NCBI GenBank assembly: GCA_951406725.2 | Contig: OX597822.1 | Span: 106,330,001-106,394,000 of the forward strand | Direction of reading: 5' to 3' | Source: Octopus vulgaris | Taxonomy: Eukaryota | Length of the DNA stretch: 64,000 nt | Shown here: one piece after another, positions 1 through 64,000 of the stretch | Numbering within the stretch: the first letter of the stretch is position 1 | Layout of the letters: each line of letters starts with the position of its first letter | The notes under the pieces: generated by a model | Told to the model about the DNA's origin: nothing | Database searches by the model: none | What the model saw: the letters and a program-made list of their open reading frames with translations, nothing else | Program-made: the position numbers and the translations under genes

Positions 1-13149: not shown

Positions 13150-13189
13150 TACATACATACATACATACATACATACATACATACATACA

Positions 13190-13223
<34 letters not shown>

Positions 13224-13454
13224 CATATACATACACACATACATACATACACACATACATACATACACACATACATATGTACTTACATACATACATACTT
13301 AAATACATACATACATATATACATACATACATATATACATACATATATACATATACATACATACATACATACATACATACATACGTACATGCATACATAC
13401 ATACGTACATGCATACATACATACATACATACATATATATATACATATATACAT

Positions 13455-13485
<31 letters not shown>

Positions 13486-13494
13486 CATACATAT

Positions 13495-13525
<31 letters not shown>

Positions 13526-13593
13526 CACATACATACATACATACATACAAACATACATACATACATACATACATACATACATACATACATACA

Positions 13594-13625
<32 letters not shown>

Positions 13626-13843
13626 CACACACATGTGTGTGTGTGTGTGGAAGATATTCGCTACAAAGTAGAAAATATATTATTAAAAGATACGTGACAG
13701 CTAAATTGTAGCAAAATAATAATTTTAAAATTTATAGATCGTTTAAATGCTAGAGACTTCAGAAGCCCCCAGCGATTATGCATGTACATGCCTTTAGATA
13801 TATATATATATGTGTATGTATGTATATATGTATATATATATAA

Positions 13844-13914
<71 letters not shown>

Positions 13915-14100
13915 GTATATATTTATGTGTATGTGTATATATATATATATGTATATGTATGTATGTATATATTTATGTGTATATGTATGCATATATGTAT
14001 ATATATATATATATATATATACGTTTAGATTTATATATATACATATATGCGTATATATATATATATATATATATACATATGTGCGTGAGTGTATGTGTAT

Positions 14101-14155
<55 letters not shown>
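13095..14155. repeat. (ACAT)n and (TA)n/(TG)n compound microsatellites
   Basis: Directly visible. These give rise to many spurious ORFs. Confidence 0.95.
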
Positions 14156-14159
<4 letters not shown>

Positions 14160-14454
14160 GAGAGAGAAGAAGAAGGGAGAAAGAGAGAGACAAGGATTAA
14201 GGAAGAGAGAATCATTGACAAAATTAATTGCAGATAATTTCCATAGAACCTGGAAAATAATGCAAATAATTTATGAAGTTTAACCTTTTCATCCGCTAAC
14301 TGTATTATTATTGTAGCAGGGACTTATTAAAAGCATCACAGATTTCATATATCACAGATTTCATATATTTATGAATTATGTGATTTAATATAATATATCA
14401 AATATCGTTCGCCATGTCGTATGCATACATACAAACATGCATACATATATTCAT

Positions 14455-14512
<58 letters not shown>

Positions 14513-14631
14513 GGGGGAGAGAGTATTGATGGATGGATGGATGGAGAGATGGATGGATGGATGTATATGTGTACATACATACGTATGTATGTATAATATA
14601 GTATAACATATTCTGAAATACACTGATGGCA

Positions 14632-14922
14632 AAGAAGAAGAAGAAGAAGAAGAAGAAGAAGAAGAAGAAGAAGAAGAAGAAGAAGAAGAAGAAGAAGAAG
14701 GAGGAGAAGAAGAAGAAGAAGAAGAAGAAGAAGAAGGAGGAGGAGGAGGAGAAGAAGAAGAAGAAGAAGAAGAAGAAGAAGAAGGAGGAGGAGGAGAAGA
14801 AGAAGAAGAAGAAGAAGAAGAAGAAGAAGAAGGAAGAAGAAGAAGAAGAAGAAGAAGAAGAAGAAGAAGAAGAAGAAGAAGAAGAAGAAGAAGAAGAAGA
14901 AGAAGAAGAAGAAGAAGAAGAA
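14632..14922. repeat. (AAG)n/(GAG)n microsatellite
   Basis: Directly visible. Confidence 0.97.
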
Positions 14923-15191
14923 TTGCTTCTATATGTGAAGAGATTGATATTAATGTAATTAATGCAGTTTCATATTTAGCTTATAGCTTAATGATTTTTC
15001 TATTTTCTATTTTACTTTATATATATATATATATATATATATTGTTTTGTTTTTTGAGTTTTTTTTTTCTCACTCTTGGTTTCTTGGTGGTTTTTTTTTT
15101 TTTGTTCTTGCTTTTTGACAATTTCAGTATGTGAGAGAAATACTTCTCTTAATTTCTAAGTTTTCTTCACCTCACTTCAGTTTTAATTTTT

Positions 15192-15255
<64 letters not shown>

Positions 15256-15879
15256 CAATTAAATGTCATTTCTAACATTAACTAATGCCTCCATTCATTT
15301 CAATTAAATATCTCTCAACAGTTTACTGAGATACCAATTTTTAACAAATCTATTAATTTCTCTAGAGAATTAAGCACTACCGCATTTAATGTGGTGAACA
15401 CGATAACTTTAATTAATTAATTAATTAAGGCTGTATCACCTGTATCGAAGTGAAGTAAACATTGTTGGATATTGCTTAAGCAGAGCCTAACGAAGACAAA
15501 GCGCTGGGACTTAGATATCCGGGTTAGTTCCCGGTGTGTTATAACAGCATAGGGAGCGAGATAATACTCTAAGTTTTGGAAAAGCATATCTCTCGGAGAA
15601 AGCAATATTGTGGTCACAGATACACCGACGGTGATCTGTGTTCGGCAGGTCTGGAAGGTAGTCAAAGAGAAGGATAACTCCGAGCATAAACTCTCGCTGT
15701 TTGAGCACTTGTGAAGAAATATGGGCTAAAGGGATCAGTAAATGATGTCAGAAAAGAACTCGAGGCCCACCAGCCCCATTCATCCCGAACAGAGCATGAA
15801 AATACACTGACTGGTTATGTCTTAGGTTCCTCGATCTTCAGCCATGATGATGAGAAAACTCTTTCTGGTAAACCGTAAA

Positions 15880-16150
15880 TAATCAAGTGCCGTGCATTTG
15901 TTCCTAAAATGTTTCAGAGCACAGCCGTGCTTTGATATCGGGTTTTGTTGATGATGTCATCCATTCAGAATGTTTCTCTTCCACCAGAACGGTGTTTTCC
16001 TTCTACTCCTCTTTCAATGGCTGTCTTTGCCAAATTGTGGTTCTTGGCTTGATCCTCCCCATCCAACATCCATAGGTTGCTGATCTAAACTAACAGATTT
16101 TCTACTCTGGAATTTTGATCTCCGCACGGTTCCACTCATTGGCTTTATGA
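15880..16150 (-). mobile_element. Old RTE LINE 3' remnant
   Basis: Hand translation gives NLAKTAIERGVEGKHRSGGRETF*MDDII, similar to the RTE C-terminal EG.VEGKR.RG..W.DDI motif. Confidence 0.5.
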
Positions 16151-16868
16151 CCTAAACAGCTGATCGCAGAACCTTTCAGTATAGCATAGTCCTAATTTTG
16201 CTTATACATACGGTGATGAGATATAGCTGGTCATCGTACATAACGGTGGTAAAACAAAACATAAAACCCGAAGCACTGTTTATTTTCCTTATGGACAGGA
16301 AGATAGATTCCCTTTCGTCACGTGTCAGCGAGTCCATTTCCTTCCTAAAGACAAGCCGTGCTTATACCTGTCTCCTCTCATAGCTCGTCCTCATAGCGTT
16401 CGTAATAATTTTTCTATCGTCTTGGCTTAACAGCCCTCATCGTTTGTTTTTACTGTCTTGTTCTCACTGTCCTGCTCTTGTTACCACTTTCATCCTCCGC
16501 CAAAAACCCCAAATTATATTTAATTTGCTTTGCGGGAAGGACTGTTTCAACGAAGTCGCGTATTGTACGTACCATCGAAACGCGGAGTAGATGAAACAGG
16601 GACAACTGATGAAAAGGAATATTCTTTATGTTGCACATCTCGTTTCTCTGTTTTTTCGTTCGAAAAAATGTTCGTTTCTGTGTTTTTGTTTTTATGTTTT
16701 TGTTTCTCATTGTGTTCAACGTTTTTTTTATGTTCTGTACCCATATATGCATGTATATATACATATATTTGTAGGTATGTACATACATGTATGTATATAT
16801 GCATATATTTATATATTATCTATATTATTATATGATCGAACGCCACGCATCCTTTTCCAAGTAAGTTT

Positions 16869-16953
<85 letters not shown>

Positions 16954-17191
16954 AGGCCACAGACATACATTATGCATTGTTATAAATCTGTCTAATAAAG
17001 GCCCGAAACATATGTACCGCTGAATCCTTGGCATCATGTTTTTATTTTGATCAATTTACTCCACCACCTACACCACCAAACGGTATATACAGGTGCTTAC
17101 AATTATCAAGTACTCACCCCGAATTTCTATATATATATATATATATAGCAATAATAATTCTCTAAAAGGGATATAGACAGTAACTGCTCGA

Positions 17192-17416
17192 TAACATAAG
17201 GGACTAAAGCCATCTGAATATGGCTAGGGACAGGGCAGGGTGGTGGGGGTGTTACTGTTGCATTTAGCCCCAGGCGAACATCGACGTCACCAGAAAGGCT
17301 GACGGTGTCGAGCCTTTCTGGTGACGTCGATGTTCGCCTGGGGCTAAATGCAACAGTAACACCCCCACCACCCTGCCCTGTCCCTAGCCATATTCAGATG
17401 GCTTTAGTCCCTTATG

Positions 17417-17420
<4 letters not shown>
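17192..17420. repeat. Perfect inverted repeat, ~109-bp arms with a 10-nt spacer
   Basis: ataacataaggg...cagaaaggct gacggtgtcg agcctttctg...cccttatgttat, adjoining a TA array. Confidence 0.95.
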
Positions 17421-17471
<51 letters not shown>

Positions 17472-17754
17472 ACGTATATCTGTGCTCAGTCACCAAATGA
17501 AGATGATGCATTGCTAAGTTAAGATTCCCTCGTTTTTTTCCTTCTTTCATACATTCATTCGCCATTAACTCTTTAAACGTATTGTTTACTATTTAAATGT
17601 ATTGTTTACTATTTAAATGTATTGTTTACTAACAGCTAATTTCCCAGGAGCTAATTAAATTAGGATAATTACACGTTTCTTGGCCTGTTTAATTTCTAAA
17701 TTCTCGTTTCTCTGGTTTAATTTCTCATCCGCCATGGACATTATGAATGTATAT

Positions 17755-17833
<79 letters not shown>

Positions 17834-18072
17834 GCTACTACTACTACTACTGCTACAACTACTACAACTACTACTACAACTACTACTACTACTACTACTT
17901 CTACTACTACTTCTACTACTACTACTACTGCTACTACTACTACAACTACTACTACAACTACTACTACTACTACTACTTCTACTACTACTACTACTGCTAC
18001 TACTACTTCTACTACTACTACAACTACTACAACTACTACTACAACTACTACTTCTACTACTACTACTACTAC
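17755..18072. repeat. (TAC)n microsatellite
   Basis: Directly visible. Confidence 0.97.
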
Positions 18073-18311
18073 CTTCGTTCCTCGTACCATCTCCCCAAAT
18101 TAAACTTGCTACTTGCTTGTTCGCGGTGCGCCCGCTCTGTCCTGCCCCCCACCACCAATACTGGATATCTCGATCGTTATCGCTATCTTCTCACCATCTA
18201 CGCCGGATATCTCTCTCTCTCTCCTTCCACCACCATTACTTAATGTCTCTTCTCTCAACCCCTTCTCCTCACTGGGCTGTTCTCTATATATTACCTGCAC
18301 TCTTTCTCCCT

Positions 18312-18348
<37 letters not shown>

Positions 18349-18502
18349 GGGACAAATGCAACTAGCTCACTTGCCCACCTACTTACTGGCTATCTTTCGT
18401 TTCGTTTCGCTCTGTCTCGAAATTTGTCACCATCATTACAAGATTTCTCTTCTCTCAATCCCCACTCCTCACTGGTGCTGTTCTCTACTTTACCTGTAAA
18501 CC

Positions 18503-18535
<33 letters not shown>

Positions 18536-19837
18536 CTCGGAAAACTGCAACTAGGTTAGCAATTGGAGCTATCGGTAAGTACAGTATCCGACGAAAATCA
18601 TCTTAAATATTATGGCTTAGTGTTGAAACAGCTGTAGATACCATCACTGAAGGTACAAATACTAATATGTAAATGTCTGGTATTGAAAGTATGAATGCAT
18701 GGTTTGTTGCGACGTTGTTTGAGCCAATAAGAAAAATGCAGAAAATGGCTTTATACTCAAGAAAATGGTAACATTCATGCAAAATGTGGGCGGAAAACGA
18801 GGAAACAAAGTGGGGTGTGAGTACATGATGGATTGTGAGAAAGCAAACGAAATGAAACAGACACAAAAGGGTATGTTGCAGAAGTGCTTTTTGAAAATAG
18901 GTTTTAATCACATTTTTTATACATAGATCAGCCATTTGTATGTTGGGAGTGGACTAATCCCCCACTCTATGTTCTCTCTTTATGGGCAGCACTAAAGAAA
19001 GCGAGGACTTATATATTGACTTTATTACTGGACCATGCTACAGTAGTCGTGTTTCCTCACACACTGATAATGTTCTATTCATGTTTTAAACACAACAAAG
19101 ATATTTTTTCCAAAATGTAAAAATATAAATATTAGATTTCCTTTCTAAAATAATGGTTTCACATTTTGACAAAGACTAATAAAAGCAAATGAAATTACGA
19201 GCCTCTAATCATCCAGCCCCACCCATTGAAATTACCTCTCCTTTGTAAGCTCACAACGCCCAGAAAGGGACAACAGAACTCAGCTTAAGAACCAATTTCA
19301 TGATATTTGCGAAGACTTACTTACGTTTAAGGACTCAATACGAAACACATCCAGGGTTGTCTCCCACAACCACTGCAACATTAAACAATAACGACCATCA
19401 AATACTGTTCTCTCATTGAATATTTTGATCCCTTTTTTTTTTACTATTTTATGGTCCAGATATGAAATGTGTTTCAATTATCTGAACTATTCCAAAAAAG
19501 AAACATCATCATCATCATCATTATCATCGATTTCACATCCACTTTTTCATGCATGCATTGCTCAGACAGAATTTGTTGGCGCAGATTGTCTACAGTCGGA
19601 TGCCCTTCCAAACGCCAACTCTTACCTGTTTCCAAGCAAGGTGATATTTCTCAATGGACAGACATATTTTCACGGAAGACTGGAAACGAAAAACACCACT
19701 TGTATGATGGTGATGCTCATTTACAACCATCACACGATATCAAGACACGGCTGCACACATACATACATATGTATGTATGCATGAATGTATACATATATAT
19801 ATATATACATGTATGTCTATATATATGTATGTATATA

Positions 19838-19868
<31 letters not shown>

Positions 19869-19949
19869 GTGTATACATATATATATATATGTATGTATAT
19901 ATGTGTGTGTGCGTGCGTGTGTGTATATATGTGTATACATATATATATA

Positions 19950-19989
<40 letters not shown>

Positions 19990-20022
19990 CGTGTGTATAT
20001 ATGTGTATATATATATAAGCAT

Positions 20023-20082
<60 letters not shown>

Positions 20083-20134
20083 GTGCGATGGGTATTCTGG
20101 GACATTTTCTTTTTGGTTCAATACACCTTCAAAT

Positions 20135-20615
20135 TATTCCGTGTAACATTTCCGTGTAACATTTCCGTGTAACCCTTTCAAGATATCATTCTAACTCAAG
20201 AAATGAAGAGACATACCATCATAGTTGCTCTACCACCTCCTGTATCTACACCTTAGCACCATCATGGCATCTGATGTGACTTTTTAAACCAGACAATGTT
20301 CTGAAAATACACCCACATAGATTGCACATCCGATTTGGACCACCAAAAGCTGCAGATAACTTCTGATCTTTGTGTATCTTAAAATGTCTTTTGGGGCCTC
20401 CGTTAAATTTGCAAAACTCCTGGCATACACTGCATTCAAGGGTGTGCACAGACATATTTAGGCAGAATAGTTGGTTGAGGTTCGTTTTCCAGAGGTTCGC
20501 AAGTGAGTTTTGAGTCCAGCAAAAGACAGACATTGTCTGTCACAAACTGTGTACACAGAAAGGTCATTGTCAGTCACCTTCTCGATCGTAACATTCTTCC
20601 TTAGATCTCTTTTGA
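20135..20615 (-). mobile_element. LINE (RTE-like) 3' remnant with C2H2 zinc fingers
   Basis: Encodes CSVCQEFCKFNGGPKRHFKIH and CNLCGCIFRTLSGLKSHIRCH. A related copy lies at 60130-60530 (+). A short tandem tail sits at 20138-20172. Confidence 0.6.
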
Positions 20616-20695
20616 GATACATATATACATATTTATACACTATGCATATATATATATATACATACGCATATACATATATACACACACACACACAC

Positions 20696-20730
<35 letters not shown>

Positions 20731-20764
20731 TGTATGTATGTATACACACGTACATATACATATA

Positions 20765-21991
20765 TTAGGTCGTCACGTATGAAATTTGTAGTAAGATATA
20801 TGGTAAATTCTAACAGCTGCACATTTTACGCCATTATTATATTTTGACATTCTTTATTTTTTGTTAGAAAGCTGACGCATCTATTTCTTTATTCTAACTC
20901 ATATTGCGCTTTATAAAGTATTTATAAATCGGTTTTTTTTCCCCTGTTTTTGTTTATAGTTGGATAAGTCGGAAATTTGTACAGTTTTCAAATATGAGTT
21001 CTTCCTTGGAAACAGATCATCACAGACAGCTTGGAATATTAATGGAGTATTTCATTCTAATGTTATTACACATTGGGCAGCATCAAATTGGTTAGCAAAG
21101 TTTCGTTCTGGCAACTTTGACCTCACAAATGAGCAAGCGGTCGACCAGAAACAAAGATGCATAATGACGAACTGAAAGCCACCGTCGAGTCAGATCCATC
21201 CCAAAGTGCCCCTGAATTATCGTTGTTGTTTGGTGTTAGCAAGCAAATAATATTGACTCACCTAGTTCAAATCGGCAAGGCGAAAATGTTGGATAAGTGG
21301 GTTCCACCAGAACTCAATGAAAATCAGAAACAGCAACGTTTGGAAGTCTACATTATGCTACTTTCTCGTCACGAAAATGAATCATTTTTTTAATCGAATT
21401 GTAACGTGATGAGAAATGGATCCAATACAACAACCGTAAACGTTCAGCATAATGGTTCGACAAAGACGAGCCATCAAAACACAGTCCAAAAAGCAAAATT
21501 CCTCCAAAGAAGCTGATGGTATATGTTTGGTTGTCTGGCGCATGTGTGATCCATTATAATTTCATTAAACCTGGCTCATCAATAACGGCCGAAGTATACT
21601 GCAGCCAACTGGACCAAATGATGCAGAAACTCGCAAAAAGGCAGCCTAGATTAGTAAACATAACCACTCCTATTTTATTGCAAGTCAACGCCAGACTTCC
21701 CATCACAAAAATGACATTGGCGAAACCACTGAAGTTGGAGTTGGAAGTTCTCCATCAACCACCATACTCACCTGATCTTGCCCCCGATGACTACCACTTC
21801 TTCCAGAATTTGGATTTATTGACTCTAGATTGCCAGGCTTTTACAGTTCCGGGCTAGACAGGCTACCGCTGAAATGGCAAAACTGTATTGACAATATGGG
21901 TGCACACCTTGATGAATAAAGCTATTCCTTGTTTTTATAAAACATTAACAAACTTCTTTTCTTTTCTACAAATTTCATACTTGACGACCTA

Positions 21992-21992
<1 letters not shown>
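20765..21992 (+). mobile_element. Full-span but inactivated mariner transposon
   Basis: 27-bp TIRs ttaggtcgtca(c/a)gtatgaaatttgtag with a TA TSD on both sides. WVPPEL and PPYSPDLAPDDY motifs. Stops and frameshifts split the ORF. Confidence 0.92.
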
Positions 21993-22073
<81 letters not shown>

Positions 22074-22792
22074 GAGGCTTTCCTCCAAGGAATCTAATGC
22101 GCTTGGCTTAGATTTTCCTTTGGGGCTGGCCAGGTCGGAGCAATCTCAAGATTAATTAGCCGAAATTGCGAGGATGATCCGGTTCTTGACTGAAGACCGA
22201 AGGCTTCAAATGTCCCGTCCGTGTTTTTTGTATCGTCTTCTAAATGTTTTACGTTCTTGTCCCAGTTTGCATTTTATAACATATATATGTGTGTGCGTGT
22301 GTTTGTGTGTGTGTGTGTGTGTGTGCATGACGACCTTTTTCCTATGTACAAAATCCATTCACAAAGCTTTAGTCGATTCAGGGCTGTAGTACAGGATACT
22401 TCCCCAAAGTGCTACACAGACCGATTGAACTCGAAACCATATGGTTGGCAAGCAAGTTTAACCACATAGCCATGTCAGAACATCAAGAGAAAAGAATATA
22501 TAAATAAATAAATAAATACATAAATATTCCAAATTTCCAGAAATGGTTGATAAATTTGCACGCACAGAAAAGTTTCCAGTTATTTTTGAGAATTTATTTC
22601 ATAATTTCCATAACCATTAAAACAAAATCGTGTATAATTAAGTTAAATAACCTCCTTAATTGCATTATGTAATTTCTGATAAAACCATTATATCAATCCA
22701 GAATTTCAGATATTATCATGTCTTAATAAAATGACAGCCTCGTTTGTTAATGTTATGCTATGCAATAAATCTTAGAAAATAGGTGAATGTAA

Positions 22793-22841
<49 letters not shown>

Positions 22842-22859
22842 GGTAGGTATGTATGTATG

Positions 22860-22901
<42 letters not shown>

Positions 22902-23086
22902 TATAATATACTTACATTATATATATACTTACATTAAATATATGTGTGTGCGTGTAAACATATATAAATGCATACATATATATATACGTTCATACATGCA
23001 TGTACGTATGTATGCATATGTGTTGCGAGTGTATAGGTAAATATGTACAGCTTAAAGTTCATTCTATGTATGTTTTTATGTGAGAT

Positions 23087-23133
<47 letters not shown>

Positions 23134-24642
23134 AAGCCGGCTTGTTCCCTCGGTTGTATATATATTAAGCCGAGAAGGTTGAAAGAGCTTGATATATATA
23201 TATATATACATGCGCGCGCATATATATGTATACTAATATATACATACGCACACTCACACACACACATACATGCATATACATTTTGAGGGTTTAGATCGGT
23301 ACAGTTGTTGGAAAAAATGCTGGAAACCCCTAGTTAAATGGAAGTTTTATTTAATACAAATTCGGTCAGTATTTGGTATCAATCACAGCTTTAATGCATC
23401 AAGCTTTAATCCGTCCAAATTAGTCTTGTGGAACCCACTTCATGGTAATGAAAATGTCGACAAACTTACAGAAGGGGAAAATATTGTCAAATCTACAGAG
23501 TGGCTGTGTGGTAAGTAGCTTGCTAACCAACCACATGGTTCCGGTTTCAGTCCCACTGCGTGGCATCTTGGACAAGTGTCTTCTGCTATAGCCCCGGGCC
23601 GACCAATGCCTTGTGAGTGGATTTGGTAGACGGAAACTGAAAGAAGCCCATCGTATATATGTATATATATATGTATATAAGTGTGTGTGTGTATGTTTGT
23701 GTGTCTGTGTTTGTCCCCCTAGCATTGCTTGACAACAGATGCTGGTGTGTTTACGTCGTCGTCACTTAGCGGTTCGGCAAAAGAGACCGATAGAATAAGT
23801 ACTGGGCTTGCAAAGAATAAGTCCCGGGGTCGATTTGCTCGTCTAAGGGTGGTGCTCCAGCATGGCCGCAGTCAAATTACTGAAACAAGTAAAAGAGTAA
23901 AGAGAGTGACCACTTGGTCGCAGACAATGGCCTGGAATGTATATCCAGGAACTCGAAGCTGTGATGTTGGATCGAGAAGTGTGGCGGGTGGACCTTGTTG
24001 CTACGGCCCGGGTTGGTTGGAACCCAACCATAATAATAGATAGTGTTGTTAAGAGGATTTGTGAGCAATTCTTTCAGCGAAGATGGTGGACAGGAGCAGC
24101 TCCTCAGCTCCTGCAGCAGTCCCCGACTTCCTACGCAACCGCTGAGCCTTGATGCGCATTCATCCATCCGTCGATACTCTCGGTGTCGGGGGTTGACCAA
24201 TCCAAGTGGTATTCTTCGCTTCTGCGTTCTTTGTACCAATTTTAAATAACATTAACCGCGAGAATCGGCACATTATTTTTTTCTAGGAGACTGTGTTACC
24301 ATCTTGGAATAATGTTTGTACCACAGGATGGACATAATCAGCCAAAATACTTGGATAATCCTTGGCATTAACTCTGCGATGTAGAACACCTAAAGGGCTA
24401 AGAGAATTCAGTGATATCGCTGTCTAAATCATCGCAGAGCTATCTCCATACTTCACAGTAGGGAACTCCGATGTCGAAGGAAAAAAGATGAATATTGATT
24501 TTCCAGAGGTGACATTATTCCAATGAGCCATTGACCATTTCTGGTAGTTTGCACACCATTTTTTTTTTCTCTTTGCTTCTCAATGTTAATGGGGGACACG
24601 AGAGGTTTCAGCAATTGCAGCCTTCTCACGGTATCCACCTCT

Positions 24643-24926
24643 ATAAGGCGGCGAGCTAGCAAAAACCCTTGTGGGTAGTAGAGAAATAGGTATTATAAGG
24701 TGAGCTGGCAGAATCGTTAGCACGCCAGGCGAAATGCTTAACAGTATTTCGTCTGCCGCTACGTTCTGAGTTCAAATTCCGCCGAGGTCGACTTTGCCTT
24801 TCATCCTTTCGGGGTCGATTAAATAAGTACCAGTTACGCACTGGGGTCGATATAATCGACTTAATCCGTCTGTCTGTCCTTGTTTGTGCTCTCTGTGTTT
24901 AGCCCCTTGTGGGTAGTAAAGAAATA
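24643..24926 (+). mobile_element. Family-1 SINE insertion (one internally deleted copy plus one full copy)
   Basis: TSD ggtatccacctct at 24630-24642 and 24927-24939. Confidence 0.85.
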
Positions 24927-25221
24927 GGTATCCACCTCTGCGGAGCTCACAATGAACGGCTTTGGTTGACACAGAGTTGGCAAGTGATGGTATAGCTTTG
25001 CCAGCGCTTTTGCAACCGTCGTCATATTGTTTTTAGACACAACGCATTTCACTATCCTGTGCTCCTTCTCTGAGTGATGCTTGCCAAAACATCGCTTTGG
25101 AATGTGTGCGTGATTTTAGAGACTATATTTCTCGAAACATAAAACAATTCAGTGGTTTTAGTGTCTCAAGTTCCAGTAATCCGTGCGCCCTTTGGAAATC
25201 AGATAGGTCATGCATTTTAAC

Positions 25222-26450
25222 TTATGAGGGAGTACCCAAAAGAAACCGGAATTTTGCAATGTTATTTTATTCACTAAATTTTACATGTTTACACTTTTTT
25301 ATTATCTTCAAAGTATTTTCTAATTTGAAGCAATGCATCGGACCAAATACGTTTTCCACTGTAGGAAGCAGTGCTGGAACTCTTGCGAAGTGATGCCTTT
25401 TAACGACACCTCCATCGTTTTCTTCTTCATCTCTTCCACATCTGAAAATTCCGTAGCACCAGCCTTCGTCACTAGTTTGGAAGCACTCCGTCGGTTACGA
25501 CGACGAGGGTTCCGGTTGATCCGAATCAACGGAACAACCTGCTCGTGAAATTAACGTGTAAGTGGCAGAGCACTCCACAGACACGTGTACCCTTAACGTA
25601 GTTCTCGGGGATATTCAGCGTGACACAGAGAGTGACAAGGCCGGCCCTTTGAAATACAGGTACAACAGAAACAGGAAGTAAGAGTGAGAGAAAGTTGTGG
25701 TGAAAGAGTACAGCAGGGATCACCACCATCCCTTGCCGGAGCCTCGTGGAGCTTTTAGGTGTTTTCGCTCAATAAACACTCACAATGCTCGGTCTGGGAA
25801 TCGAAACCGCGATCCTACGACCGCGAGTCCGCTCGTCACTAGTAATGATCTTCGAAGAAAGAACTGGATCAACTTCCAACTGTTCTTTCAGTTCACGATA
25901 CGCGTTCAGTCGTGTCTGCTTTTGATCTTCCGTGACTAAGTGAGACACAAATTTCGCTGCAACTCTTTTCATTTGCAATTCCTCGCTCAAAAATCGTTGG
26001 CAGGGACTCCAGTACGCACCAGTCATATCAACAAGTTCGTCAATTTTTCGGTGACGGTTCTCCAAGAACAGTTTATGACTTTTCACGGTGTTTTCATTCG
26101 TTCGAGAGGTCGACGGTCGTCCTGAACAAGACTGGTCTTCAAAGGACAAGTGACCGTTCGTAAATCGTGAAAATCACTCGTAAACTTGTTTTGCTCATGA
26201 CAGCGTCCTTGTAAGCTGTTTGAAGCTTGGCAGCTGTTTCGGCCACCGTTTTCCTCAGCAGAAAACAGAATTTTGATGGAAGCACTACAAAACAAAGATG
26301 AACCACGTGGAAGTACGATCATACACGATGACGCCGGTCGGTAGACTGATACCCGAGTGTTACATAAAGTGGGTTCTAGCGGTGGAAGCCTGAACTACAA
26401 CGGCTTTGTCCCAGGGAGAACGTTTCTGATTACATTTGAGTACCTCCTCA
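25222..26450 (-). mobile_element. Internally deleted mariner element interrupted by a SINE
   Basis: Ends tatgagggagtacccaaa / tttgagtacctcctcata. Encodes SGRPSTSRT...ELQMKRVAAKFVSHLVTEDQKQ. Confidence 0.75.
25477..25832 (-). mobile_element. Family-3 tRNA-derived SINE, 5'-truncated
   Basis: Near-identical to 35563-35939. TSD tcgtcactagt at 25466-25476 and 25833-25843. Confidence 0.85.
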
Positions 26451-26569
26451 TATTTAAATATATAAACCTGCAAACAAAGAATAACAGTGGGTTGTATCTT
26501 GAAGTACAAAGACTTCATAATGCATGTGAACACATACGTAAAGACTTGGATAGCTTTGAATTTGGAAAT

Positions 26570-27160
26570 TGCTTTCAAATTTTGGCACAAAGCCAGCAAT
26601 TTCGGTGGAGAGATTGATTATATCACCCCCAGTGCTCAACTGGTACTTATAAGGCAAAGTCGACTCCGGCAGAGTTCGAACTCAGAACATAAAGACGGAC
26701 GAAATACCTATTTCTTTACTACCCACAAGGGGCTAAACACAGAAGGGACAAACAAGGACAGACAAACGGATTAAGTCGATTATATCGACCCCAGTGCGTA
26801 ACTGGTACTTATTTAATCGATTCCGAAAGGATGAAAGGCAAAGTCAACCTCGGCGGAATTTGAACTCAGAACGTAGCGGCAGACGAAATACCGCTAAGCA
26901 TTTCGCGCGGCGTGCTAACGATTCTGCCAGCTCGCTACTTTAATAATAATCTTTTCTACTCTAGGCACAAGGCCCGAAATTTTAGGGGAGGAGGCTAGTT
27001 GGATCGACCTCAGTACGCAACTGGTATTTAATTTATCAACCCCAAAAGGATGAAAGGCAAAGTCGACTTCGGCGGAATTTGAACTCAGAACGTAAAGAAA
27101 GACGAAATACCGGTAAACCTTCCGCCCGGCGTGCTAACAATTCTGCCCAGCTCGCCACCT
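26570..27160 (-). mobile_element. Cluster of family-1 SINEs, one nested at the GGTA site of another
   Basis: Repeated gaaaggatgaaaggcaaagtc blocks. Further clusters at 28960-31640 and 51780-52540. Confidence 0.8.
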
Positions 27161-27842
27161 TCGGAAGTTGTTATATTACCAATAGAAAAATTAGTCAAAT
27201 AACAAAAAGTAGCGTTGCTATTATTTCGTTCAGCCTCCCTTAGTATTTATATATATGTAGGTATTCTTCACAAGGTGTGGAGAGCTGTTTTAAAAAAAGA
27301 ATGCTACAAGGTTGGGAGAAAATGCATTTATTGAATGGTTAATTCAAAAGAATTCATAAACAAAATTTGAATTTAAAGTACAAAACTTTATTATGACAGA
27401 TGTTAAATATAAATAAAATATATATTTTCCCAAATAAACCCTTTTTTCCATAACCTGTATTACCTTAAGTAAAACAGCAGTTACATGCTTACAATGCGAT
27501 CCTGCAGCAGCAATCTGATAACTTGGGCGTTTTCAAGTGTGCCTTTCGAGTTAATCCTTGCAGCTGTATTCAATCCACCATTTAACCTCAGAAATTTCAA
27601 ATTTCAATTGTATAAACTACCAGCCAATGATCTTCTACGTATGCCTAGCCCTCCCCCTCATACAAATAAACTAAGATTGGTTACGTGACACTCGGACTAA
27701 CATTTTGTGAAGTCTTTTCGGGTTTAATAAAATACTATTTTACACTATCTTTGGTATTCAAGAGTTATTTCCCCCACCCCCCACCATCTAATTTTGCACT
27801 TATGTGCTTCCCTGTCTCTGTCTCTCTCTCATATATATACAT

Positions 27843-27891
<49 letters not shown>

Positions 27892-30139
27892 TAGATATAT
27901 ATATATAGATATATATATAATCCCATTGAAACAGCTGTAGAGCACAAATGAATGAAGAATTATATGTGAAACATGCATTTCTGAACTATCATTTTAACCA
28001 ATGCTATATATACATGTAAGTTTATTCCACCAGGATTTGGGCACCATAACAATGTGCTGGAGTTTAATGATGTTTTGTTAATTGACCTCTTAATTATCAT
28101 GGATATATTTTATGGTTATACACAAACTCAAAATATATACATGTGTGATAAAATGATGTAGCAATATATAATTAACAAATGCTAATTAACTTCAGGCTTA
28201 ACTCCCACTAATTACAAAAATTCAACATGTTATTACATGTTATACCAAAAATGAAAAAGTCATCAATCATTTTCAAAATTAATTAAGGTAATTAAAAATT
28301 TCTTAATCGTTCCCATGTCAATTGACTTAACATTTTCCCTGCTACACATGACATCTTAGCCAAATTTTCTAACAGACTATTAATCAATTAAAAAAAAAAC
28401 ATTTATTTCATTTCAAGATTCTAAACCTGATTCTAAAGCTTTCAAGAAATGTAGTGGAAAAAATATTGCTTTATTTCTTTATTTATTCCAGTTGCATGGA
28501 ACAGTTTGCCACAGGAAGGGGCTAGAAATGTCCATTCTCTAAGAGGAAAAGAATTAAGAAACATGAGTGTTCCAAGAAGAGAATATATACTAAATATTTT
28601 CAGATAACGAATGTCACACTGAGATATATTTCTTCTCCCCAAAATGTTAAAGTATAACAAATCATGATAGGTTTTCTCTTTGCAAAATTCCTCAAATTCT
28701 GTCTTTTCTTGCCTACACAGACCATCTTGAATCTGTAAAAGTATCAAAACTGCATTTCTTTTCCTTTTGCCATTAAATTGAATTTCCTATTTTTTAAATT
28801 AATACACCCACCAAAGAAAACAAGTGAGAAACTGGTGATGTTTAATTGTCTATTTTAGATTCATACACTGCAGATCGCTGCTAGTTTTATATAAGTAACT
28901 GGCAAAGTGAAGGTGGCCAAGACATTATAAAATATCAACATAATAATGAAAATAATAATTATCTTTTCTACTGTAGGCATAAGGCCTGAAATTTGGGGGG
29001 AAATTTGGGGAAAGGGGTTAAGTCAATTACATCAAATCCAATGTGTAACTGCTACTTTTTTAATTGACCCCAAAAGAATGAAAGGCAAAGTCAACCTTAG
29101 TGGAATTTGAACTTGGAACATAGTGACAGGCAAAATACCGCTAAGCATTTCATCCAACATGCTAACAATTCTGCCAGCTCACTGCCTTAATAATAAACTT
29201 TTTTACTTATAGGCACAAGGCCTGGATTTTTGTGGAGAGGGAGATGATCACATCGATCCAGTTACTCAACTGGTACTTAATTTATTAACCCCCAAAAGGA
29301 TGAAAAGCAAAGTCAAACTCAGCAGAATTTGAACTCAGAACATAGTGACATATGTATATATATGTGTGTGCGTGTGTGTGGTTGTGTGTCTGTGTTTGTT
29401 CCCCCCAACATCGCTTGACAACTGATGCTGGTGTGTTTACGTCCCCGTAACTTAGCGGTTCAGCAAAAGAGACTGATAGAATAAGTACTAGGCTTACAAA
29501 GAACAAGTCCTGGGGTTGATTTGCTTGACTAAAGGCGGTGCTCCAGCATGGCCACAGTCAAATGACTGCAACAAGTAAAAGAGTAAAAGAGAGAGTATAT
29601 TTTATCAAACCCTGAAAAGATGAAAAGAAAAGTTGACCACAGCAGAATTTGAACTCAGAAATGTATGGAACTGGAACAAATACTGCAAGACATTTTTTCC
29701 AACGCTCTACCAATTCTGCCAGCTTGCCACTTTAATACCGGGTTCAAATCTAAGCACAAGACCAACGACTTTGAGGGGAGTGGATCAAGTTATACAGTCG
29801 ACCCCCAGAGGAATGAAAAGCATATATAATCTCAACAGGATTTGAATTAAGAACATGAAAAGATAGAAATACTGCAAAGTATTTTCTCTGATTAACCTGC
29901 TGCCTGCATATGATAATAATAATTCTTTCTACCAGGGGTACAAGGCCTGAAAGTTTAGAGGAGGGTGCTAGTTGATTACCTCAACCCCAGTATTTCACTG
30001 GTACTTATTTTATCAGCCTTGAAAGGATGAAAGGCTGAGTCAACCTCAGCAGAATTTGAACTCAGAATGTACAGACAGATGAAATGCTGCTAAGCATTTT
30101 GTCCAGAATGCTAATGATTCTGCCAACTCCCCACTTTAT

Positions 30140-30174
<35 letters not shown>

Positions 30175-30713
30175 CAGGCAGTGGCTCTCGTGGCTTCTGA
30201 TCTTAACTGATTGGAAGTGTTATCATGTACATTGTTTTGTCTTGGTATAAAAGATGGGCTACAGCAAATATTCTGCTCAATACCACAGATTTGCTTGTCA
30301 GTTGTTTGACCTTAACCAGTTGAGCATGTCCCTTAGTGGCTGACGATATGTGCAACTCTAATCACGAGCAGAAGTAGTGGGGGAGCATCAGAGCCATGAG
30401 TTGAGAGGGATTCTTTGGGATTTGAATAATTCACCTCTGGAAACATGGGTGGTTCTTTCAACATCCTTAAACAATCCTTATTCATGGACCCTTTGAGCGG
30501 GATGGGCTACACGACCAGAAGAAAATTCTAACTGGGCCCCACCTGCAAGGTCATGCGCTGTTTATCTTGATATGAGATCACCATGTTGCGCACATATGGT
30601 TGCGATGCATGTGCCTGGTGTGCCCTTATCAGATGGGTAGTCTTGGTGGGTATACTGGGCTTCGTATATTTTACCCCAGTGTCACTTTGATGGCATGCAC
30701 TGCTCTCTCACTC

Positions 30714-30714
<1 letters not shown>
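30175..30714 (+). mobile_element. Non-coding retroelement fragment flanked by (AAT)n, possibly an R4/Dong-type 3'UTR
   Basis: A 540-bp higher-GC block with (AAT)n on both sides. TAA-repeat targeting is known for Dong/R4 elements. No ORF is present to confirm this. Confidence 0.45.
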
Positions 30715-30752
<38 letters not shown>

Positions 30753-31834
30753 TCTTTCTACTAAAGGCACAAGGCCTGAAATTGCGGGAGAGGGGGCTAG
30801 TTGACTGCATCAACCTCAGTGTTTCACTGGTACTTGATTTATTGGCTCCAAAAGGGTAAAAGGCAAAGTCAACCTCGGCGGAATTTGAACACTGAATGTG
30901 AAGGTGGACGAAAGGCTGCTAAGCATTCTGCCCAGTGTGCTAATGATTCTGCCAGTTCGCCAATAATGAAAAGTTTCAAATTTTGGCACAAGGCTACCAA
31001 TTTCAAACGAGAAGACAAGTTGATTACAACAACCCAAGTGTTCAATTGCTGTGTATTTTACCAACTGCACAAAAAGGATGAACAGCAAAGTCCACCTTGG
31101 CTGGATTTGAAATGAGAATGTTGCAGCCGGAAGCATTAATTAATATGTTTCTGTCAGTTCATAATAAAAATAACTGTTTCTAATACATGCCGGAAAGTTT
31201 AGGGGAGCAGGGAGGTAGGGGGGGGGTGGCTAGGCGATTATACTGATCCCAATGTTCGGCTGGTCCTTTATTTAATCAACCCCAAAAGGATGAAACACAA
31301 AGTCCACTTCAGCAGAATTTGAACTCAGAACGTAAAGAAGGACGAAATACCAGTAAGCATTTTTTGTCTGGATTAGTAACAATTCTGCCAGCTCATAATA
31401 ATAATAATAATAATAATAATGAGGGTTTCAAATTTTGGCACAACAGGCCAACAGTTTTTGAGGGGAGGGGAAGTTGATTACATCGACTCCAGTATGTAAT
31501 GGGTACTTATCTTATCAACCGTGAAGGAATGAAAGGCAAAGCTGACTTTGGCTTAATTTGAGCTCTGAATGCAAAGACAGACAAAAAAAATGCAAATAAG
31601 TATTTTGTCCAACATGCTAACAATTCTGCTGGTTCATAATAATAATAATAATAGTAATAATTATAAAAATAATAAAGATAATAATAATGCAATTAGTTAG
31701 ACTATAAGACATACAGTTTTAAAAAATCCCACAGATTTGGATGTTCAAGGAGAAAAAAAAAAAAGAGAAAATAACCATTTGATTAAATTTGTTGCTCAAA
31801 GAATATGGTAAAAATACAATGGTAATGGTGGCAC

Positions 31835-31891
31835 TCAGAGAGTAATATCCGATGATGATGGAACAGACAATGGATGTTCTGGACTGTGTTT
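31835..31891 (-). CDS. MED19: MED19 last coding exon (KHSPEHPLSVPSSSDITL*)
   Basis: HSP(D/E)HP motif of the MED19 C-terminus. Polypyrimidine tract with tttcag acceptor, and TGA at 31837-31835. Total CDS is 708 nt. Confidence 0.88.
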   Translation of the reverse strand, partial: KHSPEHPLSVPSSSDITL

Positions 31892-32055
31892 CTGAAATAG
31901 AAGAAAATTTCAAATATATACATCCATAGATATTGATATTCATAAATATGTATATATATATATATATCCCATGCTAGCATGGAAAACGGACGCTAACTGA
32001 TGATGATGATGATGATGATGATATTAGAAGGTTTGGAGATGATGTACAGGTATTT

Positions 32056-32383
32056 TATATTAGAAAAAATGAGGTACTCAGAAATTCGGATGGTTTTATA
32101 TTTACAGATATTTATTCGTATATTACATGTTTTTATACATCATATAACTTATATCATATATATTAGCGCTTTCTCCCATTCTAGTGGGGTTTTCAAATCG
32201 AACTAAGTTCCTGTGAAAATGGTCAACTTAGTTCGATTTGAAAACCCCACTAGAATGGGAGAAAGCGCTAATATATGATATATGATATAAGTTATATGAT
32301 GTATAAAAACATGTGATATACAAATAAATATCTGTAAATATAAAACCATCCGAATTTCTGAGTACCTTATTTCTTCTAATATA
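32056..32383. mobile_element. Palindromic element, family C (~155-bp arms), with hammerhead-like motifs on both strands
   Basis: Spacer cctgtgaaaatggtc. TTGAAAA-cccc..tggga-GAAA-gcgcTA at 32238-32270 (+) and 32196-32164 (-). Confidence 0.65.
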
Positions 32384-32885
32384 TATATAAATGTATGTGT
32401 ATTTTTTCAATGTGTACAAATAAGATGGAAAAAAAAAATAAATAGTTAACAGGGTAGCAAAATTTCACAAAGGCGCCAAGGATATGACAGCCTACTTATA
32501 AAAGTAGAAATTCCAGGGTTCAGTGAAATGTTTTTGATTAACAAAAATGCACAGATTTTAGAAATTAAATAATATTATCAACACAACAACAAAGCAGAGA
32601 GTGGTAATTATTTTCATTTTTTTTTACTTTTAGTGTTTCAAATTTACACATTACTATTTGCAGACAGAGCCATCCACAAGTTTCCCTAGATTTTCCTTAT
32701 TTTACCGTTTCCAATTTAATTCAGTGAAAATAATCAACTTTCGTAAACAACTGAGAGACATTCCAAAAGTTTGTTCTTTTCTTTTGTTTCCATTTTTAGG
32801 AACACTAACCAATTCCCTGTGATATACTTTTATCTTTTTACTAGTCACAACTGCATACTGGGACACCCCCTTGAAGGGTCTAACT

Positions 32886-33419
32886 CAGTGGTTCTCAACC
32901 GGGGTCCCATACTTGCAAATTAGTAAATTCAGGGCACACAGCAGTACATTAAGGGGCCATGAAAGTATTTTGCTTTAGATGTAGTTTAGATTGCAAGAAA
33001 CAGCTAGATTTCTCCTTCTCTTTAATGTTTTACAGAGTCCAGCCAACACAAGTTAATGTTTGAAAAACAAAATAGGAATTTGGAAAGAAGTATCTATAAA
33101 ACTGGTTTTTAATCCTTTAAGCATTCAGATTTCTTTGTGAAATTTATTGCTTATTTATTCATACTGTTTTGAATTAATCACATGTTATTTGGCAACTTCA
33201 AAATTTAAATGGTGTGGCTATATATTTTTAAAATGAGATTGTAGGGTAGGTGTGAGAGGTTGGATCCAGACAGTTTTAACATAAAACAGGTGGAATATTT
33301 GGGTCGGATTAAATGCTAAAGGGTTAAACATCAAATGGTTATGGTGGGGGTGGGGGAATCCACTAGAATAAAATAGTAATCAAAGGGGTCCATATATAAA
33401 AAATGGTTGAGAACCCCTG
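32886..33419. mobile_element. hAT-type MITE containing a nested piggyBac-like MITE (~33109-33327)
   Basis: TIRs cagtggttctcaacc / ggttgagaacccctg with a degenerate 8-bp TSD gtctaact/gtttagct. The inner element has ttaatcctttaagcatt / aatgctaaagggttaa ends. Confidence 0.7.
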
Positions 33420-35562
33420 GTTTAGCTGAACAAATTGATTTCAGTATGTATTTTTAAGACTGGTACTTGTTCCATTGGTCTTTTAGGCAAATTGCTAAGT
33501 TAAAGAGATGAAAGCAAAACAACACAAGTTGCCAAGCAGAATTGGGGACAAACACAAACCCATGCATACAGATACGACAGGCTTCTACACAAGTTCCCAT
33601 CAAACAAATTCACAGGGCATTTGTTGGTCCTAAGGTATAGTAGATAACACTTTTCCAAGGTACCATGCGGTGAAACTGAACCCAAAACCAAATGGTTGAA
33701 AAGTAAGCTTCTGAACCACAGACGTATCCAAGCTTGCACATGTTTTAGTTGTATATTTTAGCTTTATGTTTTCATTTATTCTTTTATTTATTTATTTTCT
33801 CACTGGGTCAGATGAATTCAAGGACCACTTTAGTCCCTTAGCCTTACAAGTTGAAACGCAATCATAAAAAGGCCCCCAGTACTGCTCTAAAGTGGGTGGC
33901 ATGAAGAAAGGCATTCAGCCATAGAAACCATGCCAAAGCAGACACTGATGCTTCACAGTACTCCGACATATAAAATCCTGTGAAACCATCCAACCCATAT
34001 CACCATGGAAGCTGGATGTTAACCCTTTCATTACCAACCCGGCTGAAACCGACTCTGGCTCTGAGTACAAATGTCTTGTTTTCATAAGTTTTGTATTAAA
34101 ATCTTCCACCAGACCTTAGTCACAATTTATGTTCCTAACATTAGCTTAATGATAGCAAAGTTATTTTACTAAATTCTTTGTTATATTTGAAGAAATTGAA
34201 AGAAACACAGAGCATCTCAAAATAGATACAGTAATGAAAGGATTCAATGATTATGACAATGATGATGTAGACAAATTTGAATTGATGCTCCTTACTACGA
34301 AATAGTTGAGTCCCTGAACATCTGAGAGTGCACTTCATCATCATCATCATCGTCGTCATCGTCGTTTAACGTCCGCTTTCCATGCTAGCATGGGTTGGTG
34401 AACCAGATGGCTGCACCAGGCTCCAGTCTTGATCTGGCAGAGTTTCTACAGCTGGATGCCCTTCCTAACGCCAACCACTCTGAGAGTGTAGTGGGTGCTT
34501 CTTACATGCCACTGGCACGGGGGCCAGTCAGGCGGTACTGGCAACGACCTCGCTCCAATTTTCTTACACATACCAACGGCACAGGTGCCAGTAAGGCGAT
34601 GCTGGTTCATTATAGATTATATTTGCTTATACATCCATGTGTATGGATGTAGACAGCTGCATACAGAAGCGCCAATCATTCAAAGTGGATGGAACTTGTG
34701 GAAGAGGGAGTCCCAGGAAGACATAGGAGTAAGTAATTGAAGACCGATCTCAAGACACTGAGCCCTATGAAAGAGATGACAAAGGACCGAGATACCTGGC
34801 ACCTCGCTGTACTCAAGAAGACCTATCTGTCACAGAAGAATTGGTACCGGTACTGATGTCACATAAAAAGCACTCATGCTGGTGTCACGTTACAGACAGT
34901 GATACTGATGCCAAATAGAAAGCACCCAGGAGACTCTTCAGAGTGGTTGGCATTAGGAAGGACAGATAGCCGTAGAAACCAAGCCAGAACAGACAATGAA
35001 GCCAGGTGCAGCCACTGGTACTTACCAGCTCTGGTCAAACCGTCCATCCAATGCCAGCATGGAAAACAGGCGTTAAATGATGATGATGTCAATACCAAGA
35101 GTATTACTCATGGGTAATGGGTAATCTTGAAAGTGTTCTTTTGCCACCATAATTATTAATTATTACAATAATTATTAATTATTACAATAATTATTAATTA
35201 TTACAATAATTATTAATTTCATCAGATTTCTTGGTGCTAATACTAAAAAATGAAATGAATGCTAATTTTTGAAAGAAAAATATTTATTACCTTAAAATAA
35301 AATTAAATAAAACAAATTTATTTATTTAACTCCTCCCTTTGCTGTCATTTAGTCCCTCTTTTTCCACTATTCCTATGATTTTTTTTTGTCGTTCATTCAG
35401 AGGGGAAGGGGCTATTCTCTTACACTTTGCTTGCCACCAAGCCTAGTATATGCAATCATCCTGCACCTCTAACATGATCTCTCCCTTCTCTCTCTTTCAC
35501 TGTCTTATCCTCTATACAATGCAACCAACTAACTTTTACATCAGCTACTATTATATAGAAAG

Positions 35563-35939
35563 TGGAGGCCCAGTGGTTAGGGCAGCGGACTCGCGGTCGT
35601 AGGATCGCGGTTTCGATTCTCAGACCGGGCGTTGTGAGTGTTTATTGAGCGAAAACACCTAAAAAGCTCCACGAGGCTCCGGCAGGGATGGTGGTGATCC
35701 CTGCTGTACTCTTTCACCACAACTTTCTCTCACTCTTACTTCCTGTTTCTGTTGTACCTGTATTTCAAAGGGCCGGCCTTGTCACTCTCTGTGTCACGCT
35801 GAATATCCCCGAGAACTACGTTAAGGGTACACGTGTCTGTGGAGTGCTCAGCCACTTACACGTTAATTTCACGAGCAGGCTGTTCCGTTGATTCGGATCA
35901 ACCGGAACCCTCGTCGTCGTAACCAACGGAGTGCTTCCA
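35563..35939 (+). mobile_element. Family-3 tRNA-derived SINE
   Basis: tRNA-like head ggcccagtggttagggcagcggactcgcggtcg..ggtttcgattc. Confidence 0.85.
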
Positions 35940-37038
35940 TCCCATTATCATCATCATCATCATCGTCGTCGTTTAACGTCCGTTCTCCATGCTAGCATGG
36001 GTTGGACGGTTCGACCGGGAATCTGGGAAGCCAGAAGGCTGCACCAGGCTCCAGTCTTATCTGGCAGTGTTTCTACAGCTGGATGCCCTTCCTAACGCCA
36101 ACCACTCCGTGAGTGTAGTGGGTGCTTTTTACGTGCCACCAGCACAGGTGCCAGGCGAGGCTGGCAACGGCCACGGTCGGATTGGTGTATTTTATGTGCC
36201 ACCGGCACGGAAGCCAGACGAGGCAGTGCTGGCATCGGCTACGAGTCGGATGGTGCTTTTTACGTACCACCAGACCAGGGATCATAGAAATATATTTATT
36301 ATAGAGTAACAGAAAGAAAAAAAAAATACAAGAATCAAAGGGAAATAACTCAAATGAACCAATGGCATGAACTGCGATAAATAAGTAGCAGGGTGATGCA
36401 TTGAATACCATACAATAATTCTTAATAGCAATTTCCCAATCTAGCAGCAACTGTTACAAGGGAGATAATTTCAAGGAATTAATTTTTCACAATTAATCTA
36501 ATTAATTTATCATTGAGGCTTTCTATTTTTATTCTGTTTCTAATTTCATGCATTTGATTGTGGTCATGCTGCAGCACCTCCTTCATATTGACCTCAGTAA
36601 TGATTTTAATATAAATCTCTTAAAGTTTTTTTTTTTCTATATGAATAGGATGAAACAACAAATATAACCTTTATTTGCCAGGAAGGGATAACTATGCACA
36701 TGTTCCAGCCCATTACACCTTATTAGCATAGCATAGTCCACTCAAGCCTGCTTGTTGATCAGCTGACAAAGATTTTTACATGTAGAATGAGTTATGTATA
36801 AGTTATGGCCAATATAATTTGCATAGCTAAAAAAATAATTTTAGAAAATGAGCTAAGGGAACTAACTCAAATAAATCAATGACAAAAATTTGAATAAATA
36901 AATTAAGAGGTCATATACTGAATGCCAATATGCAAATTCCTAATTGAAATCTTCTCAGTTGGAGAAAGAGGACAAAAACCTAGCGGCAATTGTTAGCAAG
37001 TCTAAGAAGAAGGGAGATAATTTTAATATAAAGAAATT

Positions 37039-37355
37039 AAACAATTGCAGCATGGAAGGTGTTTATAAGCCATTTAAGAAACACACAAAATCCATTAGAT
37101 TCACTTCAACATTTAAATTTAATTTGTCAAAATATTTTCGTCGCTTTGAGACCGCGACCTGTTCACTGACATAACTTCGTGCTGCATCTCAAAGCGACGA
37201 AAATATTTTGACAAATTAAATTTAAATGTTGAAGTGAATCTAACAGTTTTTATATGTTTCTTAAATGGCTTTTAAACACCTTCCACGCTGCAATTGTTTT
37301 CGTTCCAGCACTCGATCTCAGATCAGGTCACTTGCTATGCAAGTACATCTCCGTA
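37039..37355. mobile_element. Palindromic element, family B, with a G3-C8 hammerhead motif at 37173-37123 (-)
   Basis: Inverted arms of ~110 bp. The minus strand reads tgtca-GTGAACA-g-GTCGC-ggtctcaaa-GCGAC-GAAA-atattt-tgaca. A terminal fragment is also at 62827-62902. Confidence 0.72.
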
Positions 37356-37549
37356 AAAAAGAAATTAAAATTTTGTTGTTAATTTATTATAATTCTGATT
37401 TTCCTTTTTTTTTAATTCTTTTATTGATTTCATTTACTGAATGATTGCTATGTAGAAATGACGTAATGTATATCAGCAAAATGGTTTGAGTTGTTTTTTA
37501 ATATAAAGGAATGCAACTTGACAAACAGTTTCACATAAGTAAGCAATGA

Positions 37550-37588
<39 letters not shown>

Positions 37589-37782
37589 CTCACCAACATC
37601 ATCATCATTATCATTATTATTATTATACATCCACTTCAAGTTGGATGCCGGGTGTGTTTTGGACTGTAGCTTCAAGTGGACCAATTGTTGTTTTCATGTT
37701 TGGATTAACTCGGCTTCACAGACCCCAGTTGAACCGTCCAACCCATGCTAGCATGGAAAACGGACGCTAAATGATGATGATG

Positions 37783-37818
<36 letters not shown>

Positions 37819-37849
37819 TTATATATGGTAGGTGAAATATGGAATGTAT

Positions 37850-38760
37850 GAGAATTTTTATTAATCACGACAATTGTTTAGACACATGTAGCATCAATCC
37901 CTCATGCGGGGGACACTCAACAACTGGTTCAGGAGCATCCATCCGGCAGTGCAGATGTGCCTCGTTAGGTAATATATAGATATAAATCATTAAAATAACA
38001 GTTCCACAATGCATCTTCTCATTTCATACGAAGAAAAGCAGCAAAACAAAAGAATATGTCTTCATTTATATAAGAAGATCAAAAATAAAATAACAGATGC
38101 AAAAAAGAAACAAACACACAATACAACAAGAAAAGCATTAATAATAACTGTTACCAAATATTGATGTGCAAAAGCCCTCATGCAATTTGCATGACGTGTA
38201 CATACACACACGTGTGGTTTGGTGCACACATATTCACATAGCGAGTTACATAGCGACTTGGGGTTTATAAGAATGGGGAAGTTGAAGCTAAACTTAATTC
38301 ATCCACACTTTAAAGTAAACTATGTTGACAATTACTCAAAATTCATTCCCACTGCATTGTGCGAAAGTACATTTATATGCATGTACGCATCTTGGGAGTC
38401 TTTCAGAAATTCTATTAATGATTTTCTCGTTGGTCCTTAGAATACACAGGGATTCCTCGGAGGAGAGTCAGCATCTCCTGGAAATGATATTGTATGGTTT
38501 TGCATGCCTTACTATGGACCAAGTCATGCTATACTCAATTTTATCCTCCTTCAATCACCACACAAAATCGGCCAAGGACGTTGAATGTCTCTTATTGATT
38601 CTCTTGAAGCTGACAACATGGTTGTGATAATGATTCTTAAACGAATCAGCTGTCTGCCCAATGTAAACATACGACCCTCCCCTTCTGTGCACAGTACATT
38701 TATAAACAAGATTTTTACTCATACAGAGATTCATCAATGGGCATTTTGATATTTCTCAGC
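37850..38760 (-). mobile_element. Decayed Penelope-like element: GIY-YIG endonuclease remnant plus downstream pLTR-like region with a degenerate hammerhead
   Basis: Encodes NLVYKCTV...YVYIGQTADSFKNHYHNHVVSF...STSLADFVW*LKE...WSIVRHAKPY (38737 to ~38370). Hammerhead remnant at 37973-37864 on the same strand. Confidence 0.78.
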
Positions 38761-39199
38761 CTGAGCATTTATCATGTCTTTTAACTATTCCTTATTTCAA
38801 GGATGTGCCCCAAATGCTGGGGCACATCCTTGATGGATTTAGCTGCACAACTGACCCCAGTACATATTTTTAAGTCTGGTACTTATTCTATCCGTTTCTT
38901 TTGTCAAACCATTCAGATATGGGGGTCATAAACAAACCACCACCCCTTCCCCACACACAATGGGCTTCTGCATAGTTTCCATCAATCAAATTCACTCAAG
39001 AATTGTTGGTTGACCAAAGCTATAGAAAGAGACACACATATACAGACAATGAGATTCTGCACACTTTTCCAACCATCTAAATTCCATTCATAAGGCATTG
39101 GTCAAGCCAAGAACATAGTGACATCCCCAAACTGCCACACAAGCAAAATCCCAAACTTTTTGTGCAGGTAACAGATAAATAAATATCTCTAAACATTAC

Positions 39200-39297
39200 C
39201 TTCTTCTTTTTCTTTTTTCGTTTCTTTTTCTCTTTCTCTTCATCTGATCGTTTCACTTTCTTCTTTTTATCGTGACCAGTATCGGAAGAATTTTCTC
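39200..39297 (-). CDS. MED19: MED19 coding exon 5 (GENSSDTGHDKKKKVKRSDEEKEKKKRKKKKKK)
   Basis: Lys-rich C-terminal region typical of MED19. Has a ttcaag acceptor and AAG|gtaatg donor; 98 nt, phase 1 to 0. Confidence 0.88.
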
Positions 39298-39379
39298 CTT
39301 GAAAGAAATGAAAACATTATTTCAGACTTAATAAAAATTATAGAGCACAGCACCGTTACAATGTTACATTACATATACA

Positions 39380-39832
39380 TTTCGATGACTGGCATCCGTG
39401 CTAGTGGAGCGCTAAGAGCACCATCCGAGCATGATCGTTGCCAGAGCGGCTAACTGGCTTCTGTGCCGGTGGCACGTAAGCACCATTCGAGCGTGATTTG
39501 TAACCAGCGCCGCCTTACTGGCACATGAAAATATATTCAAGCGAGGTCGTTGCCAGTGCCTCCGGACTGGCTCCTGTGCCTGTGGCATGTAAAAAAGCAC
39601 CATTTGAGCGTGGCCGTTGCCAGTACCGCCTGACTAGCCCTCGTGTCGGTGGCACATAAAAGCACCCACTACACTCTCGGAGTGGTTGGTGTTAGGAAGG
39701 GTATCCAGCCGTAGAAACTCTGCTAGATCCAGATTGGAGCATGGTTCAGCCAGCTGGTTTGCCAGTCCTCAGTCAAATCGTCCAACCCATGCTAGCATGG
39801 AAAGCGGACATTAAACGATGATGGTGATGATC
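39380..39832 (+). mobile_element. Family-4 non-autonomous retroelement with (TGA)n tail and internal minisatellite-like units
   Basis: 3' end ggttggcgttaggaagggcatccagc...gtccaacccatgctagcatggaaagcggacgttaaacgatgatg. About 12 copies lie between 31970 and 49470 in both orientations. Confidence 0.8.
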
Positions 39833-40465
39833 ATGGTGCTACTTTGGCCTGTGATCTACAATCTAAAGGGAGATTATTTTAAATCACTTTTTAGTTTACT
39901 TTTCAAATTCTAAATTTTTTAAATAAATTCTTTCGTACATACTTAGCATTATAAGCATATATATTTTTCAAAATTATCACTATTTTGATAATAATAAAAC
40001 CATGTTTCATTTACGTCTTAATAAACCGCTTGACAACCGATGCTGGTGTGTTTACGTCCCCGTAACTTAGCGGTTCGGCAAAAGAGATCCGACAGAATAA
40101 GTACTAGGCTTACAAAGAACAAGCCCTGGGGTCGATTTGCTCGACTATAAAAGCGGTGCTCCAGCATGGCCACTGTCAAATGACTGAAACAAGTAAAAGA
40201 GTAAAACAGTAACCTAAAGTAATCTCCCTTTAAATTGTAGACACCCCCCCCCCACTCATGCTAAAGTAGCATCCATTTAAGAACATATGAATGGAAAAGT
40301 TAAACTACACTTATAAATAAACGTAAGCAATTTCTTGGCCACCTTTAGCAACAGAACAGAGCCACTACAGATTAATTTTGCCTCGGTCAATTATGGTTAA
40401 TGATATTAATAACAGTAGAGTCATTGACTGATCCTATTATATAGTAAACTCAATGGAGTAGAAAA

Positions 40466-40836
40466 TATATTTCTTTACTGCCCACAAGGGGCTAAACACA
40501 GAGGGGACAAACAAGGACAGACAAAGGGATATAGTCGATTACATCAACCCCAGTGGGAAACTGGTACTTTATTTATCGACCCCGTTAGGAAGGGCATCCA
40601 GCTGTAGAAACATTGCCAGATAAGACCGGAGCCTGGGGCAGCCTTCTGGCTTCCCAGATCCCCGGTCGAACCGTCCAACCCATGCTAGCATGGAGAACGG
40701 ACGTTAAACGATGATGATGATGATGATGAAAGGCAAAGTCGACCTTGGCGGAATTTGAACTCAGAACGTAGCGACAGACGAAATACGACTACGCATTTCG
40801 CCCGGCGTGCTAACGTTTCTGCCAGCTCGCCGCCTT
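40466..40836 (-). mobile_element. Family-1 SINE interrupted by a family-4 3' fragment (40585-40728)
   Basis: The (TGA)n tail of the insert merges into the host's gatgaaaggc. Confidence 0.8.
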
Positions 40837-42297
40837 TAACGGGGTAGAAAACAGCAACCACTCTCCCACGCATCACTCTTTTCAAACTGATAGACACATG
40901 CACAGCAGAAATAGCGGTAAAATTCTGAAGAGAGACAACTCTGATCCTTGTCTTTTCCGTAATATGAGTTGCCTCCCCAAAATGGTATCCGAGAAAGCAA
41001 TAAATTTTTGTCTACTTTTCATATATTTTCATTTTTTTTTTCGTTTTTTTTTTTTTTGTTACTGGTTTCAATTATAATGACCAAATTGAGAATCTGCTAC
41101 AAAGGGTTATATCGACCCCAGTACCTTACATAATCGATTCTGTTTGTCGAACGGTGTCTCACATGCACGCGTGCATATCAATATATCATCATCATCATCA
41201 TCATCTTCATTTAACGTCCGCTTTCCATGCTAGCATGGGTTGGACGGTTCAACTGGGGTCTGGGGAGCCCGAAAGCTGCACCAGTCCAGTCAGATCTCGC
41301 AGTGTTTCTACAGCTGGATGCCCTTCCTAACGCCAACCACTCCGAGAGTGTAGTGGGTGATTTTATGTGCCACCGACACAGGTGCCAGACGAGACAGGCA
41401 AACGGCCACGCTCGGATGGTGTTTTTTATGTGCCACCGACACAGGTGCCAGACGAGGCTGGCAGACGGCCACGCTCGGATGGTGTTTTTATGTGCCACCG
41501 ACACAGGTGCCAGATGAGGCTGGCAAACGGCCACGATCGGATGGTGTTTGTTACGTGCCCACAGCACGGAGGCCAGTCGATGCGGTACTGGCTACGGCCA
41601 CGTTCGGATGGTTTTCTTGTTTGTGCCACGTGTCACCGGCACTGGTACCACAAAGATACAAATTCCATTGATATATACAGTAATACCTCGCTATATTGCA
41701 GTTCACCTATCGCGGTTTAATATTTAAGCTTATGTTGAATTCTCCGTGGTGTTGTTTTGCATTGATAATAAAATAAATTAGATTTTTTATTATCATCGTT
41801 TAACGTCCGTTTTCCATGCTAGCATGGGTTGGACGGTTCAACGGGGGTCTGTGAAGGCAGGAGGCTGCACCAAGCTCCAGTCTGATCTGGCAGTGTTTCT
41901 ACAGCTGGATGCCCTTCCTAACACCAACCACTCCATGAGTGTAGTGGGTGCTTTTTACATGCCACCGGCACAGGTGCCAGACGGGGCTGGCAAACGGCCA
42001 CGATCGGATGGTGCTTTTTATGTGCCACCGGCACGGAACAATTTTTTTTAAATATACAACTGAAAGAAGTCCGTTGTATATATATGTGTGTGTGTTTGTG
42101 CCTGTATGTGTGTGTTTGTGCCTGTGTTTGTTCAACCAAATAAGAAATAAGTGGAAATTTTACCGGTGAATGTGTTACATTATAAGGCACAAAAAGAAAA
42201 TGACTCTCCCCGAGACACAACAAAATATTCTATTGTTTCCCACTAATTAATTCTCAAAAATAGATAAAAACGAGTCGCTAGCGCAGCTTCTTCTTAC

Positions 42298-42406
42298 CTT
42301 GAATCTCTTGCGAATTACCATCTTTGCCGCCTTCTTTCTTACTCTTTTTGTGTTTGTGTTTCTTTTTCTGTGGCGTCTGATTCAGAAAGCGATATTGCTC
42401 AGGAAG
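42298..42406 (-). CDS. MED19: MED19 coding exon 4 (LPEQYRFLNQTPQKKKHKHKKSKKEGGKDGNSQEIQ)
   Basis: LPEQYR...KKKHKHK continues MED19. Has a ttgcag acceptor and G|gtaag donor; 109 nt, phase 0 to 1. Not in the ORF track; translated by hand. Confidence 0.92.
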
Positions 42407-43358
42407 CTGCAACAGAGAGATTTACACACGAATAATTCAGGATAACCAATTAAAAGATACATTAAACATGACTAAATAAATATCTTAACCCTTAGCACAC
42501 TGTAGGTGCATCGTGTCATCATATGAGTTTTCTCCCTTGTAGTAACCGGGCAGTGGCGGGCGAAACAATTCTAGAGAGAATGCAGTGTGCTAAATGTAAA
42601 TCATTAACACCACTCAGCTATTTTGTGTCAACTCTTCCTTGATTAGATAGCTAAGACAGTGAATTCTCTATCACAGTATCTCACTTATTTGCTGTGGACT
42701 TTTGTCAGGTTTACCCCCTTAAGATCAGCTTCCAGCATTTCCTTAACCAAACATCATGTGCCATTGCTAGCACAATCTTCTCTCTTGCACTCTAAACCTA
42801 ATTTGTCTTATATCCAGCAATTTTCATCCATAGTATGGATGTTGAAAATTATTTTCCATTGCTTTCGTTTTTTTTTTCTTAATTGTTATCCTTAAATTAA
42901 TTTAACAATTAAGAAAAAAAAAAAACGAAAGATTAAAATTTAGGGTGAGGGTTAGGGTTAGTGACAGGATGTTGTCACAGTTTTAGACGCAGCAAATGAT
43001 TTTAGCTCAATAGAGGCAATTGATTGATTAAAATTCGAAAAATTAAACTACGTTAAACTTACAAATTACAATTTTCTCAAGAAAGCCAAGAGAAAAAAAA
43101 GCTTTATTTTGACACATTCTACCAGTACACGAAGTTTAAAAGTGTTTAGTTAACTAGAAAGTGTGTTGAAAACTGCCGTTCAAAAGGAAAAGATCCATAC
43201 TAGCTATTAAACCCACTTCACTGCTTGACTGGTACATATTTTTTTTATCAATGGAGGATGGCAAAAATTTACCTCTACGGGATTTGAAATTAGCAAATGA
43301 AGGGACATAACTAAATATCAGGGCTTCTATCCATCCCTCTTTCAGTTAGTCTCTACAG

Positions 43359-43578
43359 CAGTGGTTTTCAACCAGGGTTCCGCGGAACCTTAGGGTTCCG
43401 CCAGCACAGTCCAGGGTTTCCGCAAGAGGTTACAAAACTGCTAAAATCGGCAGTAATTTTTAATTCTCCTGTGCAGATATGTGTGCATAAGACTATTAAA
43501 TTATTGCACAGAGGTTCCCCGAGCCAGTGGAATGTTTCCTTTGAGGTTCCGCTCCAGCAAAAAGATTGAAAAGCACTG
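43359..43578. mobile_element. hAT (Charlie-like) MITE, 220 bp
   Basis: TIRs cagtggttttcaa / ttgaaaagcactg with a perfect 8-bp TSD ctctacag. Confidence 0.9.
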
Positions 43579-44453
43579 CTCTACAGTAAGGGATCGACGC
43601 CCCCGCTCCATTTATACACACACACACACACCCGGTTCCCCATGGCACGGGAAGAGATACCATAACATCACCGAGGGTAGATTAAAAGATAATTTTTTAA
43701 AAACTTGGTTAACAGAAGAGAGACAAATGTGCGAATAAAGTAGACTAAGGGAGATAACTGTCGGTGAAAACTAGTCGCCAGGCGAAATACTGAACAGTAT
43801 TTCGTCTTCCGCTACGTTCTGAGTTCAAATTCCGCCGAGGTCGACTTTGCCTTTCGTCCTTTCGGGGTCGATAAATTAAGTACCAGTTATGCACTGGGGT
43901 CGATATAATCGACTTAATCCGTTTGTTTTTCCTTGTTTGTCCTCTCTGTGTTTAGCCCCTTGTGAGTAGTAAAGAAATAGGTATGGTTGCCCAATTAATT
44001 TAATATTGAATTTAATATTAAGTAGCACGAAATTTTCAAAACATAAACGGATAATGTGTTAGAACGAAGCCCATCCAGAAATATCCTTTTGCTCAGATGT
44101 TCTATTTTTTGCACATTTTCTACAAACGGATGCCCATTTTGCCTTCAACAACTTTATCGAGTATCTTTTACCTATTTTTCTTTCCAATACAGACCTTCGC
44201 TAATTATTTCCTTAACACCATGTTACCACATTTCCATTACAATACACAGCCTTTACTTTAATTAATTTTTAAAATAATGAAGAATTTAGTAAACTATTGC
44301 CCCTAGAATTGTTTCCCCTACCATAATTTTTGAGGTAACAAAAAATATGAGCACCTAGTATTTTAAAACTGTTATAACTTTCGTTGTATGAAGTGTACAG
44401 ACGTGATATTTTTTCCATTGTATACTAATAAAGGAATGGATGAGGAATATTTG

Positions 44454-44866
44454 GGGATCTTTTCGGTTTGACTGGCAGTTTTTAAAAATAATTTCCACGT
44501 AACTAAACACTTTTAAACTTCGTATACTGGTAGAATGTGTTTATAAAACATCTTTTTCTCTTGGCTTTATTAAGAAAATTCTGTAGTTTGTAAGATATTT
44601 GTTGTTTTTTTTCTTCAATTTCTTCAATTTCAACCAATCAATGACGCCTATTAAGGTGAAAACATTCTGTGTCGCATGAATATATCCCTCGTTTAAGAAA
44701 TAGATTGGATTTATTTACATTTCTGAAGAAAAAAAGATACCCTTCCCCCCACCCCTAACCCTAAAACAGATTGAAATGCAATAGATCGATACTAGGGTCA
44801 TAATTATGGGTGACAATTTCATATGACACCGCTAGAAAAAACTGCCGTTCAAACCGAAAAGATCCC
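44454..44866. mobile_element. MITE with ~30-bp TIRs (gggatcttttcggtttgaacggcagttttt) and internal CCCTAA units
   Basis: A second copy lies at 56236-56657 and a partial inverted copy at ~42900-43197. Confidence 0.82.
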
Positions 44867-45509
44867 AGACCTTCGCTAATTGTTTCCTTAACACCATGTT
44901 ACCACTTTTCTATTACAATACACAGCCTTTACTGTAATAAATTTTTTAAAATAATGAAGAATTTAGTAAACTATTGCCCCTAGAATTGTTTCCCCTACCA
45001 CTGTATTATTTTTGAGGTAACAAAAAATATGAGCACCTAGTATTTTAAAACAGTTATAACTCTCGTTGTATTAAGGGTACAGACCTGATATGTTTTTTTT
45101 CCTTTGTATACTAATAAAGGCATGGATGAGGAATATTTTGATACAATACATTATATTCTGTATATAGTAACAAAAATTTTTAGGACAATATAAACGGAAA
45201 CTTCATTCAACCCTAAGGAAAAATACCTCTCATAAATGTATAAAAGACAAGACACTCAACTCTCATCTTCCCATCACCCTTGCTTGGGCTAATTCTATCC
45301 CAAACTGAGTGCTTTTTTCAATCCTTCATTTTCATCATCATCATCATCAACATTTAGCATCCATTTTCCATGCTAGCATCAGTAAGATGGTTTGAATGGT
45401 GGTAGTAAGCTAGAGAGCTGCACCAGGCTCCGGCCGTCTGTTTTGGCTTGGTTTCTACAGTTTGATGCCTTACTAATGCCAACCACTTTACAGAGTATAC
45501 TGGGCGTTT

Positions 45510-45895
45510 TTACATGTCATTGGCACAAGTGCTTTGTACATATCACTGGCACAGGTGCCTTTTATATATTACTGGCACAGGTGCCTTTTAAGTATATCAT
45601 TGGTGTGGGTTCCTATAATGTGCCACTGGCACAGGTGTCTTTTACATGTCACTGGCAAAGGTGCCCTTTATGTGTCACTGGCAGGAATGCCTTTTAGATA
45701 TCAGTGGCACAGGTTCCTCTAATGTTCCACTGGCACAGGTGCCTTTAACATGTCACTGGCACAGGTGTCTTTTATATATCACTGGCATGGGTTCCTTTAA
45801 TGTGCCACCAGCACAGTTACCTTTTACATGTCACTGGCATGGGTTCATCTAATGTGCCACCAAAATGAGTGCTTTTTATGTGCCACTGGTACTGG
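45510..45895. repeat. Degenerate ~29-bp minisatellite inside a family-4 element
   Basis: About 13 units of tg(t/c)cactggcacaggtgcctttta. Confidence 0.8.
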
Positions 45896-46758
45896 CCATG
45901 ACCACAATTCACTTAGTATGGCATGTCTTCTCAAGCGCATAAATCGCCAGAAGTCTTGGTCACTTGTCATCTTGTCCAGAAATGTAGCTCTATGAAATAA
46001 TCTCTTGCTGACGTTGTTTAGCCTCGGGTCAATCCTGATCAAGAGGACCCACAATCAAAGACATTCCAACTGTTACCATCTCAACTTTGAGAGGTATACA
46101 ATATTACTACTACTACTATATTTCCTTCTTGGGACACAAAAGTCTGCTTGCGAAGACCTGTTGAGGCAAGTGAAATCGAAATCGATCAAAAATCAATGGA
46201 AATTGTAGTTGTGATACCAATGCTGGTGGCATGTAAAAGAACCATCCAAACGTGGCCGTTGCCAGCGCTGCCTCAACTGGCCTCCGTGCTGGTGGTACGT
46301 AAAAAGCATCAACCAATCATGACCGTTGCCAGCCTCCCCTGGCACCTGTGCTGGTGGCATGTAAAAAGCATCCATTACACTCATGGAATGGTTGGCATTA
46401 GGAAGGGCATCCAGCTGTAGAAACACTGCCAGATCAGACTGGAGCCTGGTGCAGCCTCCTGGCTTCCCAGACCCCAGTCGAACCGTCCAACCCATGCTAG
46501 CATAGAAAGCGGACGTTAAACGATGATGATGATATTATCCAAATAAATGTGTAATGGGGAGGGGGGTTCATAGTATTTTCTCCTTGTCGCCGCCCAGTCT
46601 GTTGCAAATATACAGGGTAGGTCTCTGCTTTGAGGATTGCTTGCTCCTAACCTGGTCGAGATGGTCCTGGAGTGGATCTAAGCAAGCAGCAAAGACAAAG
46701 TTTTAACAAAGAAGACAATGGTTTGAAAGTGAATGACAAAATAAGATTGTATATTTAC

Positions 46759-46858
46759 AGGACCAGGGTGGAGTCTGAAACCTGCTAGGCTTGCACCTGA
46801 CAATGGTAATAATTCCCGGGTACTGATTGGTGGCTTTTCAATCACTGACCGAAGGGAG
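46759..46858 (-). CDS. MED19: MED19 coding exon 3 (SSLRSVIEKPPISTRELLPLSGASLAGFRLHPGP)
   Basis: Contains the MED19 motifs SLRS.IEKPPI and LAGFRLH.GP. Has a ttacag acceptor and gtaaat donor; 100 nt, phase 2 to 0. Confidence 0.95.
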
Positions 46859-46986
46859 CTGTAAAGTGGAAAATAAGTGGAGAAGAGAAATATTAAATGA
46901 AAAGAAATTTGCATAATGAGATGAGAAAACAAAATATTTGCATGAGATAAAAGCATTTGCATAAGGAAACAACAGTATTTACATAC

Positions 46987-47882
46987 CGTGTGCTGGAACG
47001 AAGACAATTGCAGCATGGAAGGTGTTTATAAGCCATTTAAGAAACACATGCTGTGCTTAAGGAGACTCAGCAAGCGCAAGTGAGACCATAACCTTGTGGC
47101 CTGTGCCAGGGGTGTAACCAGTCCACATATGCGTGTCTTTCCTTCAGTGGACACTAAACTCCAAGTGAACTCGAAATCAAATTCGATGACTGGCATCTGT
47201 GCTAGTGGAGCGCTAAGAGCACCATACGAGTGAGATCGTTGCCAGAGCAACAAGCTAGCCTCCGTGCCAATGGCACATTAAAAACACCATTCAAGCGTGA
47301 TCATTACCTGCATTGCCTTACTGGCACTTGTGCTGGTGGCACGTGAAAAAACATTCGAGCGAGGTCGTTGCCAGTGCCACTGGACTGGCTCCTGTGCAGG
47401 TGGCACATAAAAAGCACCATTTGGGCGTGGCCGTTGCCAGTACCACATGACTGGCCCTCATGCCGGTGGCACATAAAATCACCCACTACACTCTCGGAGT
47501 GGTTGGCATTAGGAAGGGCATCCAACTGTAGAAACTCTGCCAGATCAGATTGGAGTCTGGTGCAACCATCTGGTTTGCCAGTCTTCAGTCAAATCGTCCA
47601 ACCCATGCTGGCATGGAAAGCGGACGTATAATGATGATGATGATGACAAAAACCGTTAGATTCACTTCAACATTTAAATTTAATTTGTCAAAATATTTTC
47701 ATCGCTTTGAGACCGTGACCTGTTCACTGACAAAACTGATGCAGCACGAAGTTTTGTCAGTGAACAGGTCGTGGTCACAAAGCGACGAAAATATTTTGAC
47801 AAATTAAATTTAAATGTTGAAGTGAATCTAACGAATTCTGTGTGTTTCTTAAATGGCTTATAAACACCTTCCATGCCGCAGT
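46987..47882. mobile_element. Family-B palindromic element with two divergent hammerhead motifs, interrupted by a family-4 element (47050-47645)
   Basis: Motifs at 47753-47803 (+) and 47734-47684 (-), each with a 7-bp stem I tttgtca/tgacaaa. Confidence 0.75.
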
Positions 47883-49545
47883 AGTTACATAATGTGATGA
47901 AAAATACAAAATATTGGTATAACAGAATGAAATGACAAAATATTAGCAGAATAAAAAACACAGGATTTGTCAGAATGCAGGAACAATTTGATCACTTAAA
48001 GAGCAAAACTGAGGCATGTTGAGAACGTTAATATAAGTTTCAGATTTTGGCACAAGGCCAGCAACTTTGGGAGACAAGGCTCTATAGTAGGAAGCTTACT
48101 CCCCAACAATGTGGGGACAGGTTCAGTCATACTGCAACTGCACAGCATCTGGGGCCAATGTCTTCTAGTATAGCCTGCTCAGGGCTGACAAAGTCTTGTG
48201 AAGGAATGAATGAATTTGGTATACAGAAATTGAAAGAAGCTGATATATATTTATGTACTGTTTGTTTTGACATCATGTGGTTGTAAACAAGAGTCACTGT
48301 CATACAAGTGGTGTTGTTTATTTCCAGTCTTCTTTGGAAAATGATTGGCCATGAAGAAAAATTACCTTGATTGGAAATAGATGGGTTGGCAACAGGAAGG
48401 CCATTCAGTCTAAGAAAATCTGCCTCAATAAATTCCATTTGACCCACAGAGCATGGAAAAATAGACATATGATGATGATGACTAGAGTGCTACCTATTAT
48501 ATGAAAGATTACTTTGGAAGTATACTTTGCTGCCATGGGTTATACGAGGAAATATAGCCTGTCTCTTAGCTTTTACTTGTTTCAGTCATTAGACTGCAGC
48601 CATGCTGGGGCACACACAATCATCATAACTTAACTTTAATCAAATTTCTTGATGCTTATACAAAATGATGAAAATTTTCATTGTAGACATACCCTACAAT
48701 GTCATTCTAAAAATATAGAAACTCACCACTGAAATCGTGAAGCTACAAGATAATGGATTAAAGTGAACAAAATGTGAATAAATAAGGAATACATTTGATA
48801 AAGAAATCTGAATGCTAAAGGAGTTGACCCTTTAGTATTTAAGCCAGCCATATCCCAGCCCAAATATTCAATTCGTTTTACAGTCAAACTGACCAGATCC
48901 AGCTTCTCACACCTATCCTGTAATGTCATTCTAAAAACAAACAGTTGTATCATTGAAATCTCAAAGCTATGAGAAAATGCATGATTAATTCAAAACTATG
49001 TGAATAAAAAAGCAATCATCGTTTAACGTCCGCTTTCCATGCTAGCATGGGTTGGACGATTTGACTGAGGGCTGGCGAACCAGACGGCTGCACCAGGCTC
49101 CAATCTTGATCTGGCAGAGTTTCTACAGCTGGATGCCCTTCCTAATGCCAACCACTCAGAGAGTGTAGTGGGTGCTTTTTACGTGCCAGTCAGGCGGTAC
49201 TGGCAACGACCTCGCTCGAATCTTTTTACACATGCCACTGGCATAGGTGCCAGTAAGGCGATGTTGTTAACGAACATGCTCGAATGGTGCCCTTTTACAT
49301 GCCACCAACACAGAGCCAGTTGGCTGCTCTGGCAACGATCATGCTCGGATGGTGCTCTTGGCACCCTACTAGCATGGGCACAATTGCCAGTAAGGTGACG
49401 CTGGTAACGATCACACTTAAATGGTGCCCTTTTATGTGCCACTGGCATGGAAACCGGTTCCACTGGCACAATCCAAATGCCACAGGGGTTAAATAACAAT
49501 AACCCAATAAGACAAAAAGAAAACAAAAAGAACAATAAAGTATAC

Positions 49546-49702
49546 CTTGTGTCATTAATGCCAGGTGTGTCGATATTTCCAGGAAGTGTAGGTAAGAATG
49601 CACTGAGTTCCTCTTTCACTTTCTTTGTAAAAAATTTATTGTAGGAATTACCAAGTCCATAATATGACATAAGGTTTGTGTATCCAGTCATTTCGGCTTG
49701 CT
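49546..49702 (-). CDS. MED19: MED19 coding exon 2 (EQAEMTGYTNLMSYYGLGNSYNKFFTKKVKEELSAFLPTLPGNIDTPGINDT)
   Basis: Matches the MED19 core TNL..Y.L...YNKF..KKVKE.LS.FLP.LPG.ID.PG. Has a cag acceptor and AG|gtata donor; 157 nt, phase 1 to 2. Confidence 0.95.
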
Positions 49703-50059
49703 CTGATTTAGGGGAAACAAAATGAAAAATAAATCATGTTAGTTTGTCAATTGTGTGTTATTCTAATATTAATACATAACCACTTATAGGCAACAAACTG
49801 GCAGAATCGTTAGCATGCCTAATGATCTAAGGCAGTGAGCTGGTAGAAACGTTAGCACGCCGAGCGAAATGCTTAGTGGTATTTCATCTGCCGTTACGTT
49901 CTGAGTTCAAATTCTGCCGAGGTCGACTTTGCCTTTCTTCTCTTCGGGGTCGATAAATTAAGTACCAGTTACACACTGGGGTCGATGTCATCGACTTAAC
50001 ACCTATGTCTGTCATTGTTTGTCCCCTCTATGTTTAGCCCCTTGTGGGCAATAAAGGAG

Positions 50060-50263
50060 GAGGTTGAAACTGACATTTCAGAGTTCTTCGCTTTGAAACC
50101 AAAAGAGTTTTACATTGATGGGATTAAAAAGCTGGTAAATAGATGGAAGGAAGTCATAGATAATCAGGGAAAGTACATTGATGATTAAATTTCAATTGAA
50201 TATCACATTTGATCACTTGTTTTCTTTATTCAAAATTTGGACAGAACTTATGGGATGACCTGA
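50060..50263 (+). mobile_element. Mariner 3'-terminal fragment
   Basis: Encodes EFYIDGIKKLVNRWKEVIDNQGKYIDD*. TIR-like end acagaacttatgggatgacctgata. Confidence 0.75.
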
Positions 50264-50993
50264 TAGATATATGTTTGTGTGTCTGTGTTTGTCCCCCCAT
50301 GATCGCTTGACAACCAATGTTGGTGTGTTTACATCCCTGTAACTTAGTGGTTCAGCAAAAGAGGCCGATAGAGTAAGTACTAAGCTTACACAGCATAAGT
50401 CCTGGGGTCGATTTGTTCAACTAAAGGCAGTGCTCCAGCACGGCTGCAGTCAAATGACTGAAAAGAATAAAGAATACACAACAGATTTCGGTTTCCATCT
50501 ACCAAATCTAATTACAAAGTTATAGTAAAAGGTCCCAGCCCAAAGTGCTGCACAATAAAACTAAACCTGAAGCCATGTGCATGGGAAATTTTCTTCCCAA
50601 CCACAAGGGTTCAGGTTCAGTCCCAGTGCATGGCACATTGAGCAAGTATTTTCTTTTATAGCCCCAGGCTGGCCAAAACCTTGTCAGTATATTTGATAAA
50701 CAGAAACTGAAAGAAGCCTCCCACACAGACATATATAATACGCAATATGTTCTTTAATAAGATTTGATGTTGCTTGAGGAAGATTTAGCTCCTATTTCTA
50801 GTAGGTTGTTTGGCAGAAAGTGTTTGGGTAAATATTTGTGAAGCATTAAGATTCTACATTGCTATATTTGTTTATGAAAAGGAAAGAGCAGCAGATGTGG
50901 GTTTGTGGTAACAGATGTATATGTTCGACTACACAACCAATGTAATTCGTTAGAAACGGTAAATGACATTTCAAAGACAATACTACTTTTTTA

Positions 50994-51263
50994 GTACTAC
51001 TTAAGAAGAGTGGTCCCGGTGCGCGCACTCGCGTACTCGTGCGTCCACGCTAGCTAGTCGTGACTAGTCGATCCTAACTTTGTGCTTTTGTGTTTTATTT
51101 ACGTTGTTTTTAAAAAAATTATTTACTTTGTGTAAAAAAAATTATTTATTTTGTGTTTTATTTACTTTGCTAGGTAGTCGTCGTAGGATCGACTAGTCAC
51201 GACTAGCTAGCGCGGATGCGCGAGTACACGAGTGCGCACACCGGGACCACTCTTAAGTAGTAC
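50994..51263. mobile_element. Fold-back MITE with ~85-bp GC-rich TIRs
   Basis: gtactactt..gtggtcccggtgcgcgcactcg..ctagtcgatcct is inverted at the right end. A second copy lies at 52551-52797. Confidence 0.85.
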
Positions 51264-52917
51264 CACTTTTTCTTTTTACGTTTGTAATTAAGATAGTTTA
51301 GCTTGTCTTGGTAATTAAAAGTTGCCTCATTGATTACAAAGACAAGTCAAACTGTCTTAATTACCGCTTCATGGTATATTTTATCATTTATAATTTTTTA
51401 TAGACATTCGAGTATTCCAGCATGTTTCTGTGTGGTTCCTGCATTTTGTACTGAAGATCGTTGGGTTTCAATTCGTGCGGTTAAAATATAAGATAACGGA
51501 TGTTGTTGACATGTCATGGTACATCTGGATAAAAGTTGAATCGACGAGAAAAAGTCTATTTTTCTAACCGTTCATCATCATCATTGTTCGACCGTGGTCG
51601 AGACGATGGAATTTACTATGCTATGCCAGACTTCACGGTCCATCATAACATTACGGAGGTCCTGTTGCAGGATGCCTGTATCCCTGGAGGTTAATCTCTA
51701 ACCGTTAACCTCACAGCAAAATTAAAAGCAAAAAGACACACAGATGTCTGTCATTATTATAATTGTAATAATAATAATAATAATAATAGGTTCAAATTTT
51801 GGAAAAGAGCCAGCTGTTTTTGAAAGGATAGAAGGCTAAGTACACTTAGGCGACATTTGAACTCAAACATTCGAAAGAAATGCAGCAAAGAATTTTGTCC
51901 GAGTTGCTAACAATTCTGCTAAGCTCGACGCCTTAATAATAATCCTTTCTACTAAAGGCACAAGGCCTGAAATTTAAGGGGAGAGGGACTAGTCGATTAC
52001 ACCGACCCCAGTGTTTCACAGGTACTTATTTACCTCGGCGGAATTTGAACTCAGAACGTAGCGCCAGACAAAATGTTGAAAAGCATTTTGTCCGGTGTGC
52101 TAACGATTCAATAATAATGGTTTCAAATTTTGGCATAAGGCAAGTTCGTGGGAGGGGGTAAGTCGATTATATCGACCCCCAGTGCTCAACTGGTATTTAT
52201 TTTACCGACCCCCGAAAGGATGAAAGGCAAAGTCGATCTCGGCGGAATTTGAAATAAGAACGTAAAGACGGAGGAAATGGTGCTAAGCATTTTGTCCGGC
52301 ACGGTAACGATTCTGCCAACGCACCACTTTAATAATAATAATAATAATATTGGTTCCAGTTTTTGGCACAAGGCCAGCAATTTTGCAGGAGGGGATATGT
52401 CGACTACATCGATCCCTAGTGCTTAAATGGAACTTATTTTATCGAACCCGAAGGCATTTGAACTCAGAATATAAAGACGGATGAAATGCCGCTAAGCATT
52501 TTGCCCGGCACGGTAACGATTCTACCAGCTTGCCGATGATAATAATAATGGTACTACTTGAGAACAGTGGTGCCGGTGCGCGCACTCGCGCAAGCTAGTC
52601 ATGACTAGTCGATCCTTACTTTGTGTTTTTGTGTTTTGTTTACTTTGTTTAACAAAAATTATTTACTTTATGTAAATAATTATTTATTTTGTGTTTTATT
52701 TACTTTGCTAGTAGGATCGACTAGTCACGACTAGCTAGCGCGGATGCGGGACTACGCGAGTGCGCGCACCGGGACCACTGATCTCAAGTAGTATACCAAT
52801 AATAATAATAATATTGAAGAAGAACAAGAACAAGAAGAAGAAGACATGGAAATAAATAGCGTTGAAGAAAAAATATTTAAAAAGAACCAAAAAATACAAA
52901 AAGGTATTCTTTTTTAC

Positions 52918-53104
52918 CAGGTACATCTTTCATGAGGTAAAACGGTCCCGAATGGATAACAGACGGTACTTTGCCTAAACTGATGGTAGTTTTAAGTGTT
53001 CCTGTGGAATCGGTGCGCGGATGTGCCGGGGACCTGGAACCCCTGGGGCTGGATTTGGGGCTGGAGATCGCGGGTTCAACTCTGCGGAGCTGATCTGCCA
53101 TCAT
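52918..53104 (-). CDS. MED19: Mediator subunit 19, coding exon 1 (MMADQLRRVEPAISSPKSSPRGSRSP...LKTTISLGKVPSVIHSGPFYLMKDVP)
   Basis: ATG at 53104. SPKSSPRG, TLKTTISLGK and GPFYLMK are motifs recognised from metazoan MED19. Ends at G|gtaaaa donor; 187 nt, phase 1. Confidence 0.93.
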
Positions 53105-53357
53105 TATCGTTTTTTTAAAACGAATTCGCAGAGTACAATATATGGAATGGTAAATTGGAGTATTTGATAGCAACAGAAATACTAATTATTTAAGCTGTTT
53201 GGTGACATCTGAAAAGACTACATCTTTTGTTTTAAATGAAAAGAGATTCCATCGAAGAAGAGAGACGAGAGTGGAATCAACAAAATAGACGGTGTGTACC
53301 ATGTGACAGTGTGACGTAAGCGGTCTTGACGGAAAATAGTGTCCAGTTTCGAAAATG
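53105..53357 (-). promoter_or_regulatory. Probable MED19 5'UTR and proximal promoter
   Basis: Unique sequence between the ATG and the SINE array, with a CRE-like TGACGTAA at 53312-53319. The TSS cannot be determined from sequence. Confidence 0.45.
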
Positions 53358-53376
53358 GTCCGGTATATGAATTACC

Positions 53377-54716
53377 TATTTCTTTATTACCCACAAGGGG
53401 CTAAACACAGAGGGGACAAACAAGGACAGACATAAACGGATTAAGTCGATTATATCGACCCCAGTGCGTAACTGGTGCTTAATTTATCGACCCCGAAAGG
53501 ATGAAAGGCAAAGTCGACCTCGGCGGAATTCGAACTCAAAACGTAGCGGCAGACAAAATACCTATTTCTTTACTACCCTCAAGGGGCTAAACAAAGAGGG
53601 GACAAACAAGGACAGACATAGGTATTAAGTCGATTACATCGACCCCAGTGCGTAACTGGTACTTAATTTATCGACCCCGAAAGGATGAAAGGCAAAGTCG
53701 ACCTGGGCGGAATTTGAACTCAGAACGTAGCGGCAGACGAAATACCTATTTCTTTACTACCCACAAGGGGCTAAACACAGAGGGGACAAACAAGGACAGA
53801 CATAGGTATTAAGTCGATTACATCGACCCCAGTGCGTAACTGGTACTTAATTTATCGACCCCGAAAGGATGAAAGGCAAAGTCGACCTCGGCGGAATTCG
53901 AACTCAAAACGTAGCGGCAGACGAAATACCTATTTCTTTACTACCCTCAAGGGGCTAAACACAGAGAGGACAAACAAGGACAGACATAGGTATTAAGTCG
54001 ATTACATCGACCCCAGTGCGTAACTGGTACTTAATTTATCGACCCCGAAAGGATGAAAGGCAAAGTCGACCTCGGCGGAATTCGAACTCAAAACGTAGCG
54101 GCAGACGAAATACCTATTTCTTTACTACCCTCAAGGGGCTAAACACAGAGAGGACAAACAAGGACAGACATAGGTATTAAGTCGATTACATCGACCCCAG
54201 TGCGTAACTGGTACTTAATTTATCGACCCCGAAAGGATGAAAGGCAAAGTCGACCTCGGCGGAATTCGAACTCAAAACGTAGCGGCAGACGAAATACCTA
54301 TTTCTTTACTACCCTCAAGGGGCTAAACACAGAGAGGACAAACAAGGACAGACATAGGTATTAAGTCGATTACATCGACCCCAGTGCGTAGCTGGTACTT
54401 AATTTATCGACCCCGAAAGGATGAAAGGCAAAGTCGACCTCGGCGGAATTTGAACTCAAAACGTAGCGGCAGACAAAATACCTATTTCTTTACTACCCTC
54501 AAGGGGCTAAACACAGAGAGGACAAACAAGGACAGACATAGGTATTAAGTCGATTACATCGACCCCAGTGCGTAACTGGTACTTAATTTATCGACCCCGA
54601 AAGGATGAAAGGCAAAGTCGACCTCGGCGGAATTTGAACTCAGAACGTAAAGACAGACGAAATACTGCTACGCATTTCGGCCGGCGTTGCTAACGTTTCT
54701 GCCAGCTCGCCAGCTC
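53377..54716 (-). repeat. Family-1 SINE tandem array: one head plus 7 x 184-bp units
   Basis: Units start at 53375, 53561, 53745, 53929, 54113, 54297 and 54481. 19-bp direct repeat gtccggtatatgaattacc at 53358-53376 and 54717-54735. Confidence 0.95.
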
Positions 54717-54826
54717 GTCCGGTATATGAATTACCGTTCCTGAAAACGCTCAGCAACAAAAAAAAGATTACATATTCTGTTGTGTCTGAGGAGGAGAGTA
54801 ATTTTCTTTTTGTGCCTTATAATGTG

Positions 54827-55262
54827 GGCAATCTTTCGTCTCTAGTAGACCTTTCCGTCGATTTCCGTAAAAAAATTTTTTTTTTTTTACATATGGACTT
54901 GCGGGAACTTTTGAAGTAATGAGAGCGAAAGAGACTAAGAGAAAGCGGCGATGTTTCGCATGTCGTAGCACAAGTTTTCCGTCGATTTCCGTAAAAAACT
55001 ATTATTTTTTTACATAAGTAATGAGAGCGAAAGAGACTAAGAGAAAGCGATTTTATGACGAGGAAGTTTCTCCTTGAAGTTATCGTCTAGGGGAAGCATC
55101 GATGTACATGTGTGTGTGTGTGTTTGATGGGGTGTGGGAGACAGACAGTATGTTGTGTAAGTGAAGTGCTTCTGTTAGTGTGTGTGAAGAGACAGAGAGA
55201 GTAATGTGTGAAAGAGAGATAACTGATTTTTTACTCTGTGTGTGTGTATATGTATGTATATA

Positions 55263-55330
<68 letters not shown>

Positions 55331-55399
55331 GCCGATTCATCGTAATTACGATGAATCGGCCATACATACATACACACACACACACACATACTTACACAC

Positions 55400-55430
<31 letters not shown>

Positions 55431-56065
55431 TACATACATACATATACACACACACCGAGTAAAAAATCAGTTATCTCTCTCTTTCACACATTACTCTCTC
55501 TGTCTCTTCACACACACTAACAGAAGCACTTCACTTACACAACATACTGTCTGTCTCCACACCCCATCAAACACACACACACACATGTACATCGATGCTT
55601 CCCCTAGACGGTAACTTCAAAGAGAAACTTCCTCGTCATAAAATCGCTTCCTCTTAGTCTCTTTCGCTCTCATTACTTATGTAAAAAACTAAAAGTTTTT
55701 TACGGAAATCGACGGAAAACTTGTGCTACGACAACCGAAACGTTGCCTGCCGAGAAAGCGATTGTATGACGAGGGAAGTTCTTTTGAAGTTACCGTCCAG
55801 GGGAAGCATTGATGTACATGTGTGTGTGTGTGTGTGTGTTTGATGGGGTGTGGGAGACAGACAGTATGTTGTGTTGTGTATGTTCTGTTAGTGTGTGTGA
55901 AGAGACAGAGTAATGTGTGAAAGAAAGAGATAACTGAATTTTTTTACTCGGTGTATGTGTATATGTATGTATATTACTTCAAAAGTTCCCGCAAGCCCAT
56001 ATGTAAAAGAAAAATATTTTTTTACGGAAATCGACGGAAAGGTCTACTAGAGACGAAAGATCGCC
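54827..56065. mobile_element. Fold-back element with ~95-bp terminal inverted repeats and an internal spacer-less palindrome (54961-55733)
   Basis: Ends ggcaatctttcgtctctagtagacc / ggtctactagagacgaaagatcgcc. Centre ggccgattcatcgtaattacgatgaatcggcc. Confidence 0.75.
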
Positions 56066-56951
56066 TTTTTTAATAATTTCCGCTTTTAAACTTCGTATAC
56101 TAGTAGAATGTGTTTATAAAACATCTTTTTCTCTTGGCTTTATTGTAAAGGGAAGGAAAAAGGAACGGTTTAAATCATAAATCTGCTCAATCAAGACCAG
56201 CATATGACTAAACAAGAATAATAGATATCAATTTGGGATCTTTTCGGTTTGAACGACAGTTTTTAACATAATTTCCACGTAACTAAACACTTTTAAACTT
56301 CGTATACTGGTAGAATGTGTTTATAAAACATCTTTTTCTCTTGGCTTTATTGAGAAAATTCTATAGTTTATAAGATATTTCTTGTTTTTTTTCTTCAATT
56401 TCTGCAATTTCAACCAATCAATGACGTCTATTGAGGTAAAAAAAAAAAACATTCTGTGCCGTATGAATATGTCCCTCGTTTAAGAAACAGATTGGGTTTA
56501 TTTACATTTCTGAAGAAAAAAAGATACCCTTCCCCTACCCCTAACCCTAACCCTAAAACAGATTGAAATGCAATAGATCGATACTAGGGTCATAATTATG
56601 GGTGACAATTTCATATGACACCGCTAGAAAAAACTGCCGTTCAAACCGAAAAGATCCTAGTCTTGACCAAAACTATTGAAAAGGCTGCAAGACACAACGA
56701 AAATTTTAGGAGAATAAAAATAAGAAAAAAGTGGAAATTTTGCCGGTGAGTGTGTTAGATTATAAGGCAGAAAAAGAAAATGACTCTCCCCAGACATAAC
56801 AGGATATGCTTCAACACACGAACTCATATAAAGAATCTTGCAAACCAAATCCAAAAACGAAAGATTACATATTTTACGTAAAAATCAATCATGAGCCAAC
56901 GGTGGCCATCCAATGAGTGAAACAAGACAAAGTTATTTCATGCAGGATACA

Positions 56952-57526
56952 TCTTTATATATAAAAGAGAGGTTGTGTGTCTGTCTGTCTCCTACGATTT
57001 AGATTCCTAACTACTCCCACATTTTGCGGTGCAGTTTAACCAAAAGCGGGTATCCTATAGTCGTGATTCATATCGAGCCCTTCTGGGTATTAGCGCGCGT
57101 CTACGTTGAGTCAACGATTAAAAAAAAAAAATTACCATCATTTTTCCATTTTAATGCATTTTTGTCGCTATTATATAAGGGAAGTAACTCTCTAAAAATG
57201 TCTACGATGAGTCAACGATTTAAAAAAAAATTTACCATCATTTTTTTCCCATTTAAATGCATTTTTTTCGCTATTATATAAGGGAAGTAACTCTCTAAAA
57301 ATGTCTAAGATGAGTCAACGATTTTTAAAAAAAATTACCATCATTTTTTTCCATTTTAATGCATTTTTTTCGCTATTATATAAGGGAAGTAACTCTCTAA
57401 AAATGTCTACGATGAGTCAACGATTTAAAAAAAATTTTACCATCATTTTTTTCCCATTTTTAATGCATTTTTTTGCTATAACTCTCTAAAAAAGCTTATA
57501 TGGTTATTTCCCTTACAAACTGCTAG
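56952..57526 (+). mobile_element. Helitron-like non-autonomous element with ~4 x 102-bp internal tandem repeats
   Basis: A^TCtttatatataaaa 5' end and CTAG^T 3' end. Repeats start at about 57100, 57201, 57304 and 57406. No subterminal hairpin is evident. Confidence 0.6.
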
Positions 57527-57713
57527 TTAGAAATAAATGTGTGAGAAAGCTAGAAAGAAAGAAAGAAAAAAAAAGAAATCGAAGATACGGGAGACAACTT
57601 TGTATAGTTATGTTGAGGTCGATATTGAGATGAAATGGTCAACGACTGATATTCTTATTATTTTTGCATTCACTTGATTGCTGTCTTCTACCTCTCTCTC
57701 TCATTCACCCTCA

Positions 57714-57780
<67 letters not shown>

Positions 57781-57974
57781 GTGTCATTGTTTGTCCACCA
57801 CCACTTGACAACCGGTGTTGGATTGTTGGTATGTTTACGTCCTTATAACTTAGCGGTTCGGCAAAATTAACCGACAGAATAAGTACCAGGCTTTAAAAAT
57901 CAAAGTCCTGGGGTCGATTCATTCGACTAAAAATTCTTCTAGGCGGTGCACCAGCATGGCTGCAGTCAAACCGT

Positions 57975-58056
57975 GGTAGCTTGGCCGAGTGGTCTAATGC
58001 GCTGGTTTTAGGCACCAGCCTCTTCGGAGGCGTGGGTTCGAATCCCACCGCTGCCA
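57975..58056 (+). tRNA. trnL-UAG: tRNA-Leu(UAG), possibly a pseudogene
   Basis: 82-nt cloverleaf with long variable arm. Anticodon stem CTGGT/ACCAG with loop TT-TAG-GC, T-loop GGTTCGAATCC, and TTTTT at 58065-58069. Mismatches at acceptor pair 7 (T.C) and in the D-stem (AATGC). Confidence 0.85.
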
Positions 58057-58210
58057 CGAAATAATTTTTGAAGTGTAATCTATTAAACTTTTAGTTGTGG
58101 TGCACCTGAGCACTGTATTCAATAATTATTTTAATGAGGGCAAGAAGAAAAAAATCAAAAAATGAAAGAGAGACTCATGATAGTCAAACCACCAAATAGG
58201 TAATGTCAGA

Positions 58211-58800
58211 GGCGGCGAGCTGGCAGAGTCGTTAGCACGCCGGGCGAATTGCTTAGCGGCATTTCGTCTGCCGTTACGTTCTGAGTTCAAATTCCGCCGA
58301 GGTCGACTTTGCCTTTCATCCTTTCGGGGTCGATTAAATAAGTACTAGTTGAGCACTGGGGTCGATATAATCGACTTAATCCGTTTGTCTGTCCTTGTTT
58401 GTCCTCTCTATGTTTAGCCCCTTGTGGGTAGTAAAGAAATAGGTATTTCGTCTGCCGCTATGTTCTGAGTTCAGATTCCGCCGAGGTCGACTTTGCCTTT
58501 CATCCTTTCGGGGTCGATTAAATAAGTACCAGTTGAGCACTGGGGTCGATGTAATCGACTTAATCCGTTTGTCTGTCCTTGTTTGTCCCCTCTGTGTTTA
58601 GCCCCTTGTGGGTAGTAAAGAAATAGGTATTTCGTCTGCCGCTACGTTCTGAGTTCAAATTCCGCCGTGGTCGATTTGCCTTTCATCCTTTCGGGGTCGA
58701 TTAAATAAGTACCAGTTACGTACTGGGGTTGATATAATCGAATTAATCTGTTTGTCTTTCCTTGTTCTGTGTTTAGCCCCTTGTGGGTAGTAAAGAAATA
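58211..58800 (+). repeat. Family-1 SINE tandem array: one head plus 3 units
   Basis: Units start at 58258, 58442 and 58626. TSD ggtaat(g/t)tcagagg at 58199-58212 and 58801-58814. Confidence 0.9.
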
Positions 58801-59350
58801 GGTAATTTCAGAGGTGAAGAACCAACTCCGGTAATTATCAGAAATGGCTGGAAGAAACAGTACGGCGTGGCTCCTGTCACTGGATCCCTGAACCCGTGTT
58901 TATGAGTCTAAGGATTGTTATAAAATATCGGAAAGAAATTCATAAAAGAAATCAGATGAAATCCAAGGAAAAGAATATTTAGTTCATCAAAGTTATGTCC
59001 CTTAGATTAGAACTAAACAAGTTCACCATAATTACAGATATTTGCTTACAAGGAAATTTTGGGACGGATAAATGCGAGATGGAATAGAGGTGCAAAGACA
59101 GGTGGAGTATGTGTATGGGTTTGTATATTTCAAAGTTGGGTGTGGCATATCTTATATGAAAGAGCCAACGTTTATTTTTACGACTAGTTTACTAACATAT
59201 TTCTGCGCTTATACGAGCAGAAGCATAAGTCACCACTTTTGAAATTTAGATAGGCCCCTGAATGAAGGGATTTTTTAAAATATGATTATTTTATTTTTTT
59301 ATTTTTGGGTGGGGAGGGGGGCCGCTATGCAGATGAAGATATATAAATAT

Positions 59351-59411
<61 letters not shown>

Positions 59412-59420
59412 CATATATAT

Positions 59421-59621
59421 TATATTATATAGAGGGCACTCTTACACATAGATGCCTCACGCTAGGAGGGACTCTTAAAGTCAAAACTACTAAAATAAAT
59501 AAACATATCGTACCGCAAAATTGTTTCGGTACGATGTGTTTCTTTATTTTAGTAATTATAACTTTAAGAGTCCCTCTTAGCGTGAGGCATCTATGTGTAA
59601 TAGTGCCCTCTATATAATATA
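59421..59621. repeat. Imperfect palindrome (~95-bp arms) adjoining a TA array
   Basis: gagggcactcttacacatagatgcctcacgct is inverted as agcgtgaggcatctatgtgtaatagtgccctc. Confidence 0.88.
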
Positions 59622-60005
59622 AATAAATAAATTTAAAAGAAAAAAAATTGATGGGTTTTTTTTCTCTTATGAGGTTTTTCTCGATAACTACTTGATAAAT
59701 TCTTATGAAGATTTTATCCTATTTTTAAATTGTATATATATATATACAGAGAGAGAGAGAGAGAGATATTAATATTTCTAAGTCTCTCTAAAGGAGACTA
59801 AGGCAGCGGTACTGGATATTTATAGTTATCGCCAAGCTAATATGACAGTCCAGAAATATAGGACGAATGCTGCCGTTGATTAGCTCCAAGAAGCCATCGC
59901 CTCTAGCTAGCTATGTGACACACGAACCTGTGTCCATTATAACCTTCGGAAAGGGGAGGTCAGCCTGCTTCCCCTTGCTGGTCAGGCATCTGCAGACTAG
60001 TCTCA

Positions 60006-60107
<102 letters not shown>

Positions 60108-60529
60108 CTAGCCAGCCGTGTGTTTAAAGCTAGCTAGCTCTGTGTTTAAAGAAGAATGTTGTGATCAAGAAGGGGAATCTGAGTGACCATTTTGTGTGCA
60201 CAGTTTGTGACTGAACAAGCTATTCTTTTGCTAGGCTCATATCTTATTTGCGGACCCATGAAAAAAGAGCCTCCACCCACTATTCACCCGATATATCTGA
60301 ACACACATTTCAATGCCTTAAGGTCTGCAAATTTAACAGAGGCTTCAAAAGACATTTTAAGATCCACAAAGATCATAACTGCAGCTCTTGGTGGTCCGAA
60401 TCGGATATGCAATCTATGTGGGTGTCTTTTCAATTCATGATCTGATTTAAAAAGCCACACCAGACACCATGATGGATCTAAAGTGTAGGTACAAGCGGTG
60501 GTCAGAGTCTGCATAAGGAATAGACAGCC

Positions 60530-60815
60530 ATCGTGACCGTGCGGGCTATCAGATATTGCTACACGTTGCTTCGCATTGTTTTAGCCTTCAAATGACGCCA
60601 CACTACTGGCTAAGCGAGCAGGCCAACAGAAAAAAAGAGTGAGAGAAAGTTGTGGCGAAAGAGTACAGCAGGGATCGCCACCAGCCCCTGCCGGAGCCTC
60701 ATGGAGCTTTAGGTGTTTTCGCTCAATAAACACTCACAACGCCCGATCTGGGAATCGAAACCGCTATCCTACGACCGCGAGTCCGTTGCCCTAACCACTG
60801 GGCCATTGCGCCTCC

Positions 60816-60816
<1 letters not shown>
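60530..60816 (-). mobile_element. Family-3-head SINE with a third tail type
   Basis: Same head and central ctttcgccacaactttctctcactc block as 35563-35939, with a different 3' part. Confidence 0.75.
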
Positions 60817-60898
<82 letters not shown>

Positions 60899-61064
60899 CA
60901 TACATACATACATGCATATATATATACATACATACATACATACATACATGAATACATACATACATACATACATACATACATACATGAATACATACATACA
61001 TACATACATACATACATGAATACATACATACATACATACATACATACATGCATACATACATACA

Positions 61065-61100
<36 letters not shown>

Positions 61101-61736
61101 TACATACATACATATCCTAAGCATTAACATAAACTAGATTCTTCAGTTTCGACTTTCATACCAATTTAGATAGCAGCACTTCATCTTTTCTAAGCTTTCA
61201 CTTCTAACTTGTCTCAGTCCCTAAGCTGCTGCATTCATGCTGGGGCAAACCCCGCAGAGGGTTTAATCGAACTCAATACTTCCTTATTTTAAATCTGATT
61301 TTATTCTATCGGTTCTTTTTGCTGAACAGCAAAGCTAGAGGCACATAAACAAGCCAACATCGGTTGTCAATCAGGGAGGGGGGTGAGGAAACAAAGACAC
61401 ACAAACATAAACACACAATAATATATGTGTGTATGTATGTATGTATGTATGTATGTATGTATGTATGTATGTATGTATGTATGTATGTATGTATGTATGA
61501 GTGTATGTATGTATGTATGTATGTGTGTGTGTGTGTGTGTGTGTGTATTCGCCATGATAGCTCGCTAGCCACTACACATTCTTTATTTTCTCTCCTTGTT
61601 TCTTTCTGTGGAAGAGCGTAGGCTCGAAACGTTAAAGACTTTTTCACTTCCCGAGCGTTAAACTAATACATCTGTTTGTTTTGTACACCAACTGTCTTCG
61701 TCTTTTGTATTTTTTTTGATTTTTGTGAATTCTCCC

Positions 61737-61814
<78 letters not shown>

Positions 61815-61818
<4 letters not shown>

Positions 61819-62686
61819 GTGAATAAACTGTCCTCTAAATTACGCAAAAATGAAAATAACACTGATATCTCATTTTAACAGATATATTTGCCAAAATTAC
61901 ATAAAAATATCTTGAAAGACTAAAGAGTAAATTTATTCAACAAAATCGCCATTCACTCCAGCCGCGGCTTCCAGACGACTTCGGAATCTCCTGCAACTCT
62001 TCTGGACAGTCTCCTTGTTTAAGTTGGTGAATACTGACATAATCTTTGCCTTCAGTTCATCTTTGGTGTTACAAGGAGTTTTTTTTTTATCTCTCACTCA
62101 ACTGCACCTCACACATAATGATCAAGGGGGTTGCAGTCTGGGGAGTTAGGTGGCCAGATGTTAGGGGTGATGTGGTTTCAGAAATTGTCTGACAGCCATG
62201 ACTGAGTTCTCTTACTTGTGTGGTATGGTGCAGGGTCTTGTTGCCAGACATAGGGTCTTCCAGCAACCACCCTCTTGACCCAGGGCAGCACTACCTCCTC
62301 CAGGCACTTGATGTAGGCCTCCATGTTGAGTCTGAGGCCGTATGCAAAGATGAATGGAGACATAACGTCGCCATCACTAGTGATAACTCCAAACACTACG
62401 ATATTGACTGGATGTTTGATTTTTATCACTCTTGGTACATGTCCTCAGATTGATTCCCAAACACTCAGAAATGTGCGTATTGGAGCTTCGGGCGCGAATT
62501 CTAAGCAGTACAGCATGTTGTTTCCAAATTTCTGGCAGAGTGAATTGTGTGATTATGCTGTTTTTCTCACAGACGGTGCCCAACTGACCCTACTATACTG
62601 TGTAGTCGACAAAATCAAAAATAAACAATGCACATGCGCGAAATTTAAAATATGAAATGGTGACAATTTACCCATCATACTCTGTG
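61815..62686 (-). mobile_element. Internally deleted DD37D (maT-type) Tc1/mariner element
   Basis: Encodes VWQQD-PAPYHTS...WPPNSPDCNPL-D, with 37 residues between the two Asp (one in-frame stop). Degenerate cagggtga / tactctg ends. Confidence 0.8.
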
Positions 62687-62778
62687 TAAGTATATACGTA
62701 TGTATATCTATGTGTGGTAGTGGGGGGTATGTATGTATGCATGCATGTATGAAGATATGTTTGTATACATGTGTATAC

Positions 62779-62828
<50 letters not shown>

Positions 62829-62902
62829 CGGAGATGTACTTGCATAGCAAGTGACCTGATCTGAGATCGTGTGCTGGAACGAAAACAATTGCAGCGTGGA
62901 AT

Positions 62903-62963
<61 letters not shown>

Positions 62964-63406
62964 AATGGCTGCAAATTCGTGGTGGAGTATTGCCATCGCC
63001 TGATCGAAAATCCCACACATGCGAAGGCTTACGACCAGCCATTTTTGTCATAGATCTTACTTTCTTTTTTAACCTATGCCTGTGCATGATGATCTTTTAT
63101 GGTGGGGAGGGGATTTGCACAAATCCGATCCCACTGTCTGAACATGGACAACATAAACTCGAAAAGAAGACCTAGTCTACATCAGTGAATATTGTCTTTG
63201 TCGCAAGTTTTCTCTCAGAGTTTCCCTCTCCTAGAGAGATGTAATGGCAACAGAGGGGCCTCCCACTCCCAGTGGGCCAACCGCGTGACAGGACACCAAC
63301 CCAGGTATTTCCACGTCCTTGCGCATACATATATGCATACACACACATGTACACATATTATTGGATGGCCGTTGATTACTCATGAGCTCTTCCGCTCTTT
63401 GACGGA

Positions 63407-63454
<48 letters not shown>

Positions 63455-63857
63455 CGTGTGCGTGCGTGTGCATGCGTGTTTGTGCCGGTGCGCATGCGTG
63501 TGTGTGTATGAGTGATTGCTCTATCTTCACAGGCAAATGCCGTTTTGTTCTGAATCATCATAGTTAATGGCATTTCTGACTTTCCGTCCATGACCACTTG
63601 GATGACTGCTCAGTCTTGTTTGCAGATCTGCACTATTCGAAGCATAGATGTCAAACAAAAATCCTAACTTCGTCTTGATATTGTTCAGGTCAAAGTTTCA
63701 AACGTTTTTGAAACGAAGGAAGTCGAACCTTCACACCGGTTCAGTCTGCACACGTCACCATTCTTCCATCGCCAGAGCACTTTCAGTAGATGTGGAATGA
63801 CAAATGAAGTCACCATAAAAGAGACATTTGTACACCGTTGTTTTATAGTGATAAACT

Positions 63858-64000
63858 AGTGGTTCGCGACTGGGGAGGCCATATGATCCTTATATGTCCA
63901 TATAAAATTTTTTATTTATTAAAAACTATCTGCAATAAACTGCATATAGTTCTACCGTACAAAAAATATTTTATCAATTTTTTTTTATTTAATTCCTAAT
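63858..64000. mobile_element. Probable start of a hAT-type MITE, cut by the window end
   Basis: tagtggttcgcgactgggg resembles the TIR at 32886. Confidence 0.4.

What the first reader, a model, noticed from the sequence alone, without database searches (positions are those of the whole stretch)
47684..47803. Back-to-back minimal hammerhead ribozymes with a swapped G3-C8 core pair in a palindromic element inside MED19 intron 2
Seen: tttgtca-GTGAACA-g-GTCGT-loop-GCGAC-GAAA-atattt-tgacaaa on +, and the mirror copy on -. This has type I hammerhead topology: 7-bp stem I, 5-bp stem II and a very short palindromic stem III (AATATT). The core reads GUGAACA rather than CUGANGA. Established: hammerheads use a tertiary C3-G8 pair that tolerates compensatory swaps, and Penelope-like elements carry minimal hammerheads with palindromic stem III thought to act as dimers. 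Inference: this is a G3-C8 variant ribozyme family that a standard CUGANGA search would miss. A third copy with a perfect stem II is at 37173-37123.
Basis: partly seen in the sequence, partly recalled or inferred. Interest (0 to 1): 0.85.

Follow-up and report, generated by a model that had tools for sequence, protein, structure and literature searches.

The report
Penelope hammerhead with swapped core pair
This palindrome is the flipped, broken-off end of a jumping gene (a Penelope-like element with thousands of copies) whose hammerhead-shaped RNA motif carries its central C-G pair reversed to G-C, a natural variant I did not find in print that likely still cuts RNA weakly, although the copy in this intron is probably inactive.

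Summary
The motif is real and lies at the stated coordinates. The palindrome is an inverted pair of short 3' ends (pLTRs) of a Neptune/Nematis-type Penelope-like retroelement (PLE). A near-complete copy elsewhere has the same G3-C8 hammerhead motif in both direct repeats around an RT plus GIY-YIG ORF. The 21-mer core pattern occurs 6,225 times (control 0), and 95 of the first 100 listed are G3-C8. Two PLE families 54-55% identical in protein carry U3-A8 or C3-G8 at the same place, with compensatory stem changes, so this is a genuine hammerhead homolog. Corrections: the two back-to-back motifs lie on opposite strands and cannot dimerise in one transcript; in MED19 pre-mRNA they form a -131.5 kcal/mol hairpin, and the sense copy has a damaged stem II. 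Against an essential cut: unpaired G3-G8 copies also spread, the youngest sister subfamily has A9C, and 39 of 47 copies start upstream of the cut site, many at a start site with a likely cap-derived extra G. Cleavage is untested. Natural G3-C8 was not found in my searches, but the largest PLE-hammerhead survey was unreadable. The scan's earlier notes showed no match. New variant of a known kind.

The parts
47753..47803 (+). Minimal type I hammerhead motif with G3-C8 core (G3 47760, C8 47765, predicted cut 47796|47797); antisense to MED19
   Evidence: sequence; fold shows stems I and II
47684..47734 (-). Mirror hammerhead motif, sense in MED19 pre-mRNA; stem II damaged by two substitutions
   Evidence: sequence; weak fold, z -0.70
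47738..47880 (+). Right arm: pLTR copy from the start-site region (ATGCAGCAC) through the hammerhead and the ORF start (ATG at 47853) to the first of the family's two 3' ends
47646..47737 (-). Inner part of the left (inverted) arm
   Evidence: self-BLAST
46987..47048 (-). Outer part of the left arm, including part of the optional PLE tail
   Evidence: matches 37314-37252 and 47880-47841
47049..47645 (.). Later SINE-like repeat inserted into the left arm
   Evidence: many matches elsewhere in the window; SINE label recalled, not from a call
46974..46985 (.). Left copy of the likely target-site duplication (11 of 12 bases identical to 47880-47891)
47880..47891 (.). Right copy of the likely target-site duplication
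37042..37357 (.). Second insertion of the same family: inverted pair, minus arm complete, plus arm truncated inside loop II and carrying the tail; flanked by a 12-bp duplication (37030-37041 and 37358-37369)
37123..37173 (-). Third G3-C8 hammerhead motif, perfect stem II
52918..53104 (-). MED19 first coding exon (host gene)
   Evidence: joins the next exon in frame; no Pfam hit of its own
49546..49702 (-). MED19 second coding exon
   Evidence: PF10278 match, splice sites
46744..46858 (-). MED19 third coding exon (3' end approximate)
   Evidence: PF10278 match

Best explanation
The palindrome is an inverted pair of short 3'-end (pLTR) copies of a Penelope-like retroelement whose hammerhead motif has G3-C8 in place of C3-G8; the motif likely still self-cleaves slowly in the element's own RNA, probably only as a direct-repeat dimer or with the element's protein, while the copy in MED19 intron 2 is probably inactive. 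Shown: the family has one ORF with RT and GIY-YIG domains between two direct pLTRs, each with the motif; related families have C3-G8 or U3-A8 at the same place. Inferred: the ancestor had C3-G8 and two point changes reversed the pair, which keeps the Watson-Crick 3-8 contact and the 2'-OH of nucleotide 8 that acts as general acid. Inferred: transcription starts inside the pLTR 23 nt before G3, so a cut would remove the cap and the first 60 nt, about 56 nt ahead of the ORF's ATG, and cuts in both pLTRs of a tandem transcript would free a unit-length RNA. Inferred: reverse transcription starts at two sites within the ORF start and, on the cap-proximal pLTR, yields the roughly 150-200-nt copies that fill the genome, often as inverted pairs. 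These copies came mostly from uncut RNA, so cleavage is at most a partial, modulating step.
For: PLE identity: GIY-YIG C-terminus about 1 kb upstream of the motif (PF01541 above cut-off); 20 of 20 loci picked by the endonuclease carry the G3-C8 motif; L293 has two direct pLTR motifs 4.26 kb apart around the ORF; RT motifs and a CQSNCAVC linker in P0001; 12-bp target duplications. Homology to canonical hammerheads: family B (54% identical protein) reads UUGAAAA, i.e. U3-A8, in 11 of 12 distinct copies, and family C (55%) reads C3-G8 in 15 of 15 pieces; both were found by protein similarity, not by an RNA pattern. 1,042 genomic matches have canonical CUGANGA plus the same extra G and stem II frame (control 0), some with stems I and II like family A's. 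Pair counts: 3-8 as CG 14, GC 4, UA 1; two stem II pairs change on both sides; covariation 0.456 against 0.196, 0 of 500 shuffles; stems I and III also show double changes. G3-C8 is shared by old and young subfamilies whose endonuclease DNA differs by about 15% while loop II changed. The extra nucleotide after A9, G10.1-C11.1, the palindromic 15.2-16.2 region and U17 match the published PLE motifs (PMC4209133). In an anole PLE hammerhead the C3G/G8C double mutant partly restores cleavage, and cleavage needs the protein (PMC11167929). 5' ends: 17 of 47 pieces start at -1..+6 of the inferred start site; 20 of 31 that stop there and keep AG have a G before it, where the template has C or T in 39 of 40.
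Against: No cleavage data. Unpaired G3-G8 copies number 203 of 6,225, occur on every subfamily background, sometimes in both arms, and cluster on contig C16 with different flanks, so a core-broken source probably transposed. The youngest family C subfamily, with intact 1312-aa ORFs, has A9C in 15 of 15 pieces. Only 1 of 47 pieces starts within 3 nt of the cut site and 39 of 47 span it. No significant excess conservation over the flanks within the family (p=0.12). Co-folding two copies did not give the double hammerhead, and the AAUAUU duplex alone is worth only -0.2 kcal/mol. The pair counts lean on my row choice: 13 of 19 rows came from patterns that fixed C3, G8 and three stem II pairs, and I left out the G3-G8 copy and two copies with stem II mismatches. 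The engineered rescue is only partial, and in vitro insertion did not need cleavage.
Confidence: 0.6

Rival explanations
1. Vestigial hammerhead. The motif descends from a PLE hammerhead but no longer cuts; its fold is kept as a protein-binding or 5'-leader structure, or simply has not had time to decay, and the reversed pair was fixed by drift.
For: G3-G8 copies spread; A9C in the youngest family C subfamily; templates were mostly uncut; no excess conservation over flanks; cleavage dispensable for insertion in vitro and no reads ending at the cut site in the anole element (PMC11167929).
Against: Both known double changes at 3/8 in this clade (to U-A in family B, to G-C in family A) restore a Watson-Crick pair that exists only in the catalytic fold, and U4 G5 A6, A9, GAAA and U16.1 stay fixed across subfamilies while loop II changes.
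Confidence: 0.3
2. The two back-to-back motifs in MED19 intron 2 work as a local ribozyme dimer that cuts the MED19 pre-mRNA.
For: One motif is in sense orientation in the intron and its stem III sequence is self-complementary.
Against: The motifs are on opposite strands; the arms pair as an about 85-bp hairpin of -131.5 kcal/mol, z -23; the sense copy has lost G10.1-C11.1 and a second stem II pair; the locus is one of thousands of similar insertions and was itself interrupted by another repeat.
Confidence: 0.04
3. The palindrome is a MITE or fold-back DNA transposon and the hammerhead likeness is chance.
For: Long inverted arms with a target duplication; no Rfam hammerhead hit among the 150 of 196 matches listed.
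Against: Arms have variable 5' breakpoints and two alternative 3' ends; the sequence continues into a PLE 3' UTR and RT-EN ORF; canonical-core sister motifs got no listed Rfam hammerhead hit either (150 of 211 listed).
Confidence: 0.01

Closest known systems
Minimal type I hammerheads in the pLTRs of Penelope-like elements (Cervera and de la Pena 2014, PMC4209133; parts 1-2 of 4 of the text and parts 1-2 of 3 of the supplement read)
   Same: Position in both pLTRs; extra nucleotide between A9 and G10.1; G10.1-C11.1; short palindromic helix III region; U17 common; opposite-strand pairs and solo copies described.
   Different: The core is G3-C8. That paper reports C3-G8 and a U3-A8 variant in Schistosoma; no row of its Figure S3 alignment, as extracted, begins with G3.
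Poseidon PLE hammerhead of the green anole, PAc (PMC11167929; passages and second half of the main text read)
   Same: Hammerhead next to the ORF start in the pLTR; two 3' ends inside the ORF start that define an optional tail; uncut RNA as the main template; its engineered C3G/G8C double mutant is the core found here.
   Different: Here G3-C8 is natural and fixed; the cut lies about 56 nt before the ATG rather than 26 nt after it; the element has the CX2-5CxxC linker that Penelope/Poseidon lacks.
Natural U3-A8 core variants (Perreault et al. 2011, PMC3088659; passages read)
   Same: Compensatory change of the 3-8 pair found in nature.
   Different: The passages seen name only U3-A8; G3-C8 needs two transversions instead of two transitions. 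Figure 5 and S6 were not visible.
Neptune and Nematis clades of EN+ PLEs (Craig et al. 2021, PMC8557442; passages and one supplement searched)
   Same: RT, CX2-5CxxC linker, C-terminal GIY-YIG; partial tandems, inverted 5'-truncated copies, tail on one side, insertions in AT-rich and (TA)n sites.
   Different: Placement between Neptune and Nematis was not tested; no named reference family was compared.

Membership tests
Hammerhead ribozyme, strict consensus core | Literal C3 and G8 (CUGANGA) | tested here: not met
   GUGAACA in 108 of 124 pieces spanning the motif; it therefore falls outside the strict consensus used in PMC3088659
Hammerhead ribozyme, strict consensus core | Watson-Crick pair between positions 3 and 8 | tested here: met
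   G-C here; C-G and U-A in related families; 203 of 6,225 genomic 21-mers are unpaired G-G
Hammerhead ribozyme, strict consensus core | U4 G5 A6, A9, G12 A13 A14, A15.1-U16.1, H17 | tested here: met
   sequence; no shared variant of 10% or more in these columns among 81 pieces
Hammerhead ribozyme, strict consensus core | Site-specific self-cleavage after position 17 | not testable with these tools
   only assembled contigs were available, which show no RNA ends
Minimal PLE hammerhead (PMC4209133) | Stems I and II with compensatory changes; G10.1-C11.1 | tested here: met
   not met in the minus-strand copy at 47734-47684
Minimal PLE hammerhead (PMC4209133) | Unpaired nucleotide between A9 and G10.1; palindromic 15.1-16.1 stretch | tested here: met
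   extra G at 47767; AAUAUU is self-complementary
Minimal PLE hammerhead (PMC4209133) | Present in both direct pLTRs around the RT-EN ORF | tested here: met
   L293 positions 1237 and 5498
Minimal PLE hammerhead (PMC4209133) | Active as a dimer | tested here: inconclusive
   co-folding gave no double hammerhead and the duplex is weak; energy models do not cover tertiary or protein effects
Rfam hammerhead families | Score above a family threshold | tested here: inconclusive
   no hit among 150 of 196 listed matches; canonical-core sister motifs also had none among 150 of 211 listed
Penelope-like element, EN+ (Neptune/Nematis type) | Single ORF with RT and C-terminal GIY-YIG | tested here: met
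   P0001, 1025 aa open, YVDD motif; PF01541 25.4 bits over cut-off 22.6; Pfam RT families did not hit P0001, and RVT_1 hit a family B ORF only below cut-off
Penelope-like element, EN+ (Neptune/Nematis type) | CX2-5CxxC linker before the endonuclease | tested here: met
   CQSNCAVC; definition from PMC8557442
Penelope-like element, EN+ (Neptune/Nematis type) | pLTRs, inverted 5'-truncated partner, optional tail | tested here: met
Penelope-like element, EN+ (Neptune/Nematis type) | Phylogenetic placement among named PLE clades | not tested
   no named reference proteins were at hand
MITE or DNA transposon | Fixed ends with terminal inverted repeats, no retroelement body | tested here: not met
   variable breakpoints and continuity with a PLE ORF
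Non-LTR retrozyme | Non-coding head-to-tail tandem units, each with a hammerhead | tested here: not met
   copies are mostly solo or inverted and belong to a coding element; only L159 and L174 of 30 tail-picked loci show short direct tandems

The most novel reading that the evidence does not exclude
This is the first natural hammerhead family with a fixed, working G3-C8 core. One PLE clade in one genome holds three Watson-Crick versions of the 3-8 pair, showing that selection kept catalysis through two separate double changes, and the ribozyme sits 60 nt behind the cap as a protein-assisted switch that removes the cap from the element's own mRNA.
Probability: 0.3. Interest if true: 0.62.

Novelty: new variant of a known kind. 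Interest (0 to 1): 0.42.

Why it matters
The C3-G8 tertiary pair of the hammerhead is known from structure, from engineered swaps and from natural U3-A8 cases; a fixed natural G3-C8 family completes the picture and shows that descriptor searches miss thousands of motifs per genome. More useful is the natural series in closely related elements (C3-G8, U3-A8, G3-C8, plus the broken G3-G8 and A9C cores that still spread). It makes an open question directly testable: whether PLE hammerheads must cleave for the element to move. The mapped start site and the predominance of uncut templates point to a modulating rather than an essential role. For MED19 itself the insertion is probably just a passenger.

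Tried and rejected
1) The RT fragment next to copy L017 first looked like the parent element; it belongs to family B with a different pLTR. The ORFs upstream in L053 are an LTR-retrotransposon integrase region, also unrelated. 2) G3-G8 as the preserved intermediate between C3-G8 and G3-C8: the endonuclease tree left the base of family A unresolved (12 rows; young copies cut to 5 and copies with no motif downstream dropped). G3-G8 occurs on all loop II backgrounds, and several such loci have C8 in the other arm. Seven older-looking G8 copies are more diverged (7.1% against 2.0%, p=0.0002), but older copies are expected among mutants, so an intermediate is not shown. 3) A micro-inversion as the cause of the swap: the reverse complement of the canonical hexamer does not give GUGAAC (sequence reasoning). 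4) Sequencing runs: no RNA holder listed; four runs laid were contigs only and say nothing on ends or expression. 5) GIY-YIG family search: 20 of 148 matches fetched; mostly distant clades, and my descriptor found a candidate (U3-A8) in only 2 of 20. 6) Metagenome scan for the G3-C8 frame: 119 matches examined, 17 with a paired stem II, 1 with a possible stem I; treated as chance. 7) No solved-structure hit for P0001. 8) One search used a misplaced bracket for the 3-8 pair; one search is the correct count. 9) Rows of families B, D and J were left out of the 10-row alignment for stems I and III because their shorter or irregular helix III misaligned; family D's stem I does not fit the simple model. 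10) Literature searches that did not show a natural G3-C8 hammerhead: 'hammerhead' with 'G3-C8' (1 paper, engineered variant), 'G3C8' (0), 'G3 C8' (0), 'C3G'+'G8C' (2, both engineered), 'C3-G8'+'variants'+'genome' (2), 'GUGA'/'covariation'/'natural variant' (6 listed), 'Penelope'+'octopus', 'Neptune'+'mollusc'. Lunse et al. 2017 (PMC5785218), Przybilski and Hammann 2007 (PMC1986816) and the 2017 Terminon paper were not held; I saw nothing of them beyond citations, and they or their supplements may list G3-C8. bioRxiv supplements were closed; of the 2026 retrozyme preprint I read part 1 of 5.

Full report
Observation. The plus-strand motif is at 47753-47803 and the mirror motif at 47734-47684 on the minus strand; a third is at 37173-37123 on the minus strand. 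In hammerhead numbering the plus copy has G3 (47760), C8 (47765), A9, an extra G, a 5-bp stem II closed by G10.1-C11.1, GAAA, AUAU, U16.1, U17 and a 7-bp stem I. The minus copy has lost G10.1-C11.1 (now G.U) and a second stem II pair. MED19 runs on the minus strand, with profile matches at 49551-49703 and 46744-46860 and an in-frame first coding exon at 53104-52918 (recognised from a recalled motif, no Pfam hit), so the site is in intron 2. Rfam listed no hammerhead here (150 of 196 matches shown), but it listed none for canonical-core relatives either (150 of 211 shown).

What the palindrome is. Self-comparison shows that the left arm continues at 46987-47048 beyond a SINE-like insertion of about 600 bp. 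Both window insertions have 12-bp flanking duplications (11 of 12 and 12 of 12 identical). The window lies in a 2.8-Gb genome; a DNA search gave 1,684 candidates (40 scored), and an exact 21-mer with positions 3 and 8 left open has 6,225 matches against 0 for the control. Copies have variable inner breakpoints and two alternative outer ends. Walking upstream led through a microsatellite-rich stretch of about 1 kb to a GIY-YIG endonuclease. All 20 loci fetched from the endonuclease search carry the motif downstream of an RT-EN ORF, with the same G3-C8 core and a changed loop II. L293 is a near-complete element with two direct pLTRs, each with the motif, 4.26 kb apart around an ORF broken once. 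The protein has RT motifs, a CQSNCAVC linker and GIY-YIG, the layout of Neptune/Nematis PLEs (PMC8557442, passages); the best named relative is an octopus RT-domain protein at 57%. Inverted 5'-truncated partners and a one-sided tail are described hallmarks of PLE insertions. The palindrome is therefore an ordinary PLE insertion product, here called family A.

Is the motif a hammerhead homolog? Two related PLE families were found by protein similarity alone. Family B (54% identity) has UUGAAAA-G-GUUGC...GCAAC-GAAA-AU-UU, that is U3-A8, in 11 of 12 distinct copies. Family C (55%) has C3-G8 with GUCAC...GUGAC and GAAC-UU in 15 of 15 pieces. A pattern with the canonical core and the same stem II frame has 1,042 matches (control 0); the 30 loci fetched are mostly older family C subfamilies and further families, and a narrower pattern gave 17 matches, including B-like copies with C3-G8 and single copies whose stems resemble family A's. 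On 19 aligned rows the 3-8 pair reads C-G 14, G-C 4, U-A 1, two stem II pairs change on both sides, and the covariation score is 0.456 against 0.196 (0 of 500 shuffles). On 10 rows, stems I and III add double changes, with 93% of cells paired. Limits: 13 of the 19 rows came from patterns that fixed C3, G8 and three stem II pairs; of the 25 hits parsed I aligned 18, leaving out three duplicates, a second L226 copy, the G3-G8 copy L169 and two copies with stem II mismatches; related rows can beat such shuffles without structure. The part free of that bias is that three protein-defined families show three different complementary states. The motif also has the features that PMC4209133 lists as emerging in PLE hammerheads: an extra base after A9, G10.1-C11.1 and a palindromic helix III region, and U17 is frequent in its Figure S3.

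How it likely works. Nucleotide 8 contributes its 2'-OH as the likely general acid (PMC6155905, passage), and G8C is partly rescued by C3G (PMC8495972, passage). In an anole PLE hammerhead each single change abolishes cleavage, the double change partly restores it, cleavage needs the element's protein, and insertion in vitro does not need cleavage (PMC11167929). The 5' ends of copies add a new point. Of 47 pieces from 30 loci picked by the tail, 17 start at -1..+6 of the A in TC-AGATGCAG, 1 starts within 3 nt of the cut site and 39 start upstream of it. Of 98 distinct copies that contain this site, 58 stop there; 31 of these keep the AG, and 20 of the 31 have G before it, where copies that continue have C or T in 39 of 40 (p=4e-6 against one in four). 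An extra G is what reverse transcription across a cap leaves (recalled for other retroelements, not from a call). I read this as the start site, 23 nt before G3, 60 nt before the cut and about 116 nt before the ATG. The site also looks like a splice acceptor (CTAAC, pyrimidines, AG), as in D. virilis Penelope; the lack of shared sequence beyond the G argues against a spliced exon but does not exclude it. Either way the templates were mostly uncut. The family's two 3' ends lie inside the ORF start, as in the anole element, which would explain the flood of short pLTR-only copies.

Evidence against an essential ribozyme. G3-G8 accounts for 203 of the 6,225 matches; 81 of the 100 listed are on contigs C1-C15 and 19 in the first 5.6 Mb of C16. 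They have different flanks, all loop II types, and sometimes G8 in both arms. The youngest family C subfamily has A9C yet intact 1312-aa ORFs. Among 81 family A pieces picked without the motif, shared variants fall in 5 of 9 loop II columns and 1 of 42 structured columns (p=0.0003, but the loop changes are not independent), and the structured part is not significantly better kept than the flanks (15 of 163, p=0.12); rare substitutions are alike (2.0% and 1.6%), as expected for copies that decay after insertion. Co-folding gave no double hammerhead. The idea that G3-G8 is the preserved intermediate was not supported.

The MED19 copy. A dimer needs two sense motifs on one RNA or on two RNAs. Back-to-back copies give one sense and one antisense arm, which fold into a hairpin of -131.5 kcal/mol (z -23) that buries the motif, and the sense copy is the damaged one. 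It is probably inert as a ribozyme.

Novelty. PLE hammerheads, their inverted copies and natural U3-A8 cores are known (PMC4209133; PMC3088659, passages); G3-C8 is known as an engineered rescue. I found no natural G3-C8 family, in Figure S3 of PMC4209133, in passages of PMC6765202, PMC6155905 and PMC7229834 or in the one supplement of PMC8557442 searched. The largest survey of PLE hammerheads (PMC5785218) was not held, so the claim is provisional. The scan's earlier notes had no look-alike sequence, no note on this genome and no G3-C8 case; one note on a U3-A8 phage hammerhead agrees that U3-A8 is documented. Verdict: a real, high-copy new variant of a known motif, probably weakly active in the source element and inactive at this locus. 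Interest 0.42.

Noticed in passing
L064:7218-7266 and L063, L065-L069, L118: The youngest PLE family C subfamily has intact 1312-aa ORFs and identical pLTRs, but its hammerhead core reads CUGAUGC (A9C), while older subfamilies have the canonical A9.
   Followed up: partly
L057:7122-7169, L231, L237, L244: PLE family B has a U3-A8 hammerhead, and B-like copies with C3-G8 also exist, a second compensatory change within the same clade.
   Followed up: partly
G000 contig C16, first 5.6 Mb (L078, L087, L109, L110, L111, L169): Cluster of family A copies with an unpaired G3-G8 core and different flanks; 19 of the 100 listed G3-G8 matches are here.
   Followed up: partly
family A 5' ends, e.g. L006, L009, L154, L157, L290; window 37189-37190: Copies stop at AGATGCAG with an extra G in 20 of 31 cases, a likely cap signature that maps a PLE start site from genomic copies alone.
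   Followed up: yes
L137:2247 and L138:2722: Candidate U3-A8 hammerhead with A17 downstream of a more distant GIY-YIG family.
   Followed up: no
L207, L211, L226, L228: A further family with a canonical core whose 3' side (GAAA GATTTCCGGACA) does not fit the simple stem I and III model.
   Followed up: no
window 4511-4617 +: U6 snRNA match, 99.8 bits, with changes near the 3' end; gene or pseudogene.
   Followed up: no
window 51000-51367: Local inverted and duplicated repeat (about 51000-51290) just inside MED19 intron 1, with a weak mir-196 hit below threshold at 51281-51367.
   Followed up: no
window 32162-32272: Near-perfect 110-bp palindrome, possibly another small mobile element.
   Followed up: no
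window 53369-54665 and 58261-58809: Head-to-tail arrays of a 184-bp SINE-like unit (7 and 3 copies) in opposite orientation.
   Followed up: no
window 62828-62901: Isolated 74-bp tail fragment of family A, 98.6% identical to 37281-37354.
   Followed up: no
L053:8385-9899: LTR-retrotransposon integrase region inserted upstream of a family A 3' end, itself next to a family B element: nested insertions.
   Followed up: no

Follow-up and report, generated by a model that had tools for sequence, protein, structure and literature searches.

The window analysed here is a stretch of 64,000 nucleotides from Octopus vulgaris (contig OX597822.1), and all positions are counted from its first letter. On the minus strand, from 54735 to 53358, a head-to-tail array of a short interspersed element (SINE) reads, in this order, as a 19-bp direct repeat, ~50 bp of 5′ sequence, seven units, and the 19-bp repeat again. 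The features of this focal locus are the following.

54717–54735 (−), 5′ copy of the target-site duplication (TSD), 19 bp, starting with GGTA and matching the unit start at 12/16 positions
54667–54716 (−), 5′ piece of 50 bp that occurs once, with the A-box-like half of the tRNA-like head and the 5′ arm of the hairpin flanking the GGTA site
53377–54666 (−), seven units, each with a B-box-like motif, the body shared by the family, and a 64-nt young-type tail
54666–54483, 54482–54299, 54298–54115, 54114–53931 (−), units 1 to 4
53930–53747, 53746–53563, 53562–53377 (−), units 5 to 7
53358–53376 (−), 3′ copy of the TSD, 19 bp, identical to the 5′ copy

Six units are 184 bp long and the last is 186 bp; the longest open reading frame of the locus does not exceed 93 residues from stop to stop. 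The initial annotation had proposed a head followed by n × 184-bp units at 53358..54735, which is borne out by the 50-bp 5′ piece and the seven units within a perfect TSD. The part that occurs only once is just the A-box half of the putative promoter. By the usual box consensus, the motif at 54704 (−) is A-box-like and that at 54641 (−) B-box-like, and the latter motif sits within each unit. We also observed that the 5′ junction (54709–54716, −) starts with a duplicated 8-mer of the head in place of the usual first bases, and that the sequence of the focal TSD forms a short inverted repeat.

The monomer of the family measures 236 bp at several loci, and head plus body gave 38 alignment rows across the 64 kb. 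Three different 3′ ends are attached to the same head and body: the 64-nt tail of the young type, and two tails of older type, both finishing in TAT runs. Compared with the SINEBase definition, the element is short (< 1 kb), interspersed and non-coding, and it was retrotransposed with TSDs of 13–19 bp at four of the eight young-type loci, a weak TSD being present at a fifth. The departure lies at the 3′ end, where 16 of the 17 young tails stop at a fixed A-rich 9-mer and a variable repeat is absent. The family works like a SINE, with the tested core features except the simple-repeat tail, and its density within the window makes genome-wide abundance likely. Each unit starts with a GGTA that directly follows the 4-nt loop of a 12–13-bp hairpin and belongs to its 3′ arm; the A-box-like motif stands on one side of this GGTA and the B-box-like motif on the other. 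The fold of the whole monomer RNA was not better than that of its shuffles (z −0.77), and only the local hairpin stood out. When the head was aligned to the tRNA-Leu of the window, the score was equalled by 14/1000 shuffles, and the head had no Rfam tRNA match at E ≤ 10; the body may resemble the CORE domain. We regard the family as a non-autonomous octopus SINE that is probably tRNA-derived.

The older TAT-tailed sisters form head-to-tail clusters at 28960–31700 (−) and 51780–52540 (−), on one strand throughout, in which each copy sits in the TAT tail of the preceding copy; head and body are shared, and two tail types occur. TSDs of these sisters are unreliable owing to slippage in the TAT runs. 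Neither the young tail nor the two older ones matched the one LINE-like 3′ end within the window, and the partner LINE was not found there. That 3′ end belongs to the remnant of a LINE-like ORF at 7990–8530 (+), which ends in ATTG repeats unlike the SINE tails, has no Pfam match, and is presumably CR1-like.

The antisense pseudo-ORF of one copy was 83% identical to an uncharacterised protein of Octopus bimaculoides, the single protein match in that search; the family is thus an octopus repeat, also present in O. bimaculoides. A second search with the pseudo-ORF gave 16 matches, of which nine were examined. In the three matches spanning the tail end, all diverged, the Tyr-Leu pair predicted from the tail plus GGTA was kept in 0/3 and the Tyr in 2/3, and as a proxy for the 3′ flank these matches are too few and too diverged for counting flanks. 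A search of GTDB by tail pattern gave no match. By protein pattern, one of 491 candidate stretches was retained there, a 24-nt match (22/24) on a bacterial contig, which we treated as chance.

Besides the focal array and the nested loci described below, the window holds these young-type copies.

58194–58814 (+), second array, head plus three units (58258–58441, 58442–58625, 58626–58800), with a TSD of 14 bp, or 19 bp with the AAATA that it shares with the tail
24630–24939 (+), monomer in unique DNA with a 13-bp GGTA TSD and, ahead of the full copy, an extra 5′ piece made of part of a head, the end of a tail and GGTATT
43776–43983 (+), 5′-truncated young monomer, followed by GGTA; 5′ copy of the TSD not found
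40468–40838 (−), older young-type copy that breaks the GGTA rule, with a weak TSD (40851/40465), interrupted by another repeat
49828–50061 (+), young-type copy that has diverged and is altered at the end of its tail, without TSD

An intact tRNA-Leu(TAG) gene (57975–58057, +) lies ~140 bp upstream of the 3-unit array. The extra piece at 24643–24694 (+), within the TSD of its locus, joins 23 nt from the head to 23 nt from the end of the tail, followed by GGTATT; the internal junction at 24688 reads tail-GGTATT-head, and the target there continues GGTATCC. The piece would result either from a jump of the reverse transcriptase to another template, an RNA with GGUAUU at its end, or from a second insertion at the 3′ junction of an earlier copy. 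The repeat that interrupts the 40468 copy (40590–40726, −) starts with CAT repeats and was inserted where the host SINE reads TTTCATC, another case of a match between tail and target; a similar sequence begins at ~32020. The 49828 copy abuts one of three remnants of mariner-type transposases (21453–21854, +; 25772–26173, −; ~50060–50160, +). The first is the only one with a Pfam match (PF01359, E 3e-17); the other two look mariner-type. Another dispersed repeat family, with internal tandem units of 62–68 bp and 26/52/104 bp, is a second SINE-like family from which tandem arrays could arise.

41356–41559, 36121–36273, 46221–46372, 47320–47478, 45508–45862, tandem units of this other repeat family

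A 103-bp tandem repeat at 57099–57479 (3.7 copies, 91% matches) is unrelated to the SINE.

GGTA follows 15 of the 17 young tails. It could there be the element's own sequence, and the real test is the 5′ copy of the TSD. Of the eight young-type loci, four have strong TSDs (19, 14, 13 and 13 bp), all starting with GGTA, one has a weak TSD without GGTA (40468), and at three (the copies at 43776, 49828 and 26935) no TSD belonging to the copy could be detected. The strong TSDs are identical at 19/19 positions (54735/53376), 13/13 (4494/4856), 13/13 (24630/24927) and 13/14 (58199/58801), the last one at 18/19 when the common upstream AAATA is counted (58194/58796). Among random flank pairs, a score of at least 13 occurred in 9/2000, and the score of the 40468 copy (at least 8) was reached by 168/2000. 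GGTA therefore starts 4/5 candidate TSDs (P 2.5e-10, with GGTA at 339/127,994 background positions); with the nested case omitted, the count is 3/7 (P 6.5e-7).

The initial annotation had listed the same four pairs, and its coordinates and GGTA starts were right. It had also placed three of them in unique flanks, and we found no decayed family copy in those flanks; decayed copies as targets were rejected for 6/6 flanks (best 19/200 shuffles). The rule-breakers that it had named, at 40466 and ~50050, are confirmed as the copies at 40468 and ~50061. Its GGTA in the head needs a restriction: the focal copy and those at 24743 and 43796 have AGTA at this site, and the one at 58258 has GGCA. AGTA in place of GGTA would fit CpG decay.

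Two loci bear on insertion into the family's own site.

4426–5009 (+), nested locus, an older TAT-tailed sister with its own 19-bp TSD (4426/4991), whose GGTA site is split by an insert with a 13-bp TSD (4494/4856)
4511–4617 (+), full-length U6 snRNA retrocopy (RF00026, 99.8 bits, model 1–105 of 105), the 5′ part of the insert
4620–4855 (+), full-length young SINE monomer, the 3′ part of the insert
26572–27160 (−), probable second nested locus, a young monomer (26935–26709) and then an older-type body from the GGTA site, with a weak outer TSD (27170/26571)

The insert at 4426–5009 is ordered as U6 copy, A-run and young monomer, and splits the sister exactly at the GGTA site. The outer TSD scores 11.5, and at least 11 was found in 7/1000 random pairs. 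The body past the young tail at 4856 is of the old type and differs from the young copy at 23/116 positions. Local duplication does not explain this locus, because the following body is old and ends in the other tail; the older-type body past the young tail at 26708 (same junction nucleotide, 19/98 mismatches to the young copy) rules it out there as well. The initial annotation had invoked insertion into existing copies, and the nested TSDs at 4426–5009 show one such event directly, so that insertion into the family's own GGTA site goes beyond inference. The U6 copy ends in an A-run that replaces the T-run and is fused 5′ of the young SINE; the insert is a U6-SINE chimera in a mollusc, enclosed within one TSD.

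The locus at 26572–27160 is probably a second nested insertion, with the head of the older element probably at 27160; its outer TSD scores 6, which is common by chance. We dropped the reading of 26935–26572 as an old head with a young unit, as the head looks young, with 3/43 mismatches (P 0.026 under the old rate). Of the 339 GGTA sites, 17 belong to the family, and these received two of the six GGTA-ending insertions (P 0.033); with each array counted as one event, they take 4/8 (P 0.0004). Young copies thus insert at GGTA-starting sites with TSDs of 13–19 bp, the family's internal GGTA site included.

Two generalisations of the initial annotation hold in part. The junction GGTATTTC, said to be present at every array junction, is replaced by GGTATTTT in two of the eight self-array junctions. 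The head occurs once, as had been claimed, in both arrays; at 4426–5009 there are two heads, and at 24630–24939 a partial extra one.

Past the GGTA, too, the three unique-DNA targets are similar to the array junction. In the focal TSD, 8/12 positions that follow GGTA agree with the start of the unit, as good a match as in one of 248 background GGTA sites. At the 58199 site, the last five tail bases (AAATA) stand just upstream, as they do at 1/248 background sites, and the 24630 site pairs with the junction only via a bulge. In a post hoc test on n = 3 sites with RNA:RNA energies as a proxy, the unique targets ranked 3, 40 and 1 of 248 by duplex energy with the junction RNA (Fisher p 0.0015), and 0/200 guides with shuffled flanks were as good as the real junction. 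Over seven window sizes, the Fisher values were 0.0008–0.019, and shuffled guides matched in 0–2 of 60.

For the choice of target, the initial annotation had named a sequence-preferring endonuclease and GGTA microhomology priming. On these three sites, the comparison favours annealing between RNA and target over a bare 4-bp endonuclease preference. The pairing of upstream tail bases at 58194 and the bulge at 24630 would suit pairing better than read-out by a protein. On the simplest reading, an RNA that continues past the tail into the next unit would anneal to the nicked strand. The TAT-tailed sisters, found in TAT runs, are consistent with such a tail-matching rule.

An endonuclease with a longer preference is a live rival, and annealing and endonuclease may both act. 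In this account, which we consider unlikely, the endonuclease of the partner LINE would recognise a GGTA-centred sequence like the internal site, and the arrays would be a by-product combined with 5′ homologous joining. It agrees with the constant insertion point, right at GGTA, in 3/4 TSDs, with A or T at position +5 of all six GGTA-ending loci, and with the location of the site on the 3′ arm of a hairpin that might form in DNA too (−5.8 to −7.8 kcal/mol). Target-specific non-LTR elements are well known (PMC7265360), and the L1-Tx1 and Dong-R4 clades occur in octopus (PMC8967140). However, the match at 58194 extends into the tail, that at 24630 needs the bulge, and the TAT-tailed sisters, with the same head and body, lie in TAT runs and not at GGTA, meaning that the target follows the RNA end unless another LINE is used.

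The two arrays differ in how their units are related. In the 3-unit array, the units differ from one another by 8–12/184, like dispersed copies (8–14 to four young monomers), and do so at variants that segregate among dispersed copies, which would fit separate templates. The focal units show on average 6.3 differences among themselves versus 14.7 to dispersed monomers, and units 3 and 4 are identical. At positions 24, 32 and 168 they have variants that none of the nine other young-type units shares, units 1 and 7 are unlike the interior at their outer ends (and unlike each other over their first 20 nt), and 5/10 informative column pairs are incompatible, so the array is a mosaic. By this pattern, simple serial insertion into one monomer is not sufficient for the focal array without later exchange. 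The private variants and the mosaicism suggest unequal exchange or conversion, either in place or in a source array that was then copied in its entirety. A source array is favoured by the perfect TSD, which also matches the unit start, and disfavoured by the T4 runs in units 2–5 and 7. In units 2 and 7, such a run stands right after GGTA, owing to a C-to-T change at unit position 8. Pol III stops at T runs; a stop at the position-8 run would yield an RNA ending in GGUAUUU, and the T4 runs of units 2–5 and 7 would hinder Pol III read-through of the array.

The initial annotation had considered rolling reverse transcription of a circular unit, which the patchwork of the focal units disfavours. 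In the fuller form of this account, cleavage within the hairpin loop, just ahead of GGUA, would release a 184-nt piece of the RNA; circularised or chained, this piece would be written out as an array at once by rolling or template-jumping reverse transcription. The position of GGTA right after the loop would suit such a cut, the U6 chimera and the 24630 composite show that RNA joining occurs in the family, U6-SINE chimeras arise via template switching in platypus and Anolis (PMC4476161), and the perfect focal TSD agrees with a single event. Nevertheless, one circle should give identical units, contrary to the incompatible column pairs of the focal array and the differences among the units of the 58258 array, and GGTA in the unique targets is left unexplained. 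We hold this account to be improbable.

A shade less probable still is recombination only, in which the head site and the 3′ TSD, through their GGTA microhomology, would give rise to a chance internal duplication that then expands by unequal crossing-over, with no targeted insertion. The private variants of the focal array and the contrast of its interior with the outer half of either end unit are the pattern expected of unequal exchange, and this route was proposed for the SINE-derived satellites of reptiles (PMC10702118). The initial annotation had offered unequal crossing-over as an alternative to insertion; in the focal array it appears to act in addition. Taken alone, it leaves unexplained why 5′ TSD copies within unique DNA carry GGTA, as well as the U6-containing nested TSDs, the inter-subfamily junctions at 4856 and 26708, and the unlike units of the 58258 array, and as the sole cause it is contradicted by the 4426–5009 locus. 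That the array or its unit number is an artefact of assembly is scarcely credible, since, apart from the identity of units 3 and 4, the perfect TSD, the exact register, the distinct variant combinations elsewhere, and the independent 3-unit array in the window all speak against it.

We therefore lean, if only slightly, towards a model in which pairing-assisted insertion seeds the arrays and recombination reshuffles them later. The TSDs, the U6 chimera and the 5′ truncation suggest that the SINE is copied by a LINE via target-primed reverse transcription. Insertion at GGTA-starting sites is the first step and the one observed above; the site itself would be chosen largely through pairing, for which the support is moderate. 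The RNA of the young subfamily, with no simple-repeat tail or terminator of its own, would run on into the TSD or the next unit and carry GGUA(UUUCG...) just past the tail; this extension would anneal to the nicked target strand and prime copying. With a family copy as target, the top strand, once cut, would end in the first 11–19 nt of a unit, matching the new cDNA, and joining at these nucleotides would trim the incoming head, giving head + 2 × 184 in exact register. Annealing-type 5′ joining is known to trim the 5′ ends of LINEs (PMC4760211), and by this analogy homology-guided 5′ joining may operate here; the same product would also arise if the sequence between two adjacent heads were deleted. 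Within the window, head-once joining between two subfamilies has no clean case, as 26572–27160 has a weak outer TSD and other readings. The new junction would again be a perfect target and a source of guide-bearing RNA, closing a positive feedback loop. Finally, dimers would lengthen and homogenise by unequal exchange or conversion, a step whose pattern is seen in the focal array; its seven units would have expanded in place or would be a one-step copy of an already mosaic source array. Against the model stand the rank of 40/248 by energy of one unique site, the flank at 43980, a 3′-only case in which 2/12 extra positions match and 203 of 248 background sites are as good, and the 40468 and ~50061 copies that break the GGTA rule. 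The absence of the Tyr-Leu pair from the three protein matches, the three loci lacking a TSD and the failure to find a partner LINE in the window count against it as well.

The closest products known to us from the literature are the squamate satellites sSat1–3, whose units are likewise shorter than the SINE and end with one longer terminal unit (PMC10702118). In geckos and whiptails, sSat units are 3′ parts of 130–215 nt, and longer loci are more homogeneous; that paper invokes unequal recombination and mentions insertion at the same locus only in passing, and its main text contains the terms ‘TSD’, ‘target site’ and ‘template’ zero times (PMC10702118). The focal locus is a SINE-derived satellite by structural definition: five middle monomers are present where at least four are asked for (the 58258 locus has one), and the unit is a part of the SINE (184 bp out of the 236-bp monomer) with the 5′ extension occurring once. 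In contrast to sSat (PMC10702118), the octopus unit boundary is the retrotransposition target and the arrays are framed by TSDs. The double-insertion dimers of Drosophila transposable elements are also comparable, in that site preference makes dimers that can seed satellites and non-LTR dimers are joined tail to internal sequence (PMC5932611). As far as that report describes them, however, they have variable truncation points or a host-gene target (R1 in rDNA), whereas in octopus the junction is fixed at a single nucleotide within the element, and the unit includes the TSD.

R1Bm reportedly relies, likewise, on read-through RNA annealing to its target. The proposed pairing is like that of R2Ol, where a 4-nt target extension of the RNA sets the start of reverse transcription (PMC6795142), and of SART1Bm, where similar pairing does so (PMC7265360); in both cases the pairing bases are a few target-matching ones at the 3′ end of the RNA. 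R2Ol, R1Bm and SART1Bm are, nonetheless, autonomous LINEs with sequence-specific endonucleases and fixed host targets (PMC6795142, PMC7265360). A single multicopy target, typical of the R1/R2/SART elements, was not found here, as 3/4 GGTA TSDs are in unique DNA, and the octopus SINE falls outside the strict class because it inserts widely.

Ohshima and Okada reportedly described the octopus tRNA-derived SINEs OK, OR1 and OR2 in 1994. Our family resembles these and the octopus tRNA-Core expansion (PMC8967140) in its host group and high abundance; OR2 has been named a CORE SINE (PMC4758252). Sister families with a common head and body and different tails are also a trait of octopus tRNA-derived SINEs (PMC4758252, PMC8967140). 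We found no mention of GGTA targeting or 184-bp arrays in what these two papers report on octopus SINEs (PMC4758252, PMC8967140). The chimera at 4511–4855 is like the U6-SINE retrocopies in which a full U6 lies 5′ of a SINE within one TSD, and, unlike those of mammals and a lizard, has an A-run between U6 and SINE and a mollusc host (PMC4476161). In the open-access literature that we searched, we found no SINE that targets a fixed site of its own to build in-register arrays, and no paper on GGTA targeting, on these arrays, or on the coupling of SINE satellites with RNA-target annealing. SINE-derived satellites and RNA-target annealing are each known already; the coupling of both would be the new part.

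A SINE that lands on a sequence it carries itself, and so piles up head to tail, provides a direct route from a dispersed element to satellite-like repeats, a question for which the reptile study, in its main text, gives products and no insertion mechanism (PMC10702118). The 64 kb show the steps side by side: a monomer, a nested insertion with both TSDs, a trimer and a heptamer. As the unit boundary is fixed to one nucleotide, the array question becomes countable in any octopus assembly.

We tentatively propose, as possible rather than probable, that the SINE is self-guided, its target preference being written in RNA and not in a protein, such that the TSD or junction becomes the 3′ extension of the next transcript and picks the next target. 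If so, the preference would perpetuate itself across insertions, and the internal site, as the best match, would turn dispersed copies into satellite arrays in exact register. If pairing sets the target, a SINE could gain and inherit a site preference while its LINE partner stays unchanged, and targeting set by RNA would bear on the origin of target-specific retroelements and on the use of RNA ends to program non-LTR insertion. SINEs account for ~40% of the transposon content of octopus (PMC8967140), and such a targeting rule, if true, would shape much of octopus genomes and confound counts and ages of their repeats.
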